Notes under the pieces: generated by a model | Told to the model about the DNA's origin: nothing | What the model saw: only the letters and a program-made list of their open reading frames with translations | The model's database searches: none | Assembly: GCA_965197475.1 (NCBI GenBank) | Contig: CBDANF010000003.1 | Location: 3,232,001 to 3,296,000 of the forward strand | Direction: 5' to 3' | DNA length: 64,000 nt | Source: Candidatus Poribacteria bacterium | GTDB lineage: Bacteria > Poribacteria > WGA-4E > WGA-3G | In this document: positions 1 to 64,000 of the stretch, piece after piece | Numbering within the stretch: position 1 is the first letter of the stretch | Layout: each line of letters starts with the position of its first letter | Translations under genes and position numbers: made by a program

Positions 1-423
1 CTAATTCCTTAGAATTAGAAGGTATATCAAACTCAACGAATACTGCAGAATCTTTGCCAGTTAATACAGCAGATTTATAAACTTCTTTTTTATCTATTTT
101 AAAGATAAAGATAGAACTTCCACCTACATTACAACTCGCATCAGCATTATTATTTACTTTATCCCTATCCCTATTAACGATAACCATACCTATATAACCT
201 TGAAACTCAATATAATTATTTGCAGTAAGATCATATTTAAGTATGGAATTATTAGGATGATCAGGAGGTGAAAGCGAAATGCCTTTTTCAAAGGTAATAT
301 TTTGAATAATTATAGGTTCACCTGTATTAGTTTTATCATCTGTAATATCATTTGCCCCCCAACCATTTTTATATTCATGTATAAGATTAATAGGTTTAAT
401 TCCATGTTCATTAGGACTATCTT
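1..423 (-). pseudogene. 5'-truncated AT-rich ORF encoding an NPCBM/NEW2-like carbohydrate-binding module; runs off the window start and is absent from the ORF track
   Basis: Manual minus-strand translation is open: ...YKNGWGANDITDDKTNTGEPIIIQNITFEKGISL...SILKYDLTANNYIEFQGYIG...GGSSIFIFKIDKKEVYKSAVL..., matching the NPCBM pattern. Its 5' end abuts the IS3 end at 424. Confidence 0.6.
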
Positions 424-462
424 TGAAGTGCTACCGTTTATTCAGACCAAAATTTAGCAAAG

Positions 463-1293
463 TTAAGACAAGTTTTTTTGCTCAAATTCCACAGGTGTCA
501 AATACCCTAACGCAGAGTGAGGGCGTTTGTGATTATACACTTGTGTAATAAAATGCCCAATGCGGGTTCTTGCTTCGTGGATGTCCTCATAGTCATTGAG
601 ATGAACTTCTTCTTCCTTGAGCGTGCGGATAAGTCTTTCAGCATATCCGTTCTCCCAAGGACACCCTCTCCGGGCGACTGAAATCTCAATCCCATGATGC
701 CTAAGCAGTGAGATGGACGCATTTGAAAGATATTGAACGCCTTGATCAGAATGATGGATCTCTGGGACACTTTGACATAATGCTGTCTCCAAGGGTTTCA
801 ACGTCAGAGATTGCGTCAAGTGTTGACTGATATGCCACCCTCTGATCATGCGAGTGAAGACATCCATGAGCAGACAAACATAGATAAAGTGTCCTTTGAG
901 GCGGACGTAGGTAATATCGCCCACCCAGGCCTGATTACATCGGGAGACATCAAGGTTTTCAAGGCGATTGCTCCAGGGACGCACACCCGCAACGGATGTC
1001 GTGGTTTGACAGACACGCTTGACAGAAACCGAGAGGTTGGCGGACTTCATCAATCGGGCAACACGTTTATACCCGATGGTGTATCCGTTACGCACCAACA
1101 ACTGTGTGGGACGCCTATATCCGTATGTTGGATATAGCAAAGATAACGTCTCTATTTCATCCTGGAGGCCCGCTTCACACGGGGCCTGCTTGGAGTGATA
1201 ATAGAGGTTGCTTCGGTTGAAACCGAGTGTCTCACATATCTGCCGAACCGAAAAGTCTGTCCGTAATGCCGTAACCATTTCTCGCTGCTCCAT
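463..1293 (-). CDS. IS3 transposase OrfB (rve/DDE integrase core)
   Basis: WVGDITY, HHSDQGVQY, ENGYAER and YNHKRPHSALGY motifs. Confidence 0.95.
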   Translation of the reverse strand: MEQREMVTALRTDFSVRQICETLGFNRSNLYYHSKQAPCEAGLQDEIETLSLLYPTYGYRRPTQLLVRNGYTIGYKRVARLMKSANLSVSVKRVCQTTTSVAGVRPWSNRLENLDVSRCNQAWVGDITYVRLKGHFIYVCLLMDVFTRMIRGWHISQHLTQSLTLKPLETALCQSVPEIHHSDQGVQYLSNASISLLRHHGIEISVARRGCPWENGYAERLIRTLKEEEVHLNDYEDIHEARTRIGHFITQVYNHKRPHSALGYLTPVEFEQKNLS

Positions 1294-1298
1294 CGAGG

Positions 1299-1589
1299 CT
1301 AACTCAAGTAAGTTGAGGCTTTTTTTTGGATGTCAAGTGCCAAGGTCAACCGCCCAACGAGTTGCTCAAGTTGGGCGATCCGCTCCGCAGAGGCATCAGA
1401 CTGTTTATCAGCGGGTTCAAAGAGGGTCGCCGCTTTTTCAAGAAGCTGTCGCTTCCACTTTGAAAGTTGTTCATCGATGAGGTTATGTCGCCGACACACT
1501 TCTGCTTGGGAACTTTCAACGCTGAGAGCCTCAAGAACAACTTCGGCTTTAAACTCGGGGGTGAAGTTTCTTCGTTTTCGTTTCGCCAT
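1299..1589 (-). CDS. IS3 transposase OrfA (HTH_Tnp_1)
   Basis: RRNFTPEFKAEVV...VCRRH..W HTH and a coiled coil. Confidence 0.93.
   Translation of the reverse strand: MAKRKRRNFTPEFKAEVVLEALSVESSQAEVCRRHNLIDEQLSKWKRQLLEKAATLFEPADKQSDASAERIAQLEQLVGRLTLALDIQKKASTYLS
1303..1327 (-). promoter_or_regulatory. Programmed -1 frameshift signal joining OrfA and OrfB
   Basis: Minus strand reads A8-G followed by the hairpin CTCAA-CTTAC-TTGAG. The -1 frame is open (KKSLNLLELASME) into OrfB. The same signal is present in copy 2. Confidence 0.8.
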
Positions 1590-1668
1590 CGGATACTCCT
1601 TTCAAGGAGATGGATATTATACCATAATCTTGTCTTAGAGAGCGGCCCGAATTTCCGGTGGCAGTACA

Positions 1669-2058
1669 CCTTCTTTTGAAGGAAGACACCCTGACAAACA
1701 CATAGCCGATATGGTGGGCTATTGTGTGCCACAGGGTAGCACATTGTCCCAAGATACCGGTTTTCAGGGTTTCACCCTCCCGGATATAAACATCATTCAA
1801 CCGAAGAAAAAACCGAGAGGTAGAGAACGGACGAATGAAGAAAAAGAAAACAATAGAAAGATAGCGTCTATACGCATACGCGTTGAACATGCGATTAGTG
1901 GTGTCAAAAGATGCCGCATTGTCAAAGATAAACTCAGGAATTGGAAGAAAGGGTTTTGTGATTTAGTTATGGAAACCTGTTGTGGTTTACACAATTTTCG
2001 CCTAAACTTCAGACCCTGGCGTTATGAAACTCCTTCTATTTAATTCATTATAATGTCT
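1669..2058 (+). mobile_element. 3' remnant of an IS5-family (ISL2-like) element, truncated by IS3
   Basis: Near-identical to 24581-24970; ends TTATAATGTCT followed by ATT; ORF 1711-2043 is the transposase C-terminus. Confidence 0.9.
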
Positions 2059-2163
2059 ATTATATTAGACGCGTCAGATCCTGAACGGTTTACGTTTTTG
2101 CTATTCACCTTTGTGCCTATCTGCCACATATTTTAAAGTACTTAAAGGATTTGCATGAGGATT

Positions 2164-3771
2164 CTAGGGATTGACAACCGTAACACTGTCACCAACTTTG
2201 AGAGAATGCTGCCCGGCAATGACAACGGATTCACCTTCATTCAGTCCATTCACAACTTCAACTTCACCGCCACGCGCGAGTCCTATCTCCACAGGACGGC
2301 GTTGGCTTACTCCTGCTTCAACGACAAAAACGTTCTGCGTTTTCGTTTCAGCATCTTCAATCAGTGAAGTGCGGGGAACCAGTATGGTATCTTTCCGCAC
2401 CTTAACAGGGACGGTAACTTTTGCGAACATTCCCGGTTTCAGCGTACCTGCGGAGTTATCAATACGAAATTCAACGGTTGCTGTGCGCTGCAGCGGTTGC
2501 AATGTCGGACTAATATATGCAATCGTGGTTAATATTGGGGTCTCGATCCCATCAATATTGATTACGGCTTGTTGATTCAATTTCAATTGGCTTAACTGTG
2601 CTTCAATGACATCCGCTGTCGCTTTGACTGTGTCAATATCCACAATTTCAAATAGTGGTGCTGTTGGCACAGCCATGCCTCCCAAATCTAAGAAACGTTG
2701 TGAAACAATACCCGCAATGGGTGCTTCAATTGTGGCATCTCTAAGCCGTTTCTGTGCAAGTTTGAGCGCGATGCTTGCTTGGGTACGTCCGGTTTTCGCA
2801 ATGGTAATTTCCGCTTCCCAACTTTTTGCTTTTTCTAATGCGTGTGCGGATGTAAGTCCTGCTCGTGCTGTTTCAACTTGAGATCGTGCAAGTGCGATGT
2901 CTTTTTCCCAAGTTTTGGTGGAAGCTTGTGCTTGTGCCAATATCAGAGCAGCCTTTGCTTGTTCAACCTGTGCTGCCATCGCTTGGATATCTTCCTCACG
3001 AGCACCGTTATCAATCAATTGAACTTGTTCTTTGGCAATTTTATGTTGTGCTGTAACAACATCCAACTGTGTCTGACTGTTTTCTAAAGATTGTTGACTA
3101 ATCGCACCGTTTTTAAAAAGTTGTGCCATACGGGCGTAGTTGCTTTGCGCATTGACGAGGTTAGCCTTTGCCTGATTCAAACCTGCTTGAGCTTGCCGCC
3201 GATCTTCATCGCGCGCACCCGTTTTAATTTTTTCCAGATTTGCAACAAGAGATTTTAACCCTGCTTCAGCTTGGTCAATTTGCGTGGTTGTGCGAATTTC
3301 AGCAAGTTCTTTCACCTGTTGTAGCGAAATTTCAGCTGCGTTAACTTGTGCTTTTGCTTGTGCTACCTGTGAATGGACGCGCACCTCAGCGAGTTGCTGT
3401 GCCTGAGAGTACCCGGTTTCAGCAGCTTCGAGGGTCGCATCTGCTTGTTCTACTGCGAGTTTTAACTCCTCATGCTCAATGACAGCAAGCTTATCACCTT
3501 TATTGACTCGGTCACCTTCAGTTTTAAGAATGTCAATAATGCGTCCGGAAGTTTTGGGAATCACGTTCACACGCGATTCCGCTTCAATTGTCCCTGACAA
3601 CTGAAGTTCTGAACGAATTTCTCCCCGTTTCGCTTTCACGATTTCTACAGGTTTAGCAATATCGGTTTGTGCTTCTTGTTCTACTACCGGTTTTTCAGGT
3701 TTCAAAAATCGGAACATTGCGATAACAGCTATCACTGCAATTATGATAATGCCAATCCAAAATTTTTTCAA
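2164..3771 (-). CDS. Efflux periplasmic adaptor (MFP/HlyD family) with a long coiled-coil hairpin
   Basis: N-terminal TM segment; lipoyl-like motifs GDRVNKGDKLA and IEAPIAGIV; LKPGMFA; GLNEGESVV. Confidence 0.9.
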   Translation of the reverse strand: MKKFWIGIIIIAVIAVIAMFRFLKPEKPVVEQEAQTDIAKPVEIVKAKRGEIRSELQLSGTIEAESRVNVIPKTSGRIIDILKTEGDRVNKGDKLAVIEHEELKLAVEQADATLEAAETGYSQAQQLAEVRVHSQVAQAKAQVNAAEISLQQVKELAEIRTTTQIDQAEAGLKSLVANLEKIKTGARDEDRRQAQAGLNQAKANLVNAQSNYARMAQLFKNGAISQQSLENSQTQLDVVTAQHKIAKEQVQLIDNGAREEDIQAMAAQVEQAKAALILAQAQASTKTWEKDIALARSQVETARAGLTSAHALEKAKSWEAEITIAKTGRTQASIALKLAQKRLRDATIEAPIAGIVSQRFLDLGGMAVPTAPLFEIVDIDTVKATADVIEAQLSQLKLNQQAVINIDGIETPILTTIAYISPTLQPLQRTATVEFRIDNSAGTLKPGMFAKVTVPVKVRKDTILVPRTSLIEDAETKTQNVFVVEAGVSQRRPVEIGLARGGEVEVVNGLNEGESVVIAGQHSLKVGDSVTVVNP

Positions 3772-3931
3772 TTGTGTAATTCTCCTTCAGCAAGTGGGTA
3801 AGATTGCCCACCTTTAGACAATGGTAAAAATAAAATCTGTAGACACCTGATAGTAAGCGCGCTGATCAACAATGTTCCGTCAATTGTAAAACCTACAACA
3901 AGTATCTTTTTTAGGTTAAGTTTTAAGTTAT

Positions 3932-5350
3932 CTATTGTATTTTTTGCCCTAATGCTTTTTCCAGCCGTGCCAGACCGACAACATAATCGTGTTGTGCTTG
4001 CAGACGGTTGACTTTCGATTGCATCAAAGCGAGTTGTGTGTCGGCAAGTTCAACAGTGGTAATCATACCGTTTTCAAATCGAAGTGTAGCAATCCGGACA
4101 CTTTCTTGTGCCTGCGCCACGGTTTCACGCTGAACATCAATCAGGGTTTTTGCTTCAAGTAAGGCAAGATAGGCATTCCGCACTTCAGATTCAACAATGG
4201 ACATCGTCTGTTTTGTGCCTAATTGAAGTTGTTTTAGAACCGATTCACTCTGTTTTACTCCCGCACGAGAAGCAAATCCATCGAAAATTGGGATATTTAT
4301 TTGCAATCCAAGACTCCAAATACGGTTCATTTGGGTGAGTCTTTCATTATGAGAAATTTGATAGTTCGAGAAAAAAGCGAGATCAGGCAGGTTTCGGGTC
4401 TTCGCAACACTCAGTTGTTTTTGACCAGCTTGTTCGTTGAGTTGTGACCGAGTGATTTCCGCACGCTTTTCAAGAGCCAATTTTATTAATTCATCAAGTT
4501 GAATTTTGACTTCAGTAATCTCAAAAGAACCCTCTACTGAAATCGCTTCAGAGAGGGGTAGGTTCAGTAATGTTTTGTAGGCATTTTTTGCTGTTTTGAC
4601 ACCATTTTTGGCACGAATCAGTAATGATTTTGCATTTGCAAGTTGCACTTTCGCACGAAGCACATCGAAATTGGTTGTCGCCCCAGCATCAAAAGACGTT
4701 TGCGCGATGCCGAGTTGTTTCTCAATAAGTTCCACGCTTTGTTCAGCGACTTTCACAAATTCTTGGACTATCAAAACCCGATAGAATGCCTCATATACAT
4801 CCAAACGAAGTTTATTGTATGCAGCTGTTAACTCTTTTTGTGCCACTTCATATCCAAGTTTTGCGGCTTGGTAGCCGTAGTAGTAGCGTCCCCAAGCAAA
4901 CACAGGTTGCGTTAAACTCACTGTACCTTGAAGATTGTGGTGCGCTCCAAACTCTAATTCAATCAGCTCAGCTTCATTATCCATACTCGGTGTTGACATG
5001 TCATTCATATCTTCGTCAGGCATATCTTCGTCAGGCATATCTTCGTCAGGCATAGGAAACCCGAAACCGCCATCTGCCTGTATAACCGATTTTTGGACAT
5101 CTTTGAAATAGGTATAGTTGCCATTTGCTGAAAGTCGTGGTAACATTGCTGCACGGGCAACACTAATTTGTGCCTCAGCGGATTTCAGTTTTTGTTCTGC
5201 AGCCTGAATCGTGAGATTACTTTGTTTGGCAATTTGCAAACTTTGTTCAAGGTTTAACACTTTGGGTTCTTCTGCGGATATAGAAAAAGTTATCAAAAGT
5301 AGTAAAAAGGTTCCTACCCAAATTGAGTAATGGAACCGTGAAAAATTCAT
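3932..5350 (-). CDS. TolC-family outer membrane efflux protein
   Basis: Signal peptide; LPRLS..., LTQPVF and PIFDGF motifs; two OEP repeats; ATG at 5350 after GGAGG. Confidence 0.9.
   Translation of the reverse strand: MNFSRFHYSIWVGTFLLLLITFSISAEEPKVLNLEQSLQIAKQSNLTIQAAEQKLKSAEAQISVARAAMLPRLSANGNYTYFKDVQKSVIQADGGFGFPMPDEDMPDEDMPDEDMNDMSTPSMDNEAELIELEFGAHHNLQGTVSLTQPVFAWGRYYYGYQAAKLGYEVAQKELTAAYNKLRLDVYEAFYRVLIVQEFVKVAEQSVELIEKQLGIAQTSFDAGATTNFDVLRAKVQLANAKSLLIRAKNGVKTAKNAYKTLLNLPLSEAISVEGSFEITEVKIQLDELIKLALEKRAEITRSQLNEQAGQKQLSVAKTRNLPDLAFFSNYQISHNERLTQMNRIWSLGLQINIPIFDGFASRAGVKQSESVLKQLQLGTKQTMSIVESEVRNAYLALLEAKTLIDVQRETVAQAQESVRIATLRFENGMITTVELADTQLALMQSKVNRLQAQHDYVVGLARLEKALGQKIQ
5006..5053. 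repeat. 15-bp coding tandem repeat (about 3 copies; MPDED) in the TolC gene
   Basis: catatcttcgtcagg repeated. Confidence 0.9.
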
Positions 5351-5413
5351 GTGTGTTGTTTCCTCCAAATGAGTGCAAAATTGGATCTAGCACCTCATAT
5401 CAGATTAATTCGT

Positions 5414-5504
5414 TATACCAAATTAACTGGATTTATCTTATTTTCTGGGTATTATGCGCGCTTACAAAGCACGCATACCGAGTGAGACTAAGTTAATTTG
5501 GTAT
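5414..5504. mobile_element. MITE-like element with TIR ATACCAAATTAACT and an internal REP hairpin
   Basis: ataccaaattaact...agttaatttggtat; related copies at 27672-27774 and 30768-30860. Confidence 0.7.
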
Positions 5505-5526
5505 CAGATAGCATCTCATAATATAT

Positions 5527-5553
5527 GATAGGTGCATCCGAAGCGTACCTATC
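5527..5553. repeat. REP-like palindrome
   Basis: gataggtgc-atccgaa-gcgtacctatc; related to 59431-59458. Confidence 0.55.
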
Positions 5554-5569
5554 GGTGTGAATTATAGAT

Positions 5570-7447
5570 TTAATAGCGAAGAATTGTTGTTGAATCACCG
5601 ACGATCCACAACGTCCCGTTCGGCATTTTCACAATATCCCTCAGATTGTTCGTGGTTGGGGAATTAGACTTCAACCATGTAACACCACCATCAGAAGTAT
5701 ATAGTATTATGCCTTTATCACCGACTACCCATCCCTCTTTTTCGGTTACAAAGAGTATAGCGTTGAGGTTTTCATCGGTTGGAACTGTTTGATCAATCCA
5801 TGTCTCACCACCATCAGTGGTAACCATGATTGTGCCTTGACTGCCAGCAACCCACGCGGTTTGCGGGTTAATAGCATAAACATCCTGCAATTGCGCGAAA
5901 CCCATGGTGATACGCCAAGTTTCGCCGCCATCAGTTGTCTTAGCGATTGTTCCTCCCATACCGACTACTAAACCGACTTTGTCATTTATGAAATGGACAC
6001 CGAATAGGATGTTAAAGCCTGCTCCTGTATATCCGGGATCTATGTCTTGTCCAATCCACGTTTGTCCGCTGTCGGTGGTCCGCATTACTTTCCCTGTTCC
6101 ACCTACTAACCATGCGTGGGTCGCAGTACCAAAACTCAAACCGTAGGATGCTACTTGGCTGCGAAAACCCATCTCTCCATACTGGATCCGATCAACAGAG
6201 TGTCCACCTTCATCCCTCGGGTTACTTACACTTTTCCATGTGTTTCCGCCATCAAGCGTTTCAAGTAAAGCTGCGTTACTACCAACGATGTAGCCTCTGT
6301 TTGCGTCAACAAAACCGACTCCGAAAAGCTCAAATACATTCCCACTATTTTGAGGATTCCATGTTTTACCGCCATCGTTAGTATGTAGAACACTTCCAGC
6401 TAAACCGACTGTCCAACCGAGTTTGTCGTTATGAAAATGGATAGCGCGTAGATCGTTTGTATTAGAAACGACTTCCCAAGTTGCCCCACCATCGGTTGTG
6501 TGAAGGATTGTCGCCTTATCTCCGACTATCCATGCTTCAGTGGGACTCATCATTTGAACGCCTTGCAGACGCGCAGCTACAGGTCGATAGTTGAGCGGTC
6601 TCCACGTTTTCCCGCCATCCTTTGTTCTGAGAATTACACCGAATTCTGCCGCTGCGATACCAATATTTTTATTTGCGAAATGTACATCCCAAATCGGTTC
6701 AGGCATCCCGTTGGAATTTGGCACATTACTCTGCTGAACTTCCCAATTTATTCCGTCCGTAGTCCCAACAATAGCACCGCCCGCTCCAACTGCCCAGCCA
6801 ATTGTGTCGTCCAGCATCGAAATCGCATCAAGGGTGCTAGCTGTATTAATTTTGGGGTTCTGCCATGTGTTCCCACCGTCGGTCGTATGAAGTAAGGTGC
6901 CACCACCTCCCGCGGCCCAACCGACTAGAGAATTGACGAAGTGAATACCTTCGATTGTGTTATTGGTTCCGATAGTCTGTTTATACCACGAAACACCACC
7001 GTCCTTAGTATGCATCACGAATCCGCCATCACCACACGCCCAGCCATTCTGTGCATCAGTGAATGAGACACCTAACAGTGCCACACGGGTACCGGTGGAT
7101 AATTTGTTCCACTCTTGTCCACCATTAAGTGTTTTTATGACCGTACCGTCATCCCCAACTGCCCAACCAATTGTAGTACTGATAAACCGCACTTTCTTCA
7201 ACTCAATTTTAAATGGTAAGGGTTGATTCGGTTGCTGTTTCCATGTCTTACCGCCATCTATTGTATTTAATATCGTTGAATTGCTACCGACAATCCATCC
7301 GTGTTGAGCGTCTACGAAAAAAACATCAGAAAAAGAACCTTGCCACTGAGATTCGCTTACCTTCACCCACGATTTTTGGGCAAGCACGAAGGGTGTTGTG
7401 CAAAGCAACAAAGTCAAGACTATTGAAAATAAGATTCCCCGCTTCAT
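5570..7447 (-). CDS. Secreted YCF48-like / BNR (Asp-box) repeat double beta-propeller protein
   Basis: Signal peptide; many T.DGG.TW Asp-boxes with GW.VG..G.I units; AGGAGG before the ATG at 7447. Confidence 0.88.
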   Translation of the reverse strand: MKRGILFSIVLTLLLCTTPFVLAQKSWVKVSESQWQGSFSDVFFVDAQHGWIVGSNSTILNTIDGGKTWKQQPNQPLPFKIELKKVRFISTTIGWAVGDDGTVIKTLNGGQEWNKLSTGTRVALLGVSFTDAQNGWACGDGGFVMHTKDGGVSWYKQTIGTNNTIEGIHFVNSLVGWAAGGGGTLLHTTDGGNTWQNPKINTASTLDAISMLDDTIGWAVGAGGAIVGTTDGINWEVQQSNVPNSNGMPEPIWDVHFANKNIGIAAAEFGVILRTKDGGKTWRPLNYRPVAARLQGVQMMSPTEAWIVGDKATILHTTDGGATWEVVSNTNDLRAIHFHNDKLGWTVGLAGSVLHTNDGGKTWNPQNSGNVFELFGVGFVDANRGYIVGSNAALLETLDGGNTWKSVSNPRDEGGHSVDRIQYGEMGFRSQVASYGLSFGTATHAWLVGGTGKVMRTTDSGQTWIGQDIDPGYTGAGFNILFGVHFINDKVGLVVGMGGTIAKTTDGGETWRITMGFAQLQDVYAINPQTAWVAGSQGTIMVTTDGGETWIDQTVPTDENLNAILFVTEKEGWVVGDKGIILYTSDGGVTWLKSNSPTTNNLRDIVKMPNGTLWIVGDSTTILRY

Positions 7448-7762
7448 AAAAATTCCTCCTACATTTATTCTAATCAATTTTTACACTAATTCGGTGGTGC
7501 GTGCTTCGGAAACACGCCCTTTATATTATGAGATAATATCTGTAAATCCGTTAAAGTATACCACGTTATAAATTATACGTCAACGTGAATTTGAGTTGTA
7601 GCAGAGGCATTCAGTTTTCGGTTTTTTGTGTGTTTTAATCGTAAAGTCGCGACCGAGAGGTCGCTCCTACAGAGGAGGAACCTTGAGCAGAAGGTAGCAA
7701 CTACTGGAGAATTGAATGGCTCTGGAGTTGTAGCGAGGGCATTTGGACCTGGCAAAATATAC

Positions 7763-7791
7763 TTGTCAAAACGATGTATATTTGCTATTAT
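7763..7791 (+). promoter_or_regulatory. Putative sigma70 promoter for the Ogl-like gene
   Basis: TTGTCA-17bp-TATTAT with an extended -10 TG. Confidence 0.45.
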
Positions 7792-7875
7792 TGAAGGCAA
7801 AATAGCACTTGGTTGTTGAACTTATAAAAAACATTCTTTTGGTTAAGACAGAAGTGTTGCCTTTAGGGAGAAATT

Positions 7876-9003
7876 ATGGCAAAATTCGCAAAAGGTTCCG
7901 TTCATCCATCAGAACTACAGGAATTTGAGGATCAAAATACGAGAGCGCATATTTATCAACTTACAAACGATACGACCATTAACCATAACCTCTATTTTCT
8001 AACCCCATCCTTTACGCCAGACCAAAACCATCTGATTTTCACCTCCTATCGTTCAGGGAAAGCGAATTTCTTCAAACTCGAATTTCCTAATGGAGATATT
8101 GTGCAGTTGACGAATGGTGACGAAGTGCATGGGTATTCTGGTGTAATCACAAAAGACGGAACAGAACTCTTTTACACAGAAGGAGATTCTATTAAAGCGA
8201 TTCATCTTGACACTTTTGAGGAACGTGTACTTGCAGAATTTCCGGATGGTAGCCTTGGGGAATGCAGTGTGAGTGCAGATGAAAAGTTTATCGTAACAGC
8301 GATGAAACGTGATGGGAAATCACACATTACTGTCACTGCGACCGATGGCAGCGGCGGTGAGATTGTCTATACCTCACCGGAACAGACGATTATCCATCCT
8401 CAGTTCCATCCGAAACATGCGGATATGATTGCCTATTCCGGTGACCCCGCGCCACGTATGTGGACTATTAACCGTGATGGCACCGAAAATCGAATGCTGT
8501 ATCAGCATGGTAACAACGAGTTTCTTGTCCACGAGGCCTTTCTTGGATCGCAGGACGAATTGATTGTAACACATTGGCCTTATGCCTTGCGGCGCATATC
8601 GTTAGATACGCTTGAGATGCAGACAATCTCAGACTTTAATGCGTGGCATATTGCGAGTAATCGGACTGGGACAAAGGTGTTGTGTGATACTGTCCATCCA
8701 GATATCGGGTTGCGGTTGGTTGATGTGAAAACGGGGGAACATGTGCCTATCTGTTATCCGCAGAGTTCGTCAAGTGGAAGTCAATGGAAAAAGGATCGGT
8801 ATGCACTCGCTGCGGATTGGGCAGCAGCACAACAGGCAGGGGATCGTGAGAAATCGTTGAGTTGGATGGAGATGAAAGTGGATACGGTGTATGGTCCGCA
8901 GTGGACACATCCGCATCCATCTTTTAGTCCTGATGAAACGGCGGTGGTGTATACCTCGGATGTATCGGGGCATTCGCAAGTTTACGTTGCTGTGATTCCT
9001 TGA
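7876..9003 (+). CDS. Oligogalacturonate lyase (Ogl/PL22)-like beta-propeller protein
   Basis: HNLYF..SFT.D...LIF near the N-terminus; HPQF, HE and THPHPSFSPD...YTSD motifs. Confidence 0.75.
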   Translation: MAKFAKGSVHPSELQEFEDQNTRAHIYQLTNDTTINHNLYFLTPSFTPDQNHLIFTSYRSGKANFFKLEFPNGDIVQLTNGDEVHGYSGVITKDGTELFYTEGDSIKAIHLDTFEERVLAEFPDGSLGECSVSADEKFIVTAMKRDGKSHITVTATDGSGGEIVYTSPEQTIIHPQFHPKHADMIAYSGDPAPRMWTINRDGTENRMLYQHGNNEFLVHEAFLGSQDELIVTHWPYALRRISLDTLEMQTISDFNAWHIASNRTGTKVLCDTVHPDIGLRLVDVKTGEHVPICYPQSSSSGSQWKKDRYALAADWAAAQQAGDREKSLSWMEMKVDTVYGPQWTHPHPSFSPDETAVVYTSDVSGHSQVYVAVIP

Positions 9004-9048
9004 AGTTGCAAAGGAAATGCAATCATACAATCATTTAGATGATTGCAA

Positions 9049-9735
9049 TTAGGGGAGTACAGGCACAATGTGCTTTAGCGCGCCTTCTTTCTGAGCAAAA
9101 TCTTTGAGCTCCGGATCAAGGTTTACCGCTTGCTTAAGGGATTCTAAAGATTTTTGCGGTTCATCCGAAAGGGCATAAGCACACGCAAGGTTATAGTGCA
9201 ATAGTGGAGCTTCGGGAAAAGTTTGTAGCGCATGTAGGCATATCTTACGGGCATTGGTAGGTTCGTTTTTCTGGAGATAGACGGTTGCCAAATTGACATA
9301 AACTTCTGCCATATACGGTGCCATCCGTATCGCTTTCTTGAAGGTTTCAATGGCTTGTGAATATTGATTCGCCTGTAAGTAAGCTTGTCCAAGGTTATTG
9401 TACGCAGAAGGAGCATTTTTGAAAAAAATGGTACGACTTTTGTTTTTGATCGCTTTTTGATATGCTTCAATAGCTTGTTCGGGTTCGCCGTTACGCATGT
9501 GGAAGGATGCTTTTCGATAGTTGTCATTGAACTGTGTTTGATGGTGCCAGACCCACAAAAACAGTAATGTCACCGCAAGGCAAAACGTCATACAACCGAT
9601 TCTGAAAACTTTATTTGTTGGTGCTTGTTCAGCATCGGAATCTTCAATAGATTCATGTTCTTGAGTTTCGTTCGGATCCGTGTCAAGTTCGTCTATAGGT
9701 TCATGTTCTTGAGTTTGATTTTCGTTTGAAGCCAT
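9049..9735 (-). CDS. Membrane-anchored TPR protein
   Basis: Acidic N-terminus, one TM helix, TPR motifs AYNNLG, YVNLA and HYNLACAY. Confidence 0.85.
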   Translation of the reverse strand: MASNENQTQEHEPIDELDTDPNETQEHESIEDSDAEQAPTNKVFRIGCMTFCLAVTLLFLWVWHHQTQFNDNYRKASFHMRNGEPEQAIEAYQKAIKNKSRTIFFKNAPSAYNNLGQAYLQANQYSQAIETFKKAIRMAPYMAEVYVNLATVYLQKNEPTNARKICLHALQTFPEAPLLHYNLACAYALSDEPQKSLESLKQAVNLDPELKDFAQKEGALKHIVPVLP

Positions 9736-9809
9736 AATTAAAATTTATTATAAAGTCGCAGTTCAAAATTTCAATTGGGGTTTCTTAGCTCACAGAAGGA
9801 ATACAAAAA

Positions 9810-10865
9810 ATGAAAACTTACGGTTTTGGTATCATAGGGTGTGGAATGATTTCTGATTTTCATTCTGCCGCAATTTCCGATTTAGAACACGGTCAATTAG
9901 TTGCTGTGAGTTCTCGAAATGCGGACAACGCAAAACGACTCACAGATAAATACAACGTTGAAGGTTATGCCGATTACACCGAGATGCTCAAACGGGACGA
10001 TCTTGATATCGTTTGTGTTTGTACGCCGAGTGGTGCACATCTTGAACCGGCTGTTGCCGCCGCAGAAGCAGGTAAACATGTTATTGTTGAAAAACCGCTG
10101 GAAATCACTTTACAACGGTGCGATGAAATTATCCAAGCCTGCGATGAAGCAGGTGTTCGACTATGCGCCATTTTCAATTCACGATTTACTGAGGGGGCAC
10201 AACTCATAAAATCTACAATTGACAGTGGACGGTTCGGTAAGTTAACCTTGGGTGATGCCTATATCAAATGGTATCGTTCCCAAGAGTATTACGATAGCGG
10301 CGGTTGGCGCGGCACGCGGAACCTTGACGGTGGCGGTGTCCTGATGAATCAATCTATACACGCTATTGACCTACTACAGTATTATATGGGTCCCGTCCAG
10401 TCTGTGCAAGCATTTACTGATACGTTGGCACACGAACGCATTGAAGTAGAAGATGTCGCTGTTGCTGCGCTTCGGTTTGAAAATGGCGCGTTAGGTGTCA
10501 TTGAAGGCACAACCGCTGCTTACCCCGGTATGTTTAAGAAGACTGAAATCTGTGGCACAAAAGGCACCGCGATTTTAGAGGAAGAGGACATCGTGAAATG
10601 GGAATTTGACCCTGAACTTCCTGAAGATGCAGAGATTCGAGAAAAATTCGCTCAACAGACAGATACTGGCGGTGGTGCCTCTGACCCCCGTGCCATCAAT
10701 AACGCGAATCACCGTCGGCAGATGGAGAACCTTATCAATGGTCTTGAAACCGATGCATCCCATTTGGTTGACGGTCGTGAGGGACGCAAATCGGTTGAAA
10801 TTATCCTCGCTATTTATCAATCAAGCCGTGAGGGGCGTATCGTTGAATTACCTCTTTCTGTTTAA
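9810..10865 (+). CDS. Gfo/Idh/MocA family oxidoreductase
   Basis: GIIGCGMI, HVIVEKP and GGGVLMNQSIHAID motifs. Confidence 0.93.
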   Translation: MKTYGFGIIGCGMISDFHSAAISDLEHGQLVAVSSRNADNAKRLTDKYNVEGYADYTEMLKRDDLDIVCVCTPSGAHLEPAVAAAEAGKHVIVEKPLEITLQRCDEIIQACDEAGVRLCAIFNSRFTEGAQLIKSTIDSGRFGKLTLGDAYIKWYRSQEYYDSGGWRGTRNLDGGGVLMNQSIHAIDLLQYYMGPVQSVQAFTDTLAHERIEVEDVAVAALRFENGALGVIEGTTAAYPGMFKKTEICGTKGTAILEEEDIVKWEFDPELPEDAEIREKFAQQTDTGGGASDPRAINNANHRRQMENLINGLETDASHLVDGREGRKSVEIILAIYQSSREGRIVELPLSV

Positions 10866-10950
10866 TGGTAGTACGCATTAGGCGGGCTTACAAAGCCCTC
10901 CTACAAGAGTTTCGTCAATTGAATGGTTCAGTACTTTGTAGAGAAACACC

Positions 10951-11916
10951 TTACGGATAATCAAATACTATCTTGACTGCTTCATCCTTCTTATGCAGTG
11001 CCATCTCAAAGCCTTTTTGTGCTTCGGTGAACGGCAGATGGTGTGTGATAATCGGTGACACGTCAATACGACCTTGGGCAATCATATCCATTGCTAACGG
11101 GAAGTCGTTCGGCACATCGGGACCAACCGAACCGAGGAATCGGATATTTTTCCTGAAGAATTCAGCGAACTGAAAATTGTATACCTCATCGTCTGGCACT
11201 CCGAAAGCGAGGAGTGTTGCGCCCCGTTTCAGCAGTTGCAGGCACGTGTTGATTGTTTCTGTTTGATGCCCCACGACTTCAATCACAAGGTCAGCCATTC
11301 TGCCATCAGTTATCTCTTTAACAGCGGTAACAATATCTTCATTGGCGGAATTTATCGTATGTGTGGCGCGCATCTGCTTGGATACTTCAAGTCGAAAGTC
11401 CACCAAATCAGTTGCTATTACTGTTTTCGCACCGAGGTTGCTCAACATGTGCGTAAAAAGCTGTCCCATCGGTCCCTGCCCTATAATGACTGTATCCAAA
11501 TTGAGCAGATTTCCTAACTTTCGACATGCCCAAACAACGGTTCCGAGAGGCTGAGACATCAGGATACAATCTTTCCGATGATATTCTACTAACGGCACAG
11601 TAACACTCTCATCGGATAGAAAGTATTCTGAACATCCACCGATATGACGCGGGAGCGCGAGTACTTCGTCCCCAACTTTGAATTTCTCCGACTTACTATC
11701 GGTAACAACGCCAATTGCCTCGTGAATGGAAAGCCCCTTCCCAAGCGGATAACGATCAGCAGGATGTTCAAGTACAAAAGATGGCATATCACTACCACAG
11801 ACAGCACTGTGGAGGGTCTTAATCATCACTGTGCCATCTGGATAGTCTGCCAGATTTGGTTTATCTATATCAATAATTTCAATATGATGTGGTGCAACAA
11901 TTTGCCCTGCTTTCAT
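10951..11916 (-). CDS. Zinc-binding (MDR) alcohol/polyol dehydrogenase
   Basis: CGSD, IHE and GQGPMG motifs; lacks the four-Cys structural-zinc lobe; ATG at 11916 after AGGAG. Confidence 0.88.
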   Translation of the reverse strand: MKAGQIVAPHHIEIIDIDKPNLADYPDGTVMIKTLHSAVCGSDMPSFVLEHPADRYPLGKGLSIHEAIGVVTDSKSEKFKVGDEVLALPRHIGGCSEYFLSDESVTVPLVEYHRKDCILMSQPLGTVVWACRKLGNLLNLDTVIIGQGPMGQLFTHMLSNLGAKTVIATDLVDFRLEVSKQMRATHTINSANEDIVTAVKEITDGRMADLVIEVVGHQTETINTCLQLLKRGATLLAFGVPDDEVYNFQFAEFFRKNIRFLGSVGPDVPNDFPLAMDMIAQGRIDVSPIITHHLPFTEAQKGFEMALHKKDEAVKIVFDYP

Positions 11917-11965
11917 AAAATCTCCTTTTATAGTAGATTTTACAATATAACAATACACCGTCCAT

Positions 11966-11991
11966 CGGCGCGCTTACAAAGCGCGCCTACC
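11966..11991. repeat. GTAG-type REP hairpin
   Basis: Perfect stem GGCGCGCTT-ACA-AAGCGCGCC followed by TACC; copies at 17129-17153 and about 30810-30833, degenerate copy at about 5456-5479. Confidence 0.75.
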
Positions 11992-12058
11992 AGTAGGTGT
12001 TTACTTATTTTCATATTTCACCATAGTTTTGCCCAATAGTCATTAGTAAAAATTCGTC

Positions 12059-13036
12059 TTATAAAGAAGATATGATTGACAAAACCTGCTTATGTAACGT
12101 TCTATTGGTCGCCACGACACCGCGATTGTCGGTCATGCGTCTGCCGCTAAGGAAACTCAACGATTTTCCGTTCGCATCAGTTACTTTTCCGCCAGCCTCT
12201 TCAACCACAATAAGCCCTGCAGCATGGTCCCAAATACATTCGCGATAGTCAGGATACTCCGGATTCGGAAGACGAATATAGAGAGACGCTTCGCCGCGTG
12301 CGACTATACCGTATTTTGCTTGACTGTCAATTTGAAGTGGCGGTTTATTAAGTCCGAGTTTGTTCGCAATTTGGGTATGCGTATTGCTGTCGCCATGTGT
12401 GAATTCAAAACTTTCTGCTAACCGAGATGCGTTTTCCGAAACGCGTATTTTTCCTAATAGTTCACCTTTTGTTGTATAGATAGTTGTGCCTTCACCACGA
12501 ACAGCAACAAAGAGACAGCCGCGTTCAGAATCGGTAACATCCAATTGATGCGGTAGATTCGGACATCCTAAAACTCCAAGTTGAACTTCGTTATTAACTA
12601 TCCACGCCAAAGCAATTGCGTACTGATCTTGGCGAAGAAAGCCTTTGGTGCCATCAATCGGATCAAGCGTCCAAAAACTTTCCTCTATTTCACCGCTTCC
12701 TCTGTCAATCCATTCGCAAACGTTTTGAGTGGAAATATTTTCTTGCTGCTGTGCGTCTTCCGTTACAAACTGATTGACATATTCTGTAACACGTCCCAGA
12801 AGTGTGGGATTTTCTTTAAGGGATTGAGCGTCCTCTTCAGCAACAATAATGTCTTCAGGAAAAGCATCCCCAATCGCTTTGCATATCAGTGCTTGCGATC
12901 CAAAATCTGCTACGGTTACAGGACTACGGTCACTTTTTTGAATAGCATCCGTTGATACCATCTCATCCTGTACCTGTTGGCAAAGTTCTCCCGCTTTAAG
13001 GACAGCCTCTATTGCAATCTGTTTTTTAGAATTCAT
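12059..13036 (-). CDS. 3'(2'),5'-bisphosphate nucleotidase (HAL2/SAL1-type, inositol monophosphatase superfamily)
   Basis: KSDRSPVTVADFGSQ, WTLDPIDGTKGFLR, DSQAKY and IWDHAAG motifs. Confidence 0.92.
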   Translation of the reverse strand: MNSKKQIAIEAVLKAGELCQQVQDEMVSTDAIQKSDRSPVTVADFGSQALICKAIGDAFPEDIIVAEEDAQSLKENPTLLGRVTEYVNQFVTEDAQQQENISTQNVCEWIDRGSGEIEESFWTLDPIDGTKGFLRQDQYAIALAWIVNNEVQLGVLGCPNLPHQLDVTDSERGCLFVAVRGEGTTIYTTKGELLGKIRVSENASRLAESFEFTHGDSNTHTQIANKLGLNKPPLQIDSQAKYGIVARGEASLYIRLPNPEYPDYRECIWDHAAGLIVVEEAGGKVTDANGKSLSFLSGRRMTDNRGVVATNRTLHKQVLSIISSL

Positions 13037-13075
13037 TCTTTGTGGAGGCGCGCGGTGCGTTCCTAATAATATCCT

Positions 13076-13708
13076 TTAAAAAAGTGTTGATTTCGGAATG
13101 TCTTTAGCCTGATCCAGTTTCCGTTTCGCTTCCACAATATCGTCTATGATGGTTCGACGCGTTGTAGTAAAATTATCCCCTTCTTGTCGTAAAACGTAGG
13201 CTGGATTATAAGTTGCCATAGCAAAAGGTGCATAACGAGTATCCGTAAACCACTTGCCGCGTTCTTCTGTAATACGGAATCGGGGATGAATAAGTGTTTT
13301 TGCAGCGGGAGCACCTAAACATAAAATTACCGAGGGTTGAATCAAAGTTAATTCACTATCAAGCCATTTTGAACATGCCTTAATTTCTGCTGCCTTCGGT
13401 AAACGGTTTTTCAATTCACCGTCTTTCAATCCTACTGCACGGCATTTTATAATATTCGTTAGCCAGATGTCACTCCGTGTGAGTCCATTTGCAGTCAGCA
13501 CTTCATCTAACATGTTGCCTGCGGGACCTGAGAATGGAAATCCTGTGTGATTATCTGCGGCAGATGGACCTTCACCAACAATAACTAATTTTGCGTTGAC
13601 ATCGCCACTGCCACAGACAACATTAACTCGGGTTTTCGCCAAATCGCAATCTGTACAAACGCTTGCACGTGTTTTGATGTTTTGGATCTGTGTTTGGCGA
13701 TTTGTCAT
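13076..13708 (-). CDS. Uracil-DNA glycosylase family 4 (Fe-S)
   Basis: CTDCDL, VGEGP, TNIIKC...NR.P...EI.AC motifs; motif B reads TYNPA. Confidence 0.85.
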   Translation of the reverse strand: MTNRQTQIQNIKTRASVCTDCDLAKTRVNVVCGSGDVNAKLVIVGEGPSAADNHTGFPFSGPAGNMLDEVLTANGLTRSDIWLTNIIKCRAVGLKDGELKNRLPKAAEIKACSKWLDSELTLIQPSVILCLGAPAAKTLIHPRFRITEERGKWFTDTRYAPFAMATYNPAYVLRQEGDNFTTTRRTIIDDIVEAKRKLDQAKDIPKSTLF

Positions 13709-16299
13709 GATTTCGGGGTGCCACCTATTGTCTTCGTAAATTGAATGCTCGCGTGGATCAACGACTCAGTTGCACCAAAAGTCAACTGATAAATAGGTCT
13801 GTCCCAACTGTATTGATAATCGCTGCCGTAACCAGATACACCGATCGGGATATAATCCTCTGGCACATGAATAAAAAATGTTCCCGCTGACTGCCTCGTT
13901 GGTTGACAGATGATGAGATAACTTTGGCTGTGGCTATCCCAACCTGCTGACAAAATCTCAACGCTTCCTTGTGTATAATGGATGTCCGTGGAGAGCAGTT
14001 GTGGTACCTCTTGTTCTTCACGGAGACACAAAAGTTTTGTGGTCCGAGGTGCCATATTCAACAACGTTACATTTTTAGAAACAACACCTAAGTATTGGCG
14101 CATCCAAAAATCGTGAACGAGATAGTCTTTATCTGGATTAAGTCCAAATAAATCTAAATTCAGATGGATATCGTCTTGTTGGTCTTTCCAATTAAAGACA
14201 CCAACAAGATTCCAATCTTCACGCGGTGTTTTAACAGGCAAGTGCCAAATTTGTGGAAACGGTTCGTCGTACCGGTCAATCGGGGTCGCTGCATTACCGG
14301 AAAGTGGTAATAATTTTGCCACTAATCCAGCCCTTAGTGGTGAAATGGTCGTAGGCGTATTCACACATAAAACTGTAGCACCACTCAAAGCAGCGGTAGT
14401 CATTTCAACAATCGCCTCATTTATAGGACGCGGTTCATCAACAAATAAGTCACCGTAAACATGATTCCAGAGGGTGTCATGTGCGTTTAGATACCCAGCA
14501 TAGCGACTCAGTCTGTGCTTTGTTCCATTTTGTTGATGCCAAGAGTCACTGCTATCTACTTGCTTCTGACGCAAAAGCGGGTAATTAAGATCAAAACTTC
14601 CAATACAGACACTCTCAATTATGTTATAACCAGCGAGAATAACCTTATTTTCAGTAGACTCTACCACTTCTTTGAGCAAACGGACAGCCAACCGGTACAA
14701 TTCTGCTGAGGTAAGAGAACTGTCATGCCACGTCACATTTGGTGCGACCGTCATCATACCACTTGTATAACTCGACAAATCTATCTTAATTAAGTCGTAT
14801 CCCCATTCATCTACTAACTTTTTAATTACTTTCCGGACGTGTGTCTGTGTTTCTGGATGAGAAGCATCTAATATGGCAAGTGCTGCTTTACTCCCGGGTA
14901 AATGGACTTCAACAGGTGCATCAACATCTGCGGGTTTTGCCTTACCTTTTCCTGATGGCGTTTTTTCTCTGTTTTTAGATCGTAGGCATACTTCAGGATA
15001 CTTTTGGATTAATTCTGAATTACGTTCAATCCCAAACGGATCAATACAGATGCCCGCTTTGAACCCATTATCGTGAATTTGCTCAACCACCGATGCCATG
15101 CCTTCAGGAAAATGATCCGCGTTCAATGACAAATAACCGCGACTTACCTGCCATCCCGATTCCAGATGAATGTAGTCTATTCCGCCCGTAAGTTCAGGTT
15201 TAAACAGGGGATTTTGAGCAATTGATCGGGTTTGTTCACCAATTGAATTCGCTGACAGCTCTCCCTGCATATTTCCCGATGACAAGCTCCAACCAGTGAA
15301 AATATTCCGGTGAATACGGTTTTCGGATGGGACGTTGTCAGAACTGTTTTCTGCGGCGAGGCGTTCGGTATAACGCGTATACGATGATGCGGCATCCTCT
15401 GAAAAATCGAGATATCCAATTTCCGATGTAACCTCTTCGCCTATTTGACACGTTTTGTGTTCACAATCATGGTAAAGTGCCCAAGTTGTTAACCCTTGTT
15501 GAGATTTGCGTTTTGAGCCTTGATAACCTATCTCCATGCGAGGCCACCACTTGTTGGCTGTGATAAACCCGAACAAGAACGACTTCTGGCTATCGGTGTC
15601 GTATAGAATGCCATCCTGACACGGTTGTAAGGTATTATCCTGGTTTAAACGGAATCCATCATAGATTTTACGATGGGTGTCAGCACTGGGAGATATCGGC
15701 GGCATTTTGAGGAAAAGATGGTATTGAGACGGGTGACCACCCAATTGCACTGCGCCATGCTGTGCTGAAATATCAATAAGCGTGATATTTGATAGGCAAA
15801 TCGGTGTTGAGTTTAAGTTTTCAACGCCAACTTTCAGTAAAATATAGGGGTGGTCCGCGTAGCAGGTGAGGTAGGTATGTATACGGACACCGGTGCCATC
15901 AGATACATCATTCGCATCCACATCAACATCTTGCGGTGAACCCGAATTGGGTGCTTGTTCCAAGTTGTCAGGCTTTTCACCCAAACTGTGAGCATCGCCG
16001 TTCTGATGCTGCTTCTTGGTTGCTTCGGTTTCATAAGAAAACCGTAAGGTTTGATGGATCCCAAAATCGTCTGTTTTCACTGGTCCCGTGTAGAATTCCC
16101 GAAACCCAGCATTAGACGTTTTCAAGATGATTTCATCTTTCAGGCTAATTTGTGTGAACGCGTTTTTGATAATTGTTTTGTCGTTTTTATTGCTATAGTT
16201 CCATGTTCCTTTTGATAAATTAAATTCGATTTGGTATTTTGGATGGTTTATTACGACGAGTTTTCCCTGCCGTGATATGGCTATATCCTCAAGTTTCAT
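13705..16299 (-). CDS. Alpha-galactosidase-like protein (GH36/GH27 clan D)
   Basis: FTGW, SGW, FPEGM..V...IH..GFKAGI, LDASHP, WGYDLIKID and VGVFNW motifs; start overlaps the rsmD stop. Confidence 0.7.
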   Translation of the reverse strand: MKLEDIAISRQGKLVVINHPKYQIEFNLSKGTWNYSNKNDKTIIKNAFTQISLKDEIILKTSNAGFREFYTGPVKTDDFGIHQTLRFSYETEATKKQHQNGDAHSLGEKPDNLEQAPNSGSPQDVDVDANDVSDGTGVRIHTYLTCYADHPYILLKVGVENLNSTPICLSNITLIDISAQHGAVQLGGHPSQYHLFLKMPPISPSADTHRKIYDGFRLNQDNTLQPCQDGILYDTDSQKSFLFGFITANKWWPRMEIGYQGSKRKSQQGLTTWALYHDCEHKTCQIGEEVTSEIGYLDFSEDAASSYTRYTERLAAENSSDNVPSENRIHRNIFTGWSLSSGNMQGELSANSIGEQTRSIAQNPLFKPELTGGIDYIHLESGWQVSRGYLSLNADHFPEGMASVVEQIHDNGFKAGICIDPFGIERNSELIQKYPEVCLRSKNREKTPSGKGKAKPADVDAPVEVHLPGSKAALAILDASHPETQTHVRKVIKKLVDEWGYDLIKIDLSSYTSGMMTVAPNVTWHDSSLTSAELYRLAVRLLKEVVESTENKVILAGYNIIESVCIGSFDLNYPLLRQKQVDSSDSWHQQNGTKHRLSRYAGYLNAHDTLWNHVYGDLFVDEPRPINEAIVEMTTAALSGATVLCVNTPTTISPLRAGLVAKLLPLSGNAATPIDRYDEPFPQIWHLPVKTPREDWNLVGVFNWKDQQDDIHLNLDLFGLNPDKDYLVHDFWMRQYLGVVSKNVTLLNMAPRTTKLLCLREEQEVPQLLSTDIHYTQGSVEILSAGWDSHSQSYLIICQPTRQSAGTFFIHVPEDYIPIGVSGYGSDYQYSWDRPIYQLTFGATESLIHASIQFTKTIGGTPKS

Positions 16300-16870
16300 G
16301 CACGTTTTCCTTAGTGTAACGGTAGAAACTAACACATGTGTCCCCATACTGCTTTTGTCTATTACATCTTAGTGATCCGATATCTAAAGGCAATTCAGTA
16401 TGTTTGTGGTGTTCTACCAATAGCATTCCCGTAGATTGAAGTATGCAAGCATCTGAAATTTGCATGAGGCATCTGATGTAAATCTCCGCACTGTAAGGCG
16501 GATCAAAATAGATCAACTCAAATGCCTCATCCTGCATGCGTAACGTAACAATACCTTTCGTAACATCTCTCCGTATCAACTGAACTTTCGGATCACTCGT
16601 CTCTAAACCGCATGCTTGGAGATTCCGTTCAATCAAACGAAGGCACTTCAGGTTTTGTTCCAAGAAGGTTACTTGCTTAGCACCACGACTCAGAGCTTCA
16701 ATCCCAATGTTGCCAGTGCCAGCGCATAAGTCAAGAAACCTGGTATTAATCACGTGTTCCCGTAAAATACTAAAAACAGACTCTTTAACTCTATCGGTCG
16801 TAGGGCGGACGGTCATGTTTTTAGGTGTAGCCAAACGTCTACCCTTAAATTTGCCAGCGATAACTCGCAT
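16289..16870 (-). CDS. rsmD: 16S rRNA m2G966 methyltransferase
   Basis: MRVIAGKFKGRRL, RPTTDRVKESVF, LDLCAGTG..GIEALSRGA and DPPY motifs. Confidence 0.95.
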   Translation of the reverse strand: MRVIAGKFKGRRLATPKNMTVRPTTDRVKESVFSILREHVINTRFLDLCAGTGNIGIEALSRGAKQVTFLEQNLKCLRLIERNLQACGLETSDPKVQLIRRDVTKGIVTLRMQDEAFELIYFDPPYSAEIYIRCLMQISDACILQSTGMLLVEHHKHTELPLDIGSLRCNRQKQYGDTCVSFYRYTKENVHET

Positions 16871-17026
16871 TTCGCACCTTGTGCAAGGTCCCTACCATCT
16901 GAATTGTAAAACTACGTTTGAGTTTGACAGGTTATCACATCCAGTGGTTGAGGTATTGGATTTCGCTGCGCTCTACCCTTATGTGTCAACTTAGCGTCTA
17001 ATCTTTCTTATGGGAGGGTGATCCAC

Positions 17027-17153
17027 TCTTGTGGGAGGGTTTTTCAAACCCGATTTTCGATGCTACAAGACATAATATGGGGGCTTACAAGGTTTCCCTC
17101 CCACAAGATAAACGCTTGATTAGCAACGGGCGCGCTTAAAAAGCGCGCCTACC
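17027..17153. repeat. REP cluster: inverted pair TCTTGTGGGAGGG...CCCTCCCACAAGA plus a GGCGCGCTT hairpin
   Basis: 13-bp IR spanning 17027-17108; related half-sites near 10897, 18809 and 32978. Confidence 0.65.
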
Positions 17154-17223
17154 TTGAGTTAGGAAATCGGGCGGACAAGGTTTCCCTCTCACAAGAAAAT
17201 CAATTCTTAAATTGACTCATCTT

Positions 17224-18552
17224 TTATACAAACAGTTCTTCAATGACAGTACCTTCATTGACGACCCGTATCGGACGACCAGAACGAGACATATTCTCTT
17301 CTTGATAGTCAATCCCCAGCGCAAAGCAGAGCGATGCAAATAGGTCCTGCACAGCAACCGGAGCGGAGACAACCTTTGTTCCATCTTCGTTTGTGCCACC
17401 AATGACTTGTCCACCCTGGGTACCGCCGCCTGCTATAACAGCTGACCAACCGTTCGGGTGGTGGTCGCGTCCATCGTCCATATTAATTTTCGGTGTTCGT
17501 CCGAATTCGCCAAGCCATAGGATGATGGTTTCGTCAAGCAGATCACGTTCGCTCAGGTCTTTGATAAGCATTGCAAATGCTGGGTCAACAAGGTTCAGGA
17601 GTTCTTTCGTTCTTTCAAAGTTGTTTTCGTGCGTATCCCAACCATCAAGCGTGATTTCAACAAATTTAACGCCAGATTCAACAAGCCGTCTCGCCATCAA
17701 ACAACCTTGTCCGAAACGGTTCATACCGTAAGCTTCACGTACCTCAGCCGGTTCTTCCTTAAGTTCAAACGCTTTAACATTGGGTGAGTTAATGAGTTCG
17801 TCAGCCTTTTTGTAGATAGCTTCATGCGCTTCTGTCCCAAGTCCAGGACGTTTGGCGATGAAATCTTTCTCAAGGTTCTTAAGCATTTTGAGACGTTCGC
17901 GAAAACGGTGTGTATCCATCTGTGGGGGATACTTCAGATCATCAACCGGTTTCAACGGATTATTCACAACAAACGGATCGTGTGATGCGCCAAGGAACCC
18001 ACCGGAGTATGTTGGCGAATTGATATTCACACAACTTGGCAAGTGAGATGCGTCGTCATCAAGATAGTAAGAGGTCAATGAACCCAAAGTGGGGTGTCGG
18101 ACTGCGCCGCCGGGTGCGTAGCCGGTATGCAGTAAATATCGTGCGCGTTCATGGTTGCCTTCGCGAGATACCATTGAACGAATAACGGAAAGGTGATGCG
18201 CCTGTTCAGCAACAAAGGGGAGATGTTCGGAAAACTCAATACCTTTAACACTCGTAGGAATCGGCAAGAAAGGTCCGCTGTTTTTTACCGAAGGTTGTTT
18301 CGGGTCGAAAGTATCTAACTGACTCGGTCCGCCGCTCATAAACATTACGATACAGTGTTTCGCTCGCGGAATAACCTCTTCCAGCTGTGCGGCACCTGTC
18401 GTACCAAAATGTTGCATTGCAACGAGCCCCAGAAAACTACTTACCCCATATTTGAAAAAACTGCGCCGGGAAATCTCTTGGTGCCATAATTCAGGCGTAT
18501 CATATTCGGGGATCCATAATCCTGATCTCATTAATTTTTTATGCATTCTCAA
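17224..18552 (-). CDS. DUF1501 family protein (Tat-like leader)
   Basis: SRRSFFK, MSGGPSQLDTFDPK, FGQGCLMARRLVESGV, GWDTH, GEFGRTPKIN and GRDH motifs. Confidence 0.92.
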   Translation of the reverse strand: MRMHKKLMRSGLWIPEYDTPELWHQEISRRSFFKYGVSSFLGLVAMQHFGTTGAAQLEEVIPRAKHCIVMFMSGGPSQLDTFDPKQPSVKNSGPFLPIPTSVKGIEFSEHLPFVAEQAHHLSVIRSMVSREGNHERARYLLHTGYAPGGAVRHPTLGSLTSYYLDDDASHLPSCVNINSPTYSGGFLGASHDPFVVNNPLKPVDDLKYPPQMDTHRFRERLKMLKNLEKDFIAKRPGLGTEAHEAIYKKADELINSPNVKAFELKEEPAEVREAYGMNRFGQGCLMARRLVESGVKFVEITLDGWDTHENNFERTKELLNLVDPAFAMLIKDLSERDLLDETIILWLGEFGRTPKINMDDGRDHHPNGWSAVIAGGGTQGGQVIGGTNEDGTKVVSAPVAVQDLFASLCFALGIDYQEENMSRSGRPIRVVNEGTVIEELFV

Positions 18553-18841
18553 CGCAAGTATCTATACTTGGGAATGCAACTCCTTATTTTGACCCGCTAT
18601 GTGCATGAAAATAATATTTACACCTGCGGGATAGGTGCAAATTCTGACGCTGTTCATACAAAAGATTTTACTATTACGTATGCTGCTTCTTTAATGACTT
18701 CATAGTTCTGCAGGTGAACATTAATAATATGATAACATACTTGCATTTCGAAAACAAGTTAAAAATAAGAATTTTGTGCTATGTTTTTGACATTGACCCT
18801 TCCCTCTTTCTTGTGGGAGGGCTTTCTAACCCCGATATATT

Positions 18842-19882
18842 AGACATTATAATGATTTAAATAACAGAAGTTTCATAACGCGAGGGTCTAAAGTTTAGTC
18901 GGAAGTTGTGTAAACCACAACAAGTTTCCATAACTAAATCACAAAACCCTTTCTTCCAATTCCTGAGTTTATCTTTGACAATGCGGCATCTTTTGACACC
19001 ACTAATCGCATGTTCAACGCGTATGCGTATAGACGCTATCTTTCTATTGTTTTCTTTTTCTTCATTCGTCCGTTCTCTACCTCTCGGTTTTTTCTTTGGT
19101 TGAATGATGTTTATATCCGGGAGAACGAAACCCTGAAAACCGGTATCTTGGGACAATGTGCTACCCTGTGGCACACAATAGCCCACCATATCGGCTATGT
19201 GTTTGTCAGGGTGTCTTCCTTCAAAAGAAGGTGTCAATAGGACGACTTTGCAGGTCTCATTGATAATCAGATTATTTTTCACTGTATGGCATTTCTTTTT
19301 ACCACTATAATACGCCTTTTGAGTTGACGGGTCTTTTGGGCGTCGTATAGGGCGTTCGGTGCTATCATGAAAAAAATGTTCTCCTTCTTGATTTTGAGTT
19401 GATACTTTTGATGGAGCACATATAGGTGCGGGGTCTGTTTCCCGAGATGGCAACTCTCCAAGTTCTGCTAATGCTTTGTTCAATATCGATAAAAGCAAGT
19501 GAATCCATCTATTAGCAAGAGGTTGAGACATGCCAAAGAGCGCACCGAATAGCACTTGTTTCGGTGCTTCACGAAGGTAAATCAGTATAAATAGCAACAT
19601 ATCTTCAGGTGTATCAAAACGACTATTTTTATACGGTTTATATCTCCGTTTTTTGCGCGGTTTTCCTGCAAGGGTATGTGTTTGAACATACTCTAAAAAA
19701 CATTTAGTAAAATAAGGTGATAGTTCAGTCCAATCTTCTAAGGTATATCCGGTGAGGGACAGGAGCGTATCAGGTTTGTCCCTTAGTTCTTGAAAACTTA
19801 TCATGAGTTAGCCTCCTATTGTCCGATTGTAATAAGTATAATAGAGACTAACCAAACGGACAACTAATTAGTTATAATGTCT
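18842..19882 (-). mobile_element. IS5-family (ISL2-like) element, intact, 1041 bp
   Basis: TIR AGACATTATAA...TTATAATGTCT; 3-bp ATT target duplication at 18839-18841 and 19883-19885. Confidence 0.92.
18857..19804 (-). CDS. IS5-family transposase (HTH_Tnp_4 + DDE_Tnp_4)
   Basis: DSTERPIRRP, YSGKKKCHTVK, DTGFQG and RIRVEHAI motifs. Confidence 0.92.
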   Translation of the reverse strand: MISFQELRDKPDTLLSLTGYTLEDWTELSPYFTKCFLEYVQTHTLAGKPRKKRRYKPYKNSRFDTPEDMLLFILIYLREAPKQVLFGALFGMSQPLANRWIHLLLSILNKALAELGELPSRETDPAPICAPSKVSTQNQEGEHFFHDSTERPIRRPKDPSTQKAYYSGKKKCHTVKNNLIINETCKVVLLTPSFEGRHPDKHIADMVGYCVPQGSTLSQDTGFQGFVLPDINIIQPKKKPRGRERTNEEKENNRKIASIRIRVEHAISGVKRCRIVKDKLRNWKKGFCDLVMETCCGLHNFRLNFRPSRYETSVI

Positions 19883-20027
19883 ATTGTGTAGGTTGGGTAG
19901 AGCTTGCGAAACCCATAGGTGTCAATTTAGTGTGCTATATGCAAAAAAAAAAGATGTTGATTTGTGATGAAAGCAGCACCAGCGGTGCGGAATGTGTCCA
20001 GAAAACAGCCTCAAACAGTCTCTTGAA

Positions 20028-20088
20028 CCCCAGCGGGGTGACAGTGTCTGACAACACGTACACATATACACCTTTCGCCCCTCTGGGG
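20028..20088. repeat. REP-like inverted pair
   Basis: ccccagcggggtga...tcgcccctctgggg imperfect IR. Confidence 0.5.
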
Positions 20089-20116
20089 CTTAGATATCCA
20101 AAATATAGGTTTATTT

Positions 20117-20225
20117 TGTACTGCCATCGGAAATTCGGGCCACTCTCTAAGACAAGATTATGGTATAATATCCATCTACTTGAAAGGAGTATCCGATGGC
20201 GAAACGAAAACGAAGAAACTTCACC
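20117..20225 (+). mobile_element. IS3 left-end fragment (IRL plus the first orfA codons), inverted relative to the adjacent full copy
   Basis: tgtactgccatcggaaattcgggcc...atggcgaaacgaaaacgaagaaacttcacc matches the reverse complement of 21363-21471. Confidence 0.9.
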
Positions 20226-20265
20226 TTGAAGTGCTACCGTTTATTCAGACCAAAATTTAGCAAAG

Positions 20266-21096
20266 TTAAGACAAGTTTTTTTGCTCAAATTCCACAGGTG
20301 TCAAATACCCTAACGCAGAGTGAGGGCGTTTGTGATTATACACTTGTGTAATAAAATGCCCAATGCGGGTTCTTGCTTCGTGGATGTCCTCATAGTCATT
20401 GAGATGAACTTCTTCTTCCTTGAGCGTGCGGATAAGTCTTTCAGCATATCCGTTCTCCCAAGGACACCCTCTCCGGGCGACTGAAATCTCAATCCCATGA
20501 TGCCTAAGCAGTGAGATGGACGCATTTGAAAGATATTGAACGCCTTGATCAGAATGATGGATCTCTGGGACACTTTGACATAATGCTGTCTCCAAGGGTT
20601 TCAACGTCAGAGATTGCGTCAAGTGTTGACTGATATGCCACCCTCTGATCATGCGAGTGAAGACATCCATGAGCAGACAAACATAGATAAAGTGTCCTTT
20701 GAGGCGGACGTAGGTAATATCGCCCACCCAGGCCTGATTACATCGGGAGACATCAAGGTTTTCAAGGCGATTGCTCCAGGGACGCACACCCGCAACGGAT
20801 GTCGTGGTTTGACAGACACGCTTGACAGAAACCGAGAGGTTGGCGGACTTCATCAATCGGGCAACACGTTTATACCCGATGGTGTATCCGTTACGCACCA
20901 ACAACTGTGTGGGACGCCTATATCCGTATGTTGGATATAGCAAAGATAACGTCTCTATTTCATCCTGGAGGCCCGCTTCACACGGGGCCTGCTTGGGGTG
21001 ATAATAGAGGTTGCTTCGGTTGAAACCGAGTGTCTCACATATCTGCCGAACCGAAAAGTCTGTCCGTAATGCCGTAACCATTTCTCGCTGCTCCAT
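20266..21096 (-). CDS. IS3 transposase OrfB
   Basis: One residue differs from the 463-1293 product. Confidence 0.95.
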   Translation of the reverse strand: MEQREMVTALRTDFSVRQICETLGFNRSNLYYHPKQAPCEAGLQDEIETLSLLYPTYGYRRPTQLLVRNGYTIGYKRVARLMKSANLSVSVKRVCQTTTSVAGVRPWSNRLENLDVSRCNQAWVGDITYVRLKGHFIYVCLLMDVFTRMIRGWHISQHLTQSLTLKPLETALCQSVPEIHHSDQGVQYLSNASISLLRHHGIEISVARRGCPWENGYAERLIRTLKEEEVHLNDYEDIHEARTRIGHFITQVYNHKRPHSALGYLTPVEFEQKNLS

Positions 21097-21101
21097 CGAG
21101 G

Positions 21102-21392
21102 CTAACTCAAGTAAGTTGAGGCTTTTTTTTGGATGTCAAGTGCCAAGGTCAACCGCCCAACGAGCTGCTCAAGTTGGGCGATCCGCTCCGCAGAGGCATC
21201 AGACTGTTTATCAGCGGGTTCAAAGAGGGTCGCCGCTTTTTCAAGAAGCTGTCGCTTCCACTTTGAAAGTTGTTCATCGATGAGGTTATGTCGCCGACAC
21301 ACTTCTGCTTGGGAACTTTCAACGCTGAGAACCTCAAGAACAACTTCGGCTTTAAACTCGGGGGTGAAGTTTCTTCGTTTTCGTTTCGCCAT
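21102..21392 (-). CDS. IS3 transposase OrfA
   Basis: One residue differs from the 1299-1589 product. Confidence 0.93.
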   Translation of the reverse strand: MAKRKRRNFTPEFKAEVVLEVLSVESSQAEVCRRHNLIDEQLSKWKRQLLEKAATLFEPADKQSDASAERIAQLEQLVGRLTLALDIQKKASTYLS

Positions 21393-23929
21393 CGGATACT
21401 CCTTTCAAGGAGATGGATATTATACCATAATCTTGTCTTAGAGAGTGGCCCGAATTTCCGGTGGCAGTACAAATTACAGCGACAATAGTAATCTCAGGGA
21501 TGTAGAAATTGTCGGAGACATCCATATTACAAAAGATCATTTACAAAATCTCCAAGTATATGTTTTAGTGGTCTCACGTGATATTTCTGCACAGCTGCTT
21601 GATAAATTAGAAATTATTGAAAAAAATACTGGCTTGGATATCGTCTCACTTGTACTGTCTGACGAACTATCAGATATTGGAGCATTGTGTGTTAACTTTT
21701 GGGAGGAAATCTGCCATTTTTTCGACTCATCAAACACAGATGAAGAATTCTTGACTTGGATTGGAGAAATCAAAAATGATTCAGAAACGGAGAAGAAATT
21801 AGAAGAACTCAAATCTAAATTAGACAGTGGAATTCAATCCCAATATCATGTCAAAAAGGATGTTGAAAAATATCTGTTAGATCGTTTTAGCAGGGATGAA
21901 GGCTTTAACCATATTAACTTGTCACAAGCAATAGATCGACAAGAAATAGAATCAAAAATAGCCGATTGGTGGGAAAGGGACGATGTTCCTATTTGTTATC
22001 TTCAAGGTGAGGAAGGTACAGGAAAAACTTGGCTTGCTGCTAAATGGATGAATTCAATTCATGAAAGCGAAAATATTGTTACTTTTTGGTTAGATAGTAA
22101 AGATTGGAATGGGTGTATGTCTATTTCTGATTTGCTTAAGAACTGTTTGAGTTCAATCTATGAGTCTCATAAGCAAGAAAAAATTTCCAAACTTCAAAAC
22201 AAGATAGCGAAAATTTGGAGAAAAACTCTTATAGTCCTCGACGGTGTTAATGAACGTGATGCTATTGAAGCATCACAAGTTATTCTCAGCGAATACTTTC
22301 AACCTGAGAGCGAATGGCAAGATAAAATTCGTTTTCTATTTACCACGCGGCCTTTAGATGATTACCCACATTTTAAGAGATATTTATGGAATAAGTGCCA
22401 TAAAATTCCAGTTCTCCCATTTAATGAGCCTGAATTGCAAGAGGCATTATCCAGAGAAGGAATGCAACCTCATGACTTACCAGATTCATTAAAGGAGATT
22501 GCAAGAATCCCACGATATTTTCAAAGGTATATTGAACTAAAAGATGAGTTAGGTTCTTTTGATGTCGTTACCAAAGAAATGATCTTGTTAGCAGATTTGC
22601 ATTACAAAATTGAACACTCAGATTCACAAATTCGCGAAAAACTCGGATGGACTCGTGTCGAAGATGTTAAAGATTTTCTATTACATCTTGCTCAACAAAT
22701 TGAGTGGAATAAAATTGAGGATGCGCCAATAGTTTCTGCTAAACTCCTTAAAGAATGCTTTTCGGACTACACCAAAACACGCATAGACTTAGAAGAACAA
22801 CGCATTGCCCGTAAAGCAAGGCAATTTCATGCAGAGTTAAGTGCAGACCACGTTTTATTGTGTTGGGCATTTTACCTTTCAACACTTTGTGAGTGTATGG
22901 AATTTACCGAAGTAACAGATTTTGCAAAAGGCTTCCAGAATGCCCTGGAACCAATACCTTCAGAAGACCTGAGAACCGAAGCACTATTTGTTGCGCTGCA
23001 AATCACTGCAATTTCTCCCGATCCAGATATATCACATGATCATCTTTCACAAAAACGGGCTGCATTGATGCTTGCGTGGATTAATAGTCACAACGCACAG
23101 ATTACAAAGGAACGTATTTCTTTTTGGGTAGAAAAAGATACTAACGCTTATGCACAACTTGTTGAAGCTAAATTTCGGGATCAAATTTCACCAAATGAAG
23201 AGGACGCATTTATTGAACCGTTGGCAAAAATCTGGCGAAACCAAAAAGGCCAGCTTAATCACTTAGAATCGCGTCTTACCAAATGGCTTCTTCCTACATA
23301 CACTGATGAATATATAAAAGGCGATATTATTGATCCCAAGAGTCTTCCATTCCCGACAATGTACTATACACATATCCGATTAGCAACAACAGCACTTTCA
23401 ATTTTGTCACAAAGACCAGAGCATCATTTTTTATCTACACTTGCCCGTTGCTATGTAATTCATAAGGAAAACCCACAGTTTAACAAAAATATCGGAAGGT
23501 TAATGCGTTGGGAATTCACTGAAGATGTTTTAGACGATCTACTTACGTTAGCAGGAGAAGTTCAAACCGATGAAACTTTGTTAACAGGAGTGCATGGTTT
23601 AGCGGATGAACTTAATCTGGTAAATTTGCCTCAACTACTGCAGCGTCCGCCTTCTGAGGAGAACAAAGAGTGGAGAGAATTTGCCGAACAATGGAATAAG
23701 AAATTCAAGCCCTTTATTGATCGTATCCGTGCCCAAGAAAAGTTATTAAAAGACAGGTCACCAGAAGAAAATGTGAAAGACAATTACCATGGTCTTGATT
23801 ATTTAGCAATTCGGACAGATTTGCCGGATTTGCGTGATGATGATTTAGTTAGAATCAAGGAGGTATTACAGTACATTTTAGAAAATACTGAACTTGGTAC
23901 GGGGGTAGATGCTACACTTGAGGATTATT

Positions 23930-24970
23930 AGACATTATAACTAATTAGTTGTCCGTTTGGTTAGTCTCTATTATACTTATTACAATCGGACAATAGGAGG
24001 CTAACTCATGATAAGTTTTCAAGAACTAAGGGACAAACCTGATACGCTCCTGTCCCTCACCGGATATACCTTAGAAGATTGGACTGAACTATCACCTTAT
24101 TTTACTAAATGTTTTTTAGAGTATGTTCAAACACATACCCTTGCAGGAAAACCGCGCAAAAAACGGAGATATAAACCGTATAAAAATAGTCGTTTTGATA
24201 CACCTGAAGATATGTTGCTATTTATACTGATTTACCTTCGTGAAGCACCGAAACAAGTGCTATTCGGTGCGCTCTTTGGCATGTCTCAACCTCTTGCTAA
24301 TAGATGGATTCACTTGCTTTTATCGATATTGAACAAAGCATTAGCAGAACTTGGAGAGTTGCCATCTCGGGAAACAGACCCCGCACCTATATGTGCTCCA
24401 TCAAAAGTATCAACTCAAAATCAAGAAGGAGAACATTTTTTTCATGATAGCACCGAACGCCCTATACGACGCCCAAAAGACCCGTCAACTCAAAAGGCGT
24501 ATTATAGTGGTAAAAAGAAATGCCATACAGTGAAAAATAATCTGATTATCAATGAGACCTGCAAAGTCGTCCTATTGACACCTTCTTTTGAAGGAAGACA
24601 CCCTGACAAACACATAGCCGATATGGTGGGCTATTGTGTGCCACAGGGTAGCACATTGTCCCAAGATACCGGTTTTCAGGGTTTCGTTCTCCCGGATATA
24701 AACATCATTCAACCAAAGAAAAAACCGAGAGGTAGAGAACGGACGAATGAAGAAAAAGAAAACAATAGAAAGATAGCGTCTATACGCATACGCGTTGAAC
24801 ATGCGATTAGTGGTGTCAAAAGATGCCGCATTGTCAAAGATAAACTCAGGAATTGGAAGAAAGGGTTTTGTGATTTAGTTATGGAAACTTGTTGTGGTTT
24901 ACACAACTTCCGACTAAACTTTAGACCCTCGCGTTATGAAACTCCTGTTATTTAAATCATTATAATGTCT
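23930..24970 (+). mobile_element. IS5-family (ISL2-like) element, intact, 1041 bp
   Basis: TIR AGACATTATAA; ATT duplication at 23927-23929 and 24971-24973; near-identical to 18842-19882. Confidence 0.93.
24008..24955 (+). CDS. IS5-family transposase
   Basis: One residue differs from the 18857-19804 product. Confidence 0.92.
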   Translation: MISFQELRDKPDTLLSLTGYTLEDWTELSPYFTKCFLEYVQTHTLAGKPRKKRRYKPYKNSRFDTPEDMLLFILIYLREAPKQVLFGALFGMSQPLANRWIHLLLSILNKALAELGELPSRETDPAPICAPSKVSTQNQEGEHFFHDSTERPIRRPKDPSTQKAYYSGKKKCHTVKNNLIINETCKVVLLTPSFEGRHPDKHIADMVGYCVPQGSTLSQDTGFQGFVLPDINIIQPKKKPRGRERTNEEKENNRKIASIRIRVEHAISGVKRCRIVKDKLRNWKKGFCDLVMETCCGLHNFRLNFRPSRYETPVI

Positions 24971-26858
24971 ATTGTATACAAAACTTAATACCATGGGTTG
25001 CCAAGAATGATCCTAAAGGTTACGCCGAACTTGCCTGCAATCTGAAACTTAACACCCTGAATCAAAGATGGGCACAGTTCAAACTTTTGTCAATTCAAGG
25101 ACTTATTTTTACTGATAAAGATTGCGAAAAAATTTCGACAGCAATTCTTGGAATGAAGCAGGATCTCATTCAAGACGTTCATACGGACGAATCATCTTCT
25201 AATGCTTCTTATTTGACTTCCTTGCTGACAAAAACCTTACTATTTTCTGCTTCTGAGGAAAACTCAAATTACTTGATTGATTGGTTTGAATTTCTGAGTT
25301 CAGTGGAACCTCTTAGGCATTCAATTGGTGGAGGCTTGATTACGCATTTGCTCATGAAATTGTTACCAGATGAAATTGTTAAAAAGGCAAAGAAAAAATC
25401 GGAAACACTTAGATCTTCCCCCGAAGATGATCATATTGTGTCTAACGGAAACCAAGGAAAATTATCGGAACGGGATTATTGGTGTGCGCTTTACGCTGGT
25501 GGAACTCAAATTGATGACAACGCATTATTGTGGGCGTTGGAAGAGTTGAAACTGAGAGAACCTGATTCAACTGGAACATCTCCAATACTTTATTTAACAT
25601 TATCAGATTCATACTTATTTCTAACTGAAACTCTGACCGATGAGAAAATACGTGAACATCTTTTGTCGCAAAATGGGAGACAGTTCACTATACCAATTTA
25701 CAAAGGTAAAGATATCCCATCATATGAGACGCTCATATCATTACTGCCTTTAGAAATTATTGGATGTTTTCTCTGTATGCCAAATCAACGTCACAATTTT
25801 TCACGATGGGGCAAGGAGTTTATAGAGAATATGTGTTCAATTCTTCAAGATGGAGAAACAGATCTCAATCATGTTGAGGAAACACAGTTTGTGGTCAACG
25901 AAGAAGTACTTCAGAAATGGGCAAAACAGAACATGGAAGTTTTCAAGCAATTAGCGGACCAATATCTCACCGTAATTTCCCACCCTTCACAGTACTATGG
26001 TCCACTACGGAACTTTACAGATACCGTTTTCCGTTTGCTATTACGCTTTGAACCGAATATGGCAATACGGTATTACCGCCAATGGAATGCAGTAAACTGT
26101 ATGACTCAATACGAAGCAACAAATTTCCTCTATCAACTCTGGCAAGTGGAGTTTTATAAACATCCTGAACATCGTCAGTTCAGACAGGAACTCTTAGAGG
26201 AATGTCAAAATGATGAAGAAATAATGTTTATGACAATTGCTGCTTTGGCTGGAGGAGGTAAAGAAGAATTATGGAATTTGGTGACACATGAATTTTTAAA
26301 GAGCCATTATGCAAAGGAACGCAATCTTGGTGTTTCGATTCTACCATGGTTTGGAACCGACGATGCTGTTGAATTGCTTGAAAATTTGAAATCAAACGAT
26401 AAAAGTTGGTGGGTTCGTAATCACGCTGCATGGGCGTACGAAATTGCCCAACAAGAACGTAGTTGCCGAGAAGTCTACAGAGAAACTTTACAAACCCGTG
26501 ACTTATTTCGAATTTCCGCTGTTTTTGAGCAAATGATACCCGCTCTTTCACCTACTGCTAAATGATGGCATTACCAAATTGAAGAAAAAGTAGAACTCTA
26601 TAAAGAATCACAAGATAACGATCCTAAACTCCATGCTCTCGTTTACCGATTTTGGTATAGGTGGGGAAATTCATCAAAGACGAAACAAAACGTTGAGATA
26701 TGGGGGAGAAAACTTAGTGAATATTGCCGCGGTGAAAAACTTGGTTTCGGTTCACCTCCCCGACTTGCACCGTGGTGGAAACCTGAGTAAGTAAAAATAT
26801 TGACAGGGTTAAAGCGCACATTCATGTCCTAAAATATCATTTGAAAGGAAAACCCCTA

Positions 26859-27684
26859 ATGATCGGCATATCATATCATGCAGGTGGCATGAAAGACCTG
26901 CCACTCCAAGAAGTTATCTCTATCCTCTCCGAAGTCGGCTACGATGCGATTGAGATGATGTGCGGACCAGAAGCACATATCCCCTCTGGCGAGATAACAG
27001 ATACCCTCCTCAAAGAAGTTAAAACGATGACAACCGACTACGGATTAAAGGTCTCTGTCATTAATCCATTTACCGGAAAGGGACTGTATCAACTGGCATT
27101 AGAGGATAAGCAAGCAGCGATTGATCACTATGCCATGCTTCAAGATGTGGCAGTAGCACTTGGGGCACACGGAGTCAATTTTCTCCTGGATACGGAGGAG
27201 AAAAGGGTGATGCGTTTGCGTGGAAATTGCTTGTTGATATGCTAAAGCCGATCTGCCGCCGTGCCGAAGAGCTTGGGATAACGATGAATATCCACAATCA
27301 CGAAGCTACGACAATTGATTCATCATCTAAAGTCACCCTGCTGATTGAACATGTAGGATCCGACTCTCTGAAGGCACTCAATGACATCACCAATTTCTAT
27401 CACTTAGGTGAGGATATTGCTGAAGTCACCGAAAAATTGGGACATTTAACTGCACACTGCCATATCAAAGGCGTAACAGGCATGTATCCCTACAGCACAT
27501 TTCTAATTCCCGGTGAGGAAGGTGACGAGTTAGATTTTCACACTTTCGCTGAAAGCTTAGGCAAAGCCGGCTACGATAATATATATCTGTGGAAACCTTT
27601 CCGCAAATGCGAATGGAAAAGGCACAAATTGCTTATGACATGATGGCGCGGACTTTAAATGAGTTAGAACTTATAGCAAATTAA
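26859..27684 (+). pseudogene. Sugar phosphate isomerase/epimerase (xylose-isomerase-like TIM barrel) with two apparent single-base deletions
   Basis: GYDAIE, HNHE, D..N and HCHIK motifs. Adding one base near 27185 and one near 27579 gives ...GVNFLPGYGGEKG... and ...GYDKYISVETFP.... Confidence 0.75.
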
Positions 27685-27774
27685 CTGGATTTATCTTATT
27701 TTCTTGGTATTAGGTGCGGTTAGGAAACCGCACCTACCGTCCGGAAAACAGGACAATCCTGTTAATTTGATATA
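27672..27774. mobile_element. MITE-like element carrying a different REP hairpin
   Basis: tatagcaaattaactggatttatcttattttct...taggtgcggtt-agg-aaaccgcaccta...gttaatttgatata. Confidence 0.65.
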
Positions 27775-27854
27775 ATACCATTTCTTGTATATATTTATCC
27801 TTTTAAAGATTTTCAATTTCTGCTACACTTTTTCCAATTATACAAATCATAGGA

Positions 27855-28367
27855 TTGATACCAATGCACATAAAACCTCCAGAGATTACAGAAAGTGTTT
27901 CAGAGTTGAAAAGCCTGTTGAGAAAGACATCAGTAGGTTATCAAAAGCAAAGATTGACAGCCCTTTACCTATTTCGTAGTGGTCAAGCGACAACTCACAA
28001 ACAAGCAGCCGCGCTGATAGGTGTTAACCGAAAAACGATTGGACACTGGATAGCGACTTATGAGACTGAAGGACTTGATGCGCTTTTGGATCGGCATTAT
28101 TCCCCGGGGTGTCCCCCTCGGCTATCTAAAGAACAACAAGATCTGTTGCGGGCGGAACTTGAAAAACCGGAGGGTTTTTCAAGTTATCAACAGATAACAG
28201 ACTATATTGAAGAAACCTTCGGTGTCCAAATGCACTATAAAACTGTTCACGCGTTAGTTCGCTATAAATGGAAAGCCAAACTCAAAGTGCCTCGCAAAAG
28301 TCATAAAAAAACCAAAAAGCGTGTGATGCGTTCGCTGCCAACTTCGCGACAACCGTTGAGAACGTGA
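27855..28367 (+). CDS. IS630 transposase N-terminal HTH part
   Basis: HTH motif, W...Y...GL..LL, and KLKVPRKSHKK. Confidence 0.88.
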   Translation: MIPMHIKPPEITESVSELKSLLRKTSVGYQKQRLTALYLFRSGQATTHKQAAALIGVNRKTIGHWIATYETEGLDALLDRHYSPGCPPRLSKEQQDLLRAELEKPEGFSSYQQITDYIEETFGVQMHYKTVHALVRYKWKAKLKVPRKSHKKTKKRVMRSLPTSRQPLRT

Positions 28368-28912
28368 TTTCGCAGCACACATCATCTTTTCAAAACGCCC
28401 GACTTTTTTGCCAAGATGAGTCAAGATGCGGTCTTTTGCCTGTGTCGTCTCGGCGTATTACTGTGTCCGGTGTCAAACCGATTGCCAACATCAATTACAC
28501 TTTCCAGAACCTTTATCTATACGGTGCTGTGGAACCGATAACAGGAGAAAGTTTCTTCCTTGAAATGCCCTGGCTCAATGGTGTCTGTTTCCAAGTATTC
28601 ATTGATGAGTTAGCAAAGACTTTTCCAGAGACGCTAAATATCCTTGTGCTTGATAATGGTCGTTTTCATCAGGCGAAATCCTTACAACTTCCTGATAACA
28701 TCGCCTTGATTTTTCTACCCCCTTATAGTCCAGAGTTGAACCCGATCGAAAGACTCTGGCAAGACATCAAAGCCAAATTGTTTCAGCACACATTGGGGTC
28801 AATAGAGGAAATGCAGGACAAAATCACACAAATCTTGAGAAAGTATACGAAGGCAGCTATTGCTCAAATCACAAATTTTAGATATTTCACGAAAGGCGCA
28901 AATGGAATATAA
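28364..28912 (+). CDS. IS630 transposase DDE_3 catalytic part
   Basis: QDESR, LDNGRFH and FLPPYSPELNPIERLW motifs. Confidence 0.92.
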   Translation: MISQHTSSFQNARLFCQDESRCGLLPVSSRRITVSGVKPIANINYTFQNLYLYGAVEPITGESFFLEMPWLNGVCFQVFIDELAKTFPETLNILVLDNGRFHQAKSLQLPDNIALIFLPPYSPELNPIERLWQDIKAKLFQHTLGSIEEMQDKITQILRKYTKAAIAQITNFRYFTKGANGI

Positions 28913-29010
28913 TTATTCAGAAATGGTATTACTTTCTTATCAGTATTTTCGCGTGGCAGTGAACTTGTCTGCGGTGTGGGTATAGAAATTAAGGACAATA
29001 CGTGGCAGTT

Positions 29011-30519
29011 TCAATGTTTATTTTTGTTTATATCATCTGATGCTTTTTGCGGATCAACTATCTGCCCATTTTTAAGAGTCGGTTGGAAACGGCTACCATG
29101 CCGATCAGAAACGTTTGCCTTAGATAAGTTCACTGTTGATGCTTTAATAGCGATAACTTCAAACGTAAGGACTGCAAGTGTGCCACTACTACTATCGGCT
29201 TTGACAGGAGAGGTAGCGGCAAGCGTCACGTGATTCTTATTCAAAAAGTGAGACACAAAAGACGCTTTATCGGATAGATAGTTCCCGTTGCTGCTTGAAA
29301 CATATCGCAGACACGCTTCATCAAACTCCACGGTTAACCGATAGCCTGTAATGTCTTGCCCATTGGCAATATCAAGGTTGAAGATTAGCTTCTCTCCGAT
29401 AGTAGGAGACTTCACCGGAGAAGGTGTAACACTAACAAGAGGAGTGGGGAATTTCCACAACCGGACAGTGCTATCAAAACTTCCGCTTGCGAGCATTAGC
29501 CCATCTGGACTATAGGCAAGGGATGCAATACCTGCTTCATGACCTGTAAGTGTGGCTTTATGTTGTCCGGTGCCAGCGTTCCACAAGGAAACCGTCTTGT
29601 CCAAACTTCCACTGGCAATAGTGGCTCCATCTGGACTGAAGGCAAGAGAATAGACATCATTCATGTGTCCAGTAAGCGTAGTTTCCAGTTTTTTGGTGCG
29701 GAGATCCCACACCCAAATATCTCCACCTGTTATTTGACCTTTCTGAGGATCAAGGGAGGCAAAGCGTCCTGTAAACCTTAATCCCCCACCTCCTGCGAGC
29801 TTAGTCCCATCAGAACTAAAAGCGAGCACATACACATCATGTGTGTGTCCTTTAAGTGTGGTTTGGCGTTTTTTGGCGAGTACATTCCATAACCAAACAT
29901 CTCCGACATTATCTCTATCCGCTTCTCTACCTGTTTCTGCAGTAGGACGGAACCCCACACGTTGTAGTCCACTTCCACTAATAAGTGTCCTCCCGTGTGG
30001 GCTGAATGCTAAAGAGTAGATGTATTCTTTATGTCCTTTAAAGGCATCTTTGAAAGTTCCAGTGCGACCATCAAACAGTTGAATCGTTTTGTCTTCACCG
30101 CCACTGGCAAGCAGGTTACCATCTGGACTGAACGCCAAGGAATAGACACCACCTATATGCCACCAGATGGTATTTAAGAGTTTTCCAGTGTGTACATCCC
30201 ACAACCGAATGCTGTAATCTTCACTTCCACTCGCGAGTATCGTCCCATCCGGACTGAACGCTACGCAATAAACATAATCCGTATGTCCTTCAAAGGTAGC
30301 TTTGGTGCTTCCAGTGTGTATGTCCCATAACCGGATCGTCTTATCCCAACTACTACTCGCAAGCGTTTGTCCATCCGGACTAAACGCTACGGAAGTAACT
30401 CTATCCGTATGTCCTTTAAGGACATGTGAATCAACAGTAGGATTTTGTGCAAAGGCATTTGATAGAAATAGATTCCAAACAATAATTAAGCTAAAAGTGA
30501 GAACCATCGCTCTTCTCAT
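29011..30519 (-). CDS. Secreted WD40-repeat protein with a C-terminal cohesin-like domain
   Basis: Signal peptide; about 7 GH...V.S.AFSPDG..LASGS.D..I.LW repeats; then [17 protein letters not shown]...L.YVS...[10 protein letters not shown]. Confidence 0.88.
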
Positions 30520-30678
30520 GAAATTAATTCCTCCTGTATGTAATAAGAAGTTTTCAAGTGTGTTTCTGCGATTTGTACAAGCAATTAGAACTTAGAAAAT
30601 TTATTGGCTCATGTAAAAAGTGTGTGCGGTTGTTTTTAATGAAGGCAATGGCCACATGGGTTAAACTTTTTCATTTGC

Positions 30679-30740
30679 GCTCCGTAGGAGCGGGAGTGCT
30701 GCGTTGGATGGTTACTATAAACATATTGCTCCTACGGAGC
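30679..30740. repeat. REP-like inverted pair GCTCCGTAGGAGC...GCTCCTACGGAGC
   Basis: Perfect 13-bp IR; each arm is itself a hairpin. Confidence 0.65.
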
Positions 30741-30767
30741 AAAGGTATTTGTTTTGGTTTTTGTGGT

Positions 30768-30860
30768 TATACTAAATTAACGGGATTAGTCTTATTTTCT
30801 GGGCAGACTGCGCGCTTACAAAGCGCGCCTACCGAATGGGATCAAGTTAATTTGGTATTA
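30768..30860. mobile_element. MITE-like element (third copy) with an internal REP hairpin
   Basis: tatactaaattaac...gcgcgcttacaaagcgcgcctacc...agttaatttggtatta. Confidence 0.7.
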
Positions 30861-31071
30861 GATGGACGTAAGCGAAACATAACATCCAAATTTGAACTCT
30901 TTTATCGAACTCACGTTTTAATTCCTAAAATTAAAATATAATTTCTCTATATGGTTATTATGCCACAGTTTAATCAATGTGTCCAATAATTTACAAAGTA
31001 TAATTTCAGGAAAAATACATAGTCCTAAGAATTATTAAATTGTGTTTAATGATGCCTCGGCTAAAAAAGAC

Positions 31072-31101
31072 ATGACACTAAATCGAAAATTTTGATATAA
31101 T
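31072..31101 (+). promoter_or_regulatory. Putative sigma70 promoter
   Basis: ATGACA-18bp-TATAAT with an extended -10 TG, upstream of 31156. Confidence 0.5.
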
Positions 31102-31155
31102 TCTCACACGCACTTCTACCAACAATCAGAATTTGTTAACCAAAAGGATACAAAA

Positions 31156-31983
31156 ATGAAATTCAAACGTGAAGATATTTTAGCAAGTTTACGTGCCAAT
31201 ATTGACGCAGGCAAACCCATTATCGGGGCAGGTGCAGGTACAGGCATCTCAGCGAAATGCGAAGAAGCCGGTGGCATTGACCTGATTATCATCTATAACT
31301 CTGGTAGATTCCGGATGGCGGGTAGAGGTTCACTCGCTGGCATGATGCCTTACGGTGACGCAAACCAGATTGTCGTTGAGATGGCGAGCGAAGTTCTCCC
31401 TGTCATCAAAAAAACGCCTGTACTTGCAGGGGTCTGCGGCACAGACCCGTTTCGCTTGATGGATATATTCTTAGGTCAGATAGATGCTATCGGGTTTTCA
31501 GGTGTGCAAAATTTTCCGACAGTGGGGCTGATTGATGGCACATTCCGACAACTCCTTGAGGAAACAGATATGGGATACGTTCCTGAAGTTGAGATGATTC
31601 GGACGGCGCATCAGATGGGGCTACTCACTACGCCGTATGCCTTCAACGAAACCGAAGCGGAGCAGATGGCGGATGCAGGCGCGGATATCCTCGTCGCACA
31701 CATGGGATTGACGGCGAAAGGCTCTATCGGTGCAAAAACTGCCTTTACGCTTGCGGATGCAGCGAAACGTGTGCAAGCCATTCATGACGCTGCGAAAGGG
31801 GTTAATCCTGAAATTCTTGTGATTTGTCACGGGGGTCCTATTGCTGAGCCGGAAGACGCTACGTACGTCTTGGAAAATACTAAGAGTGTTGTGGGATTCT
31901 ATGGCGCATCAAGTGCTGAACGTCTGCCAACGGAGCGTGCGATTACTGCACAGATTGAGGCATTCAAAAAAATTAGGCTATAA
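31156..31983 (+). CDS. Phosphoenolpyruvate hydrolase-like / TIM-barrel signal transduction family protein
   Basis: [52 protein letters not shown] and [10 protein letters not shown] motifs. Confidence 0.9.
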
Positions 31984-32047
31984 ATTGAAACTTTGGTAAA
32001 AACTTTTGATGGAGAAACAGAATTGCTCCATATCTTAGCAAAGGATA

Positions 32048-32857
32048 TTGAAAACTATGACTGATGAAGAAAAATTTCGCTTTGACTTAGCCGGTTTCCT
32101 CGTTCGTCCCGCGATTCTGAGCAAGGACGAAGTGGATGCGATTGTTAACCAGCTTGATCGGATCCGGCATAACCCAGAATCTCTACCACCAGAACACCGA
32201 GCTGTCCCAGGCGGTCCCGCGAGTGTTCTTATTGATCATCCGAAAGTAATTGAGGTGTTGCACCAACTCATCGGACCCGATATCCGAATGGAGAGCACTT
32301 TTTTCGGGTGGCGTGAAAAGGGACAAGAGCACGGTGGACTGCATGGCGGTGGTCCCCGACAAGCAGACCCTATCTTCGGTTATCGTGTGAACAACGGCAG
32401 GATTCATGCAGGAATGGTGCGCGTAGTCTTTGAACTCACTGATGTCTCTAAAAACGATGGCGGCACACATTTTATTGCAGGTAGTCATAAAGCAAATTTC
32501 CCGATGCATCCGGATCACATGTCGTTAGAAGATGGAAAACGGAGTCCTTTACTAATGACTTATGAGTGTTCTGCTGGTAGTGCGATCTTTTTTACGGAAA
32601 ACCTTTGCCACGCTGGTCCCAAATGGCAACGTGACACCCCGCGCATAGCGGTGCTAAATGCTTACGCGCACCTCGCAACGCATTGGCATCGTCTTCGTAT
32701 TCCACCAGACGTACTAAATGGGCTTCCGAGAGAAAAACAGGCATATTTCCGCGAACCGTGGATTGCGGACTTCCGAACACGTCCTGCCACCCATAACACG
32801 ATCGAACGTTTTGTGGATAATGACGAACCTCCGATAAATACTGACCATCGTCCGTAA
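32048..32857 (+). CDS. Phytanoyl-CoA dioxygenase (PhyH)-like Fe/2OG enzyme
   Basis: FDLAGFLV, LHGG, LTDV...GGT..IAGSHK and AGSAIFFTE.L.H motifs. Confidence 0.85.
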   Translation: MKTMTDEEKFRFDLAGFLVRPAILSKDEVDAIVNQLDRIRHNPESLPPEHRAVPGGPASVLIDHPKVIEVLHQLIGPDIRMESTFFGWREKGQEHGGLHGGGPRQADPIFGYRVNNGRIHAGMVRVVFELTDVSKNDGGTHFIAGSHKANFPMHPDHMSLEDGKRSPLLMTYECSAGSAIFFTENLCHAGPKWQRDTPRIAVLNAYAHLATHWHRLRIPPDVLNGLPREKQAYFREPWIADFRTRPATHNTIERFVDNDEPPINTDHRP

Positions 32858-33114
32858 TAGCGACATGTCAATACTGCTCTATCCGGTTGAACATCAGAGG
32901 CATTCAGTTTTCGGTTTTTGAATGCAGGAATCGGGATTCTGCCCGTTTGTTATCCACATAAATCGGACTTAGAAAACCCGCCCACAAGAGTATTTCGTGA
33001 CAATTGAATGGCTATGGGTTAAACATGATTTTATCTTTTCAATTCACGGAATTTGTGGTAGACTAACGTGATACGCGTAAAAAAGTAAACAGAGTTCACG
33101 ATTATGGGCAGATT

Positions 33115-34233
33115 ATGGCACATATCAAATTACAAAACATAGAAAAACGGTTCGGCGATGTTATCGCAATCAAAGATTTCAACTTGGAAATTGAAGATAA
33201 GGAATTTGTTGTATTCTTAGGTCCTTCTGGTTGTGGAAAGACAACAACACTTCGCTTAATCGCCGGGTTAGAACACCCTGAAGAAGGCGACATTCTAATT
33301 GACGGTCAACGTGTAAACGATCAATCCCCTGCAGACAGGGACATTGCTTTTGTGTTTCAATTTTATGCACTCTATCCACATCTGAGTGTATACGATAATA
33401 TTGCATTTCCGCTGAAAGCGGTGAAGGTTGTAAAATCGGAGATTGATGAGCGGGTTAAAAAGGTCGCGCAGATTTTACAAATATCCGATATTTTAAATCG
33501 GAAACCGAGTGTGCTTAGTGGAGGTGAGATGCAACGTGTTGCACTTGGACGTGCAATGGTACGCCAACCGAAAGTCTATCTCCTTGATGAACCGATGGCG
33601 AATTTAGACGCAAAACTCCGAATTGATACGCGAGCAGAAATAAAACGACTTCAACACGAAATCGGAGCAACTACCATTTTTGTTACGCATGATCAGGTTG
33701 AAGCGATGTCTCTTGCAGATCGAATTGCTGTTATCCATCAAGGCATGCTACAACAAATCGGCACACCTCACCAGATTTATAACAAACCGCAAAGCCTTTT
33801 TGTTGCGGGGTTCATGGGTATGCCGACTATGAATCTACTGGATGCCGAGCTTACCTCTCATGAAGGCAAAACCGCGTTGCAATTGAGCCATACCAATGTG
33901 CGGTTGGAACTCTCTCTGCAACAGAAATCCCACCTAAACGCGAATACACAGAAAAACGACTATGTTTTGGGTGTCCGACCTGAGCATATTACGGCATCCA
34001 GAGAACTGGTCGGACGAAAAATTTCTGCAGACGTACACCTCATTGAACCCCTTGGTGCTGTGAACATTCTTGACTTACGGCTTGGAACACATCAAGAAAC
34101 CAAAGAACCTGTTCTACTCCGTGTCAGAACACACCCAACTTTTTCAATTGAGGTGGGGGATACTATTTGGTTGGATTTTGATGAAAAACAGATGCACCTA
34201 TTTGATAGCAAAACAGAACAAGCAATTTGGTAA
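33115..34233 (+). CDS. Carbohydrate ABC transporter ATP-binding protein (MalK/UgpC-like)
   Basis: GPSGCGKT, LSGGEMQRVALGRA, LLDEP and VTHDQ motifs; C-terminal TOBE domain. Confidence 0.93.
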   Translation: MAHIKLQNIEKRFGDVIAIKDFNLEIEDKEFVVFLGPSGCGKTTTLRLIAGLEHPEEGDILIDGQRVNDQSPADRDIAFVFQFYALYPHLSVYDNIAFPLKAVKVVKSEIDERVKKVAQILQISDILNRKPSVLSGGEMQRVALGRAMVRQPKVYLLDEPMANLDAKLRIDTRAEIKRLQHEIGATTIFVTHDQVEAMSLADRIAVIHQGMLQQIGTPHQIYNKPQSLFVAGFMGMPTMNLLDAELTSHEGKTALQLSHTNVRLELSLQQKSHLNANTQKNDYVLGVRPEHITASRELVGRKISADVHLIEPLGAVNILDLRLGTHQETKEPVLLRVRTHPTFSIEVGDTIWLDFDEKQMHLFDSKTEQAIW

Positions 34234-34273
34234 TTTCGGTAAAACCCGAATATTTGATGGATTTTAAATAGAT

Positions 34274-35074
34274 ATGAAAATACCTTGTCGTTTAGCAGCT
34301 TTTGATTTAGATGGAACACTATTGAACAACAATCACAATTTATCAATGGAAAACTTTGAGGCACTTCAGCAGCTTGCAGCAAAAGAAGTCCTGGTTGTCT
34401 TAGTATCCGGAAGGATGCACCAATCTATTCAACCGATTAGTGATCGGATCGGATTGGAAAATCCTATTATTTCATATAATGGTGGAATGGTAAAACATGC
34501 GACTATAGGTGAAGTATATCATCATACACCTGTTTCAGCAGATGATGCTATGGCAATCGTCAAGGATTGCGTCAATCAGAATTTACATCTGAACTTTTGC
34601 TTAGACGATGAATTGTATGTCGCGGAGAAGAATGCGTGGAGTAATTTGTATGAATCACGAACCGGTGTTCCCGCTAAACCGATCGGGGATTTGCAACAGT
34701 TAGCAGGTAAAACACCAACAAAGCTGCTCATTATACATACGCCAGAAAAATTGCAGCCGTTATTAAAAAATTTCAAATCTACTTACGCAGAAAAACTTTA
34801 TGTAACGCAGACACAAGCAGAGTACATAGAATTCATGAACCCGAAGGTTACTAAAGGTCGAGCGTTGACAGCACTTGCAAATCGGTTCAACATACCGATA
34901 GATTCGGTTGTCGCTTTTGGTGATAGTTATAACGATGAAAGCCTGCTCCAAACAGCAGGTTTTGGGATCGCGATGGGAAACGCAGTTGCCGCAGTTAAAA
35001 CCGTGGCAGATTACATCACTACAACTAATGACGAAAACGGCGTAGCAAAAGCAATTTGGGAGTTAATTCTCTAA
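34274..35074 (+). CDS. Cof-type HAD-IIB hydrolase
   Basis: FDLDGTLL, SGR, KG and FGDSYND motifs. Confidence 0.93.
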   Translation: MKIPCRLAAFDLDGTLLNNNHNLSMENFEALQQLAAKEVLVVLVSGRMHQSIQPISDRIGLENPIISYNGGMVKHATIGEVYHHTPVSADDAMAIVKDCVNQNLHLNFCLDDELYVAEKNAWSNLYESRTGVPAKPIGDLQQLAGKTPTKLLIIHTPEKLQPLLKNFKSTYAEKLYVTQTQAEYIEFMNPKVTKGRALTALANRFNIPIDSVVAFGDSYNDESLLQTAGFGIAMGNAVAAVKTVADYITTTNDENGVAKAIWELIL

Positions 35075-35103
35075 TTCGTCAAACTCGGAAACAACGACGA
35101 AGT

Positions 35104-35361
35104 TTAACGAAGTTTATTTGACCTACTATATGGAAAATCTGCCATCAACACATAGGAATTGCCTTCACGTTTTATAGACATTGAGACAGAGTTCATCGTG
35201 AATTCAAAGTATTTTGCCAACACTTCAGTTAATTCAAACTGTAGTTTTTTCATTGAGTCATCGTTCACCTCAAACCGATCTTGTGTTAGAATGAGTTGTA
35301 AACGCTGTGTAGCGATATTGCTTGATTTAGACTTGCGAGTAAATAACCTTTTGAAATCCAT
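35104..35361 (-). CDS. minE: Cell division topological specificity factor
   Basis: SSNIATQRLQLILTQDR; downstream of minD. Confidence 0.9.
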   Translation of the reverse strand: MDFKRLFTRKSKSSNIATQRLQLILTQDRFEVNDDSMKKLQFELTEVLAKYFEFTMNSVSMSIKREGNSYVLMADFPYSRSNKLR

Positions 35362-35370
35362 AGTAACCCC

Positions 35371-36165
35371 TTATTTAGTTCTTGAAAACCAGTTCAATAT
35401 ATTAGAAAAAAAGTTTTTTTCTCGCATTTCAGGGATTGGAACTCGTTGTCCCGCCATGCGCCGCGCTATTCGCATATACGCCTCTGCCCCAGGAGACCCA
35501 TCGTTATGAACAAGCGGAACACCACGATTTGTAGAGGCGATAACACCGGTATCCTCAGGAACAACGCCGAGAAGATTAATGTTCAGAATGTCTAATACAT
35601 CATTCTTACTAATCATAGTCCCCTTTTTAACGAGTGTTGGCGACAACCGATTCAATACCAAGTTAATCGGTTCAATTCCTTGTTGTTGCAAGAGCCCAAT
35701 GATACGGTCAGCATCACGTATGGCTGAAACGTCTGGAGTAGTGATGATAATTGCCTCCTCTGCGCCAGCGGCAGCGTTGTGAAAACCTTGTTCAATTCCC
35801 GCAGGAGAGTCAACAAGTACGAAATCATATTCTTCTTTGAGTTTTTCACAGATATCCTGCATCTGTTCAGGTTTAATATCATCTTTTCTGTTGCGTTGTG
35901 AAGCAGCGAGTAACACTAAATCTCCGACGCGTCGGTCTTTAACAAGGGCTTTATCAAGCTCACATCGTTTATCTAAAACGTCCATAGAAGTAAAAACGAC
36001 TCGGCTCTCTAATCCCATTACGACATCAAGGTTCCGCAACCCAACGTCAGCATCAACTACAACCACTGTTTTGCCAATCATCGCTAACGCGGTCCCAAGG
36101 TTTGCCGTTGATGTCGTTTTACCGACTCCCCCTTTTCCAGAAGTAATCACGATAACCTTACCCAT
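35371..36165 (-). CDS. minD: Septum site-determining ATPase
   Basis: TSGKGGVGKTT, DADVGLRNLD and DSPAGIEQGF motifs; C-terminal amphipathic helix. Confidence 0.96.
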   Translation of the reverse strand: MGKVIVITSGKGGVGKTTSTANLGTALAMIGKTVVVVDADVGLRNLDVVMGLESRVVFTSMDVLDKRCELDKALVKDRRVGDLVLLAASQRNRKDDIKPEQMQDICEKLKEEYDFVLVDSPAGIEQGFHNAAAGAEEAIIITTPDVSAIRDADRIIGLLQQQGIEPINLVLNRLSPTLVKKGTMISKNDVLDILNINLLGVVPEDTGVIASTNRGVPLVHNDGSPGAEAYMRIARRMAGQRVPIPEMREKNFFSNILNWFSRTK

Positions 36166-36182
36166 AGTCAACCCTCCTTCTT

Positions 36183-36863
36183 TTAGAATTTAATAAATTC
36201 CTCTACGATGATAATATCTTCAGCACCAACGCGAGCGATTTCGGGATATCCTCTCGGCTTTTGTCCTATCGGGGGACGATTTACATACGAACCGATTTGA
36301 AGTTGTAATGGCACCAACTCCATTGAGATAATGACCGAGGAAAGGCTCCCATGCACACCCGCATGTGCGTTTCCACGTAACGCTCCAAGAACAATGATAT
36401 CTCCAGCGGCTACAACTTCTCCGCCAGGATTCACATCTCCATAAATAATTACACTTCCAACTAAACAAGATGTTGTCTGTCCTGACCGAATCGTTTGACG
36501 GACAATTTGAGATTGTTCAAAATTCGGGTGATTGTCGGCAGTCAAATTCGGAGAGATACTATGCGTTGCAGGTGCCGCCAAAATTGGCGATTCGTTCTTT
36601 TCATCAAATACGTTGACACCACTGACAACAAGATCATAGTTTTCTGTTAGGTGTGTTTCCAATTTTTTCAGATCTTGGGATGTTAATGGGGCTGTCTTCA
36701 TATCAATATGGACAGAAGTTCCTGCTAACGGTTGATTCATTCCAACCAGCAACTCACGAATTGCTGCCTCAACCTCAGGCAGGGAGACTTTCGGATTGAT
36801 AATCAGATGTAAACCATCTTTATATCCTCTGAGTTTCACGATTGATTTTTCCATTTTTCTCAC
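36183..36863 (-). CDS. minC: Septum site-determining protein
   Basis: IRSGQ...GDVNPGGEVVAAGDIIVLGALRGNAHAG; start may be the ATG at 36854. Confidence 0.93.
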   Translation of the reverse strand: MRKMEKSIVKLRGYKDGLHLIINPKVSLPEVEAAIRELLVGMNQPLAGTSVHIDMKTAPLTSQDLKKLETHLTENYDLVVSGVNVFDEKNESPILAAPATHSISPNLTADNHPNFEQSQIVRQTIRSGQTTSCLVGSVIIYGDVNPGGEVVAAGDIIVLGALRGNAHAGVHGSLSSVIISMELVPLQLQIGSYVNRPPIGQKPRGYPEIARVGAEDIIIVEEFIKF

Positions 36864-36932
36864 GCTGAAACCATATTGATGTGAGGATAATTCCTCAGTG
36901 TGAAGTTTAAAACGGCATTTACCTGCATAGGT

Positions 36933-38216
36933 TTAGGATGAAGCACTGCCTATTTTGGCAAGCACGTACGGCCCTTCAGGAATCGCTGCTATCTGAATAT
37001 CTTCACCGTAACGTGCCAAAAACTCTTCAATTCCTTCCTGTGGGTTTTTCAACGGATATACAAACAGTTTGGATCTCTGCTGATACGGAATGCCATCTGT
37101 ATAAAAATAGATGTCGGCTTTCCGAGCAACTTTTGCCAATTCTTCCAATTGCCACTGATCAATAACGAAGTTGGCGGGATTGTAAAGTCCTTCAACAAAA
37201 GCAGTAAGGTCATCAGTTTTGAAGAGTAGATCAGTGAACGGTTTGCTGCCAATACCCTCACTACAAGCGGCTACAAGTAGAATACTACCACCCTGTTTGA
37301 CAATTTCAACAGCTGTGAGTAAGCCTTTAATAGCCTGATAAAATGTAGTGTCCAACGGATACCCTGCACTGGAAACAACAACTGCATCAACAGGAGCAGG
37401 TAAAGTAACTTTCACCAACTTTTCAACGAATTGTGCACCAACTTGGTGAGATTCAACCATATCTCCTGCAAAAACACCTGTTATCTGTCGCTGTTTATCA
37501 ATTGCCACATTAAGGCTAAAATCAACACCAGCCATCAGAGCGATCTCGGTTGCTTCCATGTGGAAAGGGTTGCCCTCCAAGATACCGACAGCGGATTTTG
37601 GATGTTCCATCAGTTCAGGACCATGCATCACCTTCATCGTTTCAATAGAAGCGAGACCGGGGCAGATAGCTTTACGCCCGCCAGAATATCCTGCCATCAA
37701 ATGAGGTTCAATCAGTCCTGTTACAATCTTCAGATCCGCTACGAGGTAAGTCTTATCAATGTGAACTGGTGTGCTTTTATGCGTCTTGCCAAGATATGTA
37801 TGTGTTTCTGGCTTTTGAGAAAAATGGTTGACGATACGATACGTGTCCATGATCAAACGACCAACCATTTCTTCAAGTTCTTTTCCCTCATTGGGACGGT
37901 GAATACCTGTAGCGATAAGAATAGTAATCTTCTCGCGTGGCATCCCTGCCTGTTCAAGTGTTTCAAGTATCGGCGGTAGAATCACTTGATTCGGTACTGG
38001 ACGGGTAATGTCGGAAATTACAATACACGCAGAGTCACGCCCTTTCGCCACTTCTGCTAAGGGGGGTGAAGCAATAGGGTTCGAAATCACTTCCCGGACC
38101 GCTTTGTCAGCATCAGCTAACGGTACACTTTGTGCGGTTTCCAGTACACCTGCTAAATTTTTGTCCGGAATGTCTACCGCAACTGTACCGTGACCGTATT
38201 TCATCTTGACTTGCAT
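36933..38216 (-). CDS. larA: Nickel-pincer-dependent lactate racemase family protein
   Basis: SDITRPVPN, ATGIHR, NH, EPHLMAGYSGGRK and YQAIKG motifs; substrate not determinable from sequence. Confidence 0.85.
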   Translation of the reverse strand: MQVKMKYGHGTVAVDIPDKNLAGVLETAQSVPLADADKAVREVISNPIASPPLAEVAKGRDSACIVISDITRPVPNQVILPPILETLEQAGMPREKITILIATGIHRPNEGKELEEMVGRLIMDTYRIVNHFSQKPETHTYLGKTHKSTPVHIDKTYLVADLKIVTGLIEPHLMAGYSGGRKAICPGLASIETMKVMHGPELMEHPKSAVGILEGNPFHMEATEIALMAGVDFSLNVAIDKQRQITGVFAGDMVESHQVGAQFVEKLVKVTLPAPVDAVVVSSAGYPLDTTFYQAIKGLLTAVEIVKQGGSILLVAACSEGIGSKPFTDLLFKTDDLTAFVEGLYNPANFVIDQWQLEELAKVARKADIYFYTDGIPYQQRSKLFVYPLKNPQEGIEEFLARYGEDIQIAAIPEGPYVLAKIGSASS

Positions 38217-38327
38217 GTTTGAATTTCCTTAACTTAAAGCAAGTAAACAGTTATAGGATTAAAGTAATGTAAAACCAATTTAAAACATATCGTGAAACTT
38301 AAAATGTCGGAACTGTGAATACTTTTG

Positions 38328-38356
38328 AGTGTAACACATCTTATATTAGATGTCAA
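38328..38356 (-). promoter_or_regulatory. Putative sigma70 promoter of larA overlapped by a palindrome
   Basis: Minus strand TTGACA-17bp-TACACT; ACATCT-N6-AGATGT at 38336-38353. Confidence 0.6.
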
Positions 38357-38435
38357 ACTATTTCACGTTTTTCAAAGTTACGGAGACAATGGAATATCCG
38401 GTTTTATTTAAAATACTTGAATCTTATGAATTGAC

Positions 38436-38464
38436 TTGATTTTTTTTATATTGCATGCTAAACT
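38436..38464 (+). promoter_or_regulatory. Putative sigma70 promoter of the 38539 gene
   Basis: TTGATT-17bp-TAAACT with an extended -10 TG. Confidence 0.45.
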
Positions 38465-38538
38465 TTATATGTTTTCCACTGAAATCCCCAATAGGTTTAA
38501 GGAAGCAATTTTAATCTAAAAACGGAGAATTAAACAAC

Positions 38539-38925
38539 ATGCATCGTATTGAAGTTACCACAAAACCTAATGGTGCAGGTCGCAATTGGCTTGAAGTCGG
38601 ATTATTTGAAGTTGATGCACTCGGGCGTAAACAGTGGGTTAAGAAAAACGCACCTTATCAAGAATCAAAGCTAACTGTGGACAGACAATATTCAGAACGT
38701 GGTGAAACGATTGACTGGATCGTTCTCATTCCTGAAAATTATCTGCTCACCCTCGTCAAAATAACCTATGACCGTTTGAACCCCAAAAACGTTGAAGTGC
38801 TCTGGGAACCAGGAACATCTAACCAACCCGAGAATTCGCGTGAAAGTAAAAAGAAACGTGCTTTTGAACTTGCCGCTGAAAACGAAGAACTCACATCTCT
38901 ACTTAAGGAACTTCTTGAAAACTGA
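38539..38925 (+). CDS. Hypothetical protein
   Basis: GGAG RBS, putative promoter, plausible composition; no family recognised. Confidence 0.7.
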   Translation: MHRIEVTTKPNGAGRNWLEVGLFEVDALGRKQWVKKNAPYQESKLTVDRQYSERGETIDWIVLIPENYLLTLVKITYDRLNPKNVEVLWEPGTSNQPENSRESKKKRAFELAAENEELTSLLKELLEN

Positions 38926-39016
38926 CATCCCCGTATTTCAGCAAATAAATAAGGAATCGCTGTCACTTTAAAAGCACAGATTCCACATGACAATATGAAT
39001 TGTTCCGCGGATGTCC

Positions 39017-39048
39017 TTATACACGGTTATACACGGTTATACATGGTT
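39017..39048. repeat. 10-bp tandem repeat, 3 copies
   Basis: ttatacacgg ttatacacgg ttatacatgg. Confidence 0.8.
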
Positions 39049-39344
39049 CATTGATTTTACACAAAACCAATTTCAAACATCTCACTGCCAAGTGGTTAAA
39101 CTAACACAGCACTTTGTAATTCTACCCCTTAACCAAAATACGAAAATTATCTGAATTTGGTTACAACATTACTGCAAAAAACGTGAAATTTTTACGATTT
39201 ATAGAAAAATATGAAAATATCTATCGATTTTTGAGTGATTTTGCGGTGTTTGTAGTCAAAAAATGTCTTAAGCGCATGAGGTGTTGATTTATTACGTCTC
39301 TTTGAACTTAGTTGCGGTAAGCGGAACTTGCCTATCGCTTTTAA

Positions 39345-40088
<744 letters not shown>

Positions 40089-40352
40089 TTAAGTGTTAAC
40101 AATCTTTGTGGATTGCCGTTAAATGTTAGACAGACTCAATATATTCGTTTTACATTTTAATTTAAAACTACGCTTGTGTCAAAATTTATTTTTTGAACTA
40201 TTCAATTTCGGGAAGTAATGTTGTGCAAGGGCTTTGTAAACCCGATTTCTGTGTACAAAAATTGAACGTATCTGCAAAGACATCTAATAAGGTTGCCTTT
40301 TTTACGTGAACATGAGAAAATAGTAGTTAAGATTCTGTAGGGAGAGATAACC

Positions 40353-40859
40353 ATGAATTCAGAAAATTTTCGACTTGCTTTTTCAAAATCTAAGGATATT
40401 ACACTTAATTTTCTTGGTCGGGTTCTATCAAGTACGCGTGTGGAACCGATTCGGGATGAAGAAGGTGTTAAAGGCGTTAAAGCATCTTGGGTCGGCGAAC
40501 AAGGTGAAAGCAATATCGCTGTAAATACCGGTGAATTGAACGCCAATGTAAAAATTGAAGCTGACGAACCACCGACCGTAGAATATGTGCAATACGGTGA
40601 AAAACGTAGTGTTGCGATAAAAAATATCAATAATATATCTTGTGCAGTAGACCGAGAGACATTAGACCAGTTTGTCACACCGAGAGGTGCTGCGATCTCA
40701 GTTTGCGCTGGCGCAGCAGCAGGTTTAGTGGGTTGGTTTGTTGTTTCCGTCATGCGTTCTATAACGATTTCAACCAGAGAACAGGATGAGTCGTCTGTAG
40801 CTGCTATTTCTTCTGAGGATGCTGAAGCCACGGAGGAAAACCCACCCGCTGAAGAATGA
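40353..40859 (+). CDS. Hypothetical membrane protein
   Basis: RBS, C-terminal TM helix and acidic tail; ATGA overlap with the next gene. Confidence 0.7.
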   Translation: MNSENFRLAFSKSKDITLNFLGRVLSSTRVEPIRDEEGVKGVKASWVGEQGESNIAVNTGELNANVKIEADEPPTVEYVQYGEKRSVAIKNINNISCAVDRETLDQFVTPRGAAISVCAGAAAGLVGWFVVSVMRSITISTREQDESSVAAISSEDAEATEENPPAEE

Positions 40860-42049
40860 AAATTGTAGCCGTAGACCCTTTCTATTTTCGGATGCCAGAC
40901 ATCACATCGGCGGCTGATGGAACGCAAGATACGCTTTTAGTCCGAATTCGTACAGATGCGGGGATTGAAGGATGGGGAGAGTGTGATGCCTCTCCGTTGG
41001 TCAGCATTGCAGTCTATTGCTGCCCGATGTCACATGGAAATATCATCAACATTCACACTTCGCTAATTGGTGAAACACTTGATGCTCCTGACGATGTGCT
41101 TCGCTTGAGTGAAAAGGTGCTACGGAACGGGTTGGACATTCAACAGATACAACACGCTTATAGCGGAGCAGAAATCGCGCTATGGGATGTGGTCGGAAAG
41201 AAGTTAGAAAAACCTGTCTACTGCCTTCTTGCGGAGATGTCTGACACGTCTGACACAGCACATCCGAAATTGCCTTATGCGTCTGTCCTTTTCGGTGATA
41301 CGCCAGAAGTCACTTATCATATCGCAGCAGGTTTGCGCGAACGGGGATATCGCGCTGCAAAGTTTGGTTGGGGACCGATGGGACGATTTGGTGAGGAAAA
41401 CGACATTGCACTTGTGTGTGCTGCACGTGAAGGCATGGGAACTGATGCACAAATTATGATAGATGCTGGCGTTATTTGGGGAACTGATTACGAAACTGCT
41501 TTCAGTCGCGCGCAAGCATTTTCCCAATTTTCTCCCACCTGGTTGGAGGAACCGCTTGCTCCGGATGCGGTTGATGCGTACAGATCACTAACCGAGATGA
41601 ATCCATCTGTTTCCATCGCTGCAGGGGAGGGTTCAAACACCTATCGTATGGCTGAAGACCTCATCGTGCATGGTGGCATCCAGTTTGTGCAGATTGACAC
41701 GGGACGCATCGGTGGCATTTTGCCCTCTTTTCGGGTGTGCAGACTTGCAGAAAAGCATGGTGTCCAGTATGTTAATCACACCTTTAAAAGCCATCTCAGC
41801 CTTGCCGCTGCACTTCATGTTTTTGCCACAAACCCAGATTTCAATCTATTGGAATATCCTGCTGCGGGTTCAGAATTATCGCAACGTCTGGTAAAGCAAC
41901 CTTTTCAGATTGATTCAGATGGAATGGTGCAGGTGAAAGAGCTACCCGGGCTCGGTGTGCAAGTGGATACGGAAGCGATACGTCCGTATTTGGCACCGGT
42001 TCAGATTGGGGTCGGCGCGGATACGGTTTTTGAACAAGCACCACTTTAG
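40856..42049 (+). CDS. Mandelate racemase/muconate lactonizing enzyme family protein
   Basis: EIALWD, MIDAG, WLEEP, AAGE and PGLGV motifs. Confidence 0.92.
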   Translation: MKIVAVDPFYFRMPDITSAADGTQDTLLVRIRTDAGIEGWGECDASPLVSIAVYCCPMSHGNIINIHTSLIGETLDAPDDVLRLSEKVLRNGLDIQQIQHAYSGAEIALWDVVGKKLEKPVYCLLAEMSDTSDTAHPKLPYASVLFGDTPEVTYHIAAGLRERGYRAAKFGWGPMGRFGEENDIALVCAAREGMGTDAQIMIDAGVIWGTDYETAFSRAQAFSQFSPTWLEEPLAPDAVDAYRSLTEMNPSVSIAAGEGSNTYRMAEDLIVHGGIQFVQIDTGRIGGILPSFRVCRLAEKHGVQYVNHTFKSHLSLAAALHVFATNPDFNLLEYPAAGSELSQRLVKQPFQIDSDGMVQVKELPGLGVQVDTEAIRPYLAPVQIGVGADTVFEQAPL

Positions 42050-42056
42050 CGCAATA

Positions 42057-44232
42057 TTAGTCTTGTCCTTTCAAATTAGCCCAACTTGTAGTAAACTTAC
42101 CACTTGCGGACACTAATCCTCGCAACCGAACGGTTGCTAACTGCTTCCGAACACCTGCATGTGACACATCCTCTATTTGATAAAAATACACAGTATTCGA
42201 TTTGGCAGTGGTATCAGTCCATGTATACGCATTGCGTTCACCTGTAGTGCCAGCACCTTGTATCATTTGAGGGTTGACAACCTTGAACTCACCATCTTTT
42301 GTACGACTGCGATAGATGTAGAAGCCTGCATTGTCAATTTCCGATTCGGTTGTCCATTTCAGCACAACGCCTGCTTCGGTGTGTTGTGCGCGGAAATGGG
42401 ATAAGGTGACAGGCAGCGGATCTTCACCGCGCTTGAGATATATCTTGACATCTGGGTTCTTTCGCAAGAGTGCGAGGAGCGGTTCTCTATCCTTAATTGG
42501 ATTTCCTTGAAGGTATAATGCTTCAAGGTTAATTAGCTCTGTGAGTGGACTTACATCACTGATTTGATTGTTTTCAAGACGTAATCTCCACTTCAATTCT
42601 GTCAATCCTGCAAGCGGATTAATATCGCTAATTTGATTACCCTGGAGATCTAAAGATCGCAATTTTGTCAATCCTGCAAGCGGACTAATATCGCTAATTT
42701 GATTGCCACCGAGTTGTAAGTACCACAATTCTGTCAATCATGCAAGTGGACTGACATCATTAATTTGGTTATTATAAAGTCGTAAGTTTATCAAATTGGT
42801 TAGTCCAGAAAATGGCTTCAAATCCTGGATCGGTGTTTGAAGGGAACCCAGGAATACATCTGTCAACTGCGTAAATTCTGCGATGGAACTTATATCATCA
42901 ATAGGATTGTCTGATAGCTTTATACGGAGTAAATTGGGTAGATCTTTGAGAGCACTGAAATCGCTAATCTGATTACCTAATAGGTCCACATATACTAAAT
43001 TCGGTAACTGTGCCAAGATAGCAATATCACTAATCTGATTGTAATAAAGATCCAAGTACTTTAGATTTCGCGCATGTTCGAGCCCCGTAAGATTCGTAAT
43101 TTGTCGACTCCTAAAACTAGTAAGTTGTGTTAACCCAAGCATATCCAATTGTGTGATGGTGCTGTTAGGTGCTAATCCCAACGCTTCCCGCACCACGGTT
43201 GCTAAATTCACATCTGGTATTGTGACAATCTCGTCAGAAAACGTGTCGGTAACATTGATTGGAAATCCATATATTGTGAAATTTCCAACACCATCAATAA
43301 CGTGAAGACTTACAGATTCAGATTGCGTTGATAACTCAGTCGTCACAAACTCGACGGTCTGATTTTCACCTGTTAAATTTTTGCAGCCCAGCAATTTAAC
43401 ATCACCTGCTCCTTCATCTCCAGAAGTCGCTACTGTTAACAAGTGTGCAATCTGGAGTCCATCAGGATCACTTACGGTGAATTGGAGGCGAATACCATAG
43501 GGTGGAGAGGCAGTTGGTTGAAGCATCTGGATCGTCGTTTCACCACGGTCGGGTGGAGTTTGGCGAGTATTGAAATAGCGATGGGCATCCAACCATTCAG
43601 CACTACACAATGACAATTCGGTTTTGGATCCGTAAGACATGAGATAGACATTATTTCTGAAATCGTGCCTTAAGCCAAAGCAATGCCCAAGTTCATGATG
43701 AGGAACCATACCTTCAAAATCTGGACCTGAACAAACTCCATCTGCGGGTATGAGAGCGATTCCTCCCCAATCTCCTGTCACATTTGTCTTGACGCTTGCT
43801 GTCCCACAGTTGGCACCTATCTGTCTAGTGCTAACATCCACAACAATGAAGTAGATATTTTTAGTCAAGTCAAATTGTTGAGAAACTTCCTTATCAACCT
43901 TAGCCGTAGTGTCATCACTGTGGTAATACGCATCATCAAAGTCTCCATTTACGCGATGTACGACAGTGTTGCCGTCACTATCCGCTTCAAACACGAAAGT
44001 TTTTCTGCCGAATCCGTGGGCGTTCCATCTCATTGGCGAAAAACGTCTGCATGTTTTTTATCAACTTATCGAACTTTGCGTTTATATCTGGATCAGGTGT
44101 GCGATCGCGGGGAACAAAATAGATAAGTCGGACGATATTGTGAGGTTCATTCGCTTGTGCAAAACTGTTCGGTACAAAGGCAAGCATTACAAATGTTAGT
44201 AGTGTAAGTGTAAAACATAACATCGTTTTCAT
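42057..44232 (-). pseudogene. Secreted metzincin-like zinc protease with internalin-type LRRs and a C-terminal sorting-like domain; frameshift and nonsense
   Basis: Signal peptide at 44232; an extra C near 44018 breaks ...EMERHGFGRKTF; HELGHCFGLRH with a downstream Met; TGA at 42738-42740 where a sister repeat has GGA (SPLAGLT); ends LPVTLSHF...GKFTTSWANLK. Confidence 0.8.
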
Positions 44233-44261
44233 GAGTTGGTTCTCCTTTTTATTGATATTGG

Positions 44262-44314
44262 ATGGAAGATTGGAAAAATAGAAGCGTTTATCTCCGATTT
44301 TTCCAATCTTCCAT
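44262..44314. repeat. Intergenic 16-bp inverted repeat (possible terminator or REP-like element)
   Basis: ATGGAAGATTGGAAAA...TTTTCCAATCTTCCAT. Confidence 0.6.
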
Positions 44315-44325
44315 ATTTTTCAAAT

Positions 44326-47300
44326 TTACTTTCGTATCAACATCTTGCGCGTAGCAGAAAAATCACCTGCAGTGAGTGTATAAAAATAGATACCACTTGC
44401 AACAGATTCACCGAACTCATTTTTACCATCCCAATACGCTGCACGACTGCGACTTTGATAGGTGCCAGCGGGCAGGTGTCCTAACGCTAGCGTTCGAACT
44501 ATCTTACCATCTGCAGAATAGATAGAGATGCTAACATCGGCAGGTGCTGCCAACTGATACGGTATCCACGTCTCAGGATTGAACGGGTTGGGGAAGTTGG
44601 GAAGGAGTTCAGTTTGTATAGGCGTTGTTTGTGCTGACGGCGCACGGTTGTCAGCTTCTTCAGGAATTGTTATATCAAGGTCTAAACCTGGATGATCCGG
44701 AAGTGCCTCAATTGCTGCGACGAGTGTGCGGAGCGGTCCATAATCTGAAATAGAATTTCCAGCGAGCTTGAGCCTTCCCAGATTTGTCAAGTCTTCAAGT
44801 GGAGATATGTCGCTGATGCTGTTAGAGTGCAGATAGAGCGTTGTCAGTGAAGTCAACTCTTCAAGCGTTGATATATCGCTGATGCTGTTACCGCCCAGAT
44901 AGAGCGTTGTCAGTGAAGTTGACTCTTCAAGCGTTGATATATCGATGATGCTGTTACTGGTCAGACCGAGCGTTGTCAGTGAAGTCAAGTCTTCAAGTGC
45001 CGATATATTGCTGATACTGTTACCGGACAGATTGAGGTATGTGAGATTTGTCAAGTTTTCAAGCGTTGATATATCGCTGATGCCGTTATCCCGCAGATTG
45101 AGCCTTGTCAGATTTGTCAAGTTTTGAAGCGTTGATATATCGCTGAGGCCATTATCCCGCAGATTGAGCGATGTCAGTGAAATCAATCCATCAAAATCAC
45201 CTAATTGCAGTGTTGTGATCCCTTTATTGTCAAGACGAAGTGAAGTAATAGCTGCGAGGTGTGCCGCAGTCACATCATCTGCTGAATTCACACCTGCTGC
45301 TCGGACAATAGCATCACGCACCTGTTGTGTGCGTTCACTGAGCGGCAGAGGTGGAATTGTAATATCAAGCCATAAACTTCCATCAGCTGCCTTGATTACT
45401 GCAATGAGTCTACGGAGCGGTCCGTAATCTGATATCGTATTTCTACTGAGATCGAGCGTTGTCAGATTTGTCAAGTTTTGAAGCGTTGATATATCGCTGA
45501 TGCTGTTATGGCGCAGATCGAGGTATGTCAGATTTGTCAAATCTTCAAGGGCAGATATATCGCTGATGCTGTTATCGTCCAGATAGAGGTGTGTCAGATT
45601 TGTCAAGTTTTGAAGCGTTGATATATCGCTGATGCTGTTATCGTCCAGAGAGAGCCCTATCAGATTTGTCAAGTTTTGAAGCGTTGATATATCGCTGATG
45701 CTGTTATCGTCCAGACAGAGCCCTGTCAGATTTGTCAAGTTTTGAAGCGTTGATATATCGCTGATGCTGTTACCGTACAGATTGAGCGATGTCAGATTTG
45801 TCAAGTTTTGAAGCGTTGATATATCGCTGATGCTGTTATGGCGCAGACCGAGCCCTGTCAGATTTGTCAAATCTTCAAGGGCAGATATATCGCTGATGCT
45901 GTTATTCCACAGATAGAGGTATGTGAGATTTGTCAAGTTTTGAAGCGTTGATATATCGCTGATGCTGTTATGGCACAGATTGAGGTATGTCAGATTTGTC
46001 AAATCTTCAAGGGCAGATATATCGCTGATGCTGTTACCGTACAGAGAGAGCCCTGTCAGTGAAGTCAATCCATCAAAATCACCGGTTTGCAGTGTTGTGA
46101 TCCCTTTATTTATAAGATAAAGCGAAGTAATAGCTGCGAGGTGCGTTGCAGTCACATCATCTGCAGAACTAACCCCCGGCACTGCGGCAACAATAGCATC
46201 CTGCACCTGCCGTGTGCGTTCACTGATTGGTGTTGGAATTGTAATATCAAGGTATAAACGTCCACCAGCTTCCTTGATTACTGCAATGAGTCTGCGGAGC
46301 GGTCCGTAATCTGATATCGGATTTCCAGAGAGATTGAGCCATGTCAGATTTGTCAAGTTTTGAAGCGTTGATATATCGCTGATGCTGTTATCGTACAGAT
46401 AGAGGTATGTGAGATTTGTCAAGTTTTGAAGCGTTGATATATCGCTGAGGCTGTTAGCACCCAGATAGAGCGTTGTGAGATTTGTCAAGTTTTGAAGCGT
46501 TGATATATCGCTGAGGCTGTTAGCACCCAGATAGAGCGTTGTGAGATTTGTCAAGTCTTCAAGTGGTGATATATCGCTGAGGCTGTTACGGGACAGAGTG
46601 AGGTATGTGAGATTTGTCAAGTTTTGAAGCGTTGATATATCGCTGAGGCTGTTACGGGACAGAGTGAGGTATGTGAGATTTGTCAAGTTTTGAAGCGTTG
46701 ATATATCGCTGATGCTGTTACGGGACAGATTGAGCGTTGTCAGTGAAGTCAATCCATCAAAATCACCGGTTTGCAGTGTTGTGATCCCTTTATTGTCAAG
46801 ACGAAGCGAAGTAATAGCTGCGAGGTGTGTTGCTGTCACATCATCTGCAGAACTAACCCCTGGCACAGCTAGGACAATAGCATCACGCACCTGTTGTGTG
46901 CGGATTGGTGTTGGAATTGGAATATCAAGCCATAAACTTCCATTAGCTGCCACAATTGCTTCGATGAGTGTGCGGAGCGGTCCATAATCTGAAATAGAAT
47001 TTCCAGCGAGCTTGAGCGTTGTCAGATTTGTCAAGTCTTCAAGTGGAGATATATCGCTGATGCTGTTAGAGTGCAGATAGAGCTTTGTCAGATTTGTCAA
47101 CTCTTCAAGCGTTGATATATCGCTGATGCTGTTACCGCCCAGATAGAGCGTTGTCAGTGAAGTCAACTCTTCAAGCGTTGATATATCGATGATGCTGTTA
47201 CTGGTCAGACCGAGCGTTGTCAGATTTGTCAACTCTTCAAGCGCAGATATATTGCTGATGCTGTTACCGGACAGATTGAGGTATGTCAGATTTGTCAAGT

Positions 47301-48378
47301 TTTGAAGCGTTGATATATCGCTGATGCTGTTATCCCGCAGATTGAGGTATGTCAGATTTGTCAAGTTTTGAAGCGTTGATATATCGCTGATGCTGTTATC
47401 CCGCAGATTGAGGTATGTCAGATTTGTCAAGTTTTGAAGCGTTAATATATCGCTGAGGCTGTTATCCCGCAGATAGAGCGTTGTCAGTGAAGTCAATCCA
47501 TCAAAATCACCGGTTTGCAGTGTTGTGATCCCTTTATTGTCAAGACTAAGTGAAGTAATCGCTGCGAGGTGTGTTGCTGTCACATCATCTGCTGAATTCA
47601 CACCTGCTGCAGCAACAATAGCATCCTGCACCTGTTGTGTGCGTTCACTGAGCGGCAGAGATGGAATTGTAATATCAGGCCGTAAACTTCTACTAGCTGC
47701 CTCTATTGCTGCGATGAGTCTGCGGAGCGGTCCGTAATCTGATATCCCATTTCCAGCGAGCTTGAGCGTTGTCAGATTTGTCAAGTCTTCAAGTGGAGAT
47801 ATATCGCTGATGCTGTTACCGCCCAGATAGAGCTTTGTCAGTGAAGTCAAGTCTTCAAGCGGAGATATATCGCTGATGCTGTTACTGGTCAGACCGAGCG
47901 TTGTCAGTGAAGTCAACTCTTCAAGGGCAGATATATCGCTGATGCTGTTACTGGACAGAGTGAGGTATGTCAGATTTGTCAAGTTTTGAAGCGTTGATAT
48001 ATCGCTGATGCTGTTAGCGTTCAGAGTGAGGTATGTCAGATTTGTCAAGTTTTGAAGCGTTGATATATCGCTGAGGCCGTTAGAGGACAGACCGAGCGTT
48101 GTCAGTGAAGTCAATCCATCAAAATCACCTTCTTGCAGTGTTGTGATCCCTTTATTTCCAAGACGAAGCAAAGTAATCGCTGCGAGGTGTGTTTCGGTTA
48201 CATCGCTGGCAGTATTTATGCCCGGCACAGCAGCTACGATTTCATCGCGCACTTGTGGTGTGCGATCGGTAACAGGCGTGACAGCCGCATAACTCGTGCC
48301 ATATGTGCCGAGAATAATTAAAAGAGATACTAAAATAGATAAGACATACTTTTGATTTAGAAATTGTGTTTTCAACAT
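44326..48378 (-). CDS. Secreted multi-cassette LRR protein (5 capped cassettes of 22-aa internalin-like LRRs) with a FlgD-Ig/T9SS-like C-terminal domain
   Basis: Signal peptide; N-cap RTxQVRDAIV...HLAAIT; 6, 8, 7, 10 and 7 repeats; C-cap ISDYGPLRxL...LDITIP; NFPNPFNPETWIPY. Confidence 0.92.
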   Translation of the reverse strand: MLKTQFLNQKYVLSILVSLLIILGTYGTSYAAVTPVTDRTPQVRDEIVAAVPGINTASDVTETHLAAITLLRLGNKGITTLQEGDFDGLTSLTTLGLSSNGLSDISTLQNLTNLTYLTLNANSISDISTLQNLTNLTYLTLSSNSISDISALEELTSLTTLGLTSNSISDISPLEDLTSLTKLYLGGNSISDISPLEDLTNLTTLKLAGNGISDYGPLRRLIAAIEAASRSLRPDITIPSLPLSERTQQVQDAIVAAAGVNSADDVTATHLAAITSLSLDNKGITTLQTGDFDGLTSLTTLYLRDNSLSDILTLQNLTNLTYLNLRDNSISDISTLQNLTNLTYLNLRDNSISDISTLQNLTNLTYLNLSGNSISNISALEELTNLTTLGLTSNSIIDISTLEELTSLTTLYLGGNSISDISTLEELTNLTKLYLHSNSISDISPLEDLTNLTTLKLAGNSISDYGPLRTLIEAIVAANGSLWLDIPIPTPIRTQQVRDAIVLAVPGVSSADDVTATHLAAITSLRLDNKGITTLQTGDFDGLTSLTTLNLSRNSISDISTLQNLTNLTYLTLSRNSLSDISTLQNLTNLTYLTLSRNSLSDISPLEDLTNLTTLYLGANSLSDISTLQNLTNLTTLYLGANSLSDISTLQNLTNLTYLYLYDNSISDISTLQNLTNLTWLNLSGNPISDYGPLRRLIAVIKEAGGRLYLDITIPTPISERTRQVQDAIVAAVPGVSSADDVTATHLAAITSLYLINKGITTLQTGDFDGLTSLTGLSLYGNSISDISALEDLTNLTYLNLCHNSISDISTLQNLTNLTYLYLWNNSISDISALEDLTNLTGLGLRHNSISDISTLQNLTNLTSLNLYGNSISDISTLQNLTNLTGLCLDDNSISDISTLQNLTNLIGLSLDDNSISDISTLQNLTNLTHLYLDDNSISDISALEDLTNLTYLDLRHNSISDISTLQNLTNLTTLDLSRNTISDYGPLRRLIAVIKAADGSLWLDITIPPLPLSERTQQVRDAIVRAAGVNSADDVTAAHLAAITSLRLDNKGITTLQLGDFDGLISLTSLNLRDNGLSDISTLQNLTNLTRLNLRDNGISDISTLENLTNLTYLNLSGNSISNISALEDLTSLTTLGLTSNSIIDISTLEESTSLTTLYLGGNSISDISTLEELTSLTTLYLHSNSISDISPLEDLTNLGRLKLAGNSISDYGPLRTLVAAIEALPDHPGLDLDITIPEEADNRAPSAQTTPIQTELLPNFPNPFNPETWIPYQLAAPADVSISIYSADGKIVRTLALGHLPAGTYQSRSRAAYWDGKNEFGESVASGIYFYTLTAGDFSATRKMLIRK

Positions 48379-48432
48379 AAACTCCTTTTTTGTTAGTTTC
48401 AGACGGTAGATGCGGTTTGCTAACCGAGATTC

Positions 48433-48580
48433 TGTCTGAACCAGGATTCACAGGATTATAGGATTTTCAGGATTACAGAAGATTACCCATCTAATGCTAA
48501 CCCTAATAAGAGACAACTTGCAATCAAAGAAACCCAATAATCCTGGAAATCTGGAAATCCTGAAAATCCTGGTTCAGACA
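48433..48580. repeat. 148-bp inverted-repeat element with internal AGGATT short repeats
   Basis: Perfect termini TGTCTGAACCAGGATT...AATCCTGGTTCAGACA. Confidence 0.75.
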
Positions 48581-48585
48581 AGGCA

Positions 48586-51500
48586 TTACTTCAAAATAGC
48601 CATTTTGCGCAGGAAGGACACACTGTCCGCCTGCAGTTGATAGAAATAGACCCCTGCCGCAACCTTCTCACCGAATGTGTTTTTACCATCCCAATGGATA
48701 GCACGGCTACGACTCAGATAAACACCCGCAGGTTTCTGGCCTAACTTCAACTGCCGCACCACAACGCCCCGCATATCGTAGATTGTCAACGTGACCTCTG
48801 CTGGCTTGGACAGTTGATACGGTATCCACGTCTCAGGGTTGAACGGGTTGGGGAAGTTGGGAAGGAGTTCAGTTTGTATAGGCGTTGCTGGTGCTGACAG
48901 GGCACGGTTGTCAGCTTCTTCAGGAATTGTTATATCAAGGTATAAACTTCTACCAGCTGCCTCAATTACTGCGATGAGTCTGCGGAGCGGTCCGTAATCT
49001 GATATCGGATTTCCCCGGAGCCAGAGCCTTGTCAGATTTGTCAAGTTTTGAAGTGGAGATATATCGCTGAGGCTGTTATCGCCCAGATGGAGCCTTGTCA
49101 GTGAAGTCAATCCATCAAAATCACCGGTTTGCAGTGTTGTGATCCCTTTATTGTCAAGACTAAGCAAAGTAATAGCTGCGAGGTGTCTTGCTGTCACATC
49201 ATCTGCAGAACTAACCCCCGGCACTGCAGCAACAATAGCATCACGCACCTGCCGTGTGCGTTCACTGAGCGGCAGAAGTGGAATTGTAATATCAAGGTTT
49301 AAACGTCCACCAGCTGCCTCGATTGCTGCGATGAGTCTGCGGAGCGGTTCGTAATCTGATATCGGATTCCCCCAGAGCCAGAGCCTTGTCAGATTTGTCA
49401 AGTTTTGAAGCGGAGATATATCGCTGATGCTGTTATTGGTCAGATAGAGCCATGTCAGATTTGTCAAGTTTTGAAGCGTTGATATATCGCTGATGCGGTT
49501 AGAGCGCAGATCGAGCGTTGTCAGATTTGTCAGATTTGTCAAGTTTTGAAGCGTTGATATATCGCTGAGGCTGTTATCGCCCAGCTTGAGCCTTGTCAGT
49601 GAAGTCAATCCATCAAAATCACCGGTTTGCAGTGTTGTGATCCCTTTATCGTTAAGACTAAGTGAAGTAATAGCTGCGAGGTGTGTTCCTGTCACATCAT
49701 CTGCAGAACTAACCCCCGGCACTGCGGCAACAATAGCATCACGCACCTGTTGTGTGCGTTCACTGAGCGGCGGATCAATTGGTGTTGGAATTGTAATATC
49801 AAGTCTTAAACTTCCATCAGCTGCCTCGATTGCTGCGATGAGTCTGCGGAGCGGTCCGTAATCTGATATCGTATTTCCAGCGAGCCTGAGCGATGTCAGA
49901 TTTGTCAAATGTTCAAGCGCAGATATATCGCTGATGCTGTTAGAGCGCAGATAGAGGTATCTGAGATTTGTCAAATGTTCAAGCGCAGATATATCGCTGA
50001 TGCTGTTATTGTTTAGATAGAGGTATGTCAGTGAAGTCAATCCATCAAAATCACCGGTTTGCAGTGTTGTGATCCCTTTATTTATAAGATTAAGCAAAGT
50101 AATAGCAGCGAGATGTGTTGCTGTCACATCATCTGCTGAACTAACCCCCGGCACTGCAGCAACAATAGCATCACGCACCTGCCGTGTGCGTTCACTGAGC
50201 GGCGGATCAATTGGTGTTGGAATTGTAATATCAAGGTTTAAACGTCCACCAGCTGCCTCGATTGCTGCGATGAGTCTGCGGAGCGGTCCGTAATCTGATA
50301 TCGTATTTCCAGCGAGCGTGAGCCATCTCAGATTTGTCAAGTCTTCAAGTGGAGATATATCGCTGATGCTGGTACCGGACAGTTCGAGCGTTGTCAGATT
50401 TGTCAAATGTTGAAGCGTTGATATATCGCTGATGCTGGTATTGTACAGATAGAGCAATGTCAGATTTGTCAAATGTTCAAGCGCAGATATATCGCTGATG
50501 CTGGTATTATTGCCCAGATTGAGCGATGTGAGACTTGTCAAGTTTTCAAGCGCAGATATATCGCTGAGGCTGTTATCCCGCAGAGTGAGATATGTCAGAT
50601 TTGTCAAGTTTTCAAGCGCAGATATATCGATGAGGCTGTTATTCCGCAGATCGAGGTCTGTGAGTGCGGTGAGACCATTAAAATCACCTGCTTGCAGTGA
50701 TGAAATGCCCGATCCCCTTATGTCAAGTTCTGTAATAGCAGCGAGGTGTGCTGCAGTCACATCATCTGCAGAACTAACCCCCGGCACTGCAGCAACAATA
50801 GCATCACGCACCTGCTGTGTGCGTTCACTGAGCGGCGGATCTGGTGTATCGGGTACGTCGGTAACATTAATCGTGACAGTAATGCTATCTGTCCCCCCAT
50901 TCCCATCAGAAACAGAGACCGTGACCGAGTAAGATGTCTTTGTTTCATAATTGAGGGATGCTTTGGTTTGCAGCTGCCCGGAACTACTAACAATACCAAA
51001 AGATGCCGCATCCGTGCCACCGAGTGTATAGGTGAGCGTAGTACCACTATCCGGATCAGTCGCAGCAACCGCACTGCCGATGTTATTACCGGAGGCTGTA
51101 TTTTCTGCGATAGACCGTGATGTGCTGCTGCTATCACTGAACACGGGTGCCTCGTTGACATTCGTGACATTGATCGTGATAGTAATAGTATCCGTAAGGG
51201 TTCCATCTGATACCGTTATAACTACGGTATAGGATGTCTTTGTTTCATAGTCAAGTGCTGCCTTGGTTAGCAACCTTCTGGTCGTGCTATCAAAGGTAAA
51301 CGATGCTGCATCCGCGCCACCCAGACTATAGGTCAACGAGTCACCATCAGGCTCACTCACATCCAAAGCATTACCGATGCTTGTATTTGCAGCGGTATTC
51401 TCAGGAATGGAGCGCGTATCGCTGCTATGTTTAAACGCGGGTGCCTCGTTGACATTCGTGACATTGATTGTGACGCTAATGCTATCACTACCGCCGTTCC

Positions 51501-54500
51501 CATCAGAGACAGAGATTGTCACAGAATAGGAGGACCTGCTTTCATAATTGAGAGATGCGCTTGTGCGGAGCTGCCCGTTTGTGCTATTGATGCCAAACGA
51601 TGCCGCATCCGTGCCACCGAGCGTCCAAGTCAACGTATCGTCATCCGCATCTGTCGCAGCAACGGCAGTACCGATGTTATTACCGGCAGCGGTGTTCTCC
51701 GCAACGGAACGTGATGTGCTTGTGCCATCAGTGAGGGTCGGTGCATCGTTTGCGTCTGTAACGTTGATTGTAACGGTGATGCTATCACTCCCACCATTCC
51801 CATCGGAGACAGAGATTGTCACAGAATAGGAGGACCTGCTTTCATAATTGAGAGCTGCGCTTGTGCGCAACTGCCCGTTTGTGCTGTTAATGTCAAACGA
51901 GGACGCATCTGTGCCACCGAGACTATATTCTAAGGTGTCGTTATCTGGATCGGTTGCAGAGACGGCACTGCCGATGTTTATGCCGGCTGCCGTGTTTTCT
52001 GCGATGGAGCGCGTGGTGCTGATGCCGTCTGTGAAGGTCGGGGCGGTGTTACCACCCTCAGGTGGAATTGTAATATCAAGTCTTAAACTTCCACCAGCTA
52101 CCTCGATTGCTGCGATGAGTCTGCGGAGCGGTCCGTAATCTGAAATCGTATTTCCACGGAGATAGAGCCTTGTCAGATTTGTCAAATCTTCAAGCGCAGA
52201 TATATCGCTGATGCTGTTAGAGCGCAGATGGAGCCATGTCAGATTTGTCAAGTTTTGAAGCGGAGATATATCGCTGATGCTGGTATTGTTTAGATAGAGG
52301 TGTCTGAGATTTGTCAAATCTTCAAGCGGAGATATATCGCTAATGCGGTTATTGTTTAGATAGAGGTATGTCAGTGAAGTCAATCCATCAAAATCACCGG
52401 TTTGCAGTGTTGTGATCCCTTTATTTATAAGATTAAGCAAAGTAATAGCTGCGAGGTGTGTTCCTGTCACATCATCTGCAGAACTAACCCTCGGCACTGC
52501 AGCAACAATAGCATCACGCACCTGCCGTGTGCGTTCACTGAGCGGCGGATCAATTGGTATTGGAATTGTAATATCAAGGTTTAAACGTCCACCAGCTGCC
52601 TCGATTGCGGCGATGAGTCTGCGGAGCGGTCCGTAATCTGATATCGTATTTCCACTGAGATTGAGCCTTGTCAGATTTGTCAAGCTTTCAAGCGCAGATA
52701 TATTGCTGAGGCTGGTATCGGACAAAGAGAGGTATCTCAGATTTGTCAAGTTTTCAAGCACAGATATATCGCTGAGGCTGGTATTATTGCCCAGATTGAG
52801 TGCTCTCAGATTTGTCAAATGTTCAAGCACAGATATATCGCTGATGCTGGTATCGTCCAGATAGAGCGTTGTCAGATTTGTCAAGTTTTGAAGCGGAGAT
52901 ATATCGCTGATGCTGGTATCCTGCAGATAGAGCGATGTGAGATTTGTCAAGTTTTCAAGCGGAGATATATCGCTGAGGCTGGTATTATTGCCCAGATTGA
53001 GGTCTGTGAGACTTGTCAAGTTGTGAAGCGCAGATATATCGCTGAGGCTGTTATCCCGCAGAGTGAGATATGTCAGATTTGTCAAGTTTTGAAGCGCAGA
53101 TATATCGCTGAGGCTGTTATTCCGCAGATCGAGGTCTGTGAGTGCGGTGAGACCATTAAAATCACCTGCTTGCAGTGATGAAATGCCCGATTCCCTTATG
53201 TCAAGTTCTTTAATAGCAGCGAGGTGTGCTGCAGTCACATCATCTGCAGAACTAACCCCCGGCACTGCAGCAACAATAGCATCGCGCACCTGCCGTGTGC
53301 GTTCACTGAGCGGCGGATCAATTGGAATTGTAATATCAAGGTCTAAACTTCTATCAGCTGCCTCGATTGCTGCGATGAGTCTGAGGAGCGGTCCGTAATC
53401 TGAAATCGTATTTCCACGGAGATTGAGCCTTCCCAGATTTGTCAAGCTTTCAAGCGCAGATATATCGCTGATGCTGTTATCGGACAGATCGAGCGTTGTC
53501 AGATTTGTCAAGTTTTGAAGCGCAGATATATCGATGATGCTGTTATCGGGCAGATGGAGCAATGTCAGATTTGTCAAGTTTTGAAGCGGAGATATATCGA
53601 TGATGCTGTTATAGGACAGAAGGAGCCATGTGAGATTTGTCAAGTTTTGAAGCGGAGATATATCGATGATGCTGTTATCGATCAGATAGAGGTATCTGAG
53701 ATTTGTCAAGTTTTGAAGCGGAGATATATCGCTGAGGGGGTTATAGGACAGATAGAGCGTTGTGAGATTTGTCAAGTTTTGAAGCGGAGATATATCGCCG
53801 ATGCTGTTATCGGTCAGATCGAGCAATGTGAGATTTGTCAAGTTTTGAAGCGGAGATATATCGCTGAGGGGGTTATAGGACAGATCGAGCAATGTGAGAT
53901 TTGTCAAGTTTTGAAGCGTTGATATATCGCTGATGCTGTTATCGCCCAGAGAGAGCCTTGTCAGTGAAGTCAATCCATCAAAATCACCGGTTTGCAGTGT
54001 TGTGATCCCTTTATTGTCAAGACTAAGTGAAGTAATAGCTGCGAGGTGTGTTGCAGTCACATCATCTGCAGAACTAACCCCCGACACTGCGGCAACAATA
54101 GCATCGCGCACCTGCCGTGTGCGTTCACTGAGCGGCGGATCAATTGGTGGTGGAATTGTAATATCAAGGTGTAAACGTCCACCAGCTGCCTCGATTGCTG
54201 CGATGAGTCTACGGAGCGGTCCGTAATCTGATATCGAATTTTTAGCGAGCGTGAGGTATCTCAGATTTGTCAAGTTTTCAAGTGGAGATATATCGCTGAG
54301 GCTGTTATCGTCCAGACCGAGCGTTGTCAGATTTGTCAAGTTTTGAAGCGTTGATATATCGCTGATGCTGTTATCGGTCAGACCGAGCGTTGTCAGATTT
54401 GTCAAGTCTTCAAGGGCAGATATATCGCTGAGGTTGTTATCGGGCAGACTGAGCGTTGTCAGATTTGTCAAGTCTTCAAGGGCAGATATATCGCTGAGGC

Positions 54501-62500: not shown

Positions 62501-64000
62501 TCGTCAAAAATACCCGATGGCAAGGAATTCAAACCGTTGTCCCACAAACTGAGTTCTGTCAGTGAAGTGAGCTCGTCAAAGACATCTGATGGCAATGAAG
62601 TCAACAACGGATTTTTTTCTATCTCAAGTTTTGTCAGAGCGGTAAGATCATCGAAATCACTGGCTTTCAGGCTTACTGCCCCTGCATTGATTATTTCAAG
62701 TTCGGTAATAGCGGCAATATGTTCCGCAGTCACATCATTCGGAGAATTTACGCCCGGGATCGCAGCAACGATAGCATCTTGCACCTGTGGTGTACGTCCG
62801 GAGAGCAAATTAAGATTGTAATCTATGTACATATCAGGGTTGTTTTCAAGCAGCCTGAGGATTGGTGCCTGACTCACAATCGGGTTCCCAGCGATATGCA
62901 AATGTGTAAGTGATGTCACATTTTCAACGGCAGACATATCACCGATTTGATTGTTTTGCAGGTTAAGTTTTTTCAATACGGTATTATTGTCAAAAACACC
63001 CGATGGCAAAGAACTCAACCGGTTAGACGATAGGTTAAGGTTTTCCAGTGCGGTGAGCTCGTCAAAAACACCCGATGGCAAGGAAGTCAACCGGTTTCTC
63101 CATAGGTTGAGGTCTTTTAGTGCGGTGAGCTCGTCAAAAATACCCGACGGCAGAGAACTCAATTGGTTAATCGCAAGGTCAAGTTTTGTGAGTTCGGTGA
63201 GCCCATCAAAAACATCAGATGGCAAAGAAGTCAACTTGTTCTCAGACAGGTCAAGTTCTTTCAGTGCGGTGTTATTGTCAAAAACATCCGATGACAAGGA
63301 ACTTAACCAGTTAGACTCAAAGTTAATTTTTTCCAGTACGGTGAGCTCGTCAAAAATACCTGACAGCAAGGAACTTAACCGGTTTTGATGCAGGTGAAGG
63401 TTTTTCAGTGCGGTGAGCTCGTCAAAAATACCTGATGGCAAAGACCATAAACCGTTGCCGGGCAGCCAGAGTGTATCCAGTGCGGTGAGCTCGTCAAAAA
63501 CACCTGATGGCAAGGAACTCAAGCCGTTGTCCCACAGACTGAGTTCTGTCAGTGCGGTGAGTTCGTCAAAAATATCAGACGGCAAAGGCCCTAACGACTG
63601 ATTATGTTCTATCTCAAGTTTTGTCAGTCCGGTGAGCCCGTTGAAATCACCGGCATTCAGTCTAGTGAGCCCTACGCTATTTAGTTCAAGTTCGGTAATA
63701 GCGGCAAGGTGCGCCGCGGTAACATCAGCAGCGGAAGTTACACCCGACACTGCGGCAACAATAGCGTCGCGCACCTGCGGCGTGCGATTACTGAGGGGAC
63801 CCAGGTCATCGCCGCTCTCTGTGACGTTGATCCTCACAGTGATAGTATCGCTTCCGCCTTCCCCATCGGAGACAGTGATTGTCACCGTGTAGGTGCTCTT
63901 CGTGTCATAGTCAAGTTGATCCTTGGTTTGCAGCTGCCCTGTTGTGCTGACAATACCAAACGATGCAGCATCCGTGCCACTGAGCGTCCAAGTCAACGTG
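59530..64000 (-). CDS. Partial (5' end beyond the window) LRR-cadherin-Ig-dockerin protein with a FlgD-Ig/T9SS-like C-terminus
   Basis: 24-aa repeats LSSLPSGVFDELTAL..L.L..N; cadherin repeats; dockerin-like DVNEDGSVDATD...DVNWDNTVDADD; NYPNPFNPETWIPY. Confidence 0.9.
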   Translation of the reverse strand, partial: TLTWTLSGTDAASFGIVSTTGQLQTKDQLDYDTKSTYTVTITVSDGEGGSDTITVRINVTESGDDLGPLSNRTPQVRDAIVAAVSGVTSAADVTAAHLAAITELELNSVGLTRLNAGDFNGLTGLTKLEIEHNQSLGPLPSDIFDELTALTELSLWDNGLSSLPSGVFDELTALDTLWLPGNGLWSLPSGIFDELTALKNLHLHQNRLSSLLSGIFDELTVLEKINFESNWLSSLSSDVFDNNTALKELDLSENKLTSLPSDVFDGLTELTKLDLAINQLSSLPSGIFDELTALKDLNLWRNRLTSLPSGVFDELTALENLNLSSNRLSSLPSGVFDNNTVLKKLNLQNNQIGDMSAVENVTSLTHLHIAGNPIVSQAPILRLLENNPDMYIDYNLNLLSGRTPQVQDAIVAAIPGVNSPNDVTAEHIAAITELEIINAGAVSLKASDFDDLTALTKLEIEKNPLLTSLPSDVFDELTSLTELSLWDNGLNSLPSGIFDELTALEDLSLYENDLTSLPSDVFDGLTALKILDLQNNKIDDMSAVENVTSLTSLHISGNPISDYGPLRRLKQNNPNVNIDITIPPEESANNAPVFTDGESTTRSVAENTDAGENIGDPVSATDSDTSDTLTWTLSGTDAESFDIVDTTGQLQTSAALDYDTKNTYTVTITVSDGNGGTDTITVTINVTEVDDNIAPLSTDNRPGQNKQTDQDVDQVTNNAPVFTEGDSTTRAIDENTAADTNIGSAVTATDADNDPLEYTLGGYNAASFDIDSETGHLKTKAWLDYERKNSYTVTITVSDGSLTDSITVTINVNNVNDAPAFAIVSIVAAGSESPPVTRSVAENTAAGENIGTPVAAVDQENDTLMYTLSGDDASSFSIDSETGQLKTKAALDYETKTSYSVTITVSDGSLTDTIAVTINVTDVDDNRAPVFLLSNIIRSIEIDGDTAAGTNIGDPVSATDADNDTLTYTLGGTDAASFDIDSTTGQLQTTAAFISDTRSDYSVIVTATDGNGGSASVDVTVTATRRAPQVTNNAPVFQYGSSITLSINKGEEVGTSIRATDEDDDILTYSLGGTDASLFSLDEDHEYYLKSNAALDYDGKTSYSVTITVSDGNGGSDTTTVTITDPAPEVEIWTLIYREEPDWVLKLDTETGIVRASFSGLFVTSLFKHNSISFTRPPGVQFDNSFQVSVVFQEEVSGFEQSELTLTDNTAGATISGWRSQETWFGYVVDADIDVTMSGSVTFNVAAGAATDSAGQPNPVAESKTVTVTIELTDYPPWDVNEDGSVDATDSALVTAALGQTGEDIVNSRTDVNWDNTVDADDVTLVTYHIEDEEVAPSIIRAFSLLDKKTLEKLDPATLQGYLDILRTESDGSPRYLRAIAIVESVLAAIRPNKTQLLANYPNPFNPETWIPYHLAKASDVQITIYDARGAVVRQLDLGHQREGYYTHRSRAAHWEGKNDVGERVATGIYFYQLQADNVSFLRKMVILK

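Follow-up and report, generated by a model that had tools for sequence, protein, structure and literature searches.

In the LRRs of plant resistance genes, the established view, set out in PMC3113787, is that positive selection acts on the x residues of xxLxLxx only and that gene conversion operates alongside it. The same account describes hypervariable x residues in plant NBS-LRR genes alongside duplication, deletion and gene conversion among paralogues. The poribacterial genes described here also carry hypervariable x residues at xxLxLxx; however, what is copied here is a repeat unit inside a bacterial gene, not a whole paralogous gene as in plants, and the copies are far more alike, so that the synonymous bases of the founder are still visible. 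In bacteria, a screen for repeats with localised hypervariation led to the surface LRR loci of Flavobacterium psychrophilum (Altae-Tran et al. 2020, PMC10392669). As portrayed in that report, these loci resemble the present one in several respects: the LRR units are about 22 residues long and have a few hypervariable positions, all on one face; the proteins begin with a secretion signal and end in a T9SS sorting signal; several such genes are arranged next to one another; and the loci differ between close relatives. Localised hypervariable positions in otherwise near-identical LRR units, the feature for which that screen was designed, were found here too. Unlike the F. psychrophilum proteins as reported, those encoded here are giant multi-module proteins mixed with cadherin-like repeats and belong to another phylum, and intergenic gene fragments of the F. 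psychrophilum type were not seen, since no framework match lay outside long ORFs genome-wide.

Listeria internalins and human SDS22 share with the present repeats the 22-residue LRR class, LxxLxLxxNxIxDIxxLxxL, and InlA binds its ligand via its concave face. The proteins studied here differ from internalins in having no inter-repeat Ig-like domain and no LPXTG or GW anchor, carrying a T9SS-type C-terminal sorting domain instead. TAL effectors of Xanthomonas have two variable residues in each 34-residue unit. They are alike in consisting of near-identical DNA repeats with variation limited to few specificity codons (PMC10392669); they differ in fold and in having DNA as ligand, and four residues vary per 22-residue unit here. 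A further likeness is to diversity-generating retroelements (DGRs), in which variable codons change at bases 1 and 2 while the third base is fixed and stops are absent. In Poribacteria themselves, Kamke et al. (2014, PMC3909097) reported eukaryote-like repeat proteins from single-cell genomes, among them LRR (PF12799), cadherin and WD40 proteins that carry signal peptides as well as TIGR04183 domains; the part of that report dealing with these proteins gives domain counts, without the codon-level LRR variation considered here.

Locus organization and predicted fold

The window, that is, the whole 64,000-nt stretch of DNA analysed, holds three large genes in a row, with the following features.

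44326..48378, minus strand: gene A, 1350 amino acids (ORF list and translation), with a signal-peptide-like N-terminal segment, five LRR modules and a C-terminal sorting domain
44335..44595, minus strand: C-terminal Por_Secre_tail domain of gene A, a T9SS type A sorting signal matching TIGR04183
45352..46209, minus strand: LRR module 4 of gene A, residues 724-1009, in which the codon pattern was noticed
45466..46059, minus strand: nine 66-nt units with the listed x1/x2/x3/x4 codons, residues 774-971
48286..48378, minus strand: probable Sec signal peptide, gene A residues 1-31, read by eye from the translation
48586..59475, minus strand: gene B, 3629 amino acids as listed
59530..64000, minus strand, continuing beyond the window: gene C, third in this row of giant genes for putative surface proteins

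Genes A and B are separated by 207 nt. In each LRR module of gene A, 5-10 units of 22 residues stand between an N-cap and a C-cap; TRF found a 66-nt period in the repeats. The Pfam scores of gene A for LRR_4 (501 bits), LRR_8 (390 bits) and LRR_14 (117 bits) all exceed the cut-offs, and a FlgD_ig match scored 34.1 bits. Module 4 comprises nine regular units and one cap unit; its framework is nearly uniform and its x codons are very diverse. Gene B encodes cadherin-like repeats, one module of 24-residue LRRs, ten modules of the 22-residue LRR family and a T9SS sorting domain, and gene C has cadherin-like repeats and a T9SS sorting domain as well, its LRR modules being of a different, 24-residue subtype.

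The 22-residue period and the pattern LxxLxLxxNxIxDIxxLxxL were evident in the translations and in the column table. An AlphaFold2 model of module 4 (pLDDT 91.4) placed beta-strands over x1-x3 every 22 residues, and the best solved matches found with Foldseek were Listeria InlF and InlA and human SDS22 (4fmz, 1o6v, 6mky; E-values 1e-25 to 1e-18), along with a Roco LRR. By this predicted structure, the modules are internalin/SDS22-type LRR solenoids in which the four x codons, the x of LxxLxLxxN, lie on the concave beta-face. Scores for the Listeria class 1 internalin families (InlA, InlH) stayed far below the cut-offs, at 160.5 bits against 1600 for NF033189 and 138 against 1050 for NF033188.

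Residues 1-31 of gene A show, by eye, a hydrophobic core followed by S-Y-A. The TIGR04183 match of gene A scored 37.1 bits against a cut-off of 23 (contig position C3:3276335-3276595), and T9SS sorting domains occur in 51 ORFs of the genome, those of genes A, B and C among them. For the PorU sortase model NF033707, whose cut-off is 420 bits, the best match scored 279 bits and was seen in three large ORFs. Kamke et al. (2014, PMC3909097) reported that Por structural genes were not found in the poribacterial single-cell genomes. Judged by their domains, the proteins may be displayed at the surface, and the products of genes A and B would be secreted, probably cell-surface, adhesin-like proteins of Candidatus Poribacteria, a sponge symbiont. 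In the modelled solenoid the concave face could bind a variable ligand, for example a host, particle or phage molecule.

Codon pattern and substitution rates

A motif scan reproduced the count of 87 units in an earlier note on this DNA: gene A has 38 and gene B has 49 that belong to the 22/23-residue class, leaving aside five units of 24 residues near the beginning of gene B. The regular set consists of the 69 22-residue units, each of 66 nt, from the adjacent genes A and B. All nine codon quartets listed in the earlier note were found exactly as written on the minus strand at 45466-46059, and its description of the third bases (NNT at x2 and x4, mostly NNC at x3, NNG or NAC at x1) agrees with the base spectrum read directly over both sets. 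Among the regular units the third base was T at x2 in 67 of 69 and at x4 in 69 of 69, C at x3 in 56 (G in 11, T in 2) and G at x1 in 45 (C in 22, T in 2). With caps and 23-residue units included, the corresponding counts were T in 76/87 at x2 and 73/87 at x4, C in 60/87 at x3, and G in 60/87 or C in 24/87 at x1. Entropy at bases 1 and 2 of the four x codons was 1.23-1.94 bits, and 0-0.5 bits in most framework columns. Within module 4, x bases 1-2 had a pairwise diversity of 0.62, compared with 0.048 for bases 1-2 and 0.096 for third bases of the framework.

Since distinct-codon counts per position gave too weak a lower bound, substitution was measured by parsimony and by Nei-Gojobori counts on 68 nearest-neighbour unit pairs. 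By parsimony, x bases 1-2 had undergone 16.75 changes per site; for third bases the figure was 3.75 in x codons and 2.33 in the framework. By the Nei-Gojobori method, dS was 0.048 in x codons versus 0.054 in the framework and dN was 0.344 versus 0.038, giving omega values of 7.2 and 0.7. The third bases of the x codons behave as ordinary synonymous sites, and the nonsynonymous rate at the four x codons is about 4-7 times the synonymous rate, the size of omega depending on the synonymous yardstick chosen. Selection is the probable cause of this excess, although rates alone cannot separate it from mutation aimed at bases 1 and 2. Transitions and transversions stood at 64:105 at x bases 1-2 versus 43:106 in the framework, and 4 of the 11 closest non-identical unit pairs differed in the framework only.

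The x-blocks of module 4 had a mean nearest distance of 1.89 of 8 bases, compared with 2.02 +/- 0.26 after column shuffling, and 37% of 2000 shuffles were as low. Their nearest-neighbour structure is no greater than that of column-shuffled blocks, which counts against the explanation favored below. In addition, 11 units have one identical 54-nt framework while differing on average at 5.1 of 8 x bases, so that in this subset either the framework has been homogenised around x-blocks of greater age, or the rate excess must locally be far more than 7.

A simple star radiation of the framework was considered and rejected, as differences from the commonest framework are bimodal and the 11 units with zero framework differences compare with about one expected from a Poisson distribution with the family mean.

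Inheritance of the variable codons

Across 21 arrays from this and other genomes, third-base diversity in x codons followed third-base diversity in the framework (Spearman 0.85), whereas diversity at x bases 1-2 was 0.44-0.69 throughout; this fits a third-base fixity that decays with array age. Other lineages have fixed other third bases: lineage L002 has T at x3 in 27/32 and C at x4 in 27/32, and lineage L014 has C at all four x positions.

Within gene A, the duplicated modules A240-489 and A1010-1239 differ at 5 of 56 x bases 1-2 and at 12 of 126 framework third bases. In the closest species (91% nucleotide identity), an orthologous module of its gene B counterpart has 52 of 64 x bases 1-2 unchanged and 12 changed (0.188), and 7 of 144 framework third bases changed; five 18-nt x-blocks are common to both species. 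The x codons are inherited through segmental duplications and across species, as is directly apparent from these comparisons. Third-position divergence between the species was 132/926 = 0.143 in the non-repeat part of gene B and 0.04-0.06, roughly one third as much, in its orthologous LRR modules. The orthologous x divergence is only modestly above the non-repeat value, which makes the size of omega a matter of the synonymous yardstick.

LRR modules of the same kind are present in all 40 genomes of the genus. An orthologue of module 4 was found in none of the 40, the best match having 80% amino-acid identity from the framework alone. In the closest species, the site beside a conserved MR_MLE-type gene holds WD40 proteins and no LRR genes, and its gene B orthologue lies elsewhere in the genome, away from that site.

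Logan contigs from a mixed metagenome, about 100-750 nt long, supplied many pieces 90-95% alike, none of which spans a module. Three runs of one study, the source of these contigs, contain 45-55% of the sampled words. Some contigs differ from the locus, for example at 45506-45513, and in such short pieces strain and paralogue origins are not separable.

Sources of the variation

The pattern is likely to have arisen by recent repeat amplification, homogenisation and diversifying selection, with no special mutator involved. A 66-nt unit would have been amplified recently from one founder with G (or C), T, C and T as the third bases of x1 to x4; the copies would stay alike through gene conversion and unequal recombination, and ordinary point mutations would accumulate after amplification. 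Amino-acid changes at the four concave-face codons would be favored and fixed some 4-7 times faster than synonymous changes, while those elsewhere would be removed. Most x residues (Y, D, N, H, S, G, T, R) are reachable through bases 1 and 2 alone, and synonymous sites would hardly have had time to change since amplification, so that founder third bases would persist and produce the NNG/NNT/NNC/NNT look of a library. Strong diversifying selection with homogenisation was one of two readings offered in the earlier note, and it fits an omega of about 7 versus about 0.7 at equal synonymous rates as well as the decay of third-base fixity with array age, the third bases of other lineages and the inherited x codons. 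The other, an unrecognised site-targeted mutagenesis or a DGR acting in trans, is not supported: neither reverse transcriptase nor template was found in the genome, and the codons at x2, x3 and x4 form single-step networks (codon lists, by eye).

A DGR in trans, whose reverse transcriptase would copy an adenine-bearing template and write mutagenised copies into the repeats, is suggested by the fact that three of the four codons look like NNT or NNC and by the lack of stop codons, both reminiscent of variable codons derived from AAY. However, PF00078 (RVT_1) had 0 matches at E<=0.01 in the genome of this bacterium (assembly 92.7% complete, 3 contigs), whereas control genomes matched, so the absence of reverse transcriptase previously noted for the window extends to the genome. 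An Avd-like accessory protein is common in DGRs, though not universal; its model PF05635 also had 0 matches in this genome. Genome matches sharing at least 42 of the 54 framework letters included no template copy: of the 78, 69 belonged to coding arrays of this locus and the other 9 to those of a single paralogous gene, all within intact long ORFs, and in no match were more than 6 of the 8 variable bases A. Nor was mutagenesis adenine-specific, since the framework adenines of ACA, AAC and ATA did not vary, being A in 69/69 units; bases 1 and 3 of ACA and ATA are among them, confirming the fixed wobble A reported before. The two variable bases are also unequally randomised, base 2 keeping A in 49/69 (x2) and 43/69 (x4) and base 1 in only 17/69 and 14/69. 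Variable residues occupy 87 LRR units instead of one C-terminal C-type-lectin or Ig variable region, and x codons are retained from one species to another. Of the 40 genomes in the genus, 18 encode a reverse transcriptase and 22 have none, yet 40/40 have such LRR modules. As far as a 92.7% complete assembly allows, the DGR reading is refuted, and the probability left to it is negligible. Chance or codon-usage bias is just as implausible as the origin of the pattern. The genome mildly favors T-ending two-fold codons (0.55-0.68; TAT 0.63, GAT 0.68 and AAT 0.55 of their pairs), but x3 and x1 carry the less favored C-ending and G-ending codons, ACG, TCG, GGG and AGG being minority codons in the genome, and one amino acid is spelled according to position. 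Tyr is TAT at x2 (27/27) and x4 (5/5) and TAC at x1 (19/21) and x3 (6/6); Asp is GAT at x2 and x4 (35/35) and GAC at x1 and x3 (8/8). The pattern would lie far beyond chance if the units were independent; as they are copies of one founder repeat, copying explains it.

Recent copying with selection on ligand-facing codons only would thus account for the library look, and a tempting false lead is removed, since an NNG/NNT/NNC/NNT pattern is possible without diversity-generating machinery. Two questions make a reusable check: whether variable codons and framework have equal synonymous rates, and whether third bases are less fixed in older arrays. The concave face is predicted to be the fastest-evolving part of these poribacterial LRR modules and would therefore be the place to seek a host, particle or phage ligand in an unculturable sponge symbiont.

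Two further readings dispense with a reverse transcriptase. The x positions might be unconstrained and neutral, with selection or homogenisation suppressing change everywhere else, synonymous sites included, and the orthologous divergence of 0.188 at x bases 1-2 against 0.143 at non-repeat third positions is indeed near neutral. This is quite unlikely, as dN is 7 times dS within the same codons and genealogy, and homogenisation would affect all three codon bases alike. Moreover, the x residues are strongly filtered, with almost no hydrophobics (T at base 2 in 6/348 codons) or K, E and Q (9/348 together) and with Y, G, S, D, T, R and N making up 296/348; they are constrained, yet outrun synonymous sites. 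Slightly less improbable, though still unlikely, is an RT-free source of another kind, either exchange of 18-nt x-block cassettes by short-tract gene conversion or an unknown base-precise mutator. As in VLR or pilin systems, blocks would be exchanged among the many near-identical units that this genome and its co-resident relatives contain. Exchange only moves existing blocks, so point substitution and selection would still be required, and no silent cassette store or gene fragments were seen among the 78 framework matches, every one of them in an intact long ORF. An RT-free source is also opposed by the equality of synonymous rates inside x codons and in the framework, by a transition/transversion ratio that is not distinctive, and by the close unit pairs that differ in framework only. 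On the same low expectation, the 66-nt units might serve as a recombination substrate for 18-nt binding-face cassettes, both within the genome and between co-resident Poribacteria species; if so, exchange would give the symbiont population a repertoire of surface binders that is combinatorial, like that of VLRs, and is renewed more quickly than by point mutation. Recombination-driven LRR loci are on record in F. psychrophilum, as presented in PMC10392669, and the x-blocks of module 4 are indistinguishable from random draws. Hints of cassette exchange are also seen in the 11 units that combine an identical 54-nt framework with unrelated x-blocks, in the low third-position divergence of orthologous LRR modules relative to the non-repeat part, which would fit interspecies exchange, and in exact frameworks common to two species whose other genes are about 9% apart.

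Repeat architecture and codon pattern

Translation and the ORF listing placed the variable codons within a set of giant reading frames:
44326-48378, minus strand: gene A, a 1350-residue ORF containing the variable codons of interest (module 4)
48586-59475, minus strand: gene B, a 3629-residue ORF adjoining gene A at higher window coordinates
beyond gene B in window coordinates, extending past the window edge: a third giant ORF

Tandem Repeats Finder detected 66-nt periods throughout genes A and B. In gene A, a hydrophobic N-terminus is followed by five leucine-rich repeat (LRR) modules, each running from a conserved N-cap through 5-10 units of 22 residues to a C-cap. At its C-terminus, gene A carries a domain that matched TIGR04183 (T9SS type A sorting domain) at 37.1 bits against a cut-off of 23, and the gene scored 501 and 390 bits with Pfam LRR_4 and LRR_8. 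Gene B encodes cadherin-like repeats and ten further modules of the same unit. Its listed start is a TTG 38 codons upstream of an ATG (59361-59475, minus strand); a signal-peptide-like segment, MKTLIGNKKYVVSIFVTILIVFGA, follows the inner ATG, which is probably the true start, and the stretch between the two codons is conserved in the orthologue from the closest species, G003. The spacer between the genes (48379-48585) contains CAGGATT-like words arranged as a long, imperfect inverted repeat. Certain 20-mers of the spacer recur across the genome, with up to 18 occurrences, and most of the spacer is present twice; in short assembled mixed-community contigs, summed depth is very high here and loose ends are numerous. 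The spacer may represent a small repeated element, or else a terminator or leader in shared use. A gene at 42057-44033 (minus strand) combines an M12B/reprolysin-like N-terminal part with LRR units of another subtype and is listed as two directly adjoining ORFs (431 and 226 aa) because of one in-frame stop within an LRR unit; loss of function as a pseudogene, an error of sequencing or a genuine split may explain the stop.

Each unit has four variable, putatively ligand-facing codons (x1-x4), with eight variable bases at codon bases 1-2, and a framework of 54 nt; the stretch that holds x1-x4 forms an 18-nt x-block. An earlier note had listed nine codon quartets, counted 87 repeats and described a mostly fixed third base. 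The quartets matched the sequence exactly, and a motif scan returned 87 units, 38 in gene A and 49 in gene B, with five 24-residue units at the start of gene B excluded. The third bases were likewise confirmed in a column table of the 69/87 regular 22-residue units, where bases 1-2 had entropies of 1.23-1.94 bits.

Third bases of the variable codons (codon; 69 regular units; all 87 units, including caps and 23-residue units)
x1; G 45/69, C 22/69; G 60/87, C 24/87
x2; T 67/69; T 76/87
x3; C 56/69; C 60/87
x4; T 69/69; T 73/87

Spelling depends on position: at x1 and x3 Tyr is written TAC, at x2 and x4 TAT, the same split holds for Asp, Asn and His, and the x1 codons for Thr (ACG), Ser (TCG), Gly (GGG) and Arg (AGG) are all minority codons of the genome. 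Codon usage is thereby ruled out as the cause, as is, with the third-base counts, chance among independent units. No description of this pattern was found in the portions available of the literature on diversity-generating retroelements (DGRs) with LRRs or on poribacterial LRRs.

Rates and inheritance of the variable codons

Among the 69 units, the invariance of the x2 and x4 third bases is matched by many third bases of the framework. When changes were reconstructed by parsimony on a tree of these units, bases 1-2 had 16.75 changes per site in x codons and 2.14 in the framework, and third bases had 3.75 and 2.33, respectively. A minimum spanning tree supplied 68 edges for Nei-Gojobori counts, which gave equal dS (0.048 in x codons, 0.054 in framework), while dN was 0.344 versus 0.038 and omega (dN/dS) 7.2 versus 0.7. 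Across 21 arrays (this locus, a paralogue and 19 loci from other genomes), x third-base diversity increased with framework third-base diversity (Spearman 0.85), and diversity at x bases 1-2 was 0.44-0.69 in every array. Which base is fixed depends on the lineage: x3=T and x4=C in the loci L002, L005, L008 and L011, and C at all x third bases in the G+C-rich L014. What keeps the third base fixed is descent from a founder, at sites that behave as ordinary synonymous ones. Third bases dictated by a mechanism would neither lose their fixity as arrays age nor differ between lineages.

Among 348 x codons, T occupied base 2 in 6 and Lys, Glu and Gln together accounted for 9, while Tyr, Gly, Ser, Asp, Thr, Arg and Asn made up 296. 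The ratio of transitions to transversions was 64:105 for x bases 1-2, compared with 43:106 for framework. The variation is filtered and its mutational spectrum unremarkable. Judged by eye, codons at x2, x3 and x4 form single-step-connected networks and those at x1 form two clusters, around ACG and TAC, read as descending from two old founder codons.

Variable codons persist by descent. Between two duplicated modules of gene A, the differences amount to 5/56 at x bases 1-2, 12/126 at third bases of the framework and 10/74 at those of the caps; a duplicated pair of stretches in gene B has an x excess (18/72 at x bases 1-2 versus 9/162 framework third bases). Among the 11 closest non-identical unit pairs, four differ in framework only, five in x only and two in both. 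G003 shows 91% nucleotide identity in the neighbouring MR_MLE-type gene and has the gene B orthologue at another place in its genome, with the non-repeat part 90.7% identical (132/926 third positions differing). The orthologue's units have the same G/T/C/T third bases (T in 30/30 at both x2 and x4), and three of their 54-nt frameworks and five of their 18-nt x-blocks are identical to ones in the window. One gap-free orthologous module differs at 12/64 x bases 1-2, 4/32 x third bases and 7/144 framework third bases; four fifths of the variable bases thus survived a speciation, and the excess of x bases 1-2 over synonymous sites is about four-fold.

Candidate processes: targeted mutagenesis, selection and recombination

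The earlier note had weighed targeted mutagenesis, by an unrecognised mechanism acting in trans, against selection with homogenisation, and had proposed searching the genome for a reverse transcriptase and template. In the three contigs of this genome (5.7 Mb, 92.7% complete, 7% contamination), neither the reverse transcriptase family RVT_1 nor the Avd-like family PF05635 had a match. A whole-genome template scan (at least 42/54 framework letters in common) found 78 copies, all within coding arrays, 69 at this locus and 9 in one paralogue; none had A at more than 6/8 variable bases. Framework adenines did not vary among the units, as the note had observed. Some reverse transcriptase was present in 18 of 40 genus genomes, and gene A/B-type LRR modules in all 40. 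This assembly thus gives no sign of a DGR behind the variable codons, and the targeted-mutagenesis reading was not supported; selection with homogenisation was, by the contrast in omega at equal dS and by the inherited x codons.

Some points fit this reading less well. In module 4 of gene A (45352-46209, minus strand), the nearest-neighbour distance of x-blocks (1.89) is no smaller than after column shuffling (2.02 +/- 0.26), while over the whole family the distance is 1.16, with 0/2000 shuffles as low. One exact framework is common to eleven units whose x bases differ at 5.1/8; a Poisson model expects about one such unit, so that either the framework was homogenised around older x-blocks or the local excess is much higher. 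Between gene B residues 2052-3086 and L075/L076 of the closest species (G003:C1:759352-769590), third-position divergence is 0.04-0.06 in LRR modules versus 0.143 in the non-repeat part, which suggests that the LRR part alone may undergo exchange or homogenisation. These three observations fit recombination of units, perhaps also inter-species. A mutator is not needed to account for them, although the rates by themselves leave room for one.

The nine paralogue copies lie outside the window in a 2079-residue surface protein (G000:C3:2553648-2559884) that combines a single module of this family with Ig-like or cadherin-like repeats. Compared with genes A and B, the framework of that module has diverged further and its x third bases vary more, which fits an older array.

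Probable surface display, known counterparts and distribution

Module 4 was predicted to form a solenoid (pLDDT 91.4) with one strand per 22 residues, covering x1, x2 and x3, with x4 directly after. The best solved structural matches were Listeria InlF and InlA, Chlorobium Roco LRR and human SDS22; internalin family models scored far under their cut-offs, placing the module in the same LRR class as internalins and in a different family. T9SS type A sorting domains exceeded the cut-off in 51 ORFs of this genome, where the best matches to the PorU sortase reached 279 bits against a cut-off of 420. From these features we infer that both proteins are binders, secreted and held at the surface, where the concave face would contact a partner that varies. 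In the text available from Kamke et al. 2014 (PMC3909097), LRR, cadherin and WD40 proteins with a T9SS-type sorting domain are reported in Poribacteria and a role of repeat proteins in host interaction is discussed.

The three closest known systems are plant resistance genes, described in the portion consulted of PMC3113787 as having Ka/Ks >1 only at the x residues of xxLxLxx, plus gene conversion; cell-surface LRR loci of Flavobacterium psychrophilum, with T9SS signals and localised hypervariation in the corresponding excerpt of PMC10392669; and TAL effector repeats. The arrays of genes A and B are a very clean case of this kind, in another phylum.

By related-record titles, the family is overwhelmingly found in Candidatus Poribacteria. 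These bacteria are sponge symbionts. The G003 region syntenic to window 42000-48400 (L067, 2770-11716) encodes WD40-repeat and other repeat proteins beside the MR_MLE-type gene, with a C-terminal sorting domain nearly identical to that of gene A; it appears that the passenger part was exchanged and the sorting domain retained. Close relatives of the module that extend to the N-cap are present at L014, L016, L028, L037, L039, L051 and L054, in genomes labelled Acidimicrobiales, Latescibacterota, Gemmatimonadota, Nitrospirales and Longimicrobiales. The distribution resembles horizontal spread between bacteria that live together, with the array founded anew in each receiving genome; in L014, nearly every x third base of the 58 units is C.
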